Shown: positions 1-64,000 of the stretch, one piece after another
How the letters are laid out: each line of letters starts with the position of its first letter
Numbering within the stretch: the stretch's first letter is position 1
Source of the DNA: Candidatus Cloacimonadales bacterium
GTDB lineage: Bacteria; Cloacimonadota; Cloacimonadia; Cloacimonadales; JAIOQZ01
NCBI GenBank assembly: GCA_963665815.1
Contig: OY762463.1
Span: forward strand, 1,376,001 to 1,440,000
Direction: 5' to 3'
DNA: 64,000 bases
Translations under genes and position numbers: made by a program
The notes under the pieces: model-generated
What the model saw: only the letters and a program-made list of their open reading frames with translations
What the model was told of the DNA's origin: nothing
The model's database searches: none

Positions 1-474
1 GTAATATAATGCATCAAAAAAATTACTTAGACGATTATAAAACACACCTTTTTTAAAGAAAATCCGACATTGAGTCAGGTGATCAGTTGTGTTATCAATA
101 TTATTCTGCGCACTATCCAGATATATTTTTGATTTATCCAAATTATTCAGTTTAAGATAAAATTCTGCAATCTGAAGAGCTGTCTGTATAATGTTTTCAT
201 TGTTTTTCAGGCTTTCAGCAATATCATAAGCTTTTTTAAAGTCATCAAGATAGTCACTACATTTATTCCTGAATTTTAAAATACCTTTAAAGCTGTTTAT
301 GTAAAATTTTGCCTGTTGACTACGGTTTTCGTCAAGAAGCTTCTCAGCTTGAAGCAATATCTTATACTGATCTTCTATGTTACTGCTATCCTCCATACGA
401 TCAATTACAGATTTCAGATACTTATCTGAAGAAGCAACATTTTTCAAGTAATTATAGAAATAACTTTTGGGCAT
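1..474 (-). CDS. TPR-like helical protein, 5' part only (runs off window start)
   Basis: Not in the ORF track. Manual translation from ATG at 474 (2 bp after the kinase stop) is open to base 1: MPKSYFYNYLKNVASSDKYL...QIAEFYLKLNNLDKSKIYLDSA...FFKKGVFYNRLSNFFDALYY, with TPR-like periodicity. Confidence 0.7.
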   Translation of the reverse strand, partial: MPKSYFYNYLKNVASSDKYLKSVIDRMEDSSNIEDQYKILLQAEKLLDENRSQQAKFYINSFKGILKFRNKCSDYLDDFKKAYDIAESLKNNENIIQTALQIAEFYLKLNNLDKSKIYLDSAQNNIDNTTDHLTQCRIFFKKGVFYNRLSNFFDALYY

Positions 475-476
475 AA

Positions 477-2984
477 CTAAACCTCTTTATTTGTAACCGG
501 AATCTTTATGACTACAGAAGTACCTTTATCCGGTTCACTATCAACATCTATTGAACCATTATGTATTGAAACTAACTCTTTGCTCAGCATAAAGCCAAGT
601 CCTGATCCCTGTTCATTGTCTGTTCCTGTTCTCACTACATTATCATCAATCCTGTAAAGCTTTTCCACTTGCTCAGATGTCATTCCAATACCTGTATCAG
701 AAACTGATATCTTATGAATACCCTCTTCGCATACATAATCCACACTGATTTTCCCACCTTGTCGGGTGAACTTAACAGCATTAGTCATCATATTAAGAAA
801 AACTGTCTTCATCATGTTTCCATCAACCATAATCTGAATATCATCCGGTAATGCTATACTTAAGTCAATCCCCTTTCTTTCTGTCTGAATAAGGATCAAT
901 GGGGCAATCTCTTTAAAAATATCTGCAATGCCAATCAGTTCCGGGTTAAACTTAAATGAACCGGTCTGAGTTTTCGCCCATTGCAGAAGATTCTGCAATA
1001 AATTCAGAACATGACGAATTCCTTTATGAATCTGACCAACCATATTTGTGATTTTCTCTTTGTCGAATCTATCATAGTGTTTTTCTACCATTTCAGCAGA
1101 TAACAGCAGTACCCCAAGCGGATTTTTCAAATCGTGAGCAATTATTGAGAACAATCTATCTTTTGCAGCATTAAGCTCAATCAGATTTTTTTCTGAAGCT
1201 TTTAAAGCAATCTCCGTATTTCGTATCTCAGTAATATTCTGCAGAAGAACAATATCACCGGCATATTCTGACTTATGGTCTTCATAACAGGAAAGATGAA
1301 TCAGAAAATACTGTACACCATGATTTTTGCTAACATACTCTCCGGAAAAAATTCTATCATCTTTATCACATCCTGCAGCATATTCGTAACCTAACATTGA
1401 TAAAATATCACTTGTTGTCATATCTCCTGCATCACCAGATGAAATTCCCAACAATTCATTTAACCTGCTATTGCTTCCAATTATCCTATGTTCCGAATTT
1501 GTATAAAACAGAGGATTAGCAACATTTTGCAGAATTCTTGTAAGGAGAGTATGCTTATCTTTAAGAATATCATTACTTAGTGTTATTTCTTCATTCTTAA
1601 AAGTTAATTCTTCTTTCTGATCAGTTATAAGAGCATTCTTCTCCAATAAATCCTGACTCAACAAGCTCTTAATCCTGTATCTACTGTAAGTGAGAAACAA
1701 AAGTAATAGTATCAGAAAGGCAATTACAAAAAAGAAAATAGTCCTTATTCTGATGGATCTCCTCTCATGCTCAAGTTCTTGTTCTTTTTTAGCAGTTTCA
1801 TATTGAACTTCCAGTTCGTTTATACTCCGTTCACTATCTCTGGTAAAAAGAGAATCCGAAAGCCTTATGTATTTGTCTCTGAACGTTACTGCTTTTTCGA
1901 GAGATTTCATTCTTTTTTTGTTTTCCTTATGCAGATGATAATGTTCGGATTTAACATCATAAAGATTACTCATTGCAGAATACAACTCAAGAATCTCATA
2001 TTGAAGATCAATCTCATTCATAACCTTCAATGCATCATACAACATAGATTCTGCTTTATTCAGGTATCTTTCATCATCCTCATTTTGTCCCTTTATCAGC
2101 AATAAAGCAGATATATTTTTTTTAAACATCGCAACAGATTCAATATCATTAAGTTTCATTGCTATTGCCAGTGCCATTGTATAATAATGAAATGCTTGCT
2201 CATGATCCTGCTCTGTACGATAAATTGCTGCCAGATTATTGTAGTTTGCTGCAACACCTTCAATATTATCAAGTGCTTTATCTATCTCCAGAGATTTTTC
2301 ATAGTATTTTTTTGCTGTATTCAAATCTCCGGAATCATGAGCAAAAATTCCAAGATTAGTATAAACACCAGACATGCCCATTTTATAATTGTGGTTTTCA
2401 AAGAATATTAAAGCTTGGTTAAAGTATCTTTTAGCCAGTTCAATTTTACTCAGTTCATAGTACATTGTTCCAATGTTTTGTAAGGATTCGCCTTCTGCGA
2501 TTTCATCTTCCAGCTGTTGAGCAATTTTTACAGATTTCTGGTAATACTCAAGTGCTGATTCATAATTTCCGAGATACTTATTTGCCAATCCCAGATTGTT
2601 AAATATCCTGTTCTTTTGTCTCAAGTTGTTTAACTTATCAGCATCTCCTAATGCATCAAGATAAATCTGCTCTGATCTTCGAAACTGAGACAGTCGCAAA
2701 TACGCATTCCCAAGCAGTATTTTAATATCCAGAACATCTTCATTATCTCGTGTTCTTCGTGCATCATCCAAAGCTGCTTTAATGTATTTCACAGCATCAG
2801 ACGGATTCTCATTTTTTATGTTCTCTGCTTTTTCCAGCATCTGTTTCCAGGATTCTTCCCTGGTCTTGTCGTTGTCTGCATGCAGAGGCAGCATCAACAG
2901 ATAGACTATGATTGATAAAAGTACCAGAGTCCTGTTTTTACACATGTTTTTCATCCTGATATATCTTGTTGTATATCTGTTCAA
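477..2984 (-). CDS. TPR-repeat membrane sensor histidine kinase with PAS-like domain
   Basis: Signal peptide, multiple TPRs (NNLGLANKYLGNYESALEYYQKS), one TM helix, H-box IIAHDLKNPL, N-box NMMTNAVKFT, DTGIG and GSGLG. The true start is probably a later Met (MKNM/MCKN). Confidence 0.9.
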   Translation of the reverse strand: MNRYTTRYIRMKNMCKNRTLVLLSIIVYLLMLPLHADNDKTREESWKQMLEKAENIKNENPSDAVKYIKAALDDARRTRDNEDVLDIKILLGNAYLRLSQFRRSEQIYLDALGDADKLNNLRQKNRIFNNLGLANKYLGNYESALEYYQKSVKIAQQLEDEIAEGESLQNIGTMYYELSKIELAKRYFNQALIFFENHNYKMGMSGVYTNLGIFAHDSGDLNTAKKYYEKSLEIDKALDNIEGVAANYNNLAAIYRTEQDHEQAFHYYTMALAIAMKLNDIESVAMFKKNISALLLIKGQNEDDERYLNKAESMLYDALKVMNEIDLQYEILELYSAMSNLYDVKSEHYHLHKENKKRMKSLEKAVTFRDKYIRLSDSLFTRDSERSINELEVQYETAKKEQELEHERRSIRIRTIFFFVIAFLILLLLFLTYSRYRIKSLLSQDLLEKNALITDQKEELTFKNEEITLSNDILKDKHTLLTRILQNVANPLFYTNSEHRIIGSNSRLNELLGISSGDAGDMTTSDILSMLGYEYAAGCDKDDRIFSGEYVSKNHGVQYFLIHLSCYEDHKSEYAGDIVLLQNITEIRNTEIALKASEKNLIELNAAKDRLFSIIAHDLKNPLGVLLLSAEMVEKHYDRFDKEKITNMVGQIHKGIRHVLNLLQNLLQWAKTQTGSFKFNPELIGIADIFKEIAPLILIQTERKGIDLSIALPDDIQIMVDGNMMKTVFLNMMTNAVKFTRQGGKISVDYVCEEGIHKISVSDTGIGMTSEQVEKLYRIDDNVVRTGTDNEQGSGLGFMLSKELVSIHNGSIDVDSEPDKGTSVVIKIPVTNKEV

Positions 2985-3807
2985 GAGTAATCTTGTTTTC
3001 AGAAATTGATAATGAATGATTGTTCTCCGATTTTATTTCATTCAGTAATTCTGTTAGAACTAACTCGTTTTCGACTTTCTTATTTATTGTCTTTCCATTA
3101 ATAACATAAGACACTTCAAAACTTTTGTACAGGCTATATTTTTTAAATAAATTACTAAGATTATCCGACTCTATTTTTTTCCCTTGCTTCATTATCGTTA
3201 CTTTTTCACAGACAGACTCAACTTCATGAAGATTATGTGAAGAAATAATAATGGTTTTTCCCATATCTTGTCGATAACTCTTCAGTATCCCGGAAACTTC
3301 TTTAACAATAACGGGATCAAGTCCGGCAAAAGGCTCATCAAGGAATATTATATCCGGATCATTCAGGAATGTAACAGCAATAAGAGTCTTCTTATACATC
3401 CCTGTAGACAGTTTCTTGATCTTTTTCTTCAAAAACTCTGATAAATCAAACAATTCGACCAGCTCTGAGATTTTATTTTTTCTGTTTTCAATTTTGAATA
3501 TTGATGAAAAGAAATCCAGAACATCTTTCACATTAAGATCTTCATATAGTTTCAGTTTTTCAGTAAGAAAACCAATTTTTCTCTTTTCAACTTTCTTGAT
3601 TGTAGACAGCTTCCTGCCTTTAAAAAGCACTTCACCACTCGAAAAGGGTATAACTCCGTTTGCAATCATAAAAGCTGTTGTTTTACCGGCTCCATTATGA
3701 CCGAGAAGTGCCTGAATTCTACCTTCTTCAATACTCCAGGAAAAATCATCCAGAGCATTTGTCTCTTTATACTTTTTTGTTACATTTCTGAATTCTATTA
3801 ATGACAT
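2938..3807 (-). CDS. ABC-2 type transporter ATP-binding protein
   Basis: Walker A GHNGAGKTT, signature LSTGM, Walker B FLDEP, SSH H-loop. Confidence 0.92.
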   Translation of the reverse strand: MSLIEFRNVTKKYKETNALDDFSWSIEEGRIQALLGHNGAGKTTAFMIANGVIPFSSGEVLFKGRKLSTIKKVEKRKIGFLTEKLKLYEDLNVKDVLDFFSSIFKIENRKNKISELVELFDLSEFLKKKIKKLSTGMYKKTLIAVTFLNDPDIIFLDEPFAGLDPVIVKEVSGILKSYRQDMGKTIIISSHNLHEVESVCEKVTIMKQGKKIESDNLSNLFKKYSLYKSFEVSYVINGKTINKKVENELVLTELLNEIKSENNHSLSISENKITLEQIYNKIYQDEKHV

Positions 3808-3846
3808 ATATATCCTGCTTGATATTTAATTTGGGGGTTTGACAAC

Positions 3847-4851
3847 TTACATTGACTTGATTATTGTCCTTTTCATAAGAATCAAACTGAGGAAAAACAA
3901 CACAACTGTCAAAATACCGATCATAATTACAAGATTTATGGAGACATCATTTCTGATAATTTGTTCTACTAATTCTGTAATAAGAATCAAAGGATCAAGC
4001 TTGAGAATGAACTCCACAACAGAGTTAAGAGATTCCTTTATAACTGAATAAAATATAGTCGGGAACCATAGCAGCATTGGCAGATATCCCTTTATCATTT
4101 CGTTCGCAGTAACTGATGCGAAAAACAATCCGACCATTGCTGTTGGAATTACAACAACCGGTAGATAGATTAACAATGAAAAACTGAATGTAAGCATACC
4201 TGTTGCAATCGCAAGAGAATAGAATAACCCGAATGAAACAATTTGAATCAACAGAACACATACGAGCTTGCTTAACAAAAGCTCAGCTTTGGATATTCCT
4301 GATTTAAGCACAAGCAGAATGTTGTGTTTCTGAATCTCATGATGCAGCATTGATGTCCCGTAGTTCATTGATGAAAGCAATAAAAGGAAGTTAAGTACAA
4401 TAGTCAACAAAGCATAGTTCATACTGAATTTTTTCTTCAACGTAAACCTTTTCTCAGTAATCGGATAAAATTTATCTTTCAACAGAGCATATATTAACCC
4501 GGACTTCTCCTTGTTCGTATTCAAATAGACAACCTTCTCTTCTCCATCCATGTAATAGATTATTGGTAACTTCCCTTTTTCAAACTCCATAAGAAGAGAA
4601 TCTCTTCTCACATACTCAATATTGAGAGGAATTGGAGATTCAAGATATTCAAGAGTGATTTCATCTTTACCACCGAATTCTTGTGATAGTTCTTTCTGAA
4701 CATGAAGTTTGAGATTGTCTCCAGATGAATTCATCATAAAATTGAACAGAAACAAGTACAGAATTGGTATCCCAAGTGAAAATATCAGGACAACAGGATT
4801 CTTGTAGAGAATTTTAATGTCCTTAACTATCAACGCTATGTATTTACTCAT
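3847..4851 (-). CDS. ABC-2 type transporter permease
   Basis: N-terminal TM, extracytoplasmic loop and about 5 C-terminal TMs; adjacent to the ATPase gene. Confidence 0.8.
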   Translation of the reverse strand: MSKYIALIVKDIKILYKNPVVLIFSLGIPILYLFLFNFMMNSSGDNLKLHVQKELSQEFGGKDEITLEYLESPIPLNIEYVRRDSLLMEFEKGKLPIIYYMDGEEKVVYLNTNKEKSGLIYALLKDKFYPITEKRFTLKKKFSMNYALLTIVLNFLLLLSSMNYGTSMLHHEIQKHNILLVLKSGISKAELLLSKLVCVLLIQIVSFGLFYSLAIATGMLTFSFSLLIYLPVVVIPTAMVGLFFASVTANEMIKGYLPMLLWFPTIFYSVIKESLNSVVEFILKLDPLILITELVEQIIRNDVSINLVIMIGILTVVLFFLSLILMKRTIIKSM

Positions 4852-4911
4852 TATTCAACCTAAAAAAAAATAATGATTTAAAAATCCAGTTACCTATTGA
4901 TAAGTCAAGGA

Positions 4912-5322
4912 ATTTAGGAACTCAATTTGGCATCCCCCGTTTTTTCTTGAAAATCTGACTTCAAGAAAATTGGAAGGATTTTTAGCAGACATTTCTTAGA
5001 AAAATGCACTCTTCATTTTCTTTGGTGCCAAAGAAAACGAAACAAAAGAAAGGCACTCTTTTTAAAATGTATTTCCAGTAAACTGGAACCATAAATTTTT
5101 CCTAAAATCCTTCCAAGGCTTCAGGATTTCTTAACGGTTAAATTTATTATACAGTAAAAAAGAGAAATTGCTATCATCAATGCAAAACAATCATACTTAG
5201 TTCAAAGCTATTACATTGATTCATATTTTCCACTGATTTACTGTTTCAATACTTTTATTTATAATAAGTTATACATACATTGTATTTGGGTTTCGGGGGG
5301 ATGCATGATTTAGGAACTCAAT
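4912..5322. mobile_element. Non-coding structured insertion (MITE-like or ncRNA) with 15 bp flanking direct repeats and short terminal inverted repeats
   Basis: ATTTAGGAACTCAAT occurs at 4912-4926 and 5308-5322. Exactly 3 nt inside each copy lie GCATCCCCC (4930-4938) and GGGGGATGC (5296-5304). Several internal hairpins; no ORF. Confidence 0.6.
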
Positions 5323-5366
5323 AAGATTGCAACAAAAATTGTATAAATAACTTGTAAAATAAACAA

Positions 5367-5414
5367 AAACAGCATATCCAACTCTATATACTTAAAGAAC
5401 CGGATATGCCGTTT
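5367..5414 (-). terminator. Possible terminator downstream of the Cache protein gene
   Basis: AAACAGCATATCC...GGATATGCCGTTT inverted repeat with a long loop and an adjacent A-rich run. Confidence 0.4.
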
Positions 5415-5448
5415 AATTTTGCTAATGTGCAAAACTCTAACATATATT

Positions 5449-5937
5449 TCATTTTTTTAAAATTTTTTCTACATCTTCCTTTGTATAATCATATATACCA
5501 GCAGCTACAATGTAATCTGTACCAGGGACTTTTTTTACATAAGAAACTTTGTCAGATACTTCGTTTTCACCTGCTTTAGGCCACTCATATTGTACCCAGC
5601 CAGCACCTTCACCTATACCAACCTTCACCATTTCAATCGCCCAGTAATTACCGTTTCTGTCTTTTGTAGTTTTAACATCTAATCCGACAAGGGTCGAATT
5701 CATAGGATGTGCAGCAATTCTGAGCGTCTTAGTGTTTATTACAAATACGTATGAATCTTTCCAGACAAATTGCCCATTTTTATTATTAATTTCTGTTAAA
5801 GCGGCATCTCCCTTTTCTTCAATCAGTTTACTGGCTTCCTCACATTTCTTTATAAGTTCCTGTGGTGTTGCTTTTTCAGTAGAAGCTGCAAGTAAACCTA
5901 CAGAAAGCAGGATAACCAGAATAATCATATTTCTCAT
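5449..5937 (-). CDS. Stand-alone secreted single Cache domain protein
   Basis: Signal peptide followed by sCache_2 motifs (YVFV, AHP, D.NG, GWVQYEWPK, KVSYVK, AGIY). Start moved to MRNMII behind AGGAG. Confidence 0.85.
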   Translation of the reverse strand: MRNMIILVILLSVGLLAASTEKATPQELIKKCEEASKLIEEKGDAALTEINNKNGQFVWKDSYVFVINTKTLRIAAHPMNSTLVGLDVKTTKDRNGNYWAIEMVKVGIGEGAGWVQYEWPKAGENEVSDKVSYVKKVPGTDYIVAAGIYDYTKEDVEKILKK

Positions 5938-6118
5938 AAATAACTCCTTTATTCTAAAAAATAATGTAATATTATGGCTAAACAAATAAAAAATTATACT
6001 GACTCATAAAGCATGTCTTAAATTTTGAATCATGACTCAGAATGGATTAATATAATCTGAAACTTGGATTTACGGTAATTTCTTGACATCTGAAAGCAAT
6101 AATGAAATTGATGCATTA

Positions 6119-6207
6119 TCGCCGAATAGTGTTACCTAAACATTTGCATGGAGCACTATCGATAGGGTTGTTCTGGAAACGGAACTGCCTCCCGTTTGGA
6201 AAGGCGA
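6119..6207 (+). ncRNA. Moco/Tuco (molybdenum/tungsten cofactor) riboswitch candidate, short form lacking P3
   Basis: P1 TCGCC(6119-23)/GGCGA(6203-07); P2 ATAGTGTT/AGCACTAT enclosing the CCTAA..ATGG tetraloop receptor; AGGGT junction; P4 GTTCTG-GAAA-CGGAAC; 3' hallmark GCCTCCCGTTTGGAAAGG, as in moaA leaders. TTGACA at 6083-6088. Confidence 0.85.
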
Positions 6208-6269
6208 GGAAGAAATAACGTACAATTCGTATCTTTCTTGCCTTCAAAAAAATATTTTTTGGAGGATTA

Positions 6270-8099
6270 ATGAAAAAATTAAATCTTTTACTTTTAACGG
6301 CGTTACTTATGTTTATGCTTGCAATAGGTGCATGCAGCGAAGACGACAATGATGATAACAATAATGATGTTGTTGTTGAACCGACTTTTACTTTTACTAT
6401 GCCTGACAGCTCAGAACTCGCAATAAGCTTTATAGCTTCAGTTGTTGATTATGACGGTACAGATGTAACAGGTTATTCACTTGATCAATTTATTCCGGAA
6501 GATCCTTACGATCTTGAAATCTCCAGAGCTGTTGGCGATGATATTTTTGATGATGATGTGAGAAATCTTTTTGTTTACGAACTGCTTGGCGAAGATGGTT
6601 TTACACCTTATGAAAACGGTGAAAAACATCTTGCCTGGGAAGTATTCAAAACAGGATACTTTCTTCCAACTGAAAAATCCAAGGCATTCTTTGCAGATGA
6701 AGAAATTGTTAAAGCATATAATGTGAGATACTTGGATAAGTTTAACCTTTACAGAGCTTTCAGAGTCTCTAAAATGGATATAGAAACAACATTCTTAACA
6801 GGTGCATATTCAAATTCAAATGTTTCTTTCACTGATAGAAAAGATAATGCCGTAACCTACGAAGGCTTTAAACTTGAAGATATGATTAATCCTGATGTAA
6901 CAACCACTCCTGAGAACTACACTTACTACGTTGGTGCTGTTGACGGCTGGATTAATGACGATACAAACAACACATTCACATGGGCACAAATGCAGAATGC
7001 TTATTTCTTCCCTGAAGAAAACAGAGTATGCTTCATTGAAAACGGTACAGAAGTTTTCAAACCTGTAAAAAGCCCATACTCCATTGAACTTACCGAAACA
7101 AACCCTCCAAGTATTGCTGCCCCAACAGATCTTACTGTAAACACAGATTCAGACATCGTTCTTTCATGGACTGATAACAGTGACAACGAAACAGGTTTCA
7201 CAATTGAAAGAAAATACGATTCCGAAGATGCTTTTGTAGCTGTTGACAGCGTAGATGCCAATGTAACAACCTATACTGATACTAATGCAGATTTTGCTCA
7301 GCAAATTAAATACAGAGTCGCTGCACACAATTCAGAAGAAATGTCCTACTATACTAATGAAGTTACTTTAGATGCTTCAGCTACTCCACCAGCTCTGGCG
7401 GACACGACTAAAATCGCTGTTCAATTTGAGCTTGATTTCACAGATTTGTCTTCTTACACTTCAGAAACAATCACTGTTGAAGGTGCAGATGTAACTGCTT
7501 ATAAACTTGACCAGTTTATTGATCAGTCTGAAGTAACAGCTCTCTACGGTGAAGACGGTGTAGACTGTAGAGCATTCTACTGTTACCATCTTGTCGCTGC
7601 TGACAGCTGGTCACCAAGAGACAAAGATAACAGAGACCTTACATGGGCTGAATTCAGTTCAGGTTACTGGCTTGAAGGTGATCAGAAAGCTTACTTCCCA
7701 TCAGAGGATATTTCAAGACAGTTTGATGTGGGAGATCTTAAATATGTTAATCTTTATAACACAATAAACATCTCTGATGCAGATGGTAACCTCATCACTC
7801 CATTTGAATACTTGGGAGCTGAAACACAAAGCATTACTTATATTCACCATGAAGAAGAATACACAGAAGATGCTGTTCCTTTGACATCAATCATTACATC
7901 TTACGTTACAACTGACCCTGCAAGCTATACTTACGATTTTGCAGCAGCAGACGGTTGGGAAACAGATCCTGTAACTTGGGAAAACATGCAGAAAGGTTAC
8001 TGGCTTGTTAATGCAAACAAAGCTGTATTCATTGATGCAGCCGGAAATCAGGTTATTACCGGAATCAAAAGCGTTGTAGGAATTCAGTTAATACAGTAA
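6270..8099 (+). CDS. Acidic lipoprotein with duplicated molybdopterin-binding-like domain pairs separated by an FN3 domain
   Basis: Lipobox AIGAC; FN3 motif LSWTDNSDNETGFTIERK; internal duplication (GYSLDQFI / AYKLDQFI) and four 'a-D-G/S-W/F...TW' units. Confidence 0.7.
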   Translation: MKKLNLLLLTALLMFMLAIGACSEDDNDDNNNDVVVEPTFTFTMPDSSELAISFIASVVDYDGTDVTGYSLDQFIPEDPYDLEISRAVGDDIFDDDVRNLFVYELLGEDGFTPYENGEKHLAWEVFKTGYFLPTEKSKAFFADEEIVKAYNVRYLDKFNLYRAFRVSKMDIETTFLTGAYSNSNVSFTDRKDNAVTYEGFKLEDMINPDVTTTPENYTYYVGAVDGWINDDTNNTFTWAQMQNAYFFPEENRVCFIENGTEVFKPVKSPYSIELTETNPPSIAAPTDLTVNTDSDIVLSWTDNSDNETGFTIERKYDSEDAFVAVDSVDANVTTYTDTNADFAQQIKYRVAAHNSEEMSYYTNEVTLDASATPPALADTTKIAVQFELDFTDLSSYTSETITVEGADVTAYKLDQFIDQSEVTALYGEDGVDCRAFYCYHLVAADSWSPRDKDNRDLTWAEFSSGYWLEGDQKAYFPSEDISRQFDVGDLKYVNLYNTINISDADGNLITPFEYLGAETQSITYIHHEEEYTEDAVPLTSIITSYVTTDPASYTYDFAAADGWETDPVTWENMQKGYWLVNANKAVFIDAAGNQVITGIKSVVGIQLIQ

Positions 8100-8100
8100 A

Positions 8101-8631
8101 ATGTTCAAAAAAAAACTCAAAACAATAGATATATTATATATTGCTGTTTTTGCAGCTTTAGGACTGGCGGTTAAACCAATCGTCAGTCCTCTTAACAAAC
8201 TGGTACCAATCCCCGGAGGTTCGCTTGCCGGTGGATTCTATATGATGTGGATGGCTATTGCCGTTGCTTGTGTCAAAAGATTCGGAACCGGATTGCTTTT
8301 CGGAGTAGTGCAAATGCTTGTTGTATTATCAATTGGCTTCTTCGGCAATCATGGATTAGTATCTTTGATCACATACACCCTCCCAGGACTGGTTATGGAC
8401 ATTGCAGGATTGTTCATGAAAACAGGAAAAAGTCCGGTTGAACAAGTTATTCTGTGCACAACAGGAAATATGACAGGTGCAGCAATCGTGGCATTTCTGG
8501 TTATGCGACTTGCAATGATACCTCTGATGATTTCACTTACCGCTGCTGCTGTTTCCGGAATAATTGGTGGACTGACATCATATTACATATTGAAACAACT
8601 ACAAAAATACGAACTTATGCAGGAATTATGA
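8101..8631 (+). CDS. ECF transporter substrate-specific S component
   Basis: 176 aa with about 6 TMs, N-terminal DILYIAVFAAL (AxxxA motif) and KRFGTG loop; lies in an operon with ecfA/A'/T. Confidence 0.85.
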   Translation: MFKKKLKTIDILYIAVFAALGLAVKPIVSPLNKLVPIPGGSLAGGFYMMWMAIAVACVKRFGTGLLFGVVQMLVVLSIGFFGNHGLVSLITYTLPGLVMDIAGLFMKTGKSPVEQVILCTTGNMTGAAIVAFLVMRLAMIPLMISLTAAAVSGIIGGLTSYYILKQLQKYELMQEL

Positions 8632-9527
8632 AAAAAATAATTATCTTATTAACTATAATGGCTGTTTTTATGAATATTGCCGCCTTAAAGGTAGGAAGCA
8701 AAGAATATTCTCTCGAAGCATTGAAAAAACTTGATCAGCAGAAAGTCAAAACAGAATATGAGAAAAGAGGTGAACTTAGAAAGAACACCTGGAGTGGCAT
8801 ACCTGTGAAACTTTTATTGAAAGAATCCGACATCTGGAAAGATAACTCTGAATTCGTGTTTCAGTCTGCTGACAACTATCTTGTAAGACTCAATTCGGAA
8901 GATCTACCATCTGACAAAGCAATAATCGCACTGACAAAAGATGGAGAAGAACTTGATGAAGAACATATCAGGCTTATTGTTAAGGACATGAGAGATATGT
9001 TCTGGATTCGTGGAATAGCAAAAATTTCAAGAACAGAACCCAATGAGATTCAATTACCGGAATATGTATTTAATGGAGAAAATTTCATTAAGATCTATAA
9101 TTTTGACAATGATCCCGGTAAGTTTAAAAACGATGAAGGCTATAAGCTTGCTGATTTTCTGAACAAAGCATTTCCATCAACTGAAGGTGAATTTACAATC
9201 TTCGGAAAAGATGGTGTTAATCACACACTGGATTTCGATCAATTTCTTAAAAATGCCCGAATCCTTAAAGATGAAAAGTCATTTTCACTCAAAAGTGAAG
9301 ATATGCCAGGTGGAATGTGGATTAAGAATCTGATATGCGTATTCCGAAACAATCGCGTTATATTCTTCACAACTAACTATGAAGAAGTAGAATCTGTATT
9401 TGCGAAAATCTTTGACAATAAGAAATTGGAATACAAAATCTATATGAATCTTGAAAACTCAGAAATCAATATTGATAAAGGTGAAGAAGCAGAATTATGG
9501 AAAAACGCTTTATTGTTCCGACAATAG
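8628..9527 (+). CDS. Secreted protein with two sulfite-oxidase-type molybdopterin-binding-like domains
   Basis: Start reassigned to MKKIII (ATGA overlap with the S-component stop). Motifs WSGIPVKLLL, FQSADNY, IIAL.KDGEEL, IRLIV, WIRGI; second copy GYKLADFL..GKDG..WIKNL. Confidence 0.7.
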   Translation: MKKIIILLTIMAVFMNIAALKVGSKEYSLEALKKLDQQKVKTEYEKRGELRKNTWSGIPVKLLLKESDIWKDNSEFVFQSADNYLVRLNSEDLPSDKAIIALTKDGEELDEEHIRLIVKDMRDMFWIRGIAKISRTEPNEIQLPEYVFNGENFIKIYNFDNDPGKFKNDEGYKLADFLNKAFPSTEGEFTIFGKDGVNHTLDFDQFLKNARILKDEKSFSLKSEDMPGGMWIKNLICVFRNNRVIFFTTNYEEVESVFAKIFDNKKLEYKIYMNLENSEINIDKGEEAELWKNALLFRQ

Positions 9528-10768
9528 CAGTAATTATTCTTGTACTTGTATCTGGATGCGGAAATAAAAATCTAAGAATCAACGGCAATCTTGATACCAG
9601 AATAATCATTTCCGAGAGTATACAGCTTAATGATGCTCTTAAAAGAGAAAGATTTGAGAACATACTTATTGAAGGCGACAACGGCGTTGCTGCATTAATT
9701 TCAGCAGATACTGCCAGAGAAATCGCAATTGAGAGATTAGAAAAAGGTTTTTCAGCTGATTCTGATGGGTTACCTCCTGTATGTAACATCAATAATATCT
9801 CAAGCATTTCAGTATATGCATCCTGTTACGATTACGAGATCAGATTTTTTGATGGGATAAATGAAATAGAGCGTCTCACTCCATTCAATTATATGATGAA
9901 AGAATTTGATTTTCTTGGAGAGTCCAGTAAAAATGGACATTCTGCCAGAAAATTCAAACGCAAATCGGATTATCTTCATAACTGGATGAAAGAAGATTCT
10001 ATTCTCGTCATAACTGAAAAAGAGACTAACAAAATACTGCAAAAACCAGAGTTCGAGGAGATTATCTTTGATGGTAAACAATTAGTTTATAATAATGAAA
10101 GAATAATTGGGCTATGGGCTAATCCTCCTCTCAGAATGGAGCAACTTACCGGTATCTTTGAGGATTCACTTGTTAACAGTAATTTAATGGTGATTTTCAT
10201 CGATGGTCTCGGAGTAAAATATATTGATCAGAACTCAGAAGCTGTAAAACTATTTACTGAAGACTATACTTTCAGTCCTCTGCTTTCAGCATACCCATCT
10301 AAGACAAAAAAAAATAGCTGGGTCATGATGTCTGGGAAAGATCATAAGCTTGAGGGAAGAAAAGTTCTGGAAGAATTTGAGGTTCACGAATCAATACTTG
10401 TTGAAGGAGATCATGTTTACAACACATCAGCTATTCCTATGATCCAATGTACTGATATGGATAAAGACGGATTCATTGATGAAGAGATTTTTGAAGCTGC
10501 TCGAGAGGCAGTCAAAAAGAAACCTGATTTTCTGATAGTACATTTCCACTCATTTGATGATTTTGGTCATGAAACAGGGGCATATTCTCCTGAAAGAGAT
10601 TCCATTCTTGCATTGAATTACAAATATGTTAAATCATTAACAGATAACTGGAATGGTAAAGTGATGCTTGTATCAGATCATGGAATGCACACAAAATCTA
10701 ATGGTAAAGGAACGCATGGAAGCCTTATGCTGGATGACATGTTGGCAATAAAAGGAGAAACAAAATGA
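9497..10768 (+). CDS. Lipoprotein with C-terminal alkaline phosphatase / nucleotide pyrophosphatase superfamily domain
   Basis: Lipobox VSGC; metal-ligand motifs FIDGLG, YPSKT, HSFDDFGH, SDHG and THG. Confidence 0.8.
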   Translation: MEKRFIVPTIAVIILVLVSGCGNKNLRINGNLDTRIIISESIQLNDALKRERFENILIEGDNGVAALISADTAREIAIERLEKGFSADSDGLPPVCNINNISSISVYASCYDYEIRFFDGINEIERLTPFNYMMKEFDFLGESSKNGHSARKFKRKSDYLHNWMKEDSILVITEKETNKILQKPEFEEIIFDGKQLVYNNERIIGLWANPPLRMEQLTGIFEDSLVNSNLMVIFIDGLGVKYIDQNSEAVKLFTEDYTFSPLLSAYPSKTKKNSWVMMSGKDHKLEGRKVLEEFEVHESILVEGDHVYNTSAIPMIQCTDMDKDGFIDEEIFEAAREAVKKKPDFLIVHFHSFDDFGHETGAYSPERDSILALNYKYVKSLTDNWNGKVMLVSDHGMHTKSNGKGTHGSLMLDDMLAIKGETK

Positions 10769-11166
10769 AATACATTATTGGTATACTTGTAGCTTTGATA
10801 TTACTTTTAACAGCACTGATTATGTACAAACAATCAGAGAAACTTGTTGATCTTGGTACCAGAATTCACTTTGATAAATACTATGCTCAAATGCAGAATA
10901 TCAAATCTGAAAAAGTTTCTTACAACGCTAAAGAATTAGAAGTTATCAAAGTTAATGATGTGCTTGGTTTATTCGAAGTAGACAAAAAAGGATTATCTTC
11001 CATCACATTCTTTGCCAATGATGGAGGTTCTTTGAAAGTTGATTCAAACGAACTGGATAACCTTTATTTACAGGCTATGGAAAACGGAACTTACAGACTT
11101 GTTATTCCGAGTGATCAATTTAAACAAAGATGGCTTAAAAACATTGCAAGTATAGAATGCCAGTAA
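10765..11166 (+). CDS. Membrane-anchored protein with one molybdopterin-binding-like domain
   Basis: N-terminal TM; FFANDGG, YRLVIPSD and RWLKNIASIE resemble the C-terminal half of the Oxidored_molyb fold. Confidence 0.6.
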   Translation: MKYIIGILVALILLLTALIMYKQSEKLVDLGTRIHFDKYYAQMQNIKSEKVSYNAKELEVIKVNDVLGLFEVDKKGLSSITFFANDGGSLKVDSNELDNLYLQAMENGTYRLVIPSDQFKQRWLKNIASIECQ

Positions 11167-11167
11167 A

Positions 11168-11833
11168 ATGTCATTGATCAGTATTTCCAATCTCAATTTC
11201 CGCTACAACCTTTCCGGAAATCATATTATACGTAACTTTTCAGCAGAATTGGAAAAGGGGAAAATTTATGGAATTTCAGGAGAGAGCGGTTCGGGAAAAT
11301 CTACTTTGTTAAAGCTTATTAGTGGAATTATACCGGAATACTTCAACGGAATCGTAGAAGGAATAGTAAAACTGGCAGATAAACCTGTTAAAGAATATGA
11401 ATCTTTCAATCTTGGTAAGACTCTGCAATTCGTTATGCAGGAACCTGATCATCAGTTGTTTCTGCCAACCGTACTGGATGAACTAATATTCAGCAGTGAA
11501 AACTACTCCTTTTCAAGAGAACAGATTCAGCAGAATCTAAACAGAGTATTAAATATATTTCCACTACAGGACTTTCTGAACACCTATACTAACAAATTGT
11601 CGTATGGCACCAAAAGACTGGTTAACATAGCATCAGCAGAGATGATAAGACCGGATATTATTATCATTGATGAACCTTTCAGTGGATTGTCAGGTAAAAT
11701 GATCACACTGCTTAAGAAGTTCTTCCTGCAGATTAAGTCTGATAACAGAACAGTGATACTGACAGATCATCATATTGAGAATGAAAATATATGTGATACC
11801 GTATTCTCCCCCGAAGATTTCTGTAAGGAATGA
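11168..11833 (+). CDS. ecfA: ECF transporter ATPase (A component)
   Basis: GESGSGKST, Q-loop MQEPDHQLFLPTVLDELIF typical of EcfA/CbiO, LSYG, IIDEP. Confidence 0.88.
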   Translation: MSLISISNLNFRYNLSGNHIIRNFSAELEKGKIYGISGESGSGKSTLLKLISGIIPEYFNGIVEGIVKLADKPVKEYESFNLGKTLQFVMQEPDHQLFLPTVLDELIFSSENYSFSREQIQQNLNRVLNIFPLQDFLNTYTNKLSYGTKRLVNIASAEMIRPDIIIIDEPFSGLSGKMITLLKKFFLQIKSDNRTVILTDHHIENENICDTVFSPEDFCKE

Positions 11834-12459
11834 TTATGCTCAGAATAAGCAACCTTTCATGCGGATTCAAAGATAAACTTTTACTTAAAAACAGCAAATT
11901 AACGGCTGAACCTGGCAATATAATCAGGATTTCAGGAGATAACGGTATAGGTAAATCAACCTTTCTGCAATGCCTTATAGGGCTGCACGAAGCTTCCGAT
12001 GGTACAGTAATACTCAATTCAACTGATCTGCTTAACTCTCCTACTGAAAAATGTGCAGAAACTGTTTTCTACCAGAGACAGAAGCCCTATGACAATGTGC
12101 TGTTCACGACACCATTACAGGAAATGTGCTTTTTTACAGATCAGAACAAAGCTGAAGGCATACTGAAGAAATATAACCTTTATGAAGTTCGGAACTCACC
12201 TGTATGGAATCTCAGTTACGGGCAGGTAAAGAGAATCACTTTTAGTGTCATGGACACAATGAATAAAGAGCTGTATTTACTTGACGAGCCTTTTGCAGGT
12301 CTCGACAGAACCAATGCCGAAATTGTTGCTTCATCTGTTGATCAACTGGCTGGTAACGGAAAAATAGTAATTATTATAAGTCACAACGATAAAATTTGTT
12401 CTAACCTTAACGCAATAAAATTTGAAATAAGAAACAGGCAATTCATTGCTGTTGAATAG
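11830..12459 (+). CDS. ECF transporter ATPase (A' component)
   Basis: GDNGIGKST, LSYGQVKR, LLDEP, ISH. Confidence 0.85.
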   Translation: MIMLRISNLSCGFKDKLLLKNSKLTAEPGNIIRISGDNGIGKSTFLQCLIGLHEASDGTVILNSTDLLNSPTEKCAETVFYQRQKPYDNVLFTTPLQEMCFFTDQNKAEGILKKYNLYEVRNSPVWNLSYGQVKRITFSVMDTMNKELYLLDEPFAGLDRTNAEIVASSVDQLAGNGKIVIIISHNDKICSNLNAIKFEIRNRQFIAVE

Positions 12460-12469
12460 AGGATATTAA

Positions 12470-14419
12470 ATGAAAAAACATGTAATTTTTGTGTGTATCT
12501 TTCTGATTACCTGTATGTTAGTTGCAGAAGATAACCAGAAAAAACCTGAATACGAAATGCAATATGTAAATGAGGATTCTACAAAACTTGTTAAAGTATA
12601 CAAAATGGAGAGCATCCGGGTTGTCGAAGCTAAATCAAAATCCAGCTTCAGTAAGCCTGTTATTAAAACGATCCCTGAAAATGAGAGTCCCAAAGACTTA
12701 CAGGCAGCAGATCTGCTTGAAGACATCAATGGTGTTGAACTGCAGACCGGAGGAAAAGACGGTCAACATATCAGCATCCGTGGTTTCAAACAATCTCAGA
12801 TCAAGATACTTGTTGATGGCAGACCTTATGGAAGCGGATACTTCGCGAACATAGATCTGAGTACAATTCCAGTCTCTGAGATTAAGGAAGTAAGAGTTAT
12901 AAAAGGGCCTGTAGCATCAGTATATGGTTCTGACACCATGGGCGGAGTTGTAAATATTATTACTAAATCTCCAGATGATAAGAAATGGGGTAATGTTGGA
13001 GTAATAGTTAAAAGAAATGTCACTAACAAGGAGTATATCTCTGTGTCCCACGATTTTGACTCATTTGATTTCTGGGTGTATGGCAGCAGAAATCAGAGAA
13101 CAGGATTCATGCTGTCTGAAGACTTTGAACCGACTCCGAATGAAAATGGTAATGTAAGAAATAACATGGATTCCGAACAATATGACTTCATGTCAAAATT
13201 TAATTACGAAGCAACTGAGAAACTCAATCTTGGATTAGATGCAAGCTTTTCCTATGCTGCAGACAAAGAGATTCCTTCCAGTATAGATGATAAACTATAC
13301 AGAAAATTCACAGATGTAAAAAGATTTCAGGAATCAGTTTTTGCAAAATATATGGTAAACGACTACTGGATATGTGATTTCAACAGTTATTTTGACTACA
13401 ATGAAGACAGCTATGCTGAGTACAGTGATGAAGATCTGACTGATATGAATTCCAGCTGGCCATCAAAACTGAAACACTCTACGCTTGGTTTTACACAGAA
13501 CAATACTTACACAATGCTGAATGAAAATGTTATAGCTTTTGGATTCCGTTTCGAGAACCAGACTTACAATCGAAAAGGTGGAACTAATTACGAAGACTGG
13601 GTTTCCAATAATTACTCTTACATTAACGGATTCCTCCAGTACACTCATAAGATTTCTGATTTCAGAATTATTGGAGGCACAGGAGTTTCCATGTTTACTC
13701 TTAACGATGAATTTGATTTCAATACTCATTTCGAACCGTCAATTTCCGTTAACTATTCTACTCAGAAAACGGAGAATTCAATAAGCTATGCAATAAATAC
13801 AAAATTTCCATCCCTGCAAAACCTTTACGGCAGTTCAAGCGGGAATGAAGATTTGACTGAGCAGAAAGCTCATAGAGCAGAATATTCATTCAGCTATTCA
13901 GATGTTATTAATACAGGTTCAGTAAGTGTCCCTGTGAACTATTCCACACAAGTTTTTTATAACAGGATTGAGGATGAGATTCAGGAAATAAATAACACAT
14001 ATGAAAATGTATCAGAATATGAGTCTTACGGTTTTGATTCAAGCCTGAAGTTTAAGCTTCTTACTTCTCACACAATAGAATACTCATTTCTTAAACTGCA
14101 TGACAGCCCGAAAGAGCTTCCGATTCCATCGAGAAACTCGGTAAAAGTTGTGGAGTCATATGAGTTTGAACCAATCAGAGATATGAAAGCTTCTGTTTTC
14201 GGTGAGTTTCAATACAAGGATATCGTAACAGACTTTGACTATGATGTTGTGGATGTAATCTCTCCATATTGGATTCTTAACTCAGGATTTAACACAAAGT
14301 TCCTGCAATACAAATTTTCATTTGAAGTTGAGAATATCCTGGATACAGACTATGAAACAAGAATCGGCTATCCAATGCCGGGAATCAACTACATATTGTC
14401 TATGGAGTACTCGTTTTAA
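12470..14419 (+). CDS. TonB-dependent outer-membrane receptor
   Basis: Signal peptide; plug motifs ISIRG, ILVDGRP, VIKGPVASVYGSDTMGGVVNIIT; C-terminal ENILD..Y...GYPMPG and terminal Phe (YSF). Confidence 0.93.
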   Translation: MKKHVIFVCIFLITCMLVAEDNQKKPEYEMQYVNEDSTKLVKVYKMESIRVVEAKSKSSFSKPVIKTIPENESPKDLQAADLLEDINGVELQTGGKDGQHISIRGFKQSQIKILVDGRPYGSGYFANIDLSTIPVSEIKEVRVIKGPVASVYGSDTMGGVVNIITKSPDDKKWGNVGVIVKRNVTNKEYISVSHDFDSFDFWVYGSRNQRTGFMLSEDFEPTPNENGNVRNNMDSEQYDFMSKFNYEATEKLNLGLDASFSYAADKEIPSSIDDKLYRKFTDVKRFQESVFAKYMVNDYWICDFNSYFDYNEDSYAEYSDEDLTDMNSSWPSKLKHSTLGFTQNNTYTMLNENVIAFGFRFENQTYNRKGGTNYEDWVSNNYSYINGFLQYTHKISDFRIIGGTGVSMFTLNDEFDFNTHFEPSISVNYSTQKTENSISYAINTKFPSLQNLYGSSSGNEDLTEQKAHRAEYSFSYSDVINTGSVSVPVNYSTQVFYNRIEDEIQEINNTYENVSEYESYGFDSSLKFKLLTSHTIEYSFLKLHDSPKELPIPSRNSVKVVESYEFEPIRDMKASVFGEFQYKDIVTDFDYDVVDVISPYWILNSGFNTKFLQYKFSFEVENILDTDYETRIGYPMPGINYILSMEYSF

Positions 14420-14421
14420 CA

Positions 14422-15153
14422 ATGAAATCTCTGGATGTACGCACAAAAATATCTCTGGTAATGCTGGTTACATCACTATCGGTAATATATCAGAATCTTA
14501 TACTGCAGTCGGTTCTGCTGGCTGCAGCGTTTCTGCTTGTATTGCTTCTTGCTGAGACGAGAGAAGGACGCAAAGGAATGAGTCCTTTCAGAATGTTAAA
14601 GACTATTACTATTATCTTCTTTGCCCAAATATTTTTCAGGCAAACAGGAGACATCCTGTTTCAATACTCGTTTATAAAAATCACAACTGACGGACTCGTC
14701 TATGCAGGGAGTTCCACCAGTCGTCTTCTGATTATCTTCATGTCTGCTAAGATCCTGTTTGGTGTTCCTTTAACCGAGTTTGTCATAGCCTTTCGTAAAT
14801 GGAAGATTCCTTATGTAATCTCGTTTATGGTAGCAATGGTAATTCACCTGATTCCGGATTTCAGTCATAAAGTAAGAAATAAAATGGAACTGCTCAAAAT
14901 CCGTGGTCATGCCTTCGGTTCCATGTCTCTCTCAGAGAAGATTAAGATAATCTCAAGAATCATTGTCCCGATTGTAGGCGAAGCACTCTCTCAGGCACGC
15001 TACAGAGTTGTATCTCTGGAAATGCGAGGATTTCACAGCTCCGGTAGACGCACCTACTTTAAAGACAAATCACTCTCCCCTATTGACTATGCTATTCAGA
15101 TTCCTGTTCTTGTTGTGTTTGTGGCTGGGATTGTCGGAGGTTTTCAAATGTAA
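14422..15153 (+). CDS. ecfT: ECF transporter transmembrane T component
   Basis: LDVRTKI N-terminus, TM helices and two conserved xRG motifs (KIRG, EMRGF). Confidence 0.9.
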   Translation: MKSLDVRTKISLVMLVTSLSVIYQNLILQSVLLAAAFLLVLLLAETREGRKGMSPFRMLKTITIIFFAQIFFRQTGDILFQYSFIKITTDGLVYAGSSTSRLLIIFMSAKILFGVPLTEFVIAFRKWKIPYVISFMVAMVIHLIPDFSHKVRNKMELLKIRGHAFGSMSLSEKIKIISRIIVPIVGEALSQARYRVVSLEMRGFHSSGRRTYFKDKSLSPIDYAIQIPVLVVFVAGIVGGFQM

Positions 15154-16036
15154 TTCCCTGATTATGCCATGCACTTGGATGTGATTCTGTTTCAAAGTAA
15201 ATGATGTTTTTATTTTTAGTTTCATTTAATAGAGTCCGAATTGCATCTCTTACTTGGACAAAACATGTCTTATTATTCCCAGATTTACTTCTAGTGCATG
15301 CATTAACAATAATTTGGAGATTTTCTCCACCAAGATAATCTTTCATTCTAACAAGAAATTTTTCTTTCTGACCTTTTTCAAATAGGAAGTTCCACACATT
15401 ATTTCTCACAGACTTATCTATACCATTCTTATGAATATAGTTCAATGATGCTTGAAGTTGTACTGGATTGCTTATAATAACGCTTATTTTGTTTGGCAAA
15501 TCATGATTGTTTTCTTTGCATTTATTAATTAGTTTTGGCAATATATAATACTGAAATTTGCACATGAAATAGTTATCTATATTATCTCCAGTGTTTTTCA
15601 TAGCTGGTCCGATTGGTTCAAAGTTTTCATCAAATTCATGTTCATGAGGTGATTCTATAATCAATATGCATTTCACCGGGCTAATATCTGCATGATCGCA
15701 ATTATCATCCCCAAATCGATTATTGAAATATGGATTACAATCGTTACTATAAAGATCAGACTCATATTGGTTTTGACCATTTACCCTATAAATATCATAT
15801 CTCCACACATCAGGTACTTTTTTTCTGAAGAAATCTTCATTCACAACATATATATTATTATTATCTTTTTTGATATAACGACATCTCTCAATGTTTTCTA
15901 AAACTTCCTCTGAGTTTTTATCTTTAATATTATATTCAATAGTCATTTCATTTCCATTGTATTTCAATTTAAAATTTAATGAGTTTAATTTCCCATTTTT
16001 CTTGGAACTCTTTACTTTTTTAATACTCATTATCAC
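15092..16036 (-). CDS. AT-rich hypothetical protein, possible uracil-DNA-glycosylase-like fold
   Basis: ILIIESPH..EF, PIGPA...TG and C-terminal HPS resemble UDG superfamily motifs 1 and 2. The 3' end overlaps ecfT convergently by 62 bp. Confidence 0.5.
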   Translation of the reverse strand: MIMSIKKVKSSKKNGKLNSLNFKLKYNGNEMTIEYNIKDKNSEEVLENIERCRYIKKDNNNIYVVNEDFFRKKVPDVWRYDIYRVNGQNQYESDLYSNDCNPYFNNRFGDDNCDHADISPVKCILIIESPHEHEFDENFEPIGPAMKNTGDNIDNYFMCKFQYYILPKLINKCKENNHDLPNKISVIISNPVQLQASLNYIHKNGIDKSVRNNVWNFLFEKGQKEKFLVRMKDYLGGENLQIIVNACTRSKSGNNKTCFVQVRDAIRTLLNETKNKNIIYFETESHPSAWHNQGITFENLRQSQPQTQQEQESE

Positions 16037-16093
16037 TCCCTTTTATTTATTTCCTCAATCTCCACATAAATCATATTTATTATCAAATGTTTT

Positions 16094-16777
16094 TTATTTC
16101 CTTACCCTCACCACTGCATCTGCACTGCCGTAACCAAGATTTTTCACCCCGGAATCACTTTCCAGAATGTACTCAACCAGTGGATTCTCCACTCCGGCAA
16201 TATTAAGGAACAATTCTGCCAGAACAATATGAGATAAATCTGTTCCGGTGATAATCAGCTCAGTGGGATCTAGTTTATTGCTATGCCCCAGCATAAACAC
16301 AGGTAAATAGTCCGATTCCCCTTGAGCTTTGTACTTCTGCAGAGGATACTTACCTGCAATAGCCTTATTGTATGTATATGAAATATGACCTGCGTGATAA
16401 CTGTCTATAATACAATTTCGGCTGTAGTTGTCTGCACTGAGTTTGATAGACTTAATCCTGCTCAGTGGATTTTCCAGAATAATCCTGCTTTCTGTCCCTT
16501 CATCCTGATAGGGAGGTAAAGAATCGTTATCCCGATGAAAAACCGTGTTGAGAATCCAGAGTGCCAGATTCCTGTAAGACTTCTGACTAAGATGGAAGTC
16601 AAATTTGTGCTTTCTGTAATAAGTGCTTATATTTGCAGATTTGACATCAATAATCATCTCTTTATCCGTGTATAGGTGCTCACAAGGGCTCCACCCGGTA
16701 GATACTCTTATGCTATCAAACCTGCTGTTGAAATTGTTTTCAAAAAGTTTGTCGAATATGGAATTAAAGCTATTCAT
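16094..16777 (-). CDS. Hypothetical protein, paralog of upstream gene (Imm32-like C-terminus)
   Basis: Start reassigned to MNSFNSIF behind GGAGGGAG, overlapping the upstream stop. Aligns by eye with 16770..17468. Confidence 0.65.
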   Translation of the reverse strand: MNSFNSIFDKLFENNFNSRFDSIRVSTGWSPCEHLYTDKEMIIDVKSANISTYYRKHKFDFHLSQKSYRNLALWILNTVFHRDNDSLPPYQDEGTESRIILENPLSRIKSIKLSADNYSRNCIIDSYHAGHISYTYNKAIAGKYPLQKYKAQGESDYLPVFMLGHSNKLDPTELIITGTDLSHIVLAELFLNIAGVENPLVEYILESDSGVKNLGYGSADAVVRVRK

Positions 16778-17468
16778 CGTCTCCCTCCACAACCCCAGAT
16801 ATAATAAAGCATAGTTCTGTACTGTCAGGACCAACCCCTCCCAGATTTTCATCGGAGTCCAGATAGAATTCCTTATGTTGTACATTATCCTGTGATATAT
16901 TCAGCAGGAAATCAGCCAGAGCAATCATTGACTTAGCACTTCCTTCTATTTTTGCAATATCTCTATCAAACCAGTCTTCTTCTGTGTCAATATAGCCTTT
17001 GGAGTTAGTTAAATGGATTACCGGAAGCTGATTTCTGGGATAAAAGTCTTTGGAATAATAGTAGTTCACAATATTCGGATTTTCTTCAAATTTATAGTAT
17101 AATGGTCTTGATTTATAGCCTTTCAGGAGTTCATCCTCATCCTTTCCATTATACCTGATAATGATTTTATGGATGTCATTATTCTCATTATGCAGATTTA
17201 TGGTCATCTCGTTGACTGAATCACTGAATACAACTGCCAGTATAGCCAGACCAAGATTTCGTGCATTTTCTGCAGACAGTTCAAACTTGATATATCCGCG
17301 CATACTGGAAGCTTCACCTACATTGCAGTCTGATACAGTCCTGATCAGATAATCTTCCATTTCTGTCTCTGGAGTCAGGATATCAGGTTCAAACTCCAGA
17401 TTGTAGTACTCAGATTTAAACTCTTCTTCGAACACATTGTTAAACCATTCATTGAAGTCAGTTATCAT
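16770..17468 (-). CDS. Acidic hypothetical protein (Imm32-like C-terminus)
   Basis: GGAGG RBS; IEGSAKSMIALADFLLNI...LDSDENLGGVGPDSTELCF. Confidence 0.65.
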   Translation of the reverse strand: MITDFNEWFNNVFEEEFKSEYYNLEFEPDILTPETEMEDYLIRTVSDCNVGEASSMRGYIKFELSAENARNLGLAILAVVFSDSVNEMTINLHNENNDIHKIIIRYNGKDEDELLKGYKSRPLYYKFEENPNIVNYYYSKDFYPRNQLPVIHLTNSKGYIDTEEDWFDRDIAKIEGSAKSMIALADFLLNISQDNVQHKEFYLDSDENLGGVGPDSTELCFIISGVVEGDDE

Positions 17469-17611
17469 TTATTCCTCCGACCTTCAGCACACTAAGTTAA
17501 CAGGAATTGTCAATTTAATTATATCTTCTATCTATATCCGAACTATCACTTATCATTTTTTGTTTGACAACGATTACCAGTTCTATTCACGTATGCCACA
17601 AGGGAGATAAT

Positions 17612-18802
17612 ATGAAATCTAAATTCTTATTGATTGTATTACTCATCTTGTGCCCTTGCCTGATGTTCTCACAAGTGATAAGGGAAAGAAAACCTGATCC
17701 CTTCACAAAACCGACTCAGGAAATGGTTACCATAGAAAGAGTAATTAATAACTTGATTGTCAAAGATAATCCTGACGATGCAGGATCGGCAATATTACTT
17801 ACATGGCAAGTTGATGAAGAAAATCTTGAAGGCATTAAATTCATCAGAATCAGACGTGCTGAACCGGGTAAAGATTTTATTGATATTACCAAAGAAGATC
17901 CATCCACAACAAAATTTCTGGATACTCAGAATATTCAGGATGGAGTAACTTACAGATATACTGTCGAACTTGTTGGTTTTATGAATAAAACCTATGCACT
18001 GGAAGGTAGTGAAGCTGTTTCCAAGGCTCAATGGTTTAATCATTCCAAACTACCTATTCTGATAATGCTTCTTCTGCTTAGTGCTGCAATAATCTACTAC
18101 ATTCTATCAGCCAAGAGCGGAAAAGATCTTTACATCAGAAGAATCAGCGGACTTGACTCCATGGACGAAGCTGTTGGACGTGCTACCGAGATGGGACAAC
18201 CAATCTTGTTTGTTCCCGGCATCAATGACCTTGATGATATCCAGACTCTTGCAGGTCTTACTATCCTGGGTCAGCTTGCCCAGAAAACAGCAGAATATGA
18301 TGCCGAGATTCTCGTTCCTGTTTCCAAGTCGATGGTAATGTCCACAGCAAGAGAAGTTGTGAAAGAAGCATATCTTAAAGCAGGGAGATCCGACTCATTC
18401 AATCCTGATTGTGTATTCTACCTTACTGATGATCAGTTTGGATTTGTTGCCGGAGTAGATGGTATTATGGTCAGAGAAAAACCTGCTGCGAATTTCTTCC
18501 TCGGTGCTTTTTATGCAGAATCCCTGATTCTTGCCGAGACCGGTTTCTCAAGCGGATCAATCCAAACCGCCGGAACAGCGATGCCAAGTCAGCTGCCATT
18601 CTTTGTTGCAGCGTGTGACTATACACTTATTGGGGAAGAACTGTTTGCTGCCTCAGCTTACCTTTCCAAAGATCCGCATCAACTGGGAAGTCTTAAAGGA
18701 CAGGATATTGGAAAAGCATTGTTTATCATTGTCGTAATTATTGGAATTACCCTGGAAATTGCCGGATATAGCGGTTTTAAGAATTTCCTGATGGGATTAT
18801 AA
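17612..18802 (+). CDS. Membrane protein with FN3-like domain and DUF6754-like C-terminal domain
   Basis: Start at MKSKF behind GGGAG; signal peptide, FN3-like segment and TM; conserved IRRISGL...EAVGRATEMG.P and CDYTLIGEELFAASAYLS motifs. Confidence 0.75.
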   Translation: MKSKFLLIVLLILCPCLMFSQVIRERKPDPFTKPTQEMVTIERVINNLIVKDNPDDAGSAILLTWQVDEENLEGIKFIRIRRAEPGKDFIDITKEDPSTTKFLDTQNIQDGVTYRYTVELVGFMNKTYALEGSEAVSKAQWFNHSKLPILIMLLLLSAAIIYYILSAKSGKDLYIRRISGLDSMDEAVGRATEMGQPILFVPGINDLDDIQTLAGLTILGQLAQKTAEYDAEILVPVSKSMVMSTAREVVKEAYLKAGRSDSFNPDCVFYLTDDQFGFVAGVDGIMVREKPAANFFLGAFYAESLILAETGFSSGSIQTAGTAMPSQLPFFVAACDYTLIGEELFAASAYLSKDPHQLGSLKGQDIGKALFIIVVIIGITLEIAGYSGFKNFLMGL

Positions 18803-18812
18803 GGGAGAATTT

Positions 18813-19499
18813 ATGAAAAGACGAATACCTTTACTGATAACATTCTTTATTGGATTGATCATCATATTATCAAACTTTATCCCTCATAAGCCATTTGGTC
18901 AGATTCAATCCAGTCTGGAAACCTGGTTTATTATTATCTCTTCATTTGCAATTGTGCTGGGTAACCTGAACTTACTTAAAATGAACTTTTTGAAAATCAA
19001 ATATAAACAGACAAACTGGAAGTACTATATATTCACTGTTGCCAGCTTCTTCCTGATGATAATTCTCGGACTTGTCTGGGGAACTAAAAGTCAGGCTGGT
19101 ATGGCAGGACATGGTGAAGCGATCACGGCTGTACTTGGAGCGAAGCCTTTTGACTACCTTTTCAGCAATGTCTATGAACACCTGCAGGCAACTATGTTTT
19201 CGCTGCTGGCATTCTATATAGCATCAGCTGCCTACAGAGCTTTTGTGGGAAGATCTATAGAATCCAATCTTCTGCTCGGAGCGGCAATACTGGTGATGCT
19301 GGGAAATACAAGTATAGGAACATTCCTTACTGCTAAACTTCCTCCGTTTCTGCAGCTTTCACTGATAACAGAATTTATTATGAAGTACCTCAATACTGCC
19401 GGTCAACGTGCTATAATGATTTGTGCCGGGCTGGGTATTATCGGAAGTTCACTCCGTATTATCATCGGAATTGAACGTTCTTATCTGGGAGGTGAGTAA
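18813..19499 (+). CDS. Conserved polytopic membrane protein
   Basis: About 6 TMs; motifs ATMFSLLAFYIASAAYRAF, NTAGQRAI and LRIIIGIERSYLG. Confidence 0.8.
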   Translation: MKRRIPLLITFFIGLIIILSNFIPHKPFGQIQSSLETWFIIISSFAIVLGNLNLLKMNFLKIKYKQTNWKYYIFTVASFFLMIILGLVWGTKSQAGMAGHGEAITAVLGAKPFDYLFSNVYEHLQATMFSLLAFYIASAAYRAFVGRSIESNLLLGAAILVMLGNTSIGTFLTAKLPPFLQLSLITEFIMKYLNTAGQRAIMICAGLGIIGSSLRIIIGIERSYLGGE

Positions 19500-20320
19500 T
19501 GAATAAAGCACTTTTGACTCGCAGAATAATTTTCACACTGATGTTCCTCGGAGTTCTGCTTCCACTTATATTCAAAATCGGTCTCCCTGTTGTAACCACG
19601 GAAAACGTGAGAAACGTGCATAAACTGGTTGAGTCAGCTAAACCAGGAGATAGAGTTATCTTCTCATTTGACTTTGATCCTGCTTCCAAACCTGAACTCT
19701 ATCCCATGGTTAAATCCCTTATGAAGCACTGCTTCGACAAACAGATCAATATTGTTGCAGTTGCCTTATGGCCCATGGGTGTCCAAATGTGTGATGATGC
19801 TTATAAAGAACTCAAAGTAGATTATCCACAGATTGAGTATGGAAAAAACTTTGCCAATCTTGGATACAAAACAGGCGGTATTGTTACTCTCCAGAAAATG
19901 GGTAAAGACTTCAGAGACATTTTTCCTAAGGATCAGGAAGGGACATCAATTGATGAACTTGAAATAATGAATGGAGTAACAAACTTCAACGCCTTCAGTT
20001 TTGCTGTTTCCTTTTCTGCCGGTGTACCGGGGATAACAGACTGGGTTATGGTTGGTCATGATGAATACAAGCTCAGGGTTGCCGGATGTACAACCGCGGT
20101 AAATGCCCCTACAATCATGCCTTATATAAATGAACAGAATCAGCTGATCGGACTACTTGGTGGTCTTAAAGCTGCCGCAGAATATGAAAAGCTGATTGAT
20201 ACTCCTGGAAATGCAACTCAGGGAATGGATGCTCAATCGATTGCCCATCTCGTTATCATTGCATTCATTGTCATAAATAATATCAACTACTGGCGTAATA
20301 AGAAAAGGGAGGAAAAGTAA
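19499..20320 (+). CDS. Conserved membrane-anchored protein with central soluble alpha/beta domain
   Basis: TMs at both ends; FDFDP...ELYP, YGKNFANLGY and GLLGGLKAAAEYE; translationally coupled (TAATG). Confidence 0.8.
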   Translation: MNKALLTRRIIFTLMFLGVLLPLIFKIGLPVVTTENVRNVHKLVESAKPGDRVIFSFDFDPASKPELYPMVKSLMKHCFDKQINIVAVALWPMGVQMCDDAYKELKVDYPQIEYGKNFANLGYKTGGIVTLQKMGKDFRDIFPKDQEGTSIDELEIMNGVTNFNAFSFAVSFSAGVPGITDWVMVGHDEYKLRVAGCTTAVNAPTIMPYINEQNQLIGLLGGLKAAAEYEKLIDTPGNATQGMDAQSIAHLVIIAFIVINNINYWRNKKREEK

Positions 20321-20321
20321 C

Positions 20322-20987
20322 ATGACAGGATTTTTTGACGCTCTCGGAATCTGGCTTGGATTCTTCGTTACAATAGCAATATTCAGTTTCCTCTACAAAG
20401 ATAATCCATTCTACAAAATCGCTGAACAGATTTTTGTCGGACTCTCGGCCGGTTACTGGTTTATATATACTTTCTTTAACGTTCTTAAACCAAACCTTAT
20501 AGATAAACTTTCATCTGATTTTACAGGGAATGCTATTCTACTCATCCCTGCATTCCTGGGACTGCTGATGCTCTTGAGACTGATACCCAAAATGGAATGG
20601 CTCAGTCGTTACCCAATTTCGCTGCTTATTGGTACAACTGCCAGTATCGGAATGCTCAGATACTTAAAATCCAACGTTATTAATCAGATGACAGCTACAA
20701 TGATCAATCCTTTTGCAAGTGGATCGGCTGTTGAAATAATCGGTTCAATCCTTCTTATTGTGGGGACACTGACCGGCATTGTTTATTTCTACTTCAGCTC
20801 AAAGCATGAAGGAATAATGGGAGTGACGGCTAAAACAGGTATTTACTTCCTGATGATCAGTTTTGGTGCAGCTTTCGGATATACAGCAATGGCACGTATT
20901 TCCCTCCTGATCGGAAGAGTCCAGTTCCTTAAAAACGACTGGTTTGAAAGCTTCTGGATGATTATTCAAAAGATATTCGGAGTATAA
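20322..20987 (+). CDS. Conserved polytopic membrane protein
   Basis: FSFLYKDNPFYKIAEQIFVG and FLMISFGAAFGYTAMARISLLIGR; about 6 TMs. Confidence 0.8.
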   Translation: MTGFFDALGIWLGFFVTIAIFSFLYKDNPFYKIAEQIFVGLSAGYWFIYTFFNVLKPNLIDKLSSDFTGNAILLIPAFLGLLMLLRLIPKMEWLSRYPISLLIGTTASIGMLRYLKSNVINQMTATMINPFASGSAVEIIGSILLIVGTLTGIVYFYFSSKHEGIMGVTAKTGIYFLMISFGAAFGYTAMARISLLIGRVQFLKNDWFESFWMIIQKIFGV

Positions 20988-21740
20988 ATGAAAGTTTTTT
21001 GTGTTGCCGGTTATCATCATACCGGAAAAACGTCTATGACTGTAGCTCTGTTACGTGAGCTGAGAAAAAGAGGATTCTCCGTAAGTTCAATCAAGGATAT
21101 TCATAACGAACAGTTTACAATGGAGAAACCTGGGTCAAACTCCTGGAGACACTGGGAAGCAAGTCAGTCCACAGTTATTGCCAGAGGTTTAACTGAGACA
21201 TACCAGATATGGCATGAACAGCTTAATCTGATACAGATGCTGAGTCATCTCGACTCTGAATACGTGATTGTTGAAGGAATGAAGTCAGCAGCCCTCCCAA
21301 AAGTAATCTGCGCAGAATCTGAAGAACAGCTGGAAGAACTCGTTGACGGCAGAACTATTGCCATTGCCGGTAAATATTCTGATAATCACGATTCATATAA
21401 ACATCTGATGTGTTATAATCATGCAAAAGATGCTGCAGCTCTTGCTGATCTTGTGATTGAAAAAGTTTTTGAAGTGCTTCCTCAAGCTGAACCGGAATGC
21501 TGCTCAAACTGCGGGTTAAACTGTCATGAAATGGTTTCAGCTATTCTGAGTGGCGAGAAAACCAGAGATGATTGTAAAACTGATAGAAACGAAGATATAG
21601 AAGTTCTTATTAACGGAAAAAAGCTTAACATTGTTCCTTACGTACAGAACACGTTTAAAGATGTAGTTGTTGCTTTTTTACTTAATCTCAAAGGGGTTAC
21701 CAAAGACTCCGATATTGAAATAAAAATCAGGCAGAAATAA
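20988..21740 (+). CDS. mobB: Molybdopterin-guanine dinucleotide biosynthesis protein B with C-terminal putative Fe-S domain
   Basis: P-loop GYHHTGKT, SIKDIH, VIVEGMK; C-terminal CxxCGxxC...C cluster (ECCSNCGLNC...DC). Confidence 0.85.
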   Translation: MKVFCVAGYHHTGKTSMTVALLRELRKRGFSVSSIKDIHNEQFTMEKPGSNSWRHWEASQSTVIARGLTETYQIWHEQLNLIQMLSHLDSEYVIVEGMKSAALPKVICAESEEQLEELVDGRTIAIAGKYSDNHDSYKHLMCYNHAKDAAALADLVIEKVFEVLPQAEPECCSNCGLNCHEMVSAILSGEKTRDDCKTDRNEDIEVLINGKKLNIVPYVQNTFKDVVVAFLLNLKGVTKDSDIEIKIRQK

Positions 21741-21742
21741 TA

Positions 21743-22339
21743 TTGAAATCAGAATTATACTTTGACTATGAAAATCTTATAGTTGTTAAAACAGTAAACA
21801 CAAAAGAAGAATATAATAAGGAAATGCTTGTTTACGGCAGGCATTTCTCTTTTGTCCCGGAAATTATAAATCGTGATGATGAACTTTCTTTTTCCATGGA
21901 AATGATTCAAGGGCATAACATTAGCGAAGGTTCAGACTTTCATGTGATCGGTGAACACTTTTCTCAATTGCACTCTGTAAAATCCGGTGATTTATCTCTG
22001 TGTCATCAGGACACAAATCCCAAGAACTACATGTATTCACTTGGGGAATACTATTTCATAGATTTTGCTGAGTCTGACTTTAATTACCCGGAGTATGATC
22101 TTATTCATTTTCTGTTGTTTTGGGCTGAAATCGCCGAAGCTGAAGCATTTAAGACCATTATAAACAACTTTATAAAAGGTTATAAAAGAAAAGGTAAGAT
22201 TTGTAAGAATAAGTGGACTGAATTGTTTCCGCAAATCGTACAGATGTTTGATGATCGCAGACTGAAATATGAAAAACCAAATATCATCTCTGAAAACACT
22301 CAGATCAACAGAAAACGAATTGAAATGTACAAGGTGTAA
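21743..22339 (+). CDS. APH/choline-kinase-like phosphotransferase
   Basis: Brenner-like HQDTNPKNY and IDF motifs; TTG start. Confidence 0.75.
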   Translation: MKSELYFDYENLIVVKTVNTKEEYNKEMLVYGRHFSFVPEIINRDDELSFSMEMIQGHNISEGSDFHVIGEHFSQLHSVKSGDLSLCHQDTNPKNYMYSLGEYYFIDFAESDFNYPEYDLIHFLLFWAEIAEAEAFKTIINNFIKGYKRKGKICKNKWTELFPQIVQMFDDRRLKYEKPNIISENTQINRKRIEMYKV

Positions 22340-22340
22340 T

Positions 22341-24500
22341 CTACTTCAGTAAAATCATCTTCCCTGTTCTGTTCAGTTTATCAGTTTTGATTTTATAGAA
22401 ATATACTCCGGCAGCAACTTCTTTCCCGAAGTGATCATTACCGTTCCACTTAACGAGATGTTTTCCCTGACTGAACTCATCCCTGCAAAGAGTTTTTACT
22501 TTCTGACCGATAACATTGTATATGGTCAATTCCACGTTTTGCCTTTCTGAAAGCGAAAAACTGATTGATGTTTCAGGATTAAACGGATTTGGAAAATTCC
22601 CCAGTAACTCATCCTTGAACACACTTACATCATCGCTTTCCATAACCTGCTCAATAGTTATATAGACAGGTTCACTCAATCCTGAAGAATAGACACTTTG
22701 AATAGATATATTGTAGGAAGATTGACTGTTATCAATAATGTTTCCCAAAAACAGGGATGTTGAATCTATATCTGATCTGTATTGTCCGTTATTTATTTCT
22801 ACCCTGAATCCTACAAAGCTTCTGGATTCATCAGCAGGATGCTCCCAACTGAGCATCATTGAGCTTGAATCAAATTCCGGATTCTGAGGAGTAATCCTTA
22901 TCTCATTCAATGTAATATTGTAAGAATATTCGTCGTAAAAATCAACATTGACAGAATCAATAGTGTAATCATTGAATCCCTGCTTACTTACTACAATATT
23001 GTATATATCATTTTCAATACTGTCAATTGCAGTATACCCGTTTTGACAAAAGTATGCATAATTATGAATGAGACCATTCAAGATAATCATATAATTAGTA
23101 TTTTCACCAGCATCATCATCTATATCAAATACTATTTCACCATATTTAACAAGCTGACAGTTGAGTTCAGTATTATTATCTGAAACAGTCTGTACCGCAT
23201 AAAATATCGAGTCAATACAACCTTCTTTGGAAAATAATACATCATAAGTTCCATCATTAAGATTTGATATTGTGTACTGACCATTGGAATCAGTTTTCTC
23301 TGTCTGATTCCCTGCGGTTACATTCACGCCTCTTATTGGTTCACCATAAACCGTTTGAACCGTACCGGCAATCAATCCTCCATCTTCAAGAACAAAGTTC
23401 TTCACAACAAGTTTTTCAGAACTGTAAACATTGGCATATGATGATTCAGCATTATGCATGAATTTTCGAGTTGAAATTGCATACATCCCAACTGGTACAT
23501 AAGGTAGATAATACATACCATGAGCATCAGCATAAGCTGTTTGACCTGTTTCTACAATTGTGATTATTGACTCGTCCAGAGGATTTCCATTGCCATCAAA
23601 GATATAGCCGTATATCCCGGATGATTCAGCGGCAATGCTGACATTGAGTGGTGCAGTTACATTATTTGTATTATCCATATCATTTGCCATAACAATCTTA
23701 CCATACAAATTATGGAAACCGACAAAAGAAGAATCCGGATTTACAAGAAAAACATAATCTTTTATTTCCTGATTTGCTATATTGTAGCCACTCATAGAGG
23801 CAATCTGAGTATCATCTAAAAATAATTTAACCTGATATTGCCCTTCAATTTGAAGTCCCCTGTTTTCCACAGTTAAATGATAGCGTGCATCAAGCCCAGC
23901 CATAGCATTAGCCGGTCCCAGAACAGAAATAGCCATTAAATCATGATCAAGTACAAGATAAGAAGATATACCCACATCATCCAGAAAAAGATCAGGTCCA
24001 AAACCAGTTGAGGCATGAAACCGAATTTTAACAACACTATTAGTAAAGCCGGTTAGGTCAATAGTTTCCTGAATAAATGAACCGGGGGAATTTGATGTAG
24101 CTCCATCATTAGAATCCAATTGTTCTGCAGACTTACTCCAAACAGGCTGCCAGCTTGTTCCATCTGTAGATACATGTACTTCGAGAGCATCCCCGGAATA
24201 TGCTGATGAATAATTATGAGACCATCTGAAAACAAGATAGGAATTGTAACTTAACTGAACAGCAGGAGATACGAGATCCGAACTTCCCATACTCTGTGAC
24301 CAAAACGGCGCTATCGCACATCCGTGAGTAGAATCATGAGACCAGTCCCAGTCTCCATTTACCTGCCAACCGGAAGGTAACCAGCTGTCAAATGATTCCA
24401 CCCAGGGTAATACGCTGATAGTATCACTCTGAGAAAACAAAGATAAGCTCAACATCAGCAGAACTATAACTATAAAAACACTTTTATTCAGTGTTCTCAT
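22341..24500 (-). CDS. Secreted multidomain protein (MAM/adhesin-like, CARDB, carboxypeptidase-regulatory-like repeats, FlgD/T9SS-like C-terminal domain)
   Basis: Signal peptide; ESFD...WxV, LFLDDV, DNTNN, two G-V..GxP repeats; C-terminal GNFPNPFNPETSISF...GVYFYKI...KMILLK. Confidence 0.85.
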   Translation of the reverse strand: MRTLNKSVFIVIVLLMLSLSLFSQSDTISVLPWVESFDSWLPSGWQVNGDWDWSHDSTHGCAIAPFWSQSMGSSDLVSPAVQLSYNSYLVFRWSHNYSSAYSGDALEVHVSTDGTSWQPVWSKSAEQLDSNDGATSNSPGSFIQETIDLTGFTNSVVKIRFHASTGFGPDLFLDDVGISSYLVLDHDLMAISVLGPANAMAGLDARYHLTVENRGLQIEGQYQVKLFLDDTQIASMSGYNIANQEIKDYVFLVNPDSSFVGFHNLYGKIVMANDMDNTNNVTAPLNVSIAAESSGIYGYIFDGNGNPLDESIITIVETGQTAYADAHGMYYLPYVPVGMYAISTRKFMHNAESSYANVYSSEKLVVKNFVLEDGGLIAGTVQTVYGEPIRGVNVTAGNQTEKTDSNGQYTISNLNDGTYDVLFSKEGCIDSIFYAVQTVSDNNTELNCQLVKYGEIVFDIDDDAGENTNYMIILNGLIHNYAYFCQNGYTAIDSIENDIYNIVVSKQGFNDYTIDSVNVDFYDEYSYNITLNEIRITPQNPEFDSSSMMLSWEHPADESRSFVGFRVEINNGQYRSDIDSTSLFLGNIIDNSQSSYNISIQSVYSSGLSEPVYITIEQVMESDDVSVFKDELLGNFPNPFNPETSISFSLSERQNVELTIYNVIGQKVKTLCRDEFSQGKHLVKWNGNDHFGKEVAAGVYFYKIKTDKLNRTGKMILLK

Positions 24501-24557
24501 ATCTCCTCCGTCGCATGCTGGCCAGTTTTTTTATAAAGTAATCGCAAGCATATAATA

Positions 24558-24573
24558 TGCAATTAGTGTTCCA
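24558..24573 (-). promoter_or_regulatory. Sigma-54 (-24/-12) promoter candidate
   Basis: The minus strand reads TGGAAC-ACTAA-TTGCA, matching TGGCAC-N5-TTGCW with exact spacing, about 60 bp upstream of the 24500 start. Confidence 0.65.
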
Positions 24574-24754
24574 AAGAATAATTTTATTTCAAAAATGTGT
24601 CATTTCTGCTCATAATTTGTAATTAATTACTGATTTTCACATGAATTATGCCAGTCTTGAGAATCTTTAATTTAATCAACGCCTTTACAAGCTGTATATG
24701 AGAGTGTAAACAACGTATCTTTTTATTGAAAACTGTAAACTTGTTTAACTATAC

Positions 24755-24783
24755 AAAAAAGCCCTCCGGTCAATCCGGAAGGC
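24755..24783 (-). terminator. Intrinsic terminator of the DUF2089/DUF4097 operon
   Basis: GCCCTCCGG/CCGGAAGGC stem followed on the minus strand by a T6 run. Confidence 0.7.
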
Positions 24784-24809
24784 CTGGAACCCTGATCAGA
24801 TCCCCTAAT

Positions 24810-25184
24810 TTATTGAGAAGGAAAAATGTTTACTATAATCTTTGAGTTGTTTTTAGATGCTACTTCTATTTCTATTCCGTCCTCCAGATCATCACTAATG
24901 AACAGATCCATAATCTCTTTCCATTTGATATAACTAAGATCAAACGAAATATTACCAATCTCTATGTCAGACAAATTGCGAGGGAAAAAGAATGAGCCTG
25001 TCCTTATTACTTCATAAGGTATACTCATCTTGATAATCTGCTTATAATCCTCTTTTGTACTCCTTGAAACGATAATATTCAATTTCTTCCTCACGAAGTT
25101 TTTCTGACCAAGCAGTTTACTTGCTTCTTCCGGAGATATCTTTTTCTCCGACAGCATTTGCAGTATTTTTCTCTGGAAACTCAT
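24810..25184 (-). CDS. Small protein with N-terminal SHOCT-like motif (YvlB/LiaX-like)
   Basis: RKILQMLSEKKISPEEASKLL. Confidence 0.7.
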   Translation of the reverse strand: MSFQRKILQMLSEKKISPEEASKLLGQKNFVRKKLNIIVSRSTKEDYKQIIKMSIPYEVIRTGSFFFPRNLSDIEIGNISFDLSYIKWKEIMDLFISDDLEDGIEIEVASKNNSKIIVNIFPSQ

Positions 25185-25191
25185 AACACCT

Positions 25192-26808
25192 CTAAACTGA
25201 TTTTAAGAGTCTGTCTGCTTCATCGACAGAAATCTTGCCATCTTCAAGTAATCTTAAAATCTGCATCTTTACAGAACTTGTGTTTTTTCTACTTTTATCC
25301 TGGTACTCAGTGAATGCTTCATCTGGTTCTTTTATCGATCCAAATCCTCTTTCGTGAGTCCTGTTCAGCATTTCTTTCTTGCGAACAATTCTTTTAACAT
25401 CATGAAGTTTATCTCTCAGCATATCTTTCTTTTTATCTAATTTTATTCTGAGAGCATCAAGTGTATCCTCAGGAATATCCAGATTCCTTAATTCCACCCT
25501 GACCACTTTCTCAGCTTCCTTTATTTCCTCTATAGCTTCACGAATATCAGCTTCTGCTTCTGCAATATCTTCTTTTGCATCCTGAATAGCTTCACGTGCT
25601 TCTTCCCTTGCATCCAGCAGCTCGTCGTCAATTTCGTGTTCAATATCTACAATAATATCGTGAACTTCCTCATCATCTGCATCATCGCAGAATTCATCTA
25701 CACTATCCCCGATCTTCTTTTTCATTTTACGGACAACTTTCTTAATTTTCTTTTCAATCTTGCCCATTTTCTCATCCGGAATATGAAAGTTTTCAATATC
25801 AATATTAAATCTGCTTTTAAGTTTGTTTACTTCATTTACAGCCGTATTGACTGTTTTATTCACGAAATCGGAAATGCCATCCAGATTTATATCAAGATCA
25901 ATATCTTCAAATTTGATCTTAGTTCTTGAATCCTTATCGGTATTGAGATCATCTGTCAGTAGTATACTGCCATTCATATTTTCAACGTTAATATTAAGAT
26001 TTTCTGCTGCTTCACTTCCTGATCTTATACACTCGAGTTTGGATTTACCAACTTTCTTCTCAATTGTACAGTGATCCGGAAGCTTATTCTTGATCCCTCC
26101 ATGCTTGTTTACCGCTGTAAGCTTAAATGTCTGTTCCTCGGGTATTGCAACGTGGATACGCCCATTTTGGTTCGCACAATTTACTTTACCGGAACACTCT
26201 TCCGTTATAACAACAGTAATTCTTCCGTTTTTGTTTGATATATCTGCATCGCTAAAAACAGTGTCGCTGATATTGATAGATCCGTTCATTGACTTTGAAT
26301 TTATTGATGAAACCGAATTTTCAATCTTTGTTCCTCCATTCAGAACCTCGGTAGTAATATTCCCATTCACTTTGTTCAATGTAATAGAACCATTCAAAGT
26401 ATTAGCTTTAACATTACCGAACACAGTTTCTGCGAACACACTGCCGTTTGAAGTATTGACAGCTACTTCTGCTGTCAGATCAGTAACTCTTATGCTTCCG
26501 TTTGACGTGTTAACATCAAGTTTTGTTCCGTGCGGAACTGATGCCTCAACTCTCCCCTTATATTTTCTGAGTTTCAATCCCGGAGCCGGTATTTTTAAAG
26601 ACAGTTCGTTTGCTTCTTCAGAATATTCTGATTCAATTAATCTGTCAGCAGTAAAGTTGTTTTCTTCATTAATTTCAAGATAAACATTAATTTCACAAAT
26701 ATCAGAATCTGACTGCGTAACTTCTGTCTTCAAATTACTACAGGTCAAAACTACTGAAGGTTTCTCCTTCAAATCAAATTTCTGACTAATTTCAATATTA
26801 TTCATCAT
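25192..26808 (-). CDS. DUF4097 beta-strand repeat protein with coiled coil and C-terminal SHOCT-like motif
   Basis: About 9 tandem (T/N)xNGxI repeats; acidic coiled coil AREEAREAIQDAKEDIAEAE; ILRLLEDGKISVDEADRLL. Confidence 0.85.
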   Translation of the reverse strand: MMNNIEISQKFDLKEKPSVVLTCSNLKTEVTQSDSDICEINVYLEINEENNFTADRLIESEYSEEANELSLKIPAPGLKLRKYKGRVEASVPHGTKLDVNTSNGSIRVTDLTAEVAVNTSNGSVFAETVFGNVKANTLNGSITLNKVNGNITTEVLNGGTKIENSVSSINSKSMNGSINISDTVFSDADISNKNGRITVVITEECSGKVNCANQNGRIHVAIPEEQTFKLTAVNKHGGIKNKLPDHCTIEKKVGKSKLECIRSGSEAAENLNINVENMNGSILLTDDLNTDKDSRTKIKFEDIDLDINLDGISDFVNKTVNTAVNEVNKLKSRFNIDIENFHIPDEKMGKIEKKIKKVVRKMKKKIGDSVDEFCDDADDEEVHDIIVDIEHEIDDELLDAREEAREAIQDAKEDIAEAEADIREAIEEIKEAEKVVRVELRNLDIPEDTLDALRIKLDKKKDMLRDKLHDVKRIVRKKEMLNRTHERGFGSIKEPDEAFTEYQDKSRKNTSSVKMQILRLLEDGKISVDEADRLLKSV

Positions 26809-26821
26809 TCCTCCCTGACTT

Positions 26822-27037
26822 TTACACTTCTATGCCTGATGCCGTTACTGTAATATCAATATTATCCGAATCAACATTCATGTCGTTATTCGGAACATCA
26901 CCTTTTACTTCGATATTCAGCTTAATATTATCGCCCGACACAGATTGTGTCACTTCAGCAGCAATATTATTGATCCCTGAGCTGCCACCCTGACTAACCT
27001 CCACATTGTATTCATGATTCATTTCAACCTTTTTCAT
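26822..27037 (-). CDS. Small hypothetical protein
   Basis: AGGAG RBS; fills the gap within the operon exactly. Confidence 0.6.
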   Translation of the reverse strand: MKKVEMNHEYNVEVSQGGSSGINNIAAEVTQSVSGDNIKLNIEVKGDVPNNDMNVDSDNIDITVTASGIEV

Positions 27038-27046
27038 CTTATTCTC

Positions 27047-27397
27047 CTATAGCTTTTTAAGTTGTTCAAGTGCCTGTTCTACAGACAGGTCACCAAATTC
27101 CAGCTTTTTCAGAATATCCTGCCTGTCTTTTTCTTCAGAATCAACACACAGACACCTCTGAATCTCAGCCAGTTTGTTTTTTACTGTCGGATAGGAAATA
27201 TTCATTTTCTTTTCAACCTCTTTGATGTTTCCTCCGGCACACATGAAAATTTTAACGAATTCCTGTTGGGCAAGGGTCAAGCTGCTTAAAGCTCCAAGCC
27301 CAAAAGTTCCCCTTATCGTAATATCACACTGAGAACACTGATACTCCCTGATTACAAGTTCCTCATTACAGACAGGACATGAGTTAAGACTGTTCAT
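27047..27397 (-). CDS. DUF2089 family zinc-ribbon/HTH putative regulator
   Basis: CPVC...CSQC, GNIKEVEKKMNISYPTVKNKL and a C-terminal SHOCT-like motif; start MNSLNS behind AGGAG. Confidence 0.88.
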   Translation of the reverse strand: MNSLNSCPVCNEELVIREYQCSQCDITIRGTFGLGALSSLTLAQQEFVKIFMCAGGNIKEVEKKMNISYPTVKNKLAEIQRCLCVDSEEKDRQDILKKLEFGDLSVEQALEQLKKL

Positions 27398-27458
27398 CGC
27401 TACTCCTTTGTTATTTGATCGAGAATCTACATCCTGAATTAATTTTGTCAATTCTTTT

Positions 27459-27494
27459 ATTAATATATTTAATTTTCACATTAATTATATTAAT
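27459..27494. promoter_or_regulatory. Inverted repeat, candidate operator upstream of DUF2089 operon
   Basis: ATTAATATATTTAAT-N6-ATTAATTATATTAAT (one mismatch), 7 bp upstream of a minus-strand TTGACA at 27451-27446. Confidence 0.45.
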
Positions 27495-27657
27495 TTAATC
27501 CAATCTTAACTGATTTGAAATATAAAAAACATTGACGACATAAACCTTAAACCGATATTAATACTTTGAAGTTTGATTAAGATCTTCCTGAAACATATTT
27601 ATAACAGATATATTGATTGATCCAATAATCACAAAATAGTCTGCTTAAGGAGAAGCC

Positions 27658-28422
27658 ATGAGTATTCTTAGTAAACCCGAAATATACGATTGGGAGTGCA
27701 GCTTTTTATACCCCCACCTGCTCAAAGATGTTAATTTCTGGATAAACACTCTGAAAAACGAAACTCATCCAATACTGGAAGCCGGAGCAGGCACTGGGAG
27801 AATATCAATTCCACTGGCTGAACAGGGACACAGCATTACAGCCCTTGATATATCAATCGAAATGTTGGAACTTCTCATGACCAAAACAGACAATAAAAAC
27901 GTGGAGATACAACAGGCTGACTTATGCAGATTCGACCTCAATCGCAGATTCGGTTCTGTAATTTTCCCATATACTATCTTCCAGTTGCTTCCTGACTCAG
28001 ATTCAAGAATCTCCTGCCTGAACACACTGAACAATAATCTTGTACCTGAGGGTAAACTTTTTTTTGATTTGGATTTAACTATTCTGGCAAACAAGAACTC
28101 AGAAGATTTCGAGCATCAATATACAGAACAGTACGATAATAATGGAGCAGTTGTCTCACTTTATTCCAAGACAGAAATTGATTTTTCAGATATGTCATGC
28201 ACATGGAACGATGTTTACAGGATATTCCATAATGGTAAGAAGGAAATACTCAGAAACAAAACTACCTTATATGCCCTGTCTCTTGACTACATGGATATGT
28301 TATTTAAGAAATGCGGATTTGTTATATATGATATTAAAGGTGGATACAATCAGGAATCACTGACCCAAGACTCGGAAAGAATGGTAATCTTCGCAGAAAA
28401 AGTATCAGAAGCCTCCGAATAA
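27658..28422 (+). CDS. Class I SAM-dependent methyltransferase
   Basis: ILEAGAGTGR, ALDIS..ML, QAD, LVPEG. Confidence 0.9.
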   Translation: MSILSKPEIYDWECSFLYPHLLKDVNFWINTLKNETHPILEAGAGTGRISIPLAEQGHSITALDISIEMLELLMTKTDNKNVEIQQADLCRFDLNRRFGSVIFPYTIFQLLPDSDSRISCLNTLNNNLVPEGKLFFDLDLTILANKNSEDFEHQYTEQYDNNGAVVSLYSKTEIDFSDMSCTWNDVYRIFHNGKKEILRNKTTLYALSLDYMDMLFKKCGFVIYDIKGGYNQESLTQDSERMVIFAEKVSEASE

Positions 28423-29481
28423 TTCAGATTTTTCTCTCACTTTCTCAAGATATTCTCTTGTTTCCTTATATGGTATGTCTTTTCTCAGCATACTGTATAC
28501 ACCTTTTGCAGTCAGTTTATTGACTCTTTCATTGAAGACTCTGTTTGCTTTCTTAACTCCCGAAAACAGTTTGAGGACTGTACCCGGACCGGAGTTATAA
28601 CCACAGATCATACAGTAATATCTACTTTTAACATTGCTTACTTCTCTAAAGAACCGTTTTTCAATATAAGCCAGATAACCCGTCCCCATTTCAAGATTAA
28701 CATCAACTCTGAACAAACTTGCCTTATCTGGTTCAGAGTCTTTATTATACATGATTTTATTCATTGTTTTTCCTGCGTAACGAGGTACAATCTGCATAAG
28801 ACCAACAGCCCCGCTTTTCCTGTTATATGCCTTAGGATTAAAGTATGACTCCACGTGTATTATCCCCATGACAAGAGCAGGATTCAACTGATATTTCTTG
28901 CATAATTTTTCCACATGCGAAACATACTTTTCAGCCCGAATTCTCAAGTGATCACTTTTCAGTTTCAGTATAATCCTGTAGCTCGTACCCTTTCGATTAA
29001 CACTTTCTGTAATGTTCTGTTTGACAACGTCTTCAATCGCTTTTTGATCAGGAAACTGCTCCAATTTTCCTTTCAGCTGCCTCGTCAGAATCTTTTCTCC
29101 GGTCTCATCCTTTGACTCAATTATTTTTTTAAGGGACTCCCCAAGTTTTCTACCTGCAGCAACTTTTCCTGAAGTAGTAGCAGGATCCCCCACTGTCTCA
29201 ATGATTATTTCACCATTCTTGAAATCTACTATTGATCGTGTATGATTATCATTATAGTATTCCACCCATTGTGATTGTGTACTTTCTCTGAACTCATCCC
29301 AGAGTTTTTCAATCTCAGCTTTATAGTCATTAAACTCAGATTCAGCTTTTCTTTCATGCTCCTTGAATCTATCTTCAGCCATCTTCTTATAAGCAGAAAA
29401 GTTCTCCTCAGCAAAACACTGAAGAGAACTTATTATAATAAGGAATAATATTAATATTTTAGTGACCACAGCTACATTCAT
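28405..29481 (-). CDS. MltC-like lytic murein transglycosylase (DUF3393 + SLT)
   Basis: HVESYFNP, GLMQIVP, YNSG, PYKETREYL; N-terminal RSIVDF..G.I.IET. Confidence 0.88.
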   Translation of the reverse strand: MNVAVVTKILILFLIIISSLQCFAEENFSAYKKMAEDRFKEHERKAESEFNDYKAEIEKLWDEFRESTQSQWVEYYNDNHTRSIVDFKNGEIIIETVGDPATTSGKVAAGRKLGESLKKIIESKDETGEKILTRQLKGKLEQFPDQKAIEDVVKQNITESVNRKGTSYRIILKLKSDHLRIRAEKYVSHVEKLCKKYQLNPALVMGIIHVESYFNPKAYNRKSGAVGLMQIVPRYAGKTMNKIMYNKDSEPDKASLFRVDVNLEMGTGYLAYIEKRFFREVSNVKSRYYCMICGYNSGPGTVLKLFSGVKKANRVFNERVNKLTAKGVYSMLRKDIPYKETREYLEKVREKSELFGGF

Positions 29482-30769
29482 TTTCAGGAGGAAATTCTTC
29501 CAGGTTCTTAATCAGAGCTTTTACAGGTTCAAGCTTAAGAGCTGTTCCCGCCTGAATTGCAGAAAGTATTGTTCCTCCACCTGTGAAGAAATAAAAACTG
29601 CTGTCATTATCAGCTCTGAGATAATATTTTGGAACCAGATATTTAAATTCCTGAATAGTATCTCCACCACCAAACAACTTTATAGCTTCCTTGTTTCCGC
29701 AAATTCTCTCATACATTTCCTGTGTACCTTCATAAAATAAAGGTGTCAGACCCATAACTGCGTTTGTAAAAATAGTTTTTGCATTAGAAATAGCATCTGA
29801 AATTTTCTCATCATCAAATGATTTAGGATCGATATCCAGAACAAAATTATATTCTTTTTTATCATTAATATGATAAGTTCTACAAGTATCTTCAGATTTT
29901 TCATCAAGAGTATCTGATTCTACAATATACTGAGGTTCAAGCACGGCACCCGGATATTTCTCTGCCATATCAATAAAAGCTTTTGCAGATTTTATATCAT
30001 TTTCCGATATTCCTTTTATCTTTATGCCATATTTTGCACACAGATACGCATTGTAAATTACACCACCAAGAAGAAGGTGGTCTACTTTCTCAAGGAGGAC
30101 TTCCAAAGGACCGATTTTTGTATCGAATTTCGAACCGGCTACAATGGCAAGAAAAGGTTTATCCGCATTGAAAATCTTTTCCAGATTTTCGATTTCCTTT
30201 TGATACAATAGCCCGGCAAAAGACGGGATGAACTTTGCTGGCATAACGGTTGAGACATGAGGTTGCCAGGAACCGAAAGCATCATTCACAAAAATATCTG
30301 CCAGACCGGCAAATTCCCTGCCAAGTTGCTCTGCACGTTCCCCCTTCTCTTCTTCCGCTGTAAACCAACGGCAGTTAGGAAGATAAATACCGTCATACTT
30401 ACCCTGAGCGAGCTCAAGCAAATGAAGATTTATTGACGTATCAATGCAGGAAATTCCTTTAGATGTTACATGCTTAAGTTCCGGAACATAAAAATTCAAA
30501 TTGAACTTCTTTTTCAGATAGTTAACAATAGGCTGTACAGATGTTTTTTCATCAATAGTAATATCACCTGTATTCTTATCTTTTGGTCTGCCAACGTGAG
30601 ACATAAGAACCGGAATTCCCCCATTCTTCAAGATATGGATTATTGTAGCCACTGAAGCATCTATCCTCAGTGCATCTTTAATCTTGCCTTTTTTGACAAC
30701 ATTGTGATCGACTCTGACAAGGACAACTCGTGAAGCAAGATAAGTGTCCTGTATCAACGGTACTTTCAT
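29459..30769 (-). CDS. pgk: Phosphoglycerate kinase
   Basis: LVRVDHNV, MSHVGRP, FVNDAFG, GGGDT, TGGG. Confidence 0.93.
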   Translation of the reverse strand: MKVPLIQDTYLASRVVLVRVDHNVVKKGKIKDALRIDASVATIIHILKNGGIPVLMSHVGRPKDKNTGDITIDEKTSVQPIVNYLKKKFNLNFYVPELKHVTSKGISCIDTSINLHLLELAQGKYDGIYLPNCRWFTAEEEKGERAEQLGREFAGLADIFVNDAFGSWQPHVSTVMPAKFIPSFAGLLYQKEIENLEKIFNADKPFLAIVAGSKFDTKIGPLEVLLEKVDHLLLGGVIYNAYLCAKYGIKIKGISENDIKSAKAFIDMAEKYPGAVLEPQYIVESDTLDEKSEDTCRTYHINDKKEYNFVLDIDPKSFDDEKISDAISNAKTIFTNAVMGLTPLFYEGTQEMYERICGNKEAIKLFGGGDTIQEFKYLVPKYYLRADNDSSFYFFTGGGTILSAIQAGTALKLEPVKALIKNLEEFPPENECSCGH

Positions 30770-30995
30770 TTTTCCTCCAGAAAGAAATTATTCATTTTTC
30801 ATGTTGAATAACATTAAAATTCTTTAAACATCTGTATTAATATTGTCAAGTTTTATAAGGATATTTCATAAATAAAATATCTTAACCTACGGAAAAGTTA
30901 ATAACATAACTAAATCGTTGTTTTTTACACGATTACAGTTGACTAAAAAACATCACTTAAAAATATTCTGTTCCGAAACCTGTAAGGAGAAACAA

Positions 30996-31967
30996 ATGAG
31001 TTATAAGAAACCTGAAATTATGCTTATGCCTGCATTGAGAATTCTCGGTATTACCGGACTACAGGAAGGTAAAGAAGACGCAATGCCTTTTTTGATGAAT
31101 GAATTGAGAGATATGAAATATCTGGAAAGACTCAATAAGCATACCGAATCAGAAACCTTTTACTATGCTACCTATAACTACAGTTTTGAGAATTCCGGGT
31201 ACTCCACCGAATGCGTTCTTGGGAAAAGAATCTCAAAAGATATACATGTCCCCGAAGGATTAACCATAGTTGATTTCCCGGAACGTCTTGTTGCAAGATT
31301 CCACCATGATGGCAGAATTGAAGGTAAAGAAGATATTTATGACTATATATTCTCTGAATGGATTCCCGATAGTGGGTTTGAGTTTGCCGATATCTTTGAG
31401 ATCGAAGAATTCCGAGTTAATGATGAAACAGGAGAATCAGAAAAAGGCATGTGTATTTGCCTGAGTATTAATCCTGTTGGTGAGCATGTAGATTATCCTG
31501 ATCCTGAAATAGTCTGGCTTGATAAAATGTATGTAGCCGGATTCACAGTTAAGGAACTGCCTTATGAAAATGCATCACTTAAGATGTGGAACAAACTCTA
31601 TAAAACCAATCTAAACCTCAGCAGCAAAGAAGACTTCATTTTAGGCATAAACCATAACATGGAAAAAGACAGTCCCGAAAATATCAGAGATTACCTGATA
31701 GGAAAAATTGTTGATAAAAATCAAAAGCTCCCGGAAGGTATGAGCCTCATAAAAATTCCCAAACAACAATATGCCCGATTTATACTGAAAGGTCACCTTT
31801 CCAAGATTACTGATCTTTATGAATATGCAGTTCTGCAATGGATTGACAACTCTAAATACAAGTACAGCGGTACATTTGAGATTGAGAAATATCCTGCAGA
31901 TTATGACGTAAAATCTGATGAAGCAGAAATGGAGCTCTACATCCCTGTAATGCCAGCAAGATTTTAA
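30996..31967 (+). CDS. Tandem GyrI-like small-molecule-binding domain protein
   Basis: Two copies of ARF..G...Y.Y....W...S.y....EIE.Y/F; start MSYKK behind AAGGAG. Confidence 0.85.
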   Translation: MSYKKPEIMLMPALRILGITGLQEGKEDAMPFLMNELRDMKYLERLNKHTESETFYYATYNYSFENSGYSTECVLGKRISKDIHVPEGLTIVDFPERLVARFHHDGRIEGKEDIYDYIFSEWIPDSGFEFADIFEIEEFRVNDETGESEKGMCICLSINPVGEHVDYPDPEIVWLDKMYVAGFTVKELPYENASLKMWNKLYKTNLNLSSKEDFILGINHNMEKDSPENIRDYLIGKIVDKNQKLPEGMSLIKIPKQQYARFILKGHLSKITDLYEYAVLQWIDNSKYKYSGTFEIEKYPADYDVKSDEAEMELYIPVMPARF

Positions 31968-31984
31968 TCAAGTGTTAAACTTGT

Positions 31985-32986
31985 TCAGTTATGAGTATTT
32001 TTTTTGTACTCCTCAATCCTTACTTTAACATTGTGCTGTAGATTCCTGTAGAAAAACATATAGTCATATATATGGAATTCACCATCCTTAAAAATGCCGA
32101 GTTTTGCGGGATACTCTTTTGGATCAACATCAGGCACTTTCAGCGTACCTCTTTCAGAGTCTATGTATGTACCGGTAAAATGAGGAATTTCTCTCAATAT
32201 CTCACCTGAATAATCAGTGAAACACGCTCCAAGGTTTTTATCTGCATCCACCATATCTGAACTTGTGGACCAGTTCAGAGGATTAATTGAATAGGTAAAC
32301 TCAGGGACAATCAGAGACTTCTTTATATTTACAGACTCTGTACTATAACAAATTATACAACCTGTGTCTTTTTCTGATTTTGCAGGTTTTAATAACGGAT
32401 TGACTTCAATATCTTCCGGTGTCAGTCTCCAACCAATACAATAGGCTGCGATAAGTCGCTTGTTTAACCCCCTGTCAGTGAACTTCTCTTTCAACAGACG
32501 AATTATCATTTCACTTCCCTGACTAAATCCTGCCAGAATAAACGGATCATCGCTTGTTGATAAATAATATCCAAATGCATCCTCTACATCTTCATATGCT
32601 TTCATGAAGGCATCATTTACTTTAACATCCTGTGAAATATCATTATATCCTCTGGCTACAAAACAACTGAGACCAACCTGCCTGTAGAATGGTGCATAGA
32701 AATCCGAATTACCATCATCATAAATACCTTTCTCCATGTTTATTGCCCCTCTAAACCTTTTTCTCAGTTCCTCGTTATTCAGAGGCATATTATATAAAGA
32801 ATCATTCCCAAAAAATACTGTAGGAGCAACAAAAAAAATATCAAAACGGTCAGTTGGCTTACCCGGAAAGAATGCCCAGTTATTTTTTTGTGAATAGTCT
32901 GTCTCAGCAAAAAGTCCATTAAAGATACCAATAAATGTAACAAATAATGTTAATAACCTGATTGTGGAAAATTTCTTAATTATCAT
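31985..32986 (-). CDS. DUF3089-like secreted alpha/beta hydrolase
   Basis: DIFFVAPT, YAPFYRQ, nucleophile elbow GFSQG, INPLNW, HIYDY.FFY.NL. Confidence 0.85.
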   Translation of the reverse strand: MIIKKFSTIRLLTLFVTFIGIFNGLFAETDYSQKNNWAFFPGKPTDRFDIFFVAPTVFFGNDSLYNMPLNNEELRKRFRGAINMEKGIYDDGNSDFYAPFYRQVGLSCFVARGYNDISQDVKVNDAFMKAYEDVEDAFGYYLSTSDDPFILAGFSQGSEMIIRLLKEKFTDRGLNKRLIAAYCIGWRLTPEDIEVNPLLKPAKSEKDTGCIICYSTESVNIKKSLIVPEFTYSINPLNWSTSSDMVDADKNLGACFTDYSGEILREIPHFTGTYIDSERGTLKVPDVDPKEYPAKLGIFKDGEFHIYDYMFFYRNLQHNVKVRIEEYKKNTHN

Positions 32987-33031
32987 TTTTGCCGTTCCCT
33001 TAATGTATTTTAGTATATTGTGACAATAATT

Positions 33032-33892
33032 TTACATGTCAGTTGCTGTTAAAGCAAGTTCTTTCTGTAGAGCTTCTTGAAATATCTGAGTAATATCACT
33101 CATGAATGCAAATTCATAACGGATATCAAGCACATAAGCCTTTATACGCAGTTTTATCTTAGGTTTACCCATGTGTATTTCCTGTTTGAATACGATTGAA
33201 ACAGGCTTCTTAAGATAAGCATAGCGTGATACAACTGCTGACTGATAAGCAATCTTTTTGATACGCTGAAAATCAATATCTGTGTCAAGATAGAATTCTG
33301 CAACAACCTGACAGTTTGTTTCCCCCGAATTACTATTGGAAACAGACTGATTGACTATTTCACTATTGGGAATAGACACAACAGAATCATCCGGGGTTAC
33401 AATTCTGACACTACGCAATCCGATTGTCAGCACTTCCCCATAGAACGAACCTACTTGAATCTTGTCTCCCACCTGGAAAGGTCTGTCAAAGAGAATCATC
33501 ACTCCACCGAATATATTCTTCAGGATATCCTGAGATGCAAAACCGATAGCAATACCTGCGGAGGCAGTCACAGCAACAATTGTCTGGAAAGGCGGTCTGA
33601 GAACACCAACTATAATAATGTATACACTAATTGTCCATCCGATAATTCTTACAATGGGAATAATCCTCTTTATACCGAGACGAAACCTTGTCCAGCGTTC
33701 AGCTATCTTTTCAAATGCACGAGTAAGATATTTCAGCACGAGAGTTGCAATGATAAATATCATTACCGAAACCAGTATCTTCATAATGGAGATATTCCAG
33801 TTGTTTTCTGTATTCACTACTTCCGAAATTGGATTATCTACAGCAGATAGTGTTGATGCAAAACCGAGTATAACAAAAATCAATGATCTCAT
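33032..33892 (-). CDS. Small-conductance mechanosensitive channel (MscS family)
   Basis: IGFASQDILKNIFGG, RPFQVGDKI, G.V..IGLRS, IPNS. Confidence 0.92.
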   Translation of the reverse strand: MRSLIFVILGFASTLSAVDNPISEVVNTENNWNISIMKILVSVMIFIIATLVLKYLTRAFEKIAERWTRFRLGIKRIIPIVRIIGWTISVYIIIVGVLRPPFQTIVAVTASAGIAIGFASQDILKNIFGGVMILFDRPFQVGDKIQVGSFYGEVLTIGLRSVRIVTPDDSVVSIPNSEIVNQSVSNSNSGETNCQVVAEFYLDTDIDFQRIKKIAYQSAVVSRYAYLKKPVSIVFKQEIHMGKPKIKLRIKAYVLDIRYEFAFMSDITQIFQEALQKELALTATDM

Positions 33893-33900
33893 AATATCTC

Positions 33901-36783
33901 CTAATACAATAGATTCTGCTTATTGAGTGACGAAATTATAGGTCTGTACAAGAATGGATGAATCTGAAATCCTGAGTTGTTTTCTATAATAACACCCTTC
34001 TGTAACAGACTCTTAAGTAGTATTTCTGCAATCTGTTCTTTCATCGTAAGTATATCAGCTAAATCATGAGCATTAAGGTTTTCGTGCTGGAGCAATGCTG
34101 TCAGAGCAAACAGCTCAACAGCCTCCAGATCATGCAGAAAAGACTCCTCAAACCCAATGAGAGGCTTGATAATAACCTTCTCTTTCGTTACTTCTGATAT
34201 TGAGCGCATCCATAACAACAGAGAAACCATAATGTTTCCTCCGCTGATTGTACAGATGTTATCAAAATACAATTTCTGGAGAAAATCCTGTTTTGCCTGC
34301 TCATCGGATAATTTTTTCAACTTCTTATCTACTTGAAGAATCTCTGGTTTACTATAATATAACATATAACCACTTGCACGGTGACGCTTCATTATTATCT
34401 CGAAGATCTCTGTTGGATTCATTCCCGGAAGCTTAACAATAAACCTGAAATGCTTTTCAATATGTATAGCCCGTTGTAAATACAGCCATCCAAAATGATT
34501 TGCAGTCACAATCCAGAAGTAATCCTTCTGGGATAAGTGCATAAGATGAATGAACTTCTCAAGCAAATCAAAACCATCTACTTTCCTGACAAACAACTGG
34601 TGAATGTTCTCACATACAATGATTTTCTTCTGATTGAAATCCAGTTTTTCAATCAAAACATCCAGACTGTCAGTAACCTCAGCCAGAAGTTTTTCAGACA
34701 ATATTTTGGACAGAACTTCTTCGGACTGAATTGTGTCATCAAAGTTTATTACAATAACTTCATGAACACTGTCAATATTATGGAGTGCATTCCGTAACAG
34801 TGAAGTTTTACCTGCCCCCTTCTCACCTATTATCGCTGTCAGACTTGGTTGTGAATTTGCCCAATTGTTATAACTCCTGATCAGATTCTGCAATTCAGAT
34901 TCTCTCGACGAAAAGAATCTTTCATTTTCGAGTGGTTCAACCTTGAACAATCTCTGATAAACAAAAGGCAGGGCATCAATTCTGTTCTTTGTCTCGATCA
35001 GGTATTTTCTTATTCTATCCTGTTTATCTTCATCTGCAGAGGTCAATCCGGCAATACGTCTTAATTCGTTATACTGGTCCTGAATTTTCTCAGATGACTT
35101 GTTAACTAGCTGAGAAAAGAAAGGTAATTGCCTCAAGAAAAACTTTCCGACATTTATTGTACTTCTAATAATCTTTTTCTGTGTCTTTTTTGCTGAAATT
35201 TTCCTGTGTATTTTCCTCAGTTCCGTAAGATCAGTAAGCTTCTCTATGCCTGAAACAGTATTTGTAACCAGGCTGTTGCAATTCTCCATTACATTCTTAA
35301 CAAGGTTATTAGCGTCATTCTGTATTTGCTCTGACTGATTTTTTGCTCTGAGAAATCCTTCTTTAAGAACAGAGACTGCGAATTCCAGGTCATTCTCCTT
35401 GAGGAACTTCTCTTCAGCAGCTTCAGAATTGTAGTTTATCACCTCATCAATTTCTACGAGTGAACGCAGCATTCTTTCTTTGAGATTAATATTGTCATTA
35501 AGACTCTGATTGAAAGTATTCTTAATCTTATCGAAAATCAAAAGAGATACAAGATCTTTCATGAAGAAGGTAAATTTATTTTTTTTCTTTTTTCTTAAAA
35601 CAGGAAATTCCTGAAAAATCTCAATAGATTCAGGAAAGGTATTTATTTCTGACTCTATTTCATCAACAACATTCTTCCATAATTTATTCAAGTCTATTCT
35701 GTTGATTGCATCGAGAATCTTTGGCTGAATAGTTTCTCTCAATTCCCTGATAAGCGGGAAGACCTGTTCTTTCAGGAAGTTGTGAAACTCAGATTCTGTA
35801 ATATCATTCAGTTTTGTTTCTGCTGATTCAATTTTATCAAGCATTATCTGCATTTTCGGTAGAATATCTTTCTCTAATCGAGCATTCAGCTCAACACTTT
35901 TCCTCTCAAGCACGCTCCGATTCAGGAGATTGTTCCTGCAGCCCAGTACGCTTTTCTCAAACAGATTCAGACAAAGCATCGTATGCTCTGTCATCTCTCG
36001 GCTTTCGGATTTAAACTTCTTTTCCAGTTGTTTATAATGCTTTTTCAGCTTAAATGCCGAATAACTCCTGTAAGAATTAAAAACTGTATCCGCCCACTTA
36101 TAATTCTCTGATAAGAAACCTGCTTTCAAAGAAATATACTCGCTCCATCGCGTTGGTGCCTGAGAAATCCATAACTTAAACTCATCAAACTTCTGCCTAA
36201 GCTCAGATGATTCCTTACTGCTCTCATCAGACAGTTCTAAAAAATCTATAAGAACAGCCTCAATCAATAAGTCTTCTCTCTTCAGGAGCTCTTTGTATTC
36301 AAAGAAAATAAACTCCATTGATATCGGTACAAGAAATTTATCTAAAAACTTATGGATATTAGTAACTCGCAGAGTTGGAGAAAACTCGTTTTCTGATTTT
36401 GAAGATTTCTTTTTCAGGTTAAAGAAAAATCTATTCATTCCCTGTTTGCTCTTATGTTGCAGATTCCATAATTTGCGAAAAAAACTATTATCAATTTCAG
36501 TAGGATATTCTCTGACGTGTTTTTCATCCAACCCTGATTTCCATGAATCAACCTGTTTAATGTAATCAGACACTAATTCTATTGAATCAGCGACACTATC
36601 CTTGTTTTTCAGTTTTTTAAGTAACTTCAGCAATTTGTTATAGACTACAACAGAATTCTGTTCGTCTGTCTGCTCCACAAGACTGATCACTTCCTCAACA
36701 GTATCAATTTCTGAAAATGATACACCTGTATTAATTTTTTTACAGTAATCTTCAATAATCTTTCCGATAAACTCGTTATCCAT
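33901..36783 (-). CDS. Large helical protein with C-terminal P-loop (AAA/STAND-like) ATPase and probable winged helix
   Basis: FFSSRESEL, Walker A GEKGAGKTS, degenerate Walker B IVCENIH, SGGN motif. Confidence 0.75.
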   Translation of the reverse strand: MDNEFIGKIIEDYCKKINTGVSFSEIDTVEEVISLVEQTDEQNSVVVYNKLLKLLKKLKNKDSVADSIELVSDYIKQVDSWKSGLDEKHVREYPTEIDNSFFRKLWNLQHKSKQGMNRFFFNLKKKSSKSENEFSPTLRVTNIHKFLDKFLVPISMEFIFFEYKELLKREDLLIEAVLIDFLELSDESSKESSELRQKFDEFKLWISQAPTRWSEYISLKAGFLSENYKWADTVFNSYRSYSAFKLKKHYKQLEKKFKSESREMTEHTMLCLNLFEKSVLGCRNNLLNRSVLERKSVELNARLEKDILPKMQIMLDKIESAETKLNDITESEFHNFLKEQVFPLIRELRETIQPKILDAINRIDLNKLWKNVVDEIESEINTFPESIEIFQEFPVLRKKKKNKFTFFMKDLVSLLIFDKIKNTFNQSLNDNINLKERMLRSLVEIDEVINYNSEAAEEKFLKENDLEFAVSVLKEGFLRAKNQSEQIQNDANNLVKNVMENCNSLVTNTVSGIEKLTDLTELRKIHRKISAKKTQKKIIRSTINVGKFFLRQLPFFSQLVNKSSEKIQDQYNELRRIAGLTSADEDKQDRIRKYLIETKNRIDALPFVYQRLFKVEPLENERFFSSRESELQNLIRSYNNWANSQPSLTAIIGEKGAGKTSLLRNALHNIDSVHEVIVINFDDTIQSEEVLSKILSEKLLAEVTDSLDVLIEKLDFNQKKIIVCENIHQLFVRKVDGFDLLEKFIHLMHLSQKDYFWIVTANHFGWLYLQRAIHIEKHFRFIVKLPGMNPTEIFEIIMKRHRASGYMLYYSKPEILQVDKKLKKLSDEQAKQDFLQKLYFDNICTISGGNIMVSLLLWMRSISEVTKEKVIIKPLIGFEESFLHDLEAVELFALTALLQHENLNAHDLADILTMKEQIAEILLKSLLQKGVIIENNSGFQIHPFLYRPIISSLNKQNLLY

Positions 36784-36902
36784 TTATCCTCCAGTCCGAA
36801 TAGAATAAATAAAATGGGATTAAAAGCAAAATTAATAATAGCAAATAGTGAGTTGTTTTCAGTATATTGTCAATAAAATTGCATAGATTAAACCTGGTTT
36901 CC

Positions 36903-36920
36903 ATGTAACACAAGTTACAT
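36903..36920. promoter_or_regulatory. Perfect palindrome, candidate operator in divergent promoter region
   Basis: ATGTAAC-ACAA-GTTACAT. Confidence 0.4.
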
Positions 36921-37030
36921 CACTAAAAAAAACTTATTGCCATTCTTGACTCAAAAGCAAAGCTTTGTTTTATTGATTAAATATAGTATTATGGGTAGTT
37001 ATATTTAAAACTACTTAATCAGGAGATAAA

Positions 37031-37234
37031 ATGAATTGTGAAAACTCAGCTCGTAATAAGCAGAACTGCAATTGCTCTTACCCTTGCAGTAAGAAAGGTG
37101 TCTGCTGTGAATGCATCAGCTATCACCGTTCAATGAAACAGCTTCCGGCATGCTATTTCCCGGATGATGCTGAAAAAACTTATGACAGAAGTATAAAACA
37201 TTTTGTTGAATTATATAAACAGGGAAGGATTTAG
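37031..37234 (+). CDS. Small Cys-rich protein (DUF6485-like)
   Basis: [28 protein letters not shown]...LPACYF...TYDRS. Confidence 0.8.
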
Positions 37235-37245
37235 GATACCCCAAA

Positions 37246-38454
37246 ATGGAAAAACATTTTTGCACAGTAGAACAGGCAATAGAAGATATTAAAAACGGTA
37301 AATTCGTAATAGTTGTTGATGATGAAAACAGAGAAAATGAAGGTGATTTAATCTGTTCAGGAGAACTTATAACTCCTCAGATGGTTAACTTCATGATTTC
37401 TAAAGCAAGAGGTCTGGTTTGCGTACCGGTCAGCAAAGAAATTGCTGAAAGGCTCAACATTCCGCTCATGACAGATGAAATAACTGAAAAACATGGCACT
37501 AAGTTCACTATATCAATTGATGCGAAAAAGAATACTACAACAGGTATTTCCGCTTCAGACAGATATGAGACTATCAAACAAATGACTGATGAATCTACCG
37601 AGGAAAATGATTTTGTAAGACCGGGCCATATTTTCCCACTTATTGCAGAACCGGGTGGAGTTCTTAAAAGAACCGGTCATACGGAAGCAGCTGTAGACCT
37701 TATGCAGTTTGCCGGACTTAAAAAAGTTGGAGTTATCTGCGAAATTATAAAAGATGATGGTGAAATGGCAAGAATGCCTGATTTAGTCAAATATTCTGTT
37801 GAACATGGAATAAACATTCTGACAATCCAGGAGCTGATTCAATACCGTCGTAAAACAGAAAAGCTCATCAAGAAAAGCTCTGAAGCCGAACTTCCGACAA
37901 AATTCGGAACATTCCGTATTGCTACTTATGAAAGTCTTGTCTCGAACGAATACCACATCGCACTTGTAAAAGGTGATGTACAGGGAAAAGAAAACATTCT
38001 TGTGAGAGTGCACTCGGAATGTCTGACAGGTGATGCACTTTTTTCGAATAGATGTGACTGTGGAGAGCAATTAGAATGGGCTTTCAAACGAATTGAAAAA
38101 GAAGGTAAAGGCGTTATATTATACATGAAACAGGAAGGAAGGGGAATCGGACTTCTTGCTAAAATACAGGCATATCATCTTCAGGATCACGGAAGAGATA
38201 CTGTCGAAGCTAATCTGGAACTTGGATACGAATCTGACATGAGAGATTATGGAATTGGAGCACAGATCCTTAAGGATCTCGGGCTTCATAAAATTCGTCT
38301 CATAACAAATAATCCAAAGAAACTCGTTGGACTAAGCGGATATGATCTTGAAATATCCGAAAGAGTCCCAGTAGAAATAGAGCCTAACAAAGATAACAAA
38401 AAGTATCTGACAACAAAGAAAGAAAAAATGGGTCATATGCTTAAACATCTCTGA
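37246..38454 (+). CDS. ribBA: Bifunctional DHBP synthase / GTP cyclohydrolase II
   Basis: DDENRENEGD, RPGHIFPL, GHTEA, RVHSECLTGD, RCDCG, QEGRGIGL, TNNP. Confidence 0.97.
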   Translation: MEKHFCTVEQAIEDIKNGKFVIVVDDENRENEGDLICSGELITPQMVNFMISKARGLVCVPVSKEIAERLNIPLMTDEITEKHGTKFTISIDAKKNTTTGISASDRYETIKQMTDESTEENDFVRPGHIFPLIAEPGGVLKRTGHTEAAVDLMQFAGLKKVGVICEIIKDDGEMARMPDLVKYSVEHGINILTIQELIQYRRKTEKLIKKSSEAELPTKFGTFRIATYESLVSNEYHIALVKGDVQGKENILVRVHSECLTGDALFSNRCDCGEQLEWAFKRIEKEGKGVILYMKQEGRGIGLLAKIQAYHLQDHGRDTVEANLELGYESDMRDYGIGAQILKDLGLHKIRLITNNPKKLVGLSGYDLEISERVPVEIEPNKDNKKYLTTKKEKMGHMLKHL

Positions 38455-38466
38455 TATGGAGGATAA

Positions 38467-39048
38467 ATGGTTTTTCTCAAAGCATTATGTCTTTTAATTC
38501 TGAACACCGGTCTCGGCTGGCTGTTTGTATTTGCAATTAAAACATTCTTTTTCTATCCGCGAAAACCGTTATATCTTGGTAAGAAAAGAATACCCTTTAC
38601 TCCCGGATTTCTCCATAGAAAACATGAGCTTTACATGAGTAAATTGCATAAGTGGATTGAGGAGTTCTGGTCTGCTATTAACGATGAAAACAATGCAGAT
38701 ACATACATTTACAAATGGGAACAGAAAGCATATGATATTGTCTGGGAAAAACTGAATGCCCTTAACAGGATAAAGTATCTGCCCGGTGTAATTGTCTTCA
38801 ATATCAGAAAATTCGTTGCACTGCTAATTTTCGAAATAGTGAAACAGTTTTTCAGGAACTTCGTTCCATATCTGGCAGAGAAGTACGAAATACAGCTGAA
38901 AATAGATGAAATCTGTGCAAAAATTGATGTTGATACTGCACTTTATTTCTTTAACAAATATGTATACAGGTATTTATGGTTCTTCTTCGTCGGTTTTGCT
39001 ACTCTGGTAGGATTTTATAACTTTGTTCTCTTTTTAATCCTGCATTAA
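38467..39048 (+). CDS. Hypothetical membrane protein (DUF445-like N-terminus)
   Basis: GW...AIK.FFYP....GKKRIPFTPG and terminal TMs. Confidence 0.6.
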   Translation: MVFLKALCLLILNTGLGWLFVFAIKTFFFYPRKPLYLGKKRIPFTPGFLHRKHELYMSKLHKWIEEFWSAINDENNADTYIYKWEQKAYDIVWEKLNALNRIKYLPGVIVFNIRKFVALLIFEIVKQFFRNFVPYLAEKYEIQLKIDEICAKIDVDTALYFFNKYVYRYLWFFFVGFATLVGFYNFVLFLILH

Positions 39049-39136
39049 ACGCAGATTTTCCGGTCTTGAACAGTATTATACTCTGAGACCGTGATATATT
39101 TTTTATGGTTGAAATTTAATTAAAGAGGTTTTTATA

Positions 39137-40465
39137 ATGAAAAAAACATCCGTTATTACAATAGTACTAATGTTGATTATTGGGATTTGTTCCGCAGAGA
39201 CATACGATCTTGATCAGGTAATCAGAACCGGTCTGGAAAACGTTTTGGACTATAAACTTGAACTGCTGAACTCTAAGTACAGTGAACAGCAGATGACACA
39301 GAGCATTATTGACCTGTTTCCAAGCTTATCTGCATCTTATAGCTATGATTTTTCGGGAGAAAAGAGCTTCTTTGACATGCCCCGTAAAACTACATCCATG
39401 ACAACAGAATCTGTTGATTCTGTCTGGGTCAGCAGACGTTCAGGAACTATTGATGCTGCCAGTTTTGGATATTCCATTTCAAAGAGTATTTCCCTGAATG
39501 ATCAGGCTATCTTTGGATATCTAACATCAAAAAATGATCTTAAACAGTCAAAAATCAGTGAAGTTCAGAAGAAGAAAGATGTCGTTTATACAATACTGTC
39601 AAAATACCTGAATGTTGTTGAAGGTCAGAATGCTCTGAGAATCAGACAGGAAAACCTCAATCTTGAGGAAAAAGTTTTTCAGGAAACAAAAATGCTTTTT
39701 GAAACTGACAGAAAAACATCTCTTGATTTGAAACAGGCTGAAATTTCACTGATTAATGCAAAAATAAGTCTTACCGATCAGTTTAATTCATATAGAAAAT
39801 TGAGAGAAGATCTTCTTCATTATGTCGGTTTACCGGTAGATTCTGTGTATTTCAGTGACCCACAGGTAGAAATAAAGACATCTGCTCCCGAATATAACTT
39901 ATCTAACAGTATGAAGATATCTGAGCTTGAACTGAAAAACAGAAAACTCACAACATTGCAGAACAGTTTATCAATTATACCGTCACTCTCATTAAGCTAT
40001 CACTTCAGTGAATCGGAAGATTACGAGCAGATCAATGATTTTCTCGGACTAAACATGAAAGATGGAGGATTCAGTGTAGGATTAAGCCTTTCATACAACT
40101 TTACAGATTCATATAGAGATATTACAAACAACATATACACAAAAAATATTTTGAAGCATGCGGAAAAGCAGTTTAAGTATGACAGAGAACAGGAACGTAT
40201 TGAGTATGAGCAGCTCCTGAAAGACTGGAAAAACCTGAAGCATACATATGAACTTTCTACTGAAAGACTCAAACTTGCTGAAGAGAATTTTAACATGTCA
40301 CAGGAAAAATACAATCTTGGGATGCTCAGTATGATTGATCTTGATAATGCCAAAATTACTCTGCTGAATGCTAAGCTTTCTCATAACTCCACATATTACT
40401 CACTTATAAAGAAATATGAAGAGCTGAACCTGCATGTTTCCGGATTATTACTTGGAAAATACTAA
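39137..40465 (+). CDS. TolC family outer-membrane efflux protein
   Basis: Signal peptide, duplicated PSLS motif, helical repeats ending KYNLGMLSMIDL. Confidence 0.85.
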   Translation: MKKTSVITIVLMLIIGICSAETYDLDQVIRTGLENVLDYKLELLNSKYSEQQMTQSIIDLFPSLSASYSYDFSGEKSFFDMPRKTTSMTTESVDSVWVSRRSGTIDAASFGYSISKSISLNDQAIFGYLTSKNDLKQSKISEVQKKKDVVYTILSKYLNVVEGQNALRIRQENLNLEEKVFQETKMLFETDRKTSLDLKQAEISLINAKISLTDQFNSYRKLREDLLHYVGLPVDSVYFSDPQVEIKTSAPEYNLSNSMKISELELKNRKLTTLQNSLSIIPSLSLSYHFSESEDYEQINDFLGLNMKDGGFSVGLSLSYNFTDSYRDITNNIYTKNILKHAEKQFKYDREQERIEYEQLLKDWKNLKHTYELSTERLKLAEENFNMSQEKYNLGMLSMIDLDNAKITLLNAKLSHNSTYYSLIKKYEELNLHVSGLLLGKY

Positions 40466-40477
40466 CAGGAGATATAA

Positions 40478-41602
40478 ATGAAGAAATTTGTCGTATTCTT
40501 AATTGTTGCAGCTGTACTGGGAGCAGGATATTTTTTCATCCTCAAACCACAGCTTGGCAAAAAGAAAATGAATGAAGTTAACGCAAAAATGTTTGGGATG
40601 AAGAAACGTGATGTAACCGTAAAGAAAGGTGAAATCACCGTTAAAATCGAGGAAACAGGAACAATCCAACCAATTCGTGAGATTAATATTACTTCTCAGG
40701 TTGGTGGTAAACTTGTTCGTTTCTATGTTGATGAAGGTGATTTCGTAAATAAAGGTGACCTTATCGCTGATATAGAACCTGACTACGAACAGTCTGCATC
40801 AATATCCAATAAGAAGAGTTCATATAATCGAGCAAAAATTTCTCAGAAAAATGCAAAAGAAGATTATGAGAACAACTTAAGTCTTTTTAAAGATAATTAT
40901 ATTTCTAAGAAAGATCTTGATGATTCCAAGGATGAACTTGATCAGGCAATCATTAATTTTGAGATTGCAGAACAGCAATACAACCTTGTAAAAGAAATAG
41001 AGATCGAAAATAATATTTCCAAAGTCTATGCAACAGCATCTGGAACTATCATTAAAAGACAGGTTGAAGAAGGTGAAATGGTAAGATCAAACATTGGATC
41101 TTATTCAGAAGGAACTGTACTGATCGTTCTTGCTGACCTTCAGCAAATGATTGTAAAATCATCCATAAATGAGATTGATATTGCTAAAATCAGCAAAAAT
41201 CAACAAGTACAGATTCAGGTCGATGCTTTCCCTTATGAGAAGTTTAGTGGAGAAATAAATAAAGTCTCAGCTATGGCTGTTTCAGAAAATAATGTTAAGG
41301 TATTCCCGATTGAAATTCAGATTTCTAATTCTGATTCAAGACTGAGACCGGGCATGAGTGCTAATGTTACAATAATTGGTGAAACAAGAAAAGATATTCT
41401 CGTTATACCAATAAGAGCAATCTTTTCAGACGGAGAAGGTAATGACATCGTATACCAGATAAAAAGCGATTCATTAACTACTCAAACTGTTGTAAAAACA
41501 GGATTAAACGATCTGCTTAAGGTTGAAATTGTATCTGGGTTACAGGAAGGAGATAAGCTTTCATTATCAAAACCTGTAAGGAGACCTTCTAAAAAAATGT
41601 AA
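40478..41602 (+). CDS. Efflux periplasmic adaptor (MacA-like membrane fusion protein)
   Basis: ETGTIQP, VDEGDFVNKGDLI lipoyl motif, INEIDI, LRPGMSA, SGLQEGD. Confidence 0.9.
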   Translation: MKKFVVFLIVAAVLGAGYFFILKPQLGKKKMNEVNAKMFGMKKRDVTVKKGEITVKIEETGTIQPIREINITSQVGGKLVRFYVDEGDFVNKGDLIADIEPDYEQSASISNKKSSYNRAKISQKNAKEDYENNLSLFKDNYISKKDLDDSKDELDQAIINFEIAEQQYNLVKEIEIENNISKVYATASGTIIKRQVEEGEMVRSNIGSYSEGTVLIVLADLQQMIVKSSINEIDIAKISKNQQVQIQVDAFPYEKFSGEINKVSAMAVSENNVKVFPIEIQISNSDSRLRPGMSANVTIIGETRKDILVIPIRAIFSDGEGNDIVYQIKSDSLTTQTVVKTGLNDLLKVEIVSGLQEGDKLSLSKPVRRPSKKM

Positions 41603-41617
41603 GAGAAAAGGAGACAC

Positions 41618-42553
41618 TTGATGATTCAACTTCAAGATCTTGTAAAGGATTATGGAGATGTACGGGCAGTAGACCGTATCAATTTTGAAATCAGAAAAGG
41701 GGAAATCCTGGGATTTCTCGGACCAAATGGTGCCGGAAAGTCCACAACCCTTAAAACTTTAACATGTTACCTGAATCCGACATCAGGTAATATATTCGTC
41801 GGTGATTATAACATTAACGAACATTCTCAGCAAATCAGAAAAATGATAGGTTATTTACCTGAAAATAACCCATTGTATACTGATATGACAGTATATGATT
41901 TTCTAATTTTTGTTTCTGAAGCAAGAGAAATTCCATCTTCGGAGATTAAACAGAACTTGAAAAAAGTTGTTCTGAAAACAGGTTTATCCAGTGTAATCTC
42001 CAAACCTATTCATGCCCTTTCAAAGGGTTATCGCCAGAGAGTAGGACTTGCTCAGGCAATTCTGCATAATCCACAGATTCTTGTTCTCGATGAGCCTACA
42101 ACGGGACTTGATCCGAATCAGATTGTCGAGATAAGAGAACTGATTAAAGAACTGGGTAAGGACAAGACTCTGATTATTTCAAGCCACATTCTTCAGGAAG
42201 TTCAGGCTGTCTGCGATAGAATTGTTATTATTGATAAAGGTAAAATCGTTGCTGACGGTTCAACTGAACAGCTTAAATCAGGGCATCAGGAAAAAACAAC
42301 AATCAAACTGGAACTTACCGGAGATCTCGAAGGTATAAGAAATACTTTCACTCAACTACCCGGTATTGAAGTTGAAGTTCTTTCAAGTTCAGATATATCA
42401 CACATGTTGAATCTGCACTATGCAGATAAAGCTGACAGAAGAACTGAAATATATAATGTCATTAAATCTCAGCCATGGCAATTACTTGAAATGCAGAGAG
42501 AGAAAGTTTCTCTTGAAGACGTATTCAGATCACTTACAGGCAGGAGGGATTAA
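41618..42553 (+). CDS. ABC transporter ATP-binding protein (GldA-like)
   Basis: GPNGAGKST, LSKGYRQRVGLAQA, LDEPTTGLDPNQ. Confidence 0.92.
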   Translation: MMIQLQDLVKDYGDVRAVDRINFEIRKGEILGFLGPNGAGKSTTLKTLTCYLNPTSGNIFVGDYNINEHSQQIRKMIGYLPENNPLYTDMTVYDFLIFVSEAREIPSSEIKQNLKKVVLKTGLSSVISKPIHALSKGYRQRVGLAQAILHNPQILVLDEPTTGLDPNQIVEIRELIKELGKDKTLIISSHILQEVQAVCDRIVIIDKGKIVADGSTEQLKSGHQEKTTIKLELTGDLEGIRNTFTQLPGIEVEVLSSSDISHMLNLHYADKADRRTEIYNVIKSQPWQLLEMQREKVSLEDVFRSLTGRRD

Positions 42554-43266
42554 TGTCTTACACAAAATTACTTTCCAAAAAAGAATTCAGAGGATATTTC
42601 CAAAGTCCTGCTGCATATATAGTTTTAATTGTATTTCTGGTATATTCCGGATGGTTTTTTACATCAAGACTTTTTATAATCAATCAGGCTGAATTAAGAA
42701 CACTCTTTGAATATGTTCCAATGATATTTTTGTTCTTCATTCCGGCAATTACAATGGGAACACTTGCCAGGGAAAAAAACTCAGGAACAATTGAGCTTCT
42801 TTCCACACTTCCTTTGAAAGAAAGCCATATTGTTCTTGGTAAATTCTTTGGAGCACTGGGACTTGTTTCAGTAGGTCTCCTGTTCACATTGATACATTTT
42901 TTCACAATTGTCCTTCTTGGTCATAATATTGATTATGGGGCAATCTTTACTGGTTATCTGGGGCTGTTCCTTCTCGGAGCATCGTTCTCAGCTATCGGAG
43001 TATTTGCTTCCTGTCTGACCAAGAATCAGATTATTGCATTCATCATAAGCTTTATGATTGTTTTCTTCTTCTTTTCTATCGAAGGGATGCTGATATTCAT
43101 GCCAGCAGGTCTGACATCTTTCTTCCAGTATCTCAGTATAACATATCACCTGCGTAATGTATCTCATGGAGTAATCGATACCCGAAACATTGTGTATTTT
43201 GTTTCACTGACATTCTTATTCCTGAGACTGGCATTTTTCACCTTAGAAAGCAGAAAATGGAAGTAG
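42553..43266 (+). CDS. ABC transporter permease (GldF-like)
   Basis: KEFRGYFQSP, PAITM, EKNSGTIELL.TLP, LGKF, NQIIAF. Confidence 0.9.
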   Translation: MSYTKLLSKKEFRGYFQSPAAYIVLIVFLVYSGWFFTSRLFIINQAELRTLFEYVPMIFLFFIPAITMGTLAREKNSGTIELLSTLPLKESHIVLGKFFGALGLVSVGLLFTLIHFFTIVLLGHNIDYGAIFTGYLGLFLLGASFSAIGVFASCLTKNQIIAFIISFMIVFFFFSIEGMLIFMPAGLTSFFQYLSITYHLRNVSHGVIDTRNIVYFVSLTFLFLRLAFFTLESRKWK

Positions 43267-43269
43267 GAG

Positions 43270-44877
43270 ATGAGTATGAACGTGAAAAGTAAGCAATCTT
43301 TAATAGTTAACATTATTATACTTGCAGCAATTCTGGTTTTTGTAAACCTTATATCGCTGTCATTTTTCTACAGACTTGATTTATCCAAAGGAAAAGTATA
43401 TTCACTTTCCAAAGCAAGTAAAAAGATAGTTGGTAAACTCGACGACAAGCTTCTTGTAAAAGCTTATTTCACTGAGAATCTTCCTGCTGAGTATGCAGAT
43501 GCATCTCGATATGTAAGAGACTTACTCGGCGAATATCAGGCTTATTCAAAAGGTAAATTCAAATTTGAATTTATCGATCCAAGCAGTGAAGAAGACCTTA
43601 AAATGGAAGCCAGAAAGAATATGATTTCCCCTGTACAGATGCGAGTGATTGAAGACGACCAGTTTGTTGTTCGCGAAGTATACATGGGACTTCAGTTTAA
43701 CTACAGAAACAAGTCCGAATCAATACCATTCATTCAAAATACAACAGGTATTGAGTATGAAATATCCAGTATGATCAAAAGAGTTACAGCAATTGGTCTT
43801 AAAAAAGTGGCATTCTTTGCTCCGGAAGATGAAGATTTTCAGCCTGTCAGACGACAAAATCAACAGACAGTATCTGAACCATTTGAATCAATAAAGACAA
43901 TGATAGCTAAAGATCATGAGCTTCAGGATACAGATCTTACTCAACCTATCTCTCCAGATGTCTCAGCATTGTTTATTACAGGTGTCGAAGACTCATTAAC
44001 GAATCAACAGTTGTTTAATCTTGATCAATTCATGATGAATAATGGAAATCTGGTAATATTGCAGGATAGAATGATTGGAGATGTAAAAAACGGAAGAGCT
44101 ACAGAAATTAATTCCAACATATTTGATCTTCTTCAGAATTATGGAGTGACAATCAAGAAAAACATTGTTGCAGATGCACAATGCGGTAAGATTACACTTA
44201 CCCAGAAACAGGGGATCTTCGTTAGAAATACACCTGTAAACTATCCGCCATTCCCTATTATTCTTCAGCAGGATTCGGATAATGTTATTGTTAAGAATCT
44301 GGATGGTATCCAACTGATCTATGTTTCGGAAATTGATACTGTGATGACTAATAAGGAACTTAAATTTGAACCTCTCCTTACAACTTCTCCGTATTCAGGA
44401 ACAGTTATTGGTCCAAATTATGATATTAGTTATTCCAAATATCTTCAGCAAAACCTCAAGCTTATGCTGAATGAAGGTCCTAAAGTAGTTGCCGGTATTT
44501 ACACCGGTACAATTAAAAGCATTTACGGAAATGGTGATGAACTTACTACAGGTACTCATATATCTGAAAATAAGAATGCCAGAATACTGCTTCTTGCTGA
44601 CGGAGACTTCGTAAAAGAAACAGGTGGAGCAGGTATTAAGAACAATATTAATCTGGTACTTAACTCTGTAGATTATATGGTATCCGATGATGATCTCATT
44701 AACATCAGATCCAGGGAAATTGAATTTAAACCTTTGAAAGAAATTTCAACAAGCTTTAAAAGAACACTGAAAATTATAAACATTGCAGCTCCGTCTCTGT
44801 TATTACTGATAATCGGACTGATAATTTATAGAAAAGAAAGACAAAAAAGAAAAATGATAAGGGAGATGTATGAATAA
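43270..44877 (+). CDS. GldG-like ABC auxiliary component
   Basis: RLDLS..KVYSLS, FEFIDP, EYEISS.I, LNSVDY...LINIRSR and a C-terminal TM. Confidence 0.88.
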   Translation: MSMNVKSKQSLIVNIIILAAILVFVNLISLSFFYRLDLSKGKVYSLSKASKKIVGKLDDKLLVKAYFTENLPAEYADASRYVRDLLGEYQAYSKGKFKFEFIDPSSEEDLKMEARKNMISPVQMRVIEDDQFVVREVYMGLQFNYRNKSESIPFIQNTTGIEYEISSMIKRVTAIGLKKVAFFAPEDEDFQPVRRQNQQTVSEPFESIKTMIAKDHELQDTDLTQPISPDVSALFITGVEDSLTNQQLFNLDQFMMNNGNLVILQDRMIGDVKNGRATEINSNIFDLLQNYGVTIKKNIVADAQCGKITLTQKQGIFVRNTPVNYPPFPIILQQDSDNVIVKNLDGIQLIYVSEIDTVMTNKELKFEPLLTTSPYSGTVIGPNYDISYSKYLQQNLKLMLNEGPKVVAGIYTGTIKSIYGNGDELTTGTHISENKNARILLLADGDFVKETGGAGIKNNINLVLNSVDYMVSDDDLINIRSREIEFKPLKEISTSFKRTLKIINIAAPSLLLLIIGLIIYRKERQKRKMIREMYE

Positions 44878-45799
44878 GAAGAACTTAATTTACATTGGAG
44901 TACTTGCAGTTCTGGTACTGATATATTTCCTGTCAAAGGGACTGGTAAACTATACAGAGAAACAGATTGATTTCTTCAAGGCTGATTCTGTCAGTATTAA
45001 CCGAATTACACTATCATCACCTGAAGGTGAAGTTGAACTTGTGAAGAAAGATGGAGAATGGTTACTCACCAAACCTGTTGAGTATCCCGCAGAAAAGAAC
45101 AGTATTTCTCGATTCTTTGAGAAAGTTCTTCATGTTAAAGCAAGTTCTTCCCCATTAGCAGAAAGTAAAGAATCTCTGAAATTCTTTGGAATGGAAGATA
45201 GTGTTGCTATTAATTTGAAAATCTATGGAACCGGTAGTAATCTTCTTGAAGATGTCTACATCGCCAAAGCTAATAATTATAACTATTCTCTGGGGCGATA
45301 CGCCAACAGTACGGAAATCCTGCAGTTGAATACTCAGGTATTCTCTCTTCTGAATCCAAAGGCCGATTACTGGAGAAAACGTGCTGTTCTTGATGTAAAA
45401 AAAGAAGATATAGCATCAATAGATGTTAAATATACTCGAAATGAATATTCTCTGACTGCTACAGATTCATTATGGATATATAAGGACAGTGAAGAAGAAT
45501 TCGGTGTAGCAAAGATTAATCCCCAGATCCAGAAAGTTTTTGGGGGGATTCTTTTTGCATCCACCAGTGAATTTCTTGATTTTGGTTATGATGAATATGC
45601 TGAAAGATTCAAGAAGCCAACTTTAATTGTTCAGGTTAATCTTAAGAACGGTGAAAAAGTTAATCTTACATCAATCCATCTGAAAGAAGACAATAACAGA
45701 TTCCTTGTTATGAAAGACGGAAATACGGATCACCTGTTCTACCTTCCAAAAACCTGGTCAGAAAGATTCACAAAATCATATAATCATTTCAAGAAATAG
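44870..45799 (+). CDS. DUF4340 domain protein
   Basis: N-terminal anchor, two repeats (L.K.DGEW.L..P..YPA; WR.R); typical position after GldG. Confidence 0.75.
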   Translation: MNKKNLIYIGVLAVLVLIYFLSKGLVNYTEKQIDFFKADSVSINRITLSSPEGEVELVKKDGEWLLTKPVEYPAEKNSISRFFEKVLHVKASSSPLAESKESLKFFGMEDSVAINLKIYGTGSNLLEDVYIAKANNYNYSLGRYANSTEILQLNTQVFSLLNPKADYWRKRAVLDVKKEDIASIDVKYTRNEYSLTATDSLWIYKDSEEEFGVAKINPQIQKVFGGILFASTSEFLDFGYDEYAERFKKPTLIVQVNLKNGEKVNLTSIHLKEDNNRFLVMKDGNTDHLFYLPKTWSERFTKSYNHFKK

Positions 45800-45833
45800 A
45801 TAATCAGTAACTAATTGAAAACTAATAGAATCG

Positions 45834-45862
45834 AAGGTCAGCTGTAAAGTTGACCTTTTTTT
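45834..45862 (+). terminator. Intrinsic terminator
   Basis: AAGGTCAGCT/AGTTGACCTT stem followed by a T run. Confidence 0.8.
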
Positions 45863-45944
45863 AATTGTAAATGTGCGAAAATTTATCAAAATAAAGTCTT
45901 GACAGAGAAATCAAGAAATAATTGTTTGCTACTGTATTTAATGT

Positions 45945-46019
45945 TCCTGAGTAGCTCAGTGGTAGAGCAGTTGGCTGTTAACCAATTTGTCGGGGGTTCA
46001 AATCCCTCCTCAGGAGCCA
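45945..46019 (+). tRNA. tRNA-Asn(GTT)
   Basis: Acceptor TCCTGAG/CTCAGGA, D arm GCTC/GAGC, anticodon loop CTGTTAA, T loop TTCAAAT, encoded CCA. TTGACA upstream at 45899. Confidence 0.97.
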
Positions 46020-46038
46020 TTTAAATTACACCTTACGT

Positions 46039-46113
46039 TCCTGAGTAGCTCAGTGGTAGAGCAGTTGGCTGTTAACCAATTTGTCGGGGGTTCAAATCCC
46101 TCCTCAGGAGCCA
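46039..46113 (+). tRNA. tRNA-Asn(GTT), identical second copy
   Basis: Identical 75 nt sequence after a 19 bp spacer. Confidence 0.97.
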
Positions 46114-46394
46114 TTTTTTTTGCCCAGTCGAAAACCTGAATACAATTCATTTTAGTTGATATATATTATAGAACAAACTTTTTCATCCAATAGATAAAAC
46201 ACTTCTGAATTAATTACCAAAATTTGTACTTTGAAATCACAGTATGTTACTCAAATCACTTATTTCCATTTTTCTTTTTTCTTGACTCATAGTTTATAAT
46301 TATTTTTGATCGCAATATTCTATGGTAAATAAATAGAATAGTGTTAAGAAGTGTAAGATTTTTTTCCAGAAGAATGAAGATGAATGTCTATTGA

Positions 46395-46508
46395 AGAAAA
46401 TATGGAAATAAAACCACTTAGATTTATACGCATGTTACAAACGTAGCAAAAAGCAAAATTATAGGGTCTTTGGATAATCTGAATTTGGCCGAAAACAATG
46501 AGAAGTAA
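46395..46508 (+). pseudogene. C-terminal remnant of a tyrosine recombinase (integron-integrase-like)
   Basis: Frame from 46410 reads KTT*IYTHVTNVAKSKIIGSLDNLNL, i.e. the KTTEIYTHV...SPLD catalytic-Tyr tail with an in-frame TAG at 46419. The upstream LGH box is missing. Confidence 0.7.
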
Positions 46509-46621
46509 AGCAAATCTAAATGTAATATACATGACATTGGGCGTATACAACCCCTAAATGGAAGGTGTTCACGACAAAATTATCGTGAGCAGATACATTA
46601 TAAGCAAATACAGGAGAACTA

Positions 46622-47314
46622 TTGGGTAAACTATACTTATTAGGTGACTTAGCAAGTAACTTTGTTGAAGTGATAAAACCTTTCATTGTAGATTCTGGAG
46701 GAGAGAATGCAAAAATTGCATTTTTGATTGCAGGTGGAAATGGATGGGAAAGTCATATTAAAAATTACATAAATCCTCTTAAGGAAAATGGTATAAATAA
46801 CATCTCAGTTATTGTTCCAAATGAAAACAGTTTTACAATTTCAGATGAAGATTATCATAAAATAAAAGATGCAACAGGAATTTTTGTAGGTGGAGGAAAT
46901 ACAGCAAACTATCAAAAAATATACTGTAATCATAAAACATCTAAAATTTTGATTGAAAAGTATAACAAAGGAATTCCATATGCAGGTTTATCTGCCGGTG
47001 CAATGATTCTTGCTGAAAGTTTCTTAAATGATGAATCAAATAATAATGTTTTAAATGGATTAGGAATTTTAAGCAACTTTTTTATAATTCCTCATTTTAT
47101 AGAACAAAATGGTTTCAAGTCAGTAATTGATAATTTTGAAAAAACTAATAATAATTTTGGACTTGGATTGAACAATTCTAGTTGTCTGGAAATTTTTAAC
47201 GAAAATAGTTATAAAGTGCTAGGTAGTTCACCTTGTTTCGTTTTCAAAAGAAAAGTAGAAAATTATGAATTTCAGATTTATCATTCTGATAGTAGTTTCA
47301 AAATAGAAGTATAG
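46622..47314 (+). CDS. Peptidase S51 / cyanophycinase-like protein, cassette-like
   Basis: IFVGGGN, nucleophile GLSAGA, PHF; TTG start behind AGGAG; visibly AT-rich. Confidence 0.85.
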   Translation: MGKLYLLGDLASNFVEVIKPFIVDSGGENAKIAFLIAGGNGWESHIKNYINPLKENGINNISVIVPNENSFTISDEDYHKIKDATGIFVGGGNTANYQKIYCNHKTSKILIEKYNKGIPYAGLSAGAMILAESFLNDESNNNVLNGLGILSNFFIIPHFIEQNGFKSVIDNFEKTNNNFGLGLNNSSCLEIFNENSYKVLGSSPCFVFKRKVENYEFQIYHSDSSFKIEV

Positions 47315-47315
47315 A

Positions 47316-47450
47316 ATTTGCTTATAACAATCACATCCACATTTCATCTGGTCAGTCGGAGGTCGTTGAATCTTTCGATTCAACATCAAGTTGGATTTGA
47401 AAATATTAACCCGCAATGGCTCGTGGCATAGCCTGTCCATTATACCCATA
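47316..47450 (+). repeat. Degenerate attC-like site
   Basis: ATTTGCTTATAAC right after the stop (47316-47328) is the reverse complement of the TTATAAGCAAAT found before the gene (46598-46609). Internal hairpin GTTGAATC-TTTC-GATTCAAC; the right end is unclear. Confidence 0.45.
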
Positions 47451-47556
47451 TTAAATGTAAATTATTCCGAAATTGATGATTCCGAATTTAAAGTTTCTGA
47501 TGAAGATAAACATTTAAATTCTAAGTTTTATAAAGACTAACAAAACTGGATATGAA

Positions 47557-47870
47557 ATGAAGGAAATAGCAGAAGGAAAAGGTGATATTTTATTTTATAC
47601 AACTTCCGACGGTTCTGTAAAAATGGAAGTAATGTTTGAAAATGAAACTGTTTGGATGACGCAAAAGATGATTGCAGAATTGTTTGAAGTTAAACCGCAA
47701 AACATCACAATGCATCTCAAAAATATATATAAAGATGAGGAACTCATCAAAAAATCAACTTGTAAGGATTTCTTACAAGTTCAAAAAGAAGGCTCAAGAA
47801 ATGTTCGTAGAAATAGGAATTTTACAACTTAGATGCTATTATTGCAGTAGGAATACAGTAAATTTCATCC
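47557..47870 (+). pseudogene. Truncated, frameshifted RhuM-family protein
   Basis: ETVWMTQKMIAELF...NITMHLKNIY...EL. After a frameshift near 47822 another frame gives YNLDAIIAVG, then the sequence degenerates. Confidence 0.8.
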
Positions 47871-47986
47871 ATTATACACGGCATTAGTAACAGACAAAAC
47901 ATTTTTGAAATAATTACAAAAAAGTATTTGCATCTTTTGCTATACCGGTTAACTTATCCTCAAAAATATATGATGACGGAGGAAAC

Positions 47987-48490
47987 ATGTCACAGATTAC
48001 TTTTAAATCAAACCCTATGACTTTAAATAACGAACTGATAAAAGTTGGAGATAAAGCTCCTGAGTTTCAAGTAGTAGACGGAACTTTAGCACCTAAAAAA
48101 CTTTCTGATTATGATGGTAAGATCAAAGTTATAGCAACTTTCCCATCAATAGATACACCTGTTTGTCAGATGCAGGTTAGAGAATTCAACAAACGAGCTG
48201 CAGAATTTTCAGATGATGTAGTAGTACTTGGCATCAGCAAGGACCTTCCTTTCGCTCAGGCACGTTTTTGCGGAGCAGAAGGTATTGATGGCGTTCATAC
48301 GCTGTCAGACTATCAGAATGCTTCATTCTCACTTAACTACGGTCTTCACATCAACGAACTGGCATTAACTGCAAGATCTGTTCTGATTGTTGATAAAGAT
48401 AATATTGTCAGATATTTTGACCTGGTAAAAGAGCAGACTGACGAACCTGATTACAATGCGGCTGTCAACGCACTCAAAGAAATAGTTTAA
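47987..48490 (+). CDS. tpx: Thiol peroxidase
   Basis: PSIDTPVC, SKDLPFAQARFCGAEG, EPDY. Confidence 0.95.
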   Translation: MSQITFKSNPMTLNNELIKVGDKAPEFQVVDGTLAPKKLSDYDGKIKVIATFPSIDTPVCQMQVREFNKRAAEFSDDVVVLGISKDLPFAQARFCGAEGIDGVHTLSDYQNASFSLNYGLHINELALTARSVLIVDKDNIVRYFDLVKEQTDEPDYNAAVNALKEIV

Positions 48491-48515
48491 GCAAAGCATA
48501 CATAGTATCTTCCCG

Positions 48516-48544
48516 GGACTGCTGATTTCAGCAGTCCTTTTTTT
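48516..48544 (+). terminator. Intrinsic terminator after tpx
   Basis: GGACTGCTGA/TCAGCAGTCC stem followed by T7. Confidence 0.85.
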
Positions 48545-48579
48545 CTGGACATTATTCAACCCACTCAATTTCTCAGTTC

Positions 48580-49449
48580 ATGAATAAGAAAACAGGTTTT
48601 ATCACAGGAATCTCAGCTTATGTATTCTGGGGAGTTGCACCCATCTTCTGGAAAGCTATTACAGGAGTTGATGCTCTTTATATGCTCAACAGTCGTATTC
48701 TCTGGTCTTTCCTGTTTCTCATTGTATATTTCTTGTTCACGGGTAAATTAAAAACCATTAAAACCAGATTAACCAAGCATAATCTCCTTACAACTCTGCT
48801 ATCAGGTGTACTTATATCTGTAAACTGGGGAATATTTATTTATGCAATTTTTATCAATAGAGTTACCGAAGCCAGTCTGGGCTACTTCATCAACCCCTTA
48901 TTCTTTGTGTTTCTCGGGCTTATCTTTCTCAAGGAGAAAGTAAATACCTTTCAGAAAGCTGCCATCGTCACAGCCGGAATTGGTGTATTGTATCTGATAT
49001 TCATATATGGGAAAATTCCCTGGATTGCTCTTTGCCTGATATCTACATTCAGCGTTTATGGTTTGATCAAGAAGCAGTCGCAGCTAAAATCAATAGAAAG
49101 TCTGTTTCTGGAAACTGCCTGGCTGGTAATTCCGGCAGCAGCATTTATCATTTACTTTGAGTTAACAGGTAAAGGTGTGTTCTTTGACTCAGGCTTAAAA
49201 AACATGATTCTGGTTCCCCTTTCAGGTCCGGTCACAGCATTTCCTTTACTCTTGTTTGCAGCATCAGCAAAAAGAATTACACTAATAAACGTTGGATTCC
49301 TGCAATATATTGCGCCAGTATTACAGTTTCTACTTGGAGTATTGATTTATAAGGAAGAGTTTCCAATGGTTAAGGCTGTTGGTTATTCAATAATCTGGGC
49401 AGCAATATTGATATATCTCGTTAGTCTTAGAAAAATAAAAAAATTGTAA
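48580..49449 (+). CDS. rarD: EamA-family transporter RarD
   Basis: AY..WG..P.FWK, NWG.FI.A, EASLGYFINPL, YGL.KK, GFLQYIAP. Confidence 0.92.
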   Translation: MNKKTGFITGISAYVFWGVAPIFWKAITGVDALYMLNSRILWSFLFLIVYFLFTGKLKTIKTRLTKHNLLTTLLSGVLISVNWGIFIYAIFINRVTEASLGYFINPLFFVFLGLIFLKEKVNTFQKAAIVTAGIGVLYLIFIYGKIPWIALCLISTFSVYGLIKKQSQLKSIESLFLETAWLVIPAAAFIIYFELTGKGVFFDSGLKNMILVPLSGPVTAFPLLLFAASAKRITLINVGFLQYIAPVLQFLLGVLIYKEEFPMVKAVGYSIIWAAILIYLVSLRKIKKL

Positions 49450-49452
49450 CTC

Positions 49453-50556
49453 TTACTTACTAGCAACAAGTGTTTTATATAATTCAAGATTCTTTTGGTA
49501 TGTATAGTCTCTTGAGAATTTCTCAACTGTTTTCATCCCCTCTTCCCCATATTGTTTCCTCAGTTCGGGAGAATCAATAAGTTTTATCAGTCCATCAGCC
49601 AATGCCTGACTGTTCTGCCTTTCTACCAGAACTCCATTTATACCATTCTGAACAGCTTCAGGTATACCACCTGTGTTCGTTCCTACAACAGGCAAACCTT
49701 GTGCCTGTGCGTCAAGAATGGAGGTACCAAGACCTTCTAATTTTGAAGCCATAACAAAAATATCGAAAAACTTAAGGAAATTTCCCACATCTTTCCTGAA
49801 TCCGGTAAATATAAAGTATTTCTGTAAGTTTTTAGAATTGATGAGTGCTTCCATTTGCTCCTTCAGAGCTCCATCTCCAACAGCTATGAAAGAGACATTT
49901 TTCCTTTCTCTGATTACATATTCAGCCGCTTCAATCAAATTAGGATAGTCTTTATGTCCGACAAAAGCAGCAATTGTACCTACAATAACATTATCAGCAG
50001 GAATGTTCAATGACTCCCTGAAATCTGCAGGAACAACAACTTCATCAAATTTATGCAAATCAACACCGCTATGAATAGTTACCAATTTGTTTTCATCAAC
50101 TCCATCCTGCAAAAGTACATTTCTGATACCTTTAGAGATACAGACAATTTTATTCATCTTTTCGGAAAAATATTTTCTTCTGCTGAAATAATTGCTGCGA
50201 ATATGAAAGTCAACTCTTCTTACACCTATCAAAATCACTGAAGGCATGAAAAATTTTGCAATAAGTCCCAATCCCATTGCATGGGCTGTATGAAGATGCA
50301 ATACATTAAAATTATGTTTTCGACAAATTCTGGAAATTCTATATCCTGCCGGTATATCCAACTCGCCCCTGACTCTGATTGCAAAATGAGGAAGCCCTTT
50401 CTTGTAGCAATATTCCTCGAGTTCGTAACCTTTTTTACATAGCATGGCAGTATCATAACCATTTTCAGACATTTTTTCAAACAGATAGACAGCTTGCTGC
50501 TGTCCTCCCCGCCAGCCTTTCTCTGTATCAATATGGAGAACCTTAAAACTACTCAT
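49453..50556 (-). CDS. Glycosyltransferase family 4
   Basis: HIDTEKGWRGGQQQ, RRVDF, HK, EGLGTSILDA, GGIPE; start reassigned to MSSFK. Confidence 0.9.
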   Translation of the reverse strand: MSSFKVLHIDTEKGWRGGQQQAVYLFEKMSENGYDTAMLCKKGYELEEYCYKKGLPHFAIRVRGELDIPAGYRISRICRKHNFNVLHLHTAHAMGLGLIAKFFMPSVILIGVRRVDFHIRSNYFSRRKYFSEKMNKIVCISKGIRNVLLQDGVDENKLVTIHSGVDLHKFDEVVVPADFRESLNIPADNVIVGTIAAFVGHKDYPNLIEAAEYVIRERKNVSFIAVGDGALKEQMEALINSKNLQKYFIFTGFRKDVGNFLKFFDIFVMASKLEGLGTSILDAQAQGLPVVGTNTGGIPEAVQNGINGVLVERQNSQALADGLIKLIDSPELRKQYGEEGMKTVEKFSRDYTYQKNLELYKTLVASK

Positions 50557-50944
50557 TAGTCCTTTTTCTTTTATCCATAAACAAGTCAAGCGATAAGAAT
50601 ACAAGAATTATAACAAAAATTATAATCTGAGGGATCGAACTCCTAATCACTTGAGGATGTAGAAGAAGACCAAGAATCAAATATGTAGAAAAGTTCGCAA
50701 TAATGTATCCGATAGGTATATAACTTACAAAGCCTTTTACTTTGATTTTTTTAAGTCCTTTCAAGACTTGCATGGCTCCAACAAGTATCAGGAGTACTCC
50801 CCCCTGATAAATCATAATTCGTGTTGATCCAATTGTTATCATATCGGAAATACTCTCAGACAAGGCTTTCAGCTGTACAATTTCACCATAGATCAAGTGC
50901 ACAACTCCAACCAGAATAATCAATATACCGGAAATAAGTGCCAT
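50549..50944 (-). CDS. Small 4-TM membrane protein
   Basis: Four hydrophobic segments; GAGG RBS. Confidence 0.7.
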   Translation of the reverse strand: MALISGILIILVGVVHLIYGEIVQLKALSESISDMITIGSTRIMIYQGGVLLILVGAMQVLKGLKKIKVKGFVSYIPIGYIIANFSTYLILGLLLHPQVIRSSIPQIIIFVIILVFLSLDLFMDKRKRTNE

Positions 50945-50958
50945 ATTACCTCTCTTTG

Positions 50959-51795
50959 CTATTTAAGCTCATTTAAGCCCGTTAACCTACTGAAAACCTC
51001 TTTCCCCTTTGAAAAATATTGTTGTTTGAAATGTAGATCATCTCTATAATATTCATCAGGTAAAAATGAAATTTTATCGAAATAATTATCCATTAAATCC
51101 GACATTGTTCCCTCTATTAGGTATTTGCTCTTAAATTGTTTGATATCATTTATTTTAGATTCCCTGAGTGGAGGAGAAAGTACTTCAAATTCGATTCCAT
51201 GTTCTCTTGTCAGTTCTACAAATTTCTGCAAATACTCCCGAGTGATTTCTGAGATAAAAACGTCAGGTTCTTCAACTTCAAAATCCGGAGCAAAATAATT
51301 AATTGCAACAGGAGGAAATCTGGCGAGAAAATAAAGCGGATAACTCCTGATCTGCTTATATACATTGTCAGTAAAATACTTCTTATATTCTTTCTTGTAG
51401 AAAGGTTTTAGGAAATGATTATATGAGTATATATGATCTATGTTGTTGGAAAATGAGAATGGATTATAAAAGAAAAAGACCTTTTTTACTTCTGAGTTTT
51501 TTTCAAGAAAATTTCTGAGCAAAAAATAATGACCAATAACATCTATTGCCTGATTGCAGGCTAAGTTAACAATTCCGTTTTCTCCTGATTTTATATATTC
51601 ATATGTACTCCCGGCAACACTATCCCCCATTAGAAGGATTTGCGCTCCATAAATCTCTTTCTTTGATAATTCAATTTTGCTGTAAACTCTCCTATTAGGT
51701 AACAATTTTGTATATATTCCACTCAACTCAATAACCCAGCAGATGCTGATGAAAAGCAAAGAAAATGTAATTGATTTTAATATAAATTTTCTCAT
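50959..51795 (-). CDS. SGNH-like membrane-anchored protein (MBOAT partner)
   Basis: Start MRKFILK; N-terminal TM, GDS, VNLA and DDLH (DxxH). Confidence 0.7.
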   Translation of the reverse strand: MRKFILKSITFSLLFISICWVIELSGIYTKLLPNRRVYSKIELSKKEIYGAQILLMGDSVAGSTYEYIKSGENGIVNLACNQAIDVIGHYFLLRNFLEKNSEVKKVFFFYNPFSFSNNIDHIYSYNHFLKPFYKKEYKKYFTDNVYKQIRSYPLYFLARFPPVAINYFAPDFEVEEPDVFISEITREYLQKFVELTREHGIEFEVLSPPLRESKINDIKQFKSKYLIEGTMSDLMDNYFDKISFLPDEYYRDDLHFKQQYFSKGKEVFSRLTGLNELK

Positions 51796-51803
51796 GGGAC
51801 CAC

Positions 51804-53240
51804 CTAAAACTGGAAATATATGAATTTTTGCTTTATTCCACCCATCCACATGATACTGAATATTAGAAGGCAATAAATAATCCACCTGATAAATCTGTAT
51901 GGAATTTCCTTTTGAATATCCAATGCATGTGTTTTCTTTCGCTGAATCCATTCTATGAATACAAAAACAGCAACAACCAGCAATTTTCTGTGAGGCATTA
52001 CATCTGGATAAGTAAATAAAGATCGGTCAAAAATTCCTTCGAGATAGAGCAATGCATCTTTCACTGTTTCTGCCCTGAAGAATATCCAGGCAATAACTGT
52101 CATGATAAATGTCGTAAGAATTTGAAAAGACTCTTTGAAATTTGGTAAGAAACTATTTTCTGCAGCAATATCTGTGTTTTGCCTATTTCGTTTTGACAAT
52201 AAAAGGGGAAGAAAGTATAAAGCGTTTAGCATACCCCATGCGATAAATGTCCAATTCGCTCCATGCCAGAAACCGCTGACAATAAATATAATAAAAGTAT
52301 TTCGCACTTTCTTGAGCATTGTACCTCGGGATCCACCAAGGGGAATATAAAGGTAATCTCTGAACCATGTAGATAAAGAGATATGCCATCTTCTCCAGAA
52401 CTCTGCAATATCTCTTGAAAAATAGGGGTATGCGAAATTTCGCATTAACTCGAAACCAAACAACTTTGCCGTACCAATCGCAATATCTGAATAAGCAGAG
52501 AAATCTCCATAGATTTGGAATGAAAAGCAGATTGCTCCAACAACAAGAACGGAACCTGAATGATCTGCATAATTATTGAATATTGTATTTGCATAATATG
52601 CCATTGAATCTGCTATAACAATTTTCTTGAAAAGACCCCATAATATCTGCCTCATACCATCATTAGCTTTATTGTAATCGAATTTTCTCTGCTTATAAAA
52701 CTGAGGTAAGAGGTGAGTTGCTCTTTCGATAGGTCCGGCAACCAATTGAGGGAAAAAGCTGACGAAAGCAAAGAAGGAAAAAATATCATTCGTAGGAGTC
52801 AGTTTCTTTTTATAGACATCAATTGAATAACTCAAAGTCTGAAATGTATAAAAACTAATACCAACAGGAAGTACTACTCTCAATCGGTATGGGTCAAAGT
52901 GAGATCCAAACAATGTAAATGCATTTGCAAAGCTTTCAGCAAAAAAGTTATAATATTTAAAAAAGCCAAGAAATCCGAGGTTGATTATTAAACTCATTAA
53001 AAGAAATACTTTTCGTTTAGCATTTGATTCCGTTTTACTCATTAGTAACGCAACATAATAATCAACAAAAGAGCTGAAGGCAATTAAGAAAAGAAATCTC
53101 CAATCCCACCAACCATAAAAAACATAGCTGGCAACAACAAGAAATATATTTTGATACTTCACATCTTTGTTATCTAACAACCAGTAAATCAGAAACACTA
53201 AAGGTAAAAAAACAGCAAATTCTATTGAATTAAACAACAT
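51804..53240 (-). CDS. MBOAT family O-acyltransferase (AlgI/PatA-like)
   Basis: MLFNS, FFKYYNFF, LPVGISFYTFQ, FFPQLVAGPIER, FWRRWHISLS, SGFWHGA, FIYFQF. Confidence 0.95.
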   Translation of the reverse strand: MLFNSIEFAVFLPLVFLIYWLLDNKDVKYQNIFLVVASYVFYGWWDWRFLFLIAFSSFVDYYVALLMSKTESNAKRKVFLLMSLIINLGFLGFFKYYNFFAESFANAFTLFGSHFDPYRLRVVLPVGISFYTFQTLSYSIDVYKKKLTPTNDIFSFFAFVSFFPQLVAGPIERATHLLPQFYKQRKFDYNKANDGMRQILWGLFKKIVIADSMAYYANTIFNNYADHSGSVLVVGAICFSFQIYGDFSAYSDIAIGTAKLFGFELMRNFAYPYFSRDIAEFWRRWHISLSTWFRDYLYIPLGGSRGTMLKKVRNTFIIFIVSGFWHGANWTFIAWGMLNALYFLPLLLSKRNRQNTDIAAENSFLPNFKESFQILTTFIMTVIAWIFFRAETVKDALLYLEGIFDRSLFTYPDVMPHRKLLVVAVFVFIEWIQRKKTHALDIQKEIPYRFIRWIIYCLLIFSIMWMGGIKQKFIYFQF

Positions 53241-53330
53241 ATAGAATCATCCTCAGGCAAATATAGTTAATCAACAGCATATAAAAACAAATGATAATTG
53301 TCAACAAATATTTGGCATTGTTAATACTTA

Positions 53331-56300
53331 TTAGTTATTTAACAATTTTGTAAGAATTGCACTCAGCTCATGTGTCTGATAAGGTTTTTTTATGAATCCT
53401 TCCAACCCTCTTCTATTGAGTTCTTCAAGATTACTCACTGTTGTATAACCTGTTGAAAGTATTATCGGTACATCATTTCTTATTTCCTTAATTTTCAGGA
53501 ATGCTTCTGTACCGTTCATTTTAGGCATTATCATATCAAGAATCACAAGATCTATTTCATCTTTCTTTTCTGAAAACAATTCCACACCTTCAGTTCCATC
53601 TTCCGCGAGAATAACTCTGTATCCCAGTTCTTCGAGAATAAATCTGCCTGTTACCCTGATGCTATATTCGTCGTCAACAAGGAGAATCGTTCCTTTTCCG
53701 CGTGGAATTTCTTGAGATACTACGCTTTCCCTGACTTTGTTGATGGAACAGGGAAGTAATATTGTTACACATGTCCCCTTTCCAACCTCACTCTCTATTG
53801 ATATCGTACCTCTATGTTCAACAACTGTAGAATATACAATTGATAACCCTAATCCTGTCCCCTCATCTTTACCCTTTGTTGTAAAAAAAGGTTCGAATAT
53901 CCTTGCAACATTCTGAGGACTCACTCCTTTACCATTATCTTCTACTTTAATTTCCACAAACAATCCGGGATCAATCTCAAATGGACTTTTATAACAAAAT
54001 TCCTGATCCAAAACCTTGTTTTGCGTAGAGATCTTTATAAATCCTGACTCATTCAAAGCATGAGTTGAGTTAATACAGAGATTCATCAATGCATTCTGAA
54101 TAGCTGAACTATGACCGCTTATAATATCATCTTCAGCTTCGGGTAATATATCAATATCAATCATCTTAATATTCGTATTCTTGAGAATAGAGACTGTATC
54201 AACAATAATCTGGTGAATATTCAAAGATTGTGACTGGCTCTCTTCATCTCTGGAGAAGGCCAGCAACTTAGAAGTTAGATCAGCTGCTCTGACAGTCAAT
54301 TGCTGTATCATTGCCAACAGTTTCTTAGCCTTATCATCCAGGTTTCTTTTAGGAGACTTCAATAGCTGAACAGAACCCATAATCCCACTGAGCATATTAT
54401 TAAAATCATGTGCCACTCCCCCTGCCAATTGTCCTAATGCCTCCATCTTTGTATGATGATTTAACTGCTGTGTCAAATTAGCCCTCATACACTCATCTTC
54501 TTTAAGTTTTGTAATGTCTTCCGCTACATTCATATAATTCGTTATATTCCAGTTCTCATCAAACACAGGTGAGACATTGGATAGCGTCCAGAACAAATCT
54601 CCATTCTTTTTCTTTGTCTGCATCTCTCCCTGCCAGACTCGTCCTTTCAGAATAATTTTGTGCATCTCATCATAGATTTTACTATTTTCATTATCTGGTC
54701 TCAGCATATCAGGAGTTTGTCCTTTTATGTCGTCAAGCTTGAAACCTGTAACTTCTGTAAACTTTGGATTCACGTAATCAATCTTTCCACGATCATCAGT
54801 AATCAGAATCAATGAAGGACTCTGTGTAACTGCAGTAGAAAGTTTTCTAAGCATTTCCAAAGCTTCAACTTTTTTAGAAACATCTCTTGCAGCAATCACC
54901 GCTCCGGAAATCTCTTTATTTTCATTGTAGTAAGGAGAAATTGTAAACTCAAACACCTTTCTATCCGGATTAGCTATTTCTGCTTTAAACTCTGTAATTT
55001 CTCCGGAAAGGCAGGTTGATAAATTTGATTTCAGGATTTCAGTAAACTCATTGTCTGCATGTGCATTATAAATACTCATGCCTTGAAAATCCTCTATTCC
55101 CGGAATAAATGTTATTGCATAGTTTCTGTTTACAACAAGATATTCCATATTTTTACTTATCAATGCCAGCATATTTGTTGAATTAGACACTATAGTTTCA
55201 TAATGTTTTAAAAGATTTTTTGCATCCTTGAGATGAGATATCATTCTAGCCTGCTGAATATTCTGATATGCTTTCTGAGACAGTTGATTTGCAAGTGTAA
55301 ACATTAATTGAGCTATATCATTGAATTTTTTATATCCTGTTATTGGCAGTTCGTTATATGCAGTTCTAAACTCATTAACTCCTATTTTATTTTCTGCTGC
55401 CAATCTTGTCAGATCCTTTTCCTGCAAATCTGTATCTTTTACCTGTCCAATTAACCAGGTTGCAATATGCTTGTCATGAATCATTATTTTAGTACCCGCA
55501 TCCAGAAGACCGGTTACCGGGCACCTCTTGATTAAAGGCTTATTACCGGAGGAGTTGCCTATTCCTTTTACAAATTTTACACAATTTTCTTCGCATAATT
55601 CCTTATTACCAATTATCATTTGGCAAATATTCTGAACATTACTCGGAATAGTTATTGTTTTTCCTGAGGGTTTCATTATCACAGAAGCTATTCCATATGC
55701 CCGGGCAAAGTCATCCTGTAACTTCTGTATTTCCTGCACATTAAATAATGATTCAAATGTAATGTTACCAGTACTTGTTATCGGTTCTGTCAAGGCTATT
55801 ATTCTTTTCTCAATTGCTTTTTCTACACGCTTCTTAACTGAGATATCCCTGAAAACGCAGTATGTCTGTTTAAAGCTGCCATCCTGCTTTGTACCTATCA
55901 TCCCATCAAATGCAATATCCAGGTAATGACCTTTCTTATGCCTGATCTTAAATTCTACACCATTGATAAATCCTCTCTTTTTGAAAGCTGGAAAGTTCTT
56001 ATCAAAATGTTGTTTCCAGTCTTCGTGAAGCAAATCTGCAAAGCTTTGCCCAATTACATCTGAGTCATCATAACCAAGCGTTTTCTGCCAGGCAGGATTA
56101 ACATCAATCAGGTTCCCATTTTCATCGAGTGATTGATAAGCCAGAGGTGCATTATCATATAATGCTCTGAATTTTTTTTCGCTCTGAATAAGTGAGTTTT
56201 CTGTCTCTACTCTTTCTGTCACATCCCGCATTATACCCAACATAACTTTTTCACCTGACTCATGTCTTTTAATGATAAAACCCATATCCTCAATATGCCC

Positions 56301-57689
56301 ATAAGTTCCATCTTCTTTAAGGAATCTGTATACACTCTCAAATGTTGACTCCTCTCTTATCGCTTTGTCCAGTGTTTCTATGGTTCTGACTTTGTCATCA
56401 GGGTGAAGCTTTGATGTCCAGTCATCAAAAGAATAACTGCTGAATGCTTCAACTGAATACCCCGTCACACCCTCAATATCTCCAGTCCAACTAATTCTAC
56501 CAGTACAGGGGTGATAGTTATATGTTATCTGTCCAGGAAGCTGAGTTATCAATCTGAATTCTTCGGTCTTATCTGATAACTCTTTAGATATCCTCTTGTT
56601 TTCACTGCTTTGAGCTTTGAGAGTATAAATAATATTATCATATACTGACAACATGGCATTTGATCTGATTAAGTCTTCCAGATTAAACTTTTCCTCATTA
56701 TTGTTACTAATTGCGAGTTTAGCATTAGCTTCCACAAACTCAATATATTGACTAAGTGGAAAGATTTGTAATAAGAACCAATTCAAACTTTTGATGTAAC
56801 CACTATATACAATCAGATCCTCTCCCGAATTATCCTTCAGAATGTCACTGAAACTTTCGTTTTCAGCAATGTCATCCAATATCTTAATCCCAAATCCTTT
56901 CCCTAAGGAATCGATTTTTCTAAAGATAATTTTCCCTTTTTCTTCAATTGGAATATCTGAAACCGAAGAATCTGATAAAATTTCTCCTCTTTTGTTAGTA
57001 AGTAGATATCTGTGATGTTTCACGAAGGATTCGAAAATGTCTTCTGAGAAAAAAGATTTTACAGGGGTATCTATGCTCCATAATCCAACAAATTCATTCT
57101 TAACATAAACAGGAATAGATGCTGAGATTATCAATCCTTCTCCGGCATAATCAATCGTCGGCTTTGTCCATCTTATTTCTCTATCAGGATTAATGTCCGG
57201 TTCTACAGTCTTAAATGTATGATATTCAAGCCAGTTGAAATCAGGAGTAATTGCAGTTTTCATATCTATATATGGATACTGAATAGATACATTCTCTATA
57301 TCCTGATAATAAATCCAGGCAGCTCCATCGAGGCTTTTTCGTATTTTCTTAAGAGTTTCCCCAAAATTTCTCAAAGCATAGATACGTTTTCTGATTTCTA
57401 TATCATCATTCTTGTCAGGTTGCCAGAAATAGCTCATCCCGGTATCTGAGAGTTTATTATTCCTGAAATCCCTCAAATCCTGCAATGGTTGAAAGAAACC
57501 ATCCTCATCCACTCCAAATTTACTGTCAATCCAATGATTAACATTAGTAGAATCAGGGTTTGCTTCGGAAAATATCATCTCTGTCAGAGTTTTCAATTGA
57601 TCAAGAGCAAAAAAGTAATTAGATAATCTGCATTCTATGGTATTCATACAAGATTTAAAATGGAGAAAAAAAACATCTTTATTGAACAT
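53331..57689 (-). CDS. Hybrid sensor histidine kinase (dCache-like, multiple PAS, PocR, HisKA, HATPase, receiver)
   Basis: WT.P.ID.AG.GLIISAS.PVY Cache motif; LHPDD PAS; GLLDAGTKI...ATWLIGQV PocR; GGVAHDFNNML; FEPFFTTK; LLVDDE...LDMIMP. Confidence 0.92.
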   Translation of the reverse strand: MFNKDVFFLHFKSCMNTIECRLSNYFFALDQLKTLTEMIFSEANPDSTNVNHWIDSKFGVDEDGFFQPLQDLRDFRNNKLSDTGMSYFWQPDKNDDIEIRKRIYALRNFGETLKKIRKSLDGAAWIYYQDIENVSIQYPYIDMKTAITPDFNWLEYHTFKTVEPDINPDREIRWTKPTIDYAGEGLIISASIPVYVKNEFVGLWSIDTPVKSFFSEDIFESFVKHHRYLLTNKRGEILSDSSVSDIPIEEKGKIIFRKIDSLGKGFGIKILDDIAENESFSDILKDNSGEDLIVYSGYIKSLNWFLLQIFPLSQYIEFVEANAKLAISNNNEEKFNLEDLIRSNAMLSVYDNIIYTLKAQSSENKRISKELSDKTEEFRLITQLPGQITYNYHPCTGRISWTGDIEGVTGYSVEAFSSYSFDDWTSKLHPDDKVRTIETLDKAIREESTFESVYRFLKEDGTYGHIEDMGFIIKRHESGEKVMLGIMRDVTERVETENSLIQSEKKFRALYDNAPLAYQSLDENGNLIDVNPAWQKTLGYDDSDVIGQSFADLLHEDWKQHFDKNFPAFKKRGFINGVEFKIRHKKGHYLDIAFDGMIGTKQDGSFKQTYCVFRDISVKKRVEKAIEKRIIALTEPITSTGNITFESLFNVQEIQKLQDDFARAYGIASVIMKPSGKTITIPSNVQNICQMIIGNKELCEENCVKFVKGIGNSSGNKPLIKRCPVTGLLDAGTKIMIHDKHIATWLIGQVKDTDLQEKDLTRLAAENKIGVNEFRTAYNELPITGYKKFNDIAQLMFTLANQLSQKAYQNIQQARMISHLKDAKNLLKHYETIVSNSTNMLALISKNMEYLVVNRNYAITFIPGIEDFQGMSIYNAHADNEFTEILKSNLSTCLSGEITEFKAEIANPDRKVFEFTISPYYNENKEISGAVIAARDVSKKVEALEMLRKLSTAVTQSPSLILITDDRGKIDYVNPKFTEVTGFKLDDIKGQTPDMLRPDNENSKIYDEMHKIILKGRVWQGEMQTKKKNGDLFWTLSNVSPVFDENWNITNYMNVAEDITKLKEDECMRANLTQQLNHHTKMEALGQLAGGVAHDFNNMLSGIMGSVQLLKSPKRNLDDKAKKLLAMIQQLTVRAADLTSKLLAFSRDEESQSQSLNIHQIIVDTVSILKNTNIKMIDIDILPEAEDDIISGHSSAIQNALMNLCINSTHALNESGFIKISTQNKVLDQEFCYKSPFEIDPGLFVEIKVEDNGKGVSPQNVARIFEPFFTTKGKDEGTGLGLSIVYSTVVEHRGTISIESEVGKGTCVTILLPCSINKVRESVVSQEIPRGKGTILLVDDEYSIRVTGRFILEELGYRVILAEDGTEGVELFSEKKDEIDLVILDMIMPKMNGTEAFLKIKEIRNDVPIILSTGYTTVSNLEELNRRGLEGFIKKPYQTHELSAILTKLLNN

Positions 57690-57827
57690 ACTACCTCTTG
57701 AATGTAATTAATGTTTATTATTCATAACATAGACAATGATCTCTATTTTGTCAATGTTTATGATATTCAACAACTTTAGTGAAAATTTTTTGTTGTAATT
57801 GTTTCAGATATCCAGTATTTTGTATTA

Positions 57828-58982
57828 ATGGATATTATTAAGTTTAACATTGTAAAAAGAAAACTTTTCGAAGTCATTATTATACTTGCAGCAACAATAC
57901 TGCTATCTGAGCTTGTGTTCAGACTTCACCTGAGCATAGAAAGAAACAAAGAGCAACAGAATCTGTTCTTGATAAACTCTTATGTTGCTCAGGAGATTCA
58001 GAGAAACCTCTCAGAAGGTATATCCTCCCTCAATGCTATGGAATACATTCTTAAACTAAACAATTTTAGTACAGAATCATTTGATAGCTGGAAAACGACA
58101 CTTTTTGATCAGTACAATAAAATCTCTGCAATACAGTTAGCTCCAAACGGAGTTGTAAGGAAAATCTACCCTATTGAGAACAACGAAAAAGCAATCGGAC
58201 ATGATCTTCTGAAGGATAAACGAAGGAAAAAGGGGGCATTGAGAGCAATCAATGCTAAAGAAATAACTGTTATAGGTCCTTTAACACTGATTCAGAATGG
58301 TCGCAAAGCAATAATAGCGAGAAAGCCTGTATTCAAAGAGAATGAGTTCTGGGGGTTTGTTATTGTTTTAATTGATTTAAAGGACAAGCTGCTGAAGGAA
58401 ATGTCCGACATCGACCAGAAAAATCTATATTACCAGCTGGAGGGGAATAATCCGGATGATGATGATAACCCCATTATTGCACAAAATACTGATTCCTCAT
58501 CAGGCTGGATGTCTGAGTTTCCGATAATCCTTCCAAACAGCAAATGGGTTCTGAAGCTTAAGTACAAACATTTGGTTTATGCCGAGAGACATGAGCATAT
58601 ACTGATATTAACAGTATTCTTGTTTACGGCTGTTCTGTTCTCACTGCTTAGAATAAGAATGCTTAATAAAGCAGAAAAGCTTAAGGAACTTGAAGAAAGA
58701 AATACAATACTTGCTGCAGGAATAACCGCCAATCATGAGATTAAACAGCCCCTTTCTGTTATTCAAATGTATGTTGATATGATATATGCTATCTGCCAGA
58801 AGCATAATGTAACAGAATTTCAGAGATTTTATCCAAAAGTTATTGACTCAATAGAGCGAATCACAAAGATTCTCGACAGATTCAACAACATTGATTCATA
58901 TCACATTGATGACTATGTTAAAGGAATAAAAATGGTCGTTTTTGACGATAAAAAGGATAATGAAAATGAAAAAAATGATTAG
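57828..58982 (+). CDS. CHASE-domain membrane sensor with H-box but no ATPase domain
   Basis: Two TMs, CHASE motifs QLAPNGVV, AIGHDL, GP.TLIQ.G and FWG; ANHEIKQPL followed by a short tail ending YVKGIKMV. Confidence 0.8.
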   Translation: MDIIKFNIVKRKLFEVIIILAATILLSELVFRLHLSIERNKEQQNLFLINSYVAQEIQRNLSEGISSLNAMEYILKLNNFSTESFDSWKTTLFDQYNKISAIQLAPNGVVRKIYPIENNEKAIGHDLLKDKRRKKGALRAINAKEITVIGPLTLIQNGRKAIIARKPVFKENEFWGFVIVLIDLKDKLLKEMSDIDQKNLYYQLEGNNPDDDDNPIIAQNTDSSSGWMSEFPIILPNSKWVLKLKYKHLVYAERHEHILILTVFLFTAVLFSLLRIRMLNKAEKLKELEERNTILAAGITANHEIKQPLSVIQMYVDMIYAICQKHNVTEFQRFYPKVIDSIERITKILDRFNNIDSYHIDDYVKGIKMVVFDDKKDNENEKND

Positions 58983-59910
58983 AATAGTTCTTTCTGTATT
59001 CACACTCATGATTCTCTTTTTACTTAACGCGTGTAATACAGTCCACGTTAAATACTATCCCGTAAAGCAAGTACAAGCAGATACACTATCTCTGAAACCT
59101 TATGCAAAGTTTGACTCTGAAATGATCAACGAATCATCTGCACTGGTGAAAAGCAGACAATACGATGACGTATACTGGACACTGAATGATTCCGGTGATG
59201 AAAGCAGAATTTTTGCAGTAACACACGATGGTAACCTGATAAAACCAAAATGGGCAAGAAACTATTCCGGTATTCATATCCCTGATGCAGTGAATGTAGA
59301 CTGGGAAGATATTACTACCGATAACAATGGCAACTTGATAATCGGTGCCTGTGGGAACAACTCCAATGTGAGAAAAGACCTTGCAGTATACATTGTTAAA
59401 GAGCCACATCCTCTTGCAACATTCTCTACACGGTATTATAAGAAAATAGATTTTTACTATCCGGATCAAACATCATTTCCACCGGACACAACTAACTTCA
59501 ATTTTGACTGCGAAGCTATTTTCACATGCAGCAACACATTGTATTTCCTGTCAAAACACAGATCGGACACAAATACAAGATTATACAGACTTGATTCCTA
59601 TTTCACAGATATGCCTAATCCTCTGACAAAACTTGCTGAGTTTGAGATAAACGGTAGTGTAACTGCAGCTGATTGTTCAAAAGACGGTAAAAAACTGGCG
59701 GTTCTGACCTATAACAATATCTGGCTCTTCGAAGACTATGAAGATGATAATTTCTTCGATGGCAGAATGAGATTTATGCCGATAAAAGCTAAACAATGCG
59801 AAGCTATTGCCTTTGACGGAGATAAGCTGATAATTACCAATGAACAGATGGAATTGATTGAAGTTCCAATGGATAAATTCACTGACGTTTCTTTGGTTAC
59901 ACCTGAATAG
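58960..59910 (+). CDS. Lipoprotein, probable beta-propeller
   Basis: Lipobox LNAC; INESSAL, WTLNDSG, DWEDI, FDCEA, VTAAD, QCEAI. Confidence 0.75.
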   Translation: MKMKKMIRIVLSVFTLMILFLLNACNTVHVKYYPVKQVQADTLSLKPYAKFDSEMINESSALVKSRQYDDVYWTLNDSGDESRIFAVTHDGNLIKPKWARNYSGIHIPDAVNVDWEDITTDNNGNLIIGACGNNSNVRKDLAVYIVKEPHPLATFSTRYYKKIDFYYPDQTSFPPDTTNFNFDCEAIFTCSNTLYFLSKHRSDTNTRLYRLDSYFTDMPNPLTKLAEFEINGSVTAADCSKDGKKLAVLTYNNIWLFEDYEDDNFFDGRMRFMPIKAKQCEAIAFDGDKLIITNEQMELIEVPMDKFTDVSLVTPE

Positions 59911-59933
59911 TATTTAGATAAATTTTTCGAGAC

Positions 59934-59959
59934 AGGAGATGCACTGATGTGCGTCTCCT
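59934..59959. terminator. Hairpin between convergent genes
   Basis: AGGAGATGCAC-TGAT-GTGCGTCTCCT. Confidence 0.65.
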
Positions 59960-60000
59960 TATTTTCTATATGTCATGACATTGCTGAAATGTGAGAAGTA

Positions 60001-62355
60001 TTATTTCAACATTATCATTTTGTTTATTAACGATGATTTTTCTGTTTTGACTTTATAGAAATATACTCCGGAACCTACACTTTTGTTGTTTTCGTCTGTC
60101 CCGTTCCATTCTATTGTGTGATGTCCGCTTTCCTTGTGCTCATTTACCAACTGCTTAACTTTCTGTCCTTTTATGTTATACACTTCAATGCAAGCATTTC
60201 CTTCTTCAGGAAGACTGTATGATATGGTTGTGGTTGGGTTAAACGGGTTAGGGTAGTTATAAGCAATTACCTTTGTGTCTTTAAAAGCTAAATCCTGATT
60301 GAAATTACCCACAGGCTGCCATTCATAACAGCCCATATCTACAGTACTGCCGTATGTTCTGGTGTTTCCTGCCAGATCAAGCAGTGGGAAATTACTGCCT
60401 GCTACTGCTCCGGCATCCACGCAGGGACTTGTTTCCTGCAATTTGTAATAGTCTGTGCTTGTGCTGTCTCCTCCGACAAACTCAGGCAAAACATCAATAT
60501 TGGTGTCTTCGTAAGTAAGTAGATGCTCGTTTTCTTTGGGTATTACCATAACTGATTGCTCTCCACCTAAAATCAGATTATTACTAATCGTGGAGGAGTT
60601 CTGGTGATCTACAGTACATATTGCTATTTCTCTGGAATCGTACATAGAATATGGATTGTAGAAAATATTATTATATACGTAAGAATTATTACCCACAATT
60701 TCAAACTTAACAAGCTGATCCTGAAAACTGATATAATTGTTGGCAAATGTATTATTCCTGACATATGTGTCACCATAAATAGAACCAATATACCCCACAG
60801 CCTGTGCGTTGTATGATATATTGTTTACTACAAGGTTGTTATCAAATACAACAAGACTGTCTCCAAACAGAACAAAAGCATTTTCATTGAGGGGGGCATA
60901 GCTTGTATTTCCATTGAATATACTGTTGGACACATAAACAGAGTCTGCTGTTACCCTTACTGCATTATCACAACATTCTATATGATACTCTGTTACCTGA
61001 TTACCGGTGAATTCGCAGCTATCTATGATTGCTTTACCAATACCATACATGTATAGTCCTGATTTGCTGTCTGTTGCCCTGCAATTCAGAATTTTCACAT
61101 TCCTTAGCTCAACATAATCGCAATCTTCAATCATTAAGCCAGTAATACTCCTGTCATAACAATTTTTTATGACAACATCCTTTAGTCTCACAGACTTACC
61201 ATTATCCCCCCGAAAAGTCAATCCTTCCCCGACAGGATTTTCTATTGTCAATCCGGATATTTCAATATCCTTGTATTCATACATTGCATACATAATACGT
61301 CTTTCCAATAAATAACCGCCAAGATAAGTGACATCTGAGCCTGCTCCGGCTAATCTGCAATGACTCTTTAATACAGGAGTATTAAATCTATCCAGAAACT
61401 GGAGCGAATAATCTCCGGCTGCAATATGTATAGTTTTAGGATTAAGACTGTCTGCTGCTATAAGTCTGCATGCATCTACTATTGAATACTTGGGATCATT
61501 GGATGTTAAACCGTTGTTATTGTCATCGCCATCCATGGATACATACAAATCTGCATTTACCGGTGTTATGTGCCCTCTGAGAATATCAAACTGCATGGGA
61601 TTTCCTGGGTTTGAAGAATAAAAGCTACTGTAGTTTGCATAATATCGGGATGGAACAGCTTCACTGAATTTATCAAGATAAATCATAGTTACAGTGTTGT
61701 AATCTCGCGGTATGGCATAATAATTAATATCCATACCTCCATACGCATAATTATTGTAAATACTGCATCTGTTGACTGAAGAAAAAATTATTTCTGAATT
61801 CATCTCAGGTTCATACTCCACCCCCCCCCCCTTCCATGCAAAGTTATCGTGAATATCAAGCCCGGATAACTCAATATCAATTTCTCCGGAGATAAATATT
61901 CCACCTCCGGCAAGCTCAACTCGGTTATCATATATTTCGCAATTGGTAATCTTCATATCACCATCGGCATTAATACTGATGCCACCACCCACAACACGAT
62001 CTTCTCCATAACCATTGGTAATTGTAAAACCTCTTATTTCTGCATTGTTTACCTGCTGTCCCCAGATTTCTATTACCTTGCCGACACCACAACCATTTAG
62101 TATGGTTTCTGCAATATAATGATCTTCTCCGGTTAGTGCTTCCATTGAATAAAGTTTTATTGATCTACCGTTAAAATTAAGATTTACTGCATAAAATCCA
62201 GGATATACAAGTACAATATCACCATCGGATGAGCTGTCTATTGCCTGCTGTATATCAGTAAAATCTCCGCTTCCATCGAGGTTTACAGTGTGGGTAGCAC
62301 TTATCAGAAGTATTGGTATCAATGTAACTATCAGTATTGCAAGCTGCTTTTTCAT
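60001..62355 (-). CDS. Secreted right-handed beta-helix protein with FlgD/T9SS-like C-terminal domain
   Basis: Signal peptide, DFTDIQQAI, GGGI repeats, LYVS..GDDNNNG, SPCVDAG...DLAGN.R...VDMGCYE, NYPNPFNP...KMIMLK. Confidence 0.88.
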   Translation of the reverse strand: MKKQLAILIVTLIPILLISATHTVNLDGSGDFTDIQQAIDSSSDGDIVLVYPGFYAVNLNFNGRSIKLYSMEALTGEDHYIAETILNGCGVGKVIEIWGQQVNNAEIRGFTITNGYGEDRVVGGGISINADGDMKITNCEIYDNRVELAGGGIFISGEIDIELSGLDIHDNFAWKGGGVEYEPEMNSEIIFSSVNRCSIYNNYAYGGMDINYYAIPRDYNTVTMIYLDKFSEAVPSRYYANYSSFYSSNPGNPMQFDILRGHITPVNADLYVSMDGDDNNNGLTSNDPKYSIVDACRLIAADSLNPKTIHIAAGDYSLQFLDRFNTPVLKSHCRLAGAGSDVTYLGGYLLERRIMYAMYEYKDIEISGLTIENPVGEGLTFRGDNGKSVRLKDVVIKNCYDRSITGLMIEDCDYVELRNVKILNCRATDSKSGLYMYGIGKAIIDSCEFTGNQVTEYHIECCDNAVRVTADSVYVSNSIFNGNTSYAPLNENAFVLFGDSLVVFDNNLVVNNISYNAQAVGYIGSIYGDTYVRNNTFANNYISFQDQLVKFEIVGNNSYVYNNIFYNPYSMYDSREIAICTVDHQNSSTISNNLILGGEQSVMVIPKENEHLLTYEDTNIDVLPEFVGGDSTSTDYYKLQETSPCVDAGAVAGSNFPLLDLAGNTRTYGSTVDMGCYEWQPVGNFNQDLAFKDTKVIAYNYPNPFNPTTTISYSLPEEGNACIEVYNIKGQKVKQLVNEHKESGHHTIEWNGTDENNKSVGSGVYFYKVKTEKSSLINKMIMLK

Positions 62356-62377
62356 AGGTTTCCTTTAATATCTCACT

Positions 62378-62563
62378 CCATTCGCAAGGTCTTAAGACCA
62401 TTGCGAAGGTGTGAGATATATTTATTTATTGAAAAACACTCCATAGCGATTCGCAGAATGGGCATAGCATTTTCCAATTGGTTTTACACACCCTAAATCG
62501 AATAAGTTCGATAGGGTACGATATTTTCCAACCATTGCGGAGGTCTTAAGACCATTCGCAAGG
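62378..62563. repeat. Cluster of REP-like palindromes
   Basis: CCATTCGCAAGGTCTTAAGACCATTGCGAAGG (62378-62409) and CCATTGCGGAGGTCTTAAGACCATTCGCAAGG (62532-62563) flank a different hairpin ACCCTAAATCGAATAAGTTCGATAGGGTAC (~62490-62519). Confidence 0.7.
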
Positions 62564-62571
62564 GGAAAATA

Positions 62572-64000
62572 CTATTTCAACATTATCATTTTGTTTATCA
62601 GCGATGATTTTTTGGTTTTGATTTTATAGAAATATACTCCGGAACCTACGTTCTTGTTATTTTCATCTGTTCCGTTCCATTTTATTGTATGATGTCCGCT
62701 TTCCTTGTGCTCATTAATGAGCTGTTTAACTTTTTGACCCTTAATATTATACACTTCAATACAGACATTGCCTTCTTCCGGTAAACTATATGAAATTGTT
62801 GTGGTTGGGTTGAACGGGTTGGGGTAGTTATAAGCAATTACCTTGGTATCTCTAAAATCTAAATCCTGATTGAAATTACCTACTGGCTGCCACTCATAAC
62901 AACCCATGTCTACAGTACTGCCGTATGTTCTGGTGTTTCCTGCCAGATCAAGCAGTGGGAAATTACTGCCTGTTACAGATCCGGCATCTACACAGGGACT
63001 TGTTTCCGTAAGATAGTAATACTCTGCAGAAGTTGAATCTCCTCCGACAAACTCCGGCAAAACATCAATATTTGTGTCTTCAAAGACTATTAAGTCTGCG
63101 AAATCTTCTTGTATACAGACTACAGAGCTCTCCCCACCTCTGATAAGGTTATTATATAGCACAGCAGCATCGTTTGGGTTTGATAGATACACAATCAGTT
63201 CACTGGAGTCATACATTGAGTATGGATTATAGAAGATATTATTATATATTTGGGCATCTCCACCACGTACTGCAAATTGTACAAGTTGATCCTGAAAACT
63301 GATATAATTGTTGACAAATGTATTATTACGTACTATGGAAGTACCTTTTGCCGATCTTACATAACCAATGGGCTGAGCATTATAAGACATGTTATTAATT
63401 ACCAGATTATTCTCAAATATTGCCAGACTATCTCCCACAAAATTGTAAGCATTGACATTACCCGGAGCATAACTTGTATTACCATTGAAAATACTGTTTG
63501 ATACAATAACAGAGTCTGCCATTACTCTTACTGCATTGTCATAACATTCAACATGATTTTCTGTTACCTGATTACCGGTGAACTCGCAACTATCAATTAT
63601 TGCCAGTCCAACATCGTTCATGTAAATACCTGAACTCCTATGTGTTGCTGTACAACTTAAGATTTTCATATTTCTTAATTCTACTCTCTTACAATGAATC
63701 AAATATAGTGCTGAGAAATCATCAGCGTTGCAATTTTTGATTACAACATCATTGAACTTTATTTTTTTTCCACTGAATCCATGAAATGATATGCCTTTAC
63801 CTACAGGATTTTCTATTGTCAAACCGGATATTTCGATGTATTGATACTCATACATCGCATAGATTATCCGAGCATTTTCAAGGTACCCTCCAAGATAAGT
63901 GACATCTGAGCCTGCTCCGGCTAATCTACAGTGACTCTTTAATACCGGAGTATTAAATCTGTCCAGAAACTGGAGCGAATAATCTCCGGCTGCAATATGG
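62572..64000 (-). CDS. Tandem paralog of 60001..62355, 3' part only (5' end beyond window)
   Basis: The frame stays open past 63855 to the window end, and 63890-64000 nearly duplicates 61320-61430. Same C-terminal sorting domain. Confidence 0.88.
   Translation of the reverse strand, partial: HIAAGDYSLQFLDRFNTPVLKSHCRLAGAGSDVTYLGGYLENARIIYAMYEYQYIEISGLTIENPVGKGISFHGFSGKKIKFNDVVIKNCNADDFSALYLIHCKRVELRNMKILSCTATHRSSGIYMNDVGLAIIDSCEFTGNQVTENHVECYDNAVRVMADSVIVSNSIFNGNTSYAPGNVNAYNFVGDSLAIFENNLVINNMSYNAQPIGYVRSAKGTSIVRNNTFVNNYISFQDQLVQFAVRGGDAQIYNNIFYNPYSMYDSSELIVYLSNPNDAAVLYNNLIRGGESSVVCIQEDFADLIVFEDTNIDVLPEFVGGDSTSAEYYYLTETSPCVDAGSVTGSNFPLLDLAGNTRTYGSTVDMGCYEWQPVGNFNQDLDFRDTKVIAYNYPNPFNPTTTISYSLPEEGNVCIEVYNIKGQKVKQLINEHKESGHHTIKWNGTDENNKNVGSGVYFYKIKTKKSSLINKMIMLK

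Follow-up and report, generated by a model that had tools for sequence, protein, structure and literature searches.

A riboswitch-controlled operon of cysteine-less sulfite oxidase-fold proteins and an ECF transporter is a candidate salvage pathway for the molybdenum/tungsten cofactor in Cloacimonadota

In Candidatus Cloacimonadales bacterium GCA_963665815.1, the window analyzed here (64,000 nt of contig OY762463.1, positions 1,376,001-1,440,000 of the forward strand) contains an operon that, including its riboswitch, spans positions 6108-15153 of the window (Table 1). Downstream of the riboswitch, the gene order from 5' to 3' is lipoprotein, ECF S component, putative carriers, EcfA/A', TonB receptor, and EcfT, and 47 of 49 related loci are colinear with it; 45 of the 49 have the S component and 41 the 133-aa protein (p133). 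Since genes for S, T, and two ATPases stand together in the operon, an arrangement kept in the related loci, the transporter classifies as a group I ECF system; the top NCBIfam match of EcfA was ECF_ATPase_1 (121 bits, under its cut-off). The start of the 299-aa secreted protein (p299) was set at 8628 because its relatives align from MKK.

Table 1. Features of the operon, in window coordinates
Feature	Position	Strand	Evidence
Moco/Tuco riboswitch aptamer RF01055, P3-less variant	6108..6222	+	61.6 bits (E 2.2e-12) against a gathering score of 36
Expression platform: anti-P1 segment 6233-6245 and hairpin able to pair CCUUC with GGAGG RBS	6223..6269	+	folding
609-aa lipoprotein, lipobox ...AIGAC; four SUOX/PruR-like units, two pairs flanking FN3-like linker	6270..8099	+	
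Lipoprotein unit 1, residues 36-160	6375..6749	+	99% hhalign match with unit 2 of its family, E 6e-18
Lipoprotein unit 2, residues 161-277	6750..7100	+	predicted model, SUOX-fold matches
FN3-like linker	7101..7379	+	Pfam fn3 22.6 bits, E 1.2e-4, under cut-off 25
Lipoprotein unit 3, residues ~371-500, boundary with unit 4 approximate	7380..7769	+	half-to-half alignment
Lipoprotein unit 4, residues ~501-609	7770..8096	+	half-to-half alignment
ECF transporter S component, 176 aa	8101..8631	+	Pfam ABC_cobalt PF09819, 32.4 bits vs cut-off 25.2
p299, 299 aa, secreted, two SUOX/PruR-like units and ~50-aa tail	8628..9527	+	
p299 unit 1, residues 18-140, best-preserved unit	8679..9047	+	PF00174 30.4 bits; Z 15-16.7 to PruR and SUOX enzymes
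p299 unit 2, residues 141-250	9048..9377	+	unit 1 by hhalign 51% (E 1.5e-4), lipoprotein unit 2 by hhalign 40%
423-aa lipoprotein, lipobox ...VSGC; conserved N-domain and C-terminal phosphodiesterase/nucleotide-pyrophosphatase-type domain	9497..10768	+	PF01663 45.9 bits
N-terminal domain of 423-aa protein (~150 aa), possible eighth unit	9560..9979	+	hhalign 59%, E 9.5e-5 to p299 unit 2
Alkaline-phosphatase-superfamily phosphodiesterase domain	10169..10765	+	PF01663 48.6 bits on slice
p133, 133 aa; N-terminal membrane anchor and one SUOX/PruR-like unit, residues 28-133 (10846-11163)	10765..11166	+	hhalign
EcfA ATPase	11168..11833	+	ABC_tran 86.5 bits
EcfA' (second ABC ATPase)	11830..12459	+	ABC_tran 74.9 bits
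TonB-dependent outer-membrane receptor, 649 aa	12470..14419	+	Plug 69.7 bits
ECF T component	14422..15153	+	CbiQ PF02361, 60.5 bits

The initial annotation had proposed a degenerate sulfite oxidase-like unit recurring four times in the 609-aa lipoprotein, twice in p299, and once in p133, and alignments and hhalign comparisons bore out this repeat structure. Within the lipoprotein, residues 36-277 and 371-609 aligned half to half (30% identity over 227 columns, E = 1e-31), and units 1 and 2 matched each other over 95 columns within the half-family alignment A2 (67 sequences). The FN3 domain placed between the halves was recovered as an FN3-like linker scoring just under the Pfam cut-off, and FN3 proteins predominated among the relatives drawn by a search with the lipoprotein; only two full-length relatives were found (80-82% identity), along with 90 representatives of single-pair relatives of ~270 aa. 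Between proteins, lipoprotein unit 2 matched p133 (hhalign 91%, E = 9e-7) and p299 unit 2 (40%, E = 3e-4), and p299 unit 1 matched p133 (89%, E = 2.6e-6). Whole-family comparisons connected A2 (88%, E = 2.8e-6; lipoprotein unit 1 aligning with p299 unit 1) and the p133 family A3 (97%, E = 1.7e-11) to the p299 family alignment A1. Judged by these profile comparisons, all seven units are related.

Folds were assigned from predicted models for p299 unit 1 and lipoprotein unit 2, and the remaining units were linked to them by profile comparison. In the p299 model (pLDDT 87.9), residues 15-136 matched SoxC with Z 16.7 and PruR with Z 15.0-15.3 (114-117 residues aligned, rmsd 2.2-2.3); the top 33 structure rows were all of the SUOX fold, and the next row had Z 3.6. 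In the model of the lipoprotein N-terminal half (pLDDT 95.1), residues ~126-242 matched SoxC (2xts, Z 10.4) and PruR (7kom, Z 10.0, 106 aligned, rmsd 2.8); the top 27 rows were of the SUOX fold except rank 8 (9a64, an integrative model), and Z dropped to ~5 from row 28. Residues 40-136 of p299 also passed the Pfam Oxidored_molyb (PF00174) cut-off of 24 bits. No other unit reached this profile: it matched none of the 67 members of A2, and p133 was without any Pfam match. The structure comparison proposed beforehand agrees with the fold originally suggested, and both modeled units are predicted to be of the sulfite oxidase-type Moco-domain/PruR fold.

The absence of a Mo-ligating Cys and the Sec- or lipoprotein-type rather than Tat export, both first noted in the window itself, extended to the families. 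Neither A1 (17 sequences) nor A6 (36) had a column in which half or more of the rows held Cys, and the sole conserved Cys of A2 was that of the lipobox (63/67). A Tat-like RRx motif occurred in 0/17, 1/67, and 0/36 rows of A1, A2, and A6, and lipoboxes and Sec-type leaders were visible in the protein sequences. Periplasmic catalytic SUOX-family enzymes, by comparison, are exported through Tat as cofactor-loaded proteins. The units share the Moco-domain fold of these enzymes (SorA, SoxC, chicken sulfite oxidase, YedY/MsrP; PF00174; Z up to 16.7) but are about half their size (~110-125 aa versus at least 260 aa for the matched enzymes) and have neither conserved Mo-ligating Cys, Tat signal, nor dimerization or heme domains. 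Pfam also detected no redox partner gene in the operon. A role of the units as catalytic periplasmic molybdoenzymes, akin to MsrP/YedY or sulfite dehydrogenase, is thus extremely improbable, even though p299 unit 1 passed the Oxidored_molyb threshold.

A closer parallel is PruR, which the available text of its description (PMC11194511) presents as a pterin-binding protein from the periplasm of Agrobacterium and other Proteobacteria. There it is a small, secreted or lipidated, near-pure SUOX fold, noncatalytic and without a Mo-ligating Cys; the pterin sits in the equivalent of the Moco site, the pocket is truncated, and the ligands are small pterins, not Moco. In the A. tumefaciens protein, pterin is contacted by N102 (the H-bonding Asn) and by Y104 and W160 (a Tyr/Trp sandwich) (PMC11194511). 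Like PruR, the units are small, secreted, and Cys-less; among the PruR structures (PDB 7kou, 7kos, 7kom, 7kp2, and 7rkb), matches reached Z 15 for p299 unit 1 and Z 9.4-10 for lipoprotein unit 2, with a marginal sequence likeness (E = 0.025 by profile). In a profile alignment to 7kp2, D82 and Y84 of p299, invariant in 17/17 rows of A1, fell on the N and Y of the PruR L-N-x-Y motif, so that p299 has Asp where the pterin-contacting site of PruR has Asn; W126, present in 16/17 rows, is presumably the equivalent of the sandwich Trp. D195 and W231 were invariant in p299 unit 2, and the aromatic residue two positions past the conserved Asp was absent in 3 of 8 units. PruR, as far as its available description goes, is a single domain signaling to a DcpA-type cyclase/phosphodiesterase, whereas the units here are multiplied (four, two, one, and perhaps one more) over four exported proteins in a riboswitch-controlled transporter operon, among whose nine proteins Pfam found no DcpA-type partner (GGDEF/EAL with a periplasmic loop).

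The tentative eighth unit, at the N terminus of the 423-aa lipoprotein, may perhaps belong to the same SUOX/PruR-like family: beyond its similarity to p299 unit 2, it matched the whole of A1 at hhalign 24% (E = 8e-4), gave a lead only in an Atlas search, and carries two semi-conserved Cys (24/29 and 20/29 rows). This domain occurs in 44 of the 49 related loci. The enzyme domain, whose PF01663 match (cut-off 23 bits in the full protein) covers only profile positions 147-229 of 342, is fused to it in 12 of these 44 and therefore cannot be essential to the pathway.

In the operon region, no RNA family but RF01055 reached its gathering score; the two other matches in the window were tRNAs near 46 kb. 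The P3 stem is deleted in the alignment of the aptamer, and three other copies in the same genome are likewise P3-less and above the gathering score; in the available text of Regulski et al. 2008 (PMC2408646), the P3-less variant is tied to the tungsten cofactor. When the full leader was folded, the 3' strand of P1 paired with 6233-6245 and GGAGG was unpaired, and when the piece from 6223 to 6285 was folded alone, CCUUC paired with GGAGG; from this folding, we read the leader as a translational OFF switch. The riboswitch was present in the same arrangement at 9 of the 14 related loci searched (of 49 in all). At the other five, none reached the gathering score, and in four of these the operon was reduced, with no lipoprotein, receptor, or EcfT gene in the stretch examined.

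These data also bear on whether the operon imports an unrelated nutrient (corrinoid, heme, or a thiamine precursor), the SUOX-like units then being generic binding or scaffold modules. The top NCBIfam matches of the receptor were indeed BtuB and heme receptors, and PF09819 presumably includes thiamine-related S components. However, the receptor scored far under the cut-offs (110.6 versus 599.7), the RNA family search found no cobalamin or TPP riboswitch in the operon region, and the co-occurrence with AOR and exclusion of MoaC/MoeA described below would be left unexplained, which makes this reading very unlikely.

To relate the operon to cofactor synthesis, de novo markers (MoaC, MoaE, MoaA C-domain, MoeA_N, and MoCF_biosynth) were searched in the complete, one-contig Cloacimonadota genome (3,963,599 bp or 3.96 Mb, 98.66% completeness). 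Profile searches gave no match for the first four, each of which was positive in 11 of 14 control genomes. MogA was not found, the sole MoCF_biosynth match being CinA, nor was a ModA/TupA/WtpA-type binding protein, the sole PBP_like_2/SBP_bac_11 match being PstS. Six Mo/W enzyme genes are nevertheless kept: three of the AOR family, two of the xanthine dehydrogenase family, and one for formate dehydrogenase (alpha subunit, 793.6 bits, over its cut-off). MobA-like, MocA-like, and XdhC-like genes are also present, with scores under their NCBIfam cut-offs. By its gene content, the bacterium is predicted to be unable to make its own Mo/W cofactor, although a non-orthologous biosynthesis route may exist in the genome. 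Orphan molybdoproteins without a complete Moco pathway, mostly without a Mo transporter, are described for hundreds of organisms in the available part of Peng et al. 2018 (PMC6147048).

The same pattern was seen across the phylum. Among 202 Cloacimonadota genomes at least 80% complete, which include many incomplete bins and related, nonindependent genomes, p299 was found in 138, MoaC in 14, MoeA in 12, and AOR in 147. The 147 AOR-bearing genomes comprised 123 with p299 and without MoaC, 9 with MoaC and without p299, 2 with both, and 13 with neither; neither was found in 40 of the 55 genomes without AOR. Exceptions were 12 genomes with p299 and no AOR match and 3 with p299 and MoaC together. 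Within the phylum, genomes with the operon hardly ever have the de novo pathway as well, and one replaces the other.

Seven or eight exported Cys-less copies of a cofactor fold, encoded with a receptor and an importer, look like a system for taking up finished external cofactor, and we consider it probable that the operon is an uptake (salvage) pathway for metal-loaded molybdopterin (Mo/W cofactor) in a nonproducing bacterium. The computed basis comprises folds, absent Cys, riboswitch, order of the genes, and gene content at genome and phylum level; from it we infer ligand binding, the chemical form, the site of each protein, and the order of transfer. The cofactor carriers proposed in the initial annotation are supported by the riboswitch, the genome content, the phylum pattern, and the PruR precedent. 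In the proposed pathway, the tungsten cofactor-type riboswitch would stop translation once the cell has sufficient cofactor. The four-unit lipoprotein would catch the cofactor extracellularly or at the outer membrane, and the cofactor would enter the periplasm via the TonB-dependent receptor. There, p299, the lipoprotein with the conserved N-domain, and membrane-anchored p133 would keep the labile molecule, and the nucleotide pyrophosphatase-type domain fused in this genome may cut MGD/MCD down to the mononucleotide form. Import would proceed through the dedicated ECF transporter (S, T, A, and A'), and the cytoplasmic MobA-, MocA-, and XdhC-like proteins would complete the cofactor and insert it into AOR-, FDH-, and XDH-type enzymes. 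Metal-loaded MPT is favored as the carried form because MoeA and MogA were not found; the units are PruR-sized and may not accommodate the whole cofactor.

Two other cargoes have to be weighed. Tungstate or molybdate could be imported free or chelated, with the units as oxyanion or chelate binders: some metal route would be needed in a genome without ModA/TupA/WtpA-type binding proteins, and chelates are typical cargo of TonB receptors. On the other hand, ECF transporters with dedicated S components serve mostly vitamins and cofactors, besides Co and Ni, and metal alone would be useless to a cell with no MoaA, MoaC, MoaE, or MoeA matches. Molybdate transporters are frequent targets of Moco riboswitches in the available text of PMC2408646, but what the SUOX fold holds is pterin, not free oxyanion, as far as the PruR description (PMC11194511) extends, and metal import appears quite unlikely. 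Import of another pterin, either an intermediate preceding the finished cofactor (metal-free molybdopterin or cPMP) or a small pterin such as neopterin or monapterin, would suit PruR-sized units, since PruR, the closest of their small relatives, has a truncated pocket that takes small pterins other than Moco. The most stable intermediate, moreover, is cPMP. We nevertheless hold it to be unlikely, because the genome has no MoaE match for cPMP conversion and no MoeA/MogA match for metal insertion, the riboswitch class senses Moco/Tuco rather than small pterins, and the phyletic link is with Mo/W enzymes.

For uptake of the finished cofactor, a precedent exists in animals: according to the accessible portions of the literature, C. 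elegans and Moco-auxotrophic nematodes take finished Moco, including protein-bound Moco, from other organisms. A bacterial Moco importer was not found in the literature searched. To our knowledge, it is unusual for one operon to encode both a TonB receptor and an ECF transporter along with several periplasmic carriers. Diderm bacteria scavenge B12 under riboswitch control, using BtuB with the surface lipoprotein BtuG for uptake, as well as ECF-CbrT. The operon shares with B12 scavenging the logic of a cofactor riboswitch, a TonB-dependent receptor, ligand-capturing lipoproteins, and an ECF importer, but differs from it in substrate class and binding fold.

Positions 6108 to 15153 of the window read as one plus-strand operon, with genes that adjoin or share a few bases and with the first downstream gene on the opposite strand. 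Two tRNA genes, spaced 23 bases apart, lie elsewhere in the window.

Features of the operon, tRNA genes in the window and further riboswitch copies in the same genome (G000:C1)
Feature	Position	Strand	Match
Moco riboswitch RF01055, without P3 stem	6108-6222	+	61.6 bits
609-aa lipoprotein, first gene listed after the riboswitch		+	
ECF S component		+	PF09819, 32.4 bits
299-aa secreted protein (p299)		+	
423-aa lipoprotein with C-terminal phosphodiesterase/nucleotide-pyrophosphatase-type domain		+	PF01663, 45.9 bits
N-terminal domain of the 423-aa lipoprotein	9560-9979		
133-aa membrane-anchored protein (p133)		+	
ABC ATPases, two		+	
TonB-dependent receptor, 649 aa		+	Plug, 69.7 bits
ECF T component (EcfT)		+	CbiQ, 60.5 bits
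tRNA gene	45945-46016		72.1 bits (Rfam)
tRNA gene	46039-46110		72.1 bits (Rfam)
P3-less riboswitch copy	G000:C1:716557-716678	+	
P3-less riboswitch copy	G000:C1:2877215-2877337	-	
P3-less riboswitch copy	G000:C1:2623925-2624041	+	

The initial annotation had described about seven sulfite-oxidase-like domains over three exported proteins, including duplicated pairs flanking an FN3 domain in the 609-aa lipoprotein. Alignment of the lipoprotein halves and profile links between units confirmed and extended these repeats and domains. Compared directly, the halves were 30% identical (E = 1e-31), and the linker between them was FN3-like, with 22.6 bits (slightly below the Pfam cut-off) and many FN3 matches in the homologue search. 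The repeats were detectable solely by direct comparison of halves or by profiles: BLASTP of the five proteins, all against all, gave chance-level matches only and did not find the internal repeat, and FN3 proteins dominated the homologues retrieved with the full-length lipoprotein, among which were two true relatives only. Used alone as the query of a full HMMER search, one half retrieved 90 cluster representatives. Since most of these are ∼270 aa long, one pair is the usual form, and the lipoprotein in the window is a duplicated pair. Selected by eye (mostly ∼230 to 330 aa with a long match), 65 of the 90 representatives were aligned with both window halves (67 rows); among the 25 not used are short fragments, longer multidomain proteins and the cluster to which the window protein itself belongs. 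When the alignments were cut into single units, profile comparison linked the first and second lipoprotein units (99%, E = 6e-18), the second lipoprotein unit and p133 (91%, E = 9e-7), p299 unit 1 and p133 (89%, E = 2.6e-6) and the two p299 units (51%, E = 1.5e-4). The N-terminal domain of the 423-aa lipoprotein is a possible eighth unit: it was linked to p299 unit 2 at 59% (E = 9.5e-5), a weak link that reached 24% in another profile comparison, and an Atlas feature search with this domain gave scores of 0.79 to 0.80, to be read as a lead only. Apart from the lipobox, the family of this domain has two semiconserved cysteines, present in 24 and 20 of 29 rows; both lie within the motif LPxVCNIxNLxEIC, and the window protein keeps the first alone.

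The proposed sulfite oxidase (SUOX) fold held up in modeling and structural comparison, which covered p299 unit 1 and lipoprotein unit 2. Unit 1 of p299 exceeded the Pfam Oxidored_molyb threshold (30.4 versus 24 bits); a Pfam search of the lipoprotein and p133 returned no match, and none of the 67 members of the lipoprotein-half alignment matched Oxidored_molyb. Against PDB sequences, the p299-family profile retrieved SorA sulfite dehydrogenase (E = 0.0024) and two entries of PruR, a periplasmic pterin-binding protein (E = 0.025 and 0.059). The lipoprotein-half profile matched signal peptides only, and p299 unit 1 searched as a single sequence gave nothing informative. The p299 model (pLDDT 87.9) aligned over 114 to 127 residues with SoxC (Z = 16.7), sulfite oxidases (Z = 12 to 16.5) and PruR (Z = 14.4 to 15.3); its top 33 rows were all of the SUOX fold, and the row after had a Z of 3.6. 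For the second unit of the lipoprotein half model (pLDDT 95.1), the SUOX-fold set scored from Z = 10.4 to 6.0, filling the top 27 rows save rank 8 (9a64, an integrative model), with Z at ∼5 thereafter. Usable structural scores for the lipoprotein model were those of VIA-align; its Foldseek E-values were weak (best, 0.014), with PruR and YedY on top.

In SUOX enzymes, Moco is described as held by a conserved cysteine (PMC11194511). As initially annotated, no conserved Mo-ligating cysteine was evident: the p299 and p133 families contain no conserved cysteine, and that of the lipobox is the sole one in the lipoprotein family. Tat-like motifs were essentially absent from the unit-family alignments. 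Export by Sec- or lipoprotein-type signals likewise agreed with the leaders as read from the sequences, namely, lipoboxes AIGAC and VSGC (judged by what we take to be the lipobox consensus), a Sec-type signal in p299 and a signal anchor in p133. Judging from these sequences, the units are probably not enzymes and would be exported unfolded; a catalytic SUOX enzyme was set aside because the units lack the cysteine. In PruR, that cysteine is reported to be replaced, and the pterin is bound between Tyr and Trp with a hydrogen bond from Asn (PMC11194511). Profile alignment placed the invariant D82 and Y84 of p299 unit 1 at the pterin-contacting Asn and Tyr of PruR (7kp2), and this is the position of the DG(W/F/Y) motif that had been described as recurring in the units. 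All units of the window retain the Asp, and five of eight retain the aromatic residue (read from the sequences).

The riboswitch at the head of the operon belongs to the P3-less representatives, which are reported to track tungsten-cofactor metabolism (Regulski et al. 2008, PMC2408646). Folding of the leader suggests an OFF switch. When aptamer stem P1 is not formed, its 3′ strand would pair with positions 6233 to 6245 and leave the GGAGG site free; when this strand is occupied, CCUUC would pair with GGAGG. Among the further copies in the same genome (loci L001 to L003 and L006 to L008), two lie upstream of NAD-type aldehyde dehydrogenases (PF00171) and one upstream of a gene for a tungsten-type aldehyde ferredoxin oxidoreductase (AOR), which looks like a cofactor-dependent switch between pterin-dependent and pterin-independent routes of aldehyde oxidation. 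At one of these loci (L008:3380-11271), a ThiF-family gene comes after the riboswitch-controlled AOR gene, and then four genes whose products (261, 861, 855 and 324 aa) have hydrophobic leaders at the N terminus and match nothing in Pfam. In Syntrophomonas wolfei, two P3-less Moco RNAs are listed upstream of annotated putative sulfite oxidases (PMC2408646); these genes might encode carrier-type SUOX domains like those of the window.

The genome itself, a single 3.96-Mb contig with a completeness of 98.66%, contains three AOR-family genes, two xanthine-dehydrogenase-family genes and a gene for the alpha subunit of formate dehydrogenase, whose score of 793.6 bits exceeds the cut-off. It gave no match to MoaC, MoaE, the MoaA C-domain or MoeA_N, searches that were each positive in 11 of 14 control genomes. 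The sole MoCF_biosynth match was CinA (389.1 bits, above cut-off), and the sole match to PBP_like_2/SBP_bac_11, presumably the two Pfam families taking in ModA/WtpA and TupA, was PstS, adjoining PstC. The best matches of two proteins, of 195 and 191 aa, were MobA and DVU_1551/MocA-type NTP transferases. The genome also encodes a maturation factor of the XdhC family, and all three proteins score below their NCBIfam cut-offs. Gene content thus indicates a cofactor that is used but apparently cannot be made, with early synthesis and metal insertion absent and late tailoring and insertion kept, as would be expected of a cell that salvages metal-loaded molybdopterin. Uptake of the metal only was set aside because the genome has no pathway to use it, and uptake of B12 or haem because the matching riboswitch is absent and receptor scores were far under cut-off.

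We give roughly even chances to the proposal that the operon represents the first example in bacteria of a dedicated route for importing a finished W/Mo-pterin cofactor, in which Cys-less SUOX-fold carriers acting as a relay would protect the labile cofactor between the cell surface and the ECF transporter, and that most Cloacimonadota are auxotrophs. Independent context supports the cofactor-carrier interpretation of these putative carriers. Riboswitch-controlled cofactor scavenging through a TonB receptor and ECF importer is already known as a kind of system; the presumed substrate and the carrier fold are what is new. Moco is generally regarded as a cofactor that each cell must synthesise, according to one account (PMC9026282). 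Literature searches on bacterial Moco transport or salvage turned up nematode work and general reviews only, and salvage is so far known from nematodes alone. Comparative genomics has left a puzzle of molybdoenzymes without a Moco pathway or Mo transporter in many prokaryotes: Peng et al. (2018, PMC6147048) describe several hundred organisms that have orphan molybdoproteins but lack a complete Moco pathway and, mostly, a Mo transporter, and propose as explanations that components of biosynthesis are still unknown or that the proteins are Mo-independent forms. The same idea could account for these hundreds of organisms, and the operon offers a concrete, bench-testable answer in the form of candidate carriers, receptor, importer and regulatory RNA. 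If the proposal is true, most of the phylum would live on Moco or its tungsten counterpart from neighbours, a major anaerobic-digester group would rely on a community-supplied cofactor, and the carriers would be a source of natural proteins stabilising a notoriously labile compound. A Cloacimonadota pangenome preprint mentions AOR, and "molybd," "tungst" and "cofactor" occur nowhere in its text.

Across 202 Cloacimonadota genomes (at least 80% complete), p299 was present in 138 (40 of 60 genera), AOR in 147, MoaC in 14 and MoeA in 12. MoaC accompanied MoeA in all 12 MoeA genomes, and p299 occurred in one of them. Because the genomes are related, hence not independent, and the bins incomplete, the following counts are patterns rather than statistics: p299 and AOR occurred without MoaC in 123 genomes, MoaC and AOR without p299 in 9, p299 together with MoaC in 3 and AOR without either in 13, while p299 was the only one of the three in 12, MoaC in 2, and all were absent from 40.

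A scan with one genome per species found p299 relatives at 49 loci (45 in Cloacimonadota, 3 in "uncultured bacterium" and 1 in an Armatimonadota bin), with colinear gene order at 47. Many of these loci are interrupted by contig ends. The number of loci with each component was 45 for the S component, 44 for the N-domain protein (fused to the enzyme domain in 12), 43 and 40 for the two ATPases, 41 for p133, 31 for the lipoprotein, 29 for EcfT and 28 for the receptor. RF01055 lay directly 5′ of the lipoprotein gene at 9 of 14 loci searched. Four Cloacimonadales loci (L051, L054, L055 and L056) carry a reduced operon of S component, p299, a short N-domain protein (without a phmmer match in L055), p133 and two ATPases, followed by tRNA genes; lipoprotein, receptor, EcfT and RF01055 were not found within the 20-kb stretch. 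Scanning metagenomes with a Spirochaetota relative as query gave five loci, and RF01055 was absent from the three searched. On one metagenome contig (L079:4927-12648; an identical protein is from Spirochaetota), where RF01055 was not found, the gene directly 5′ of a TonB-dependent receptor encodes a protein distantly related to the pair lipoprotein. A regulator gene nearby combines HTH_17 and PBP_like, which we take to be the architecture of tungstate-responsive TunR regulators.
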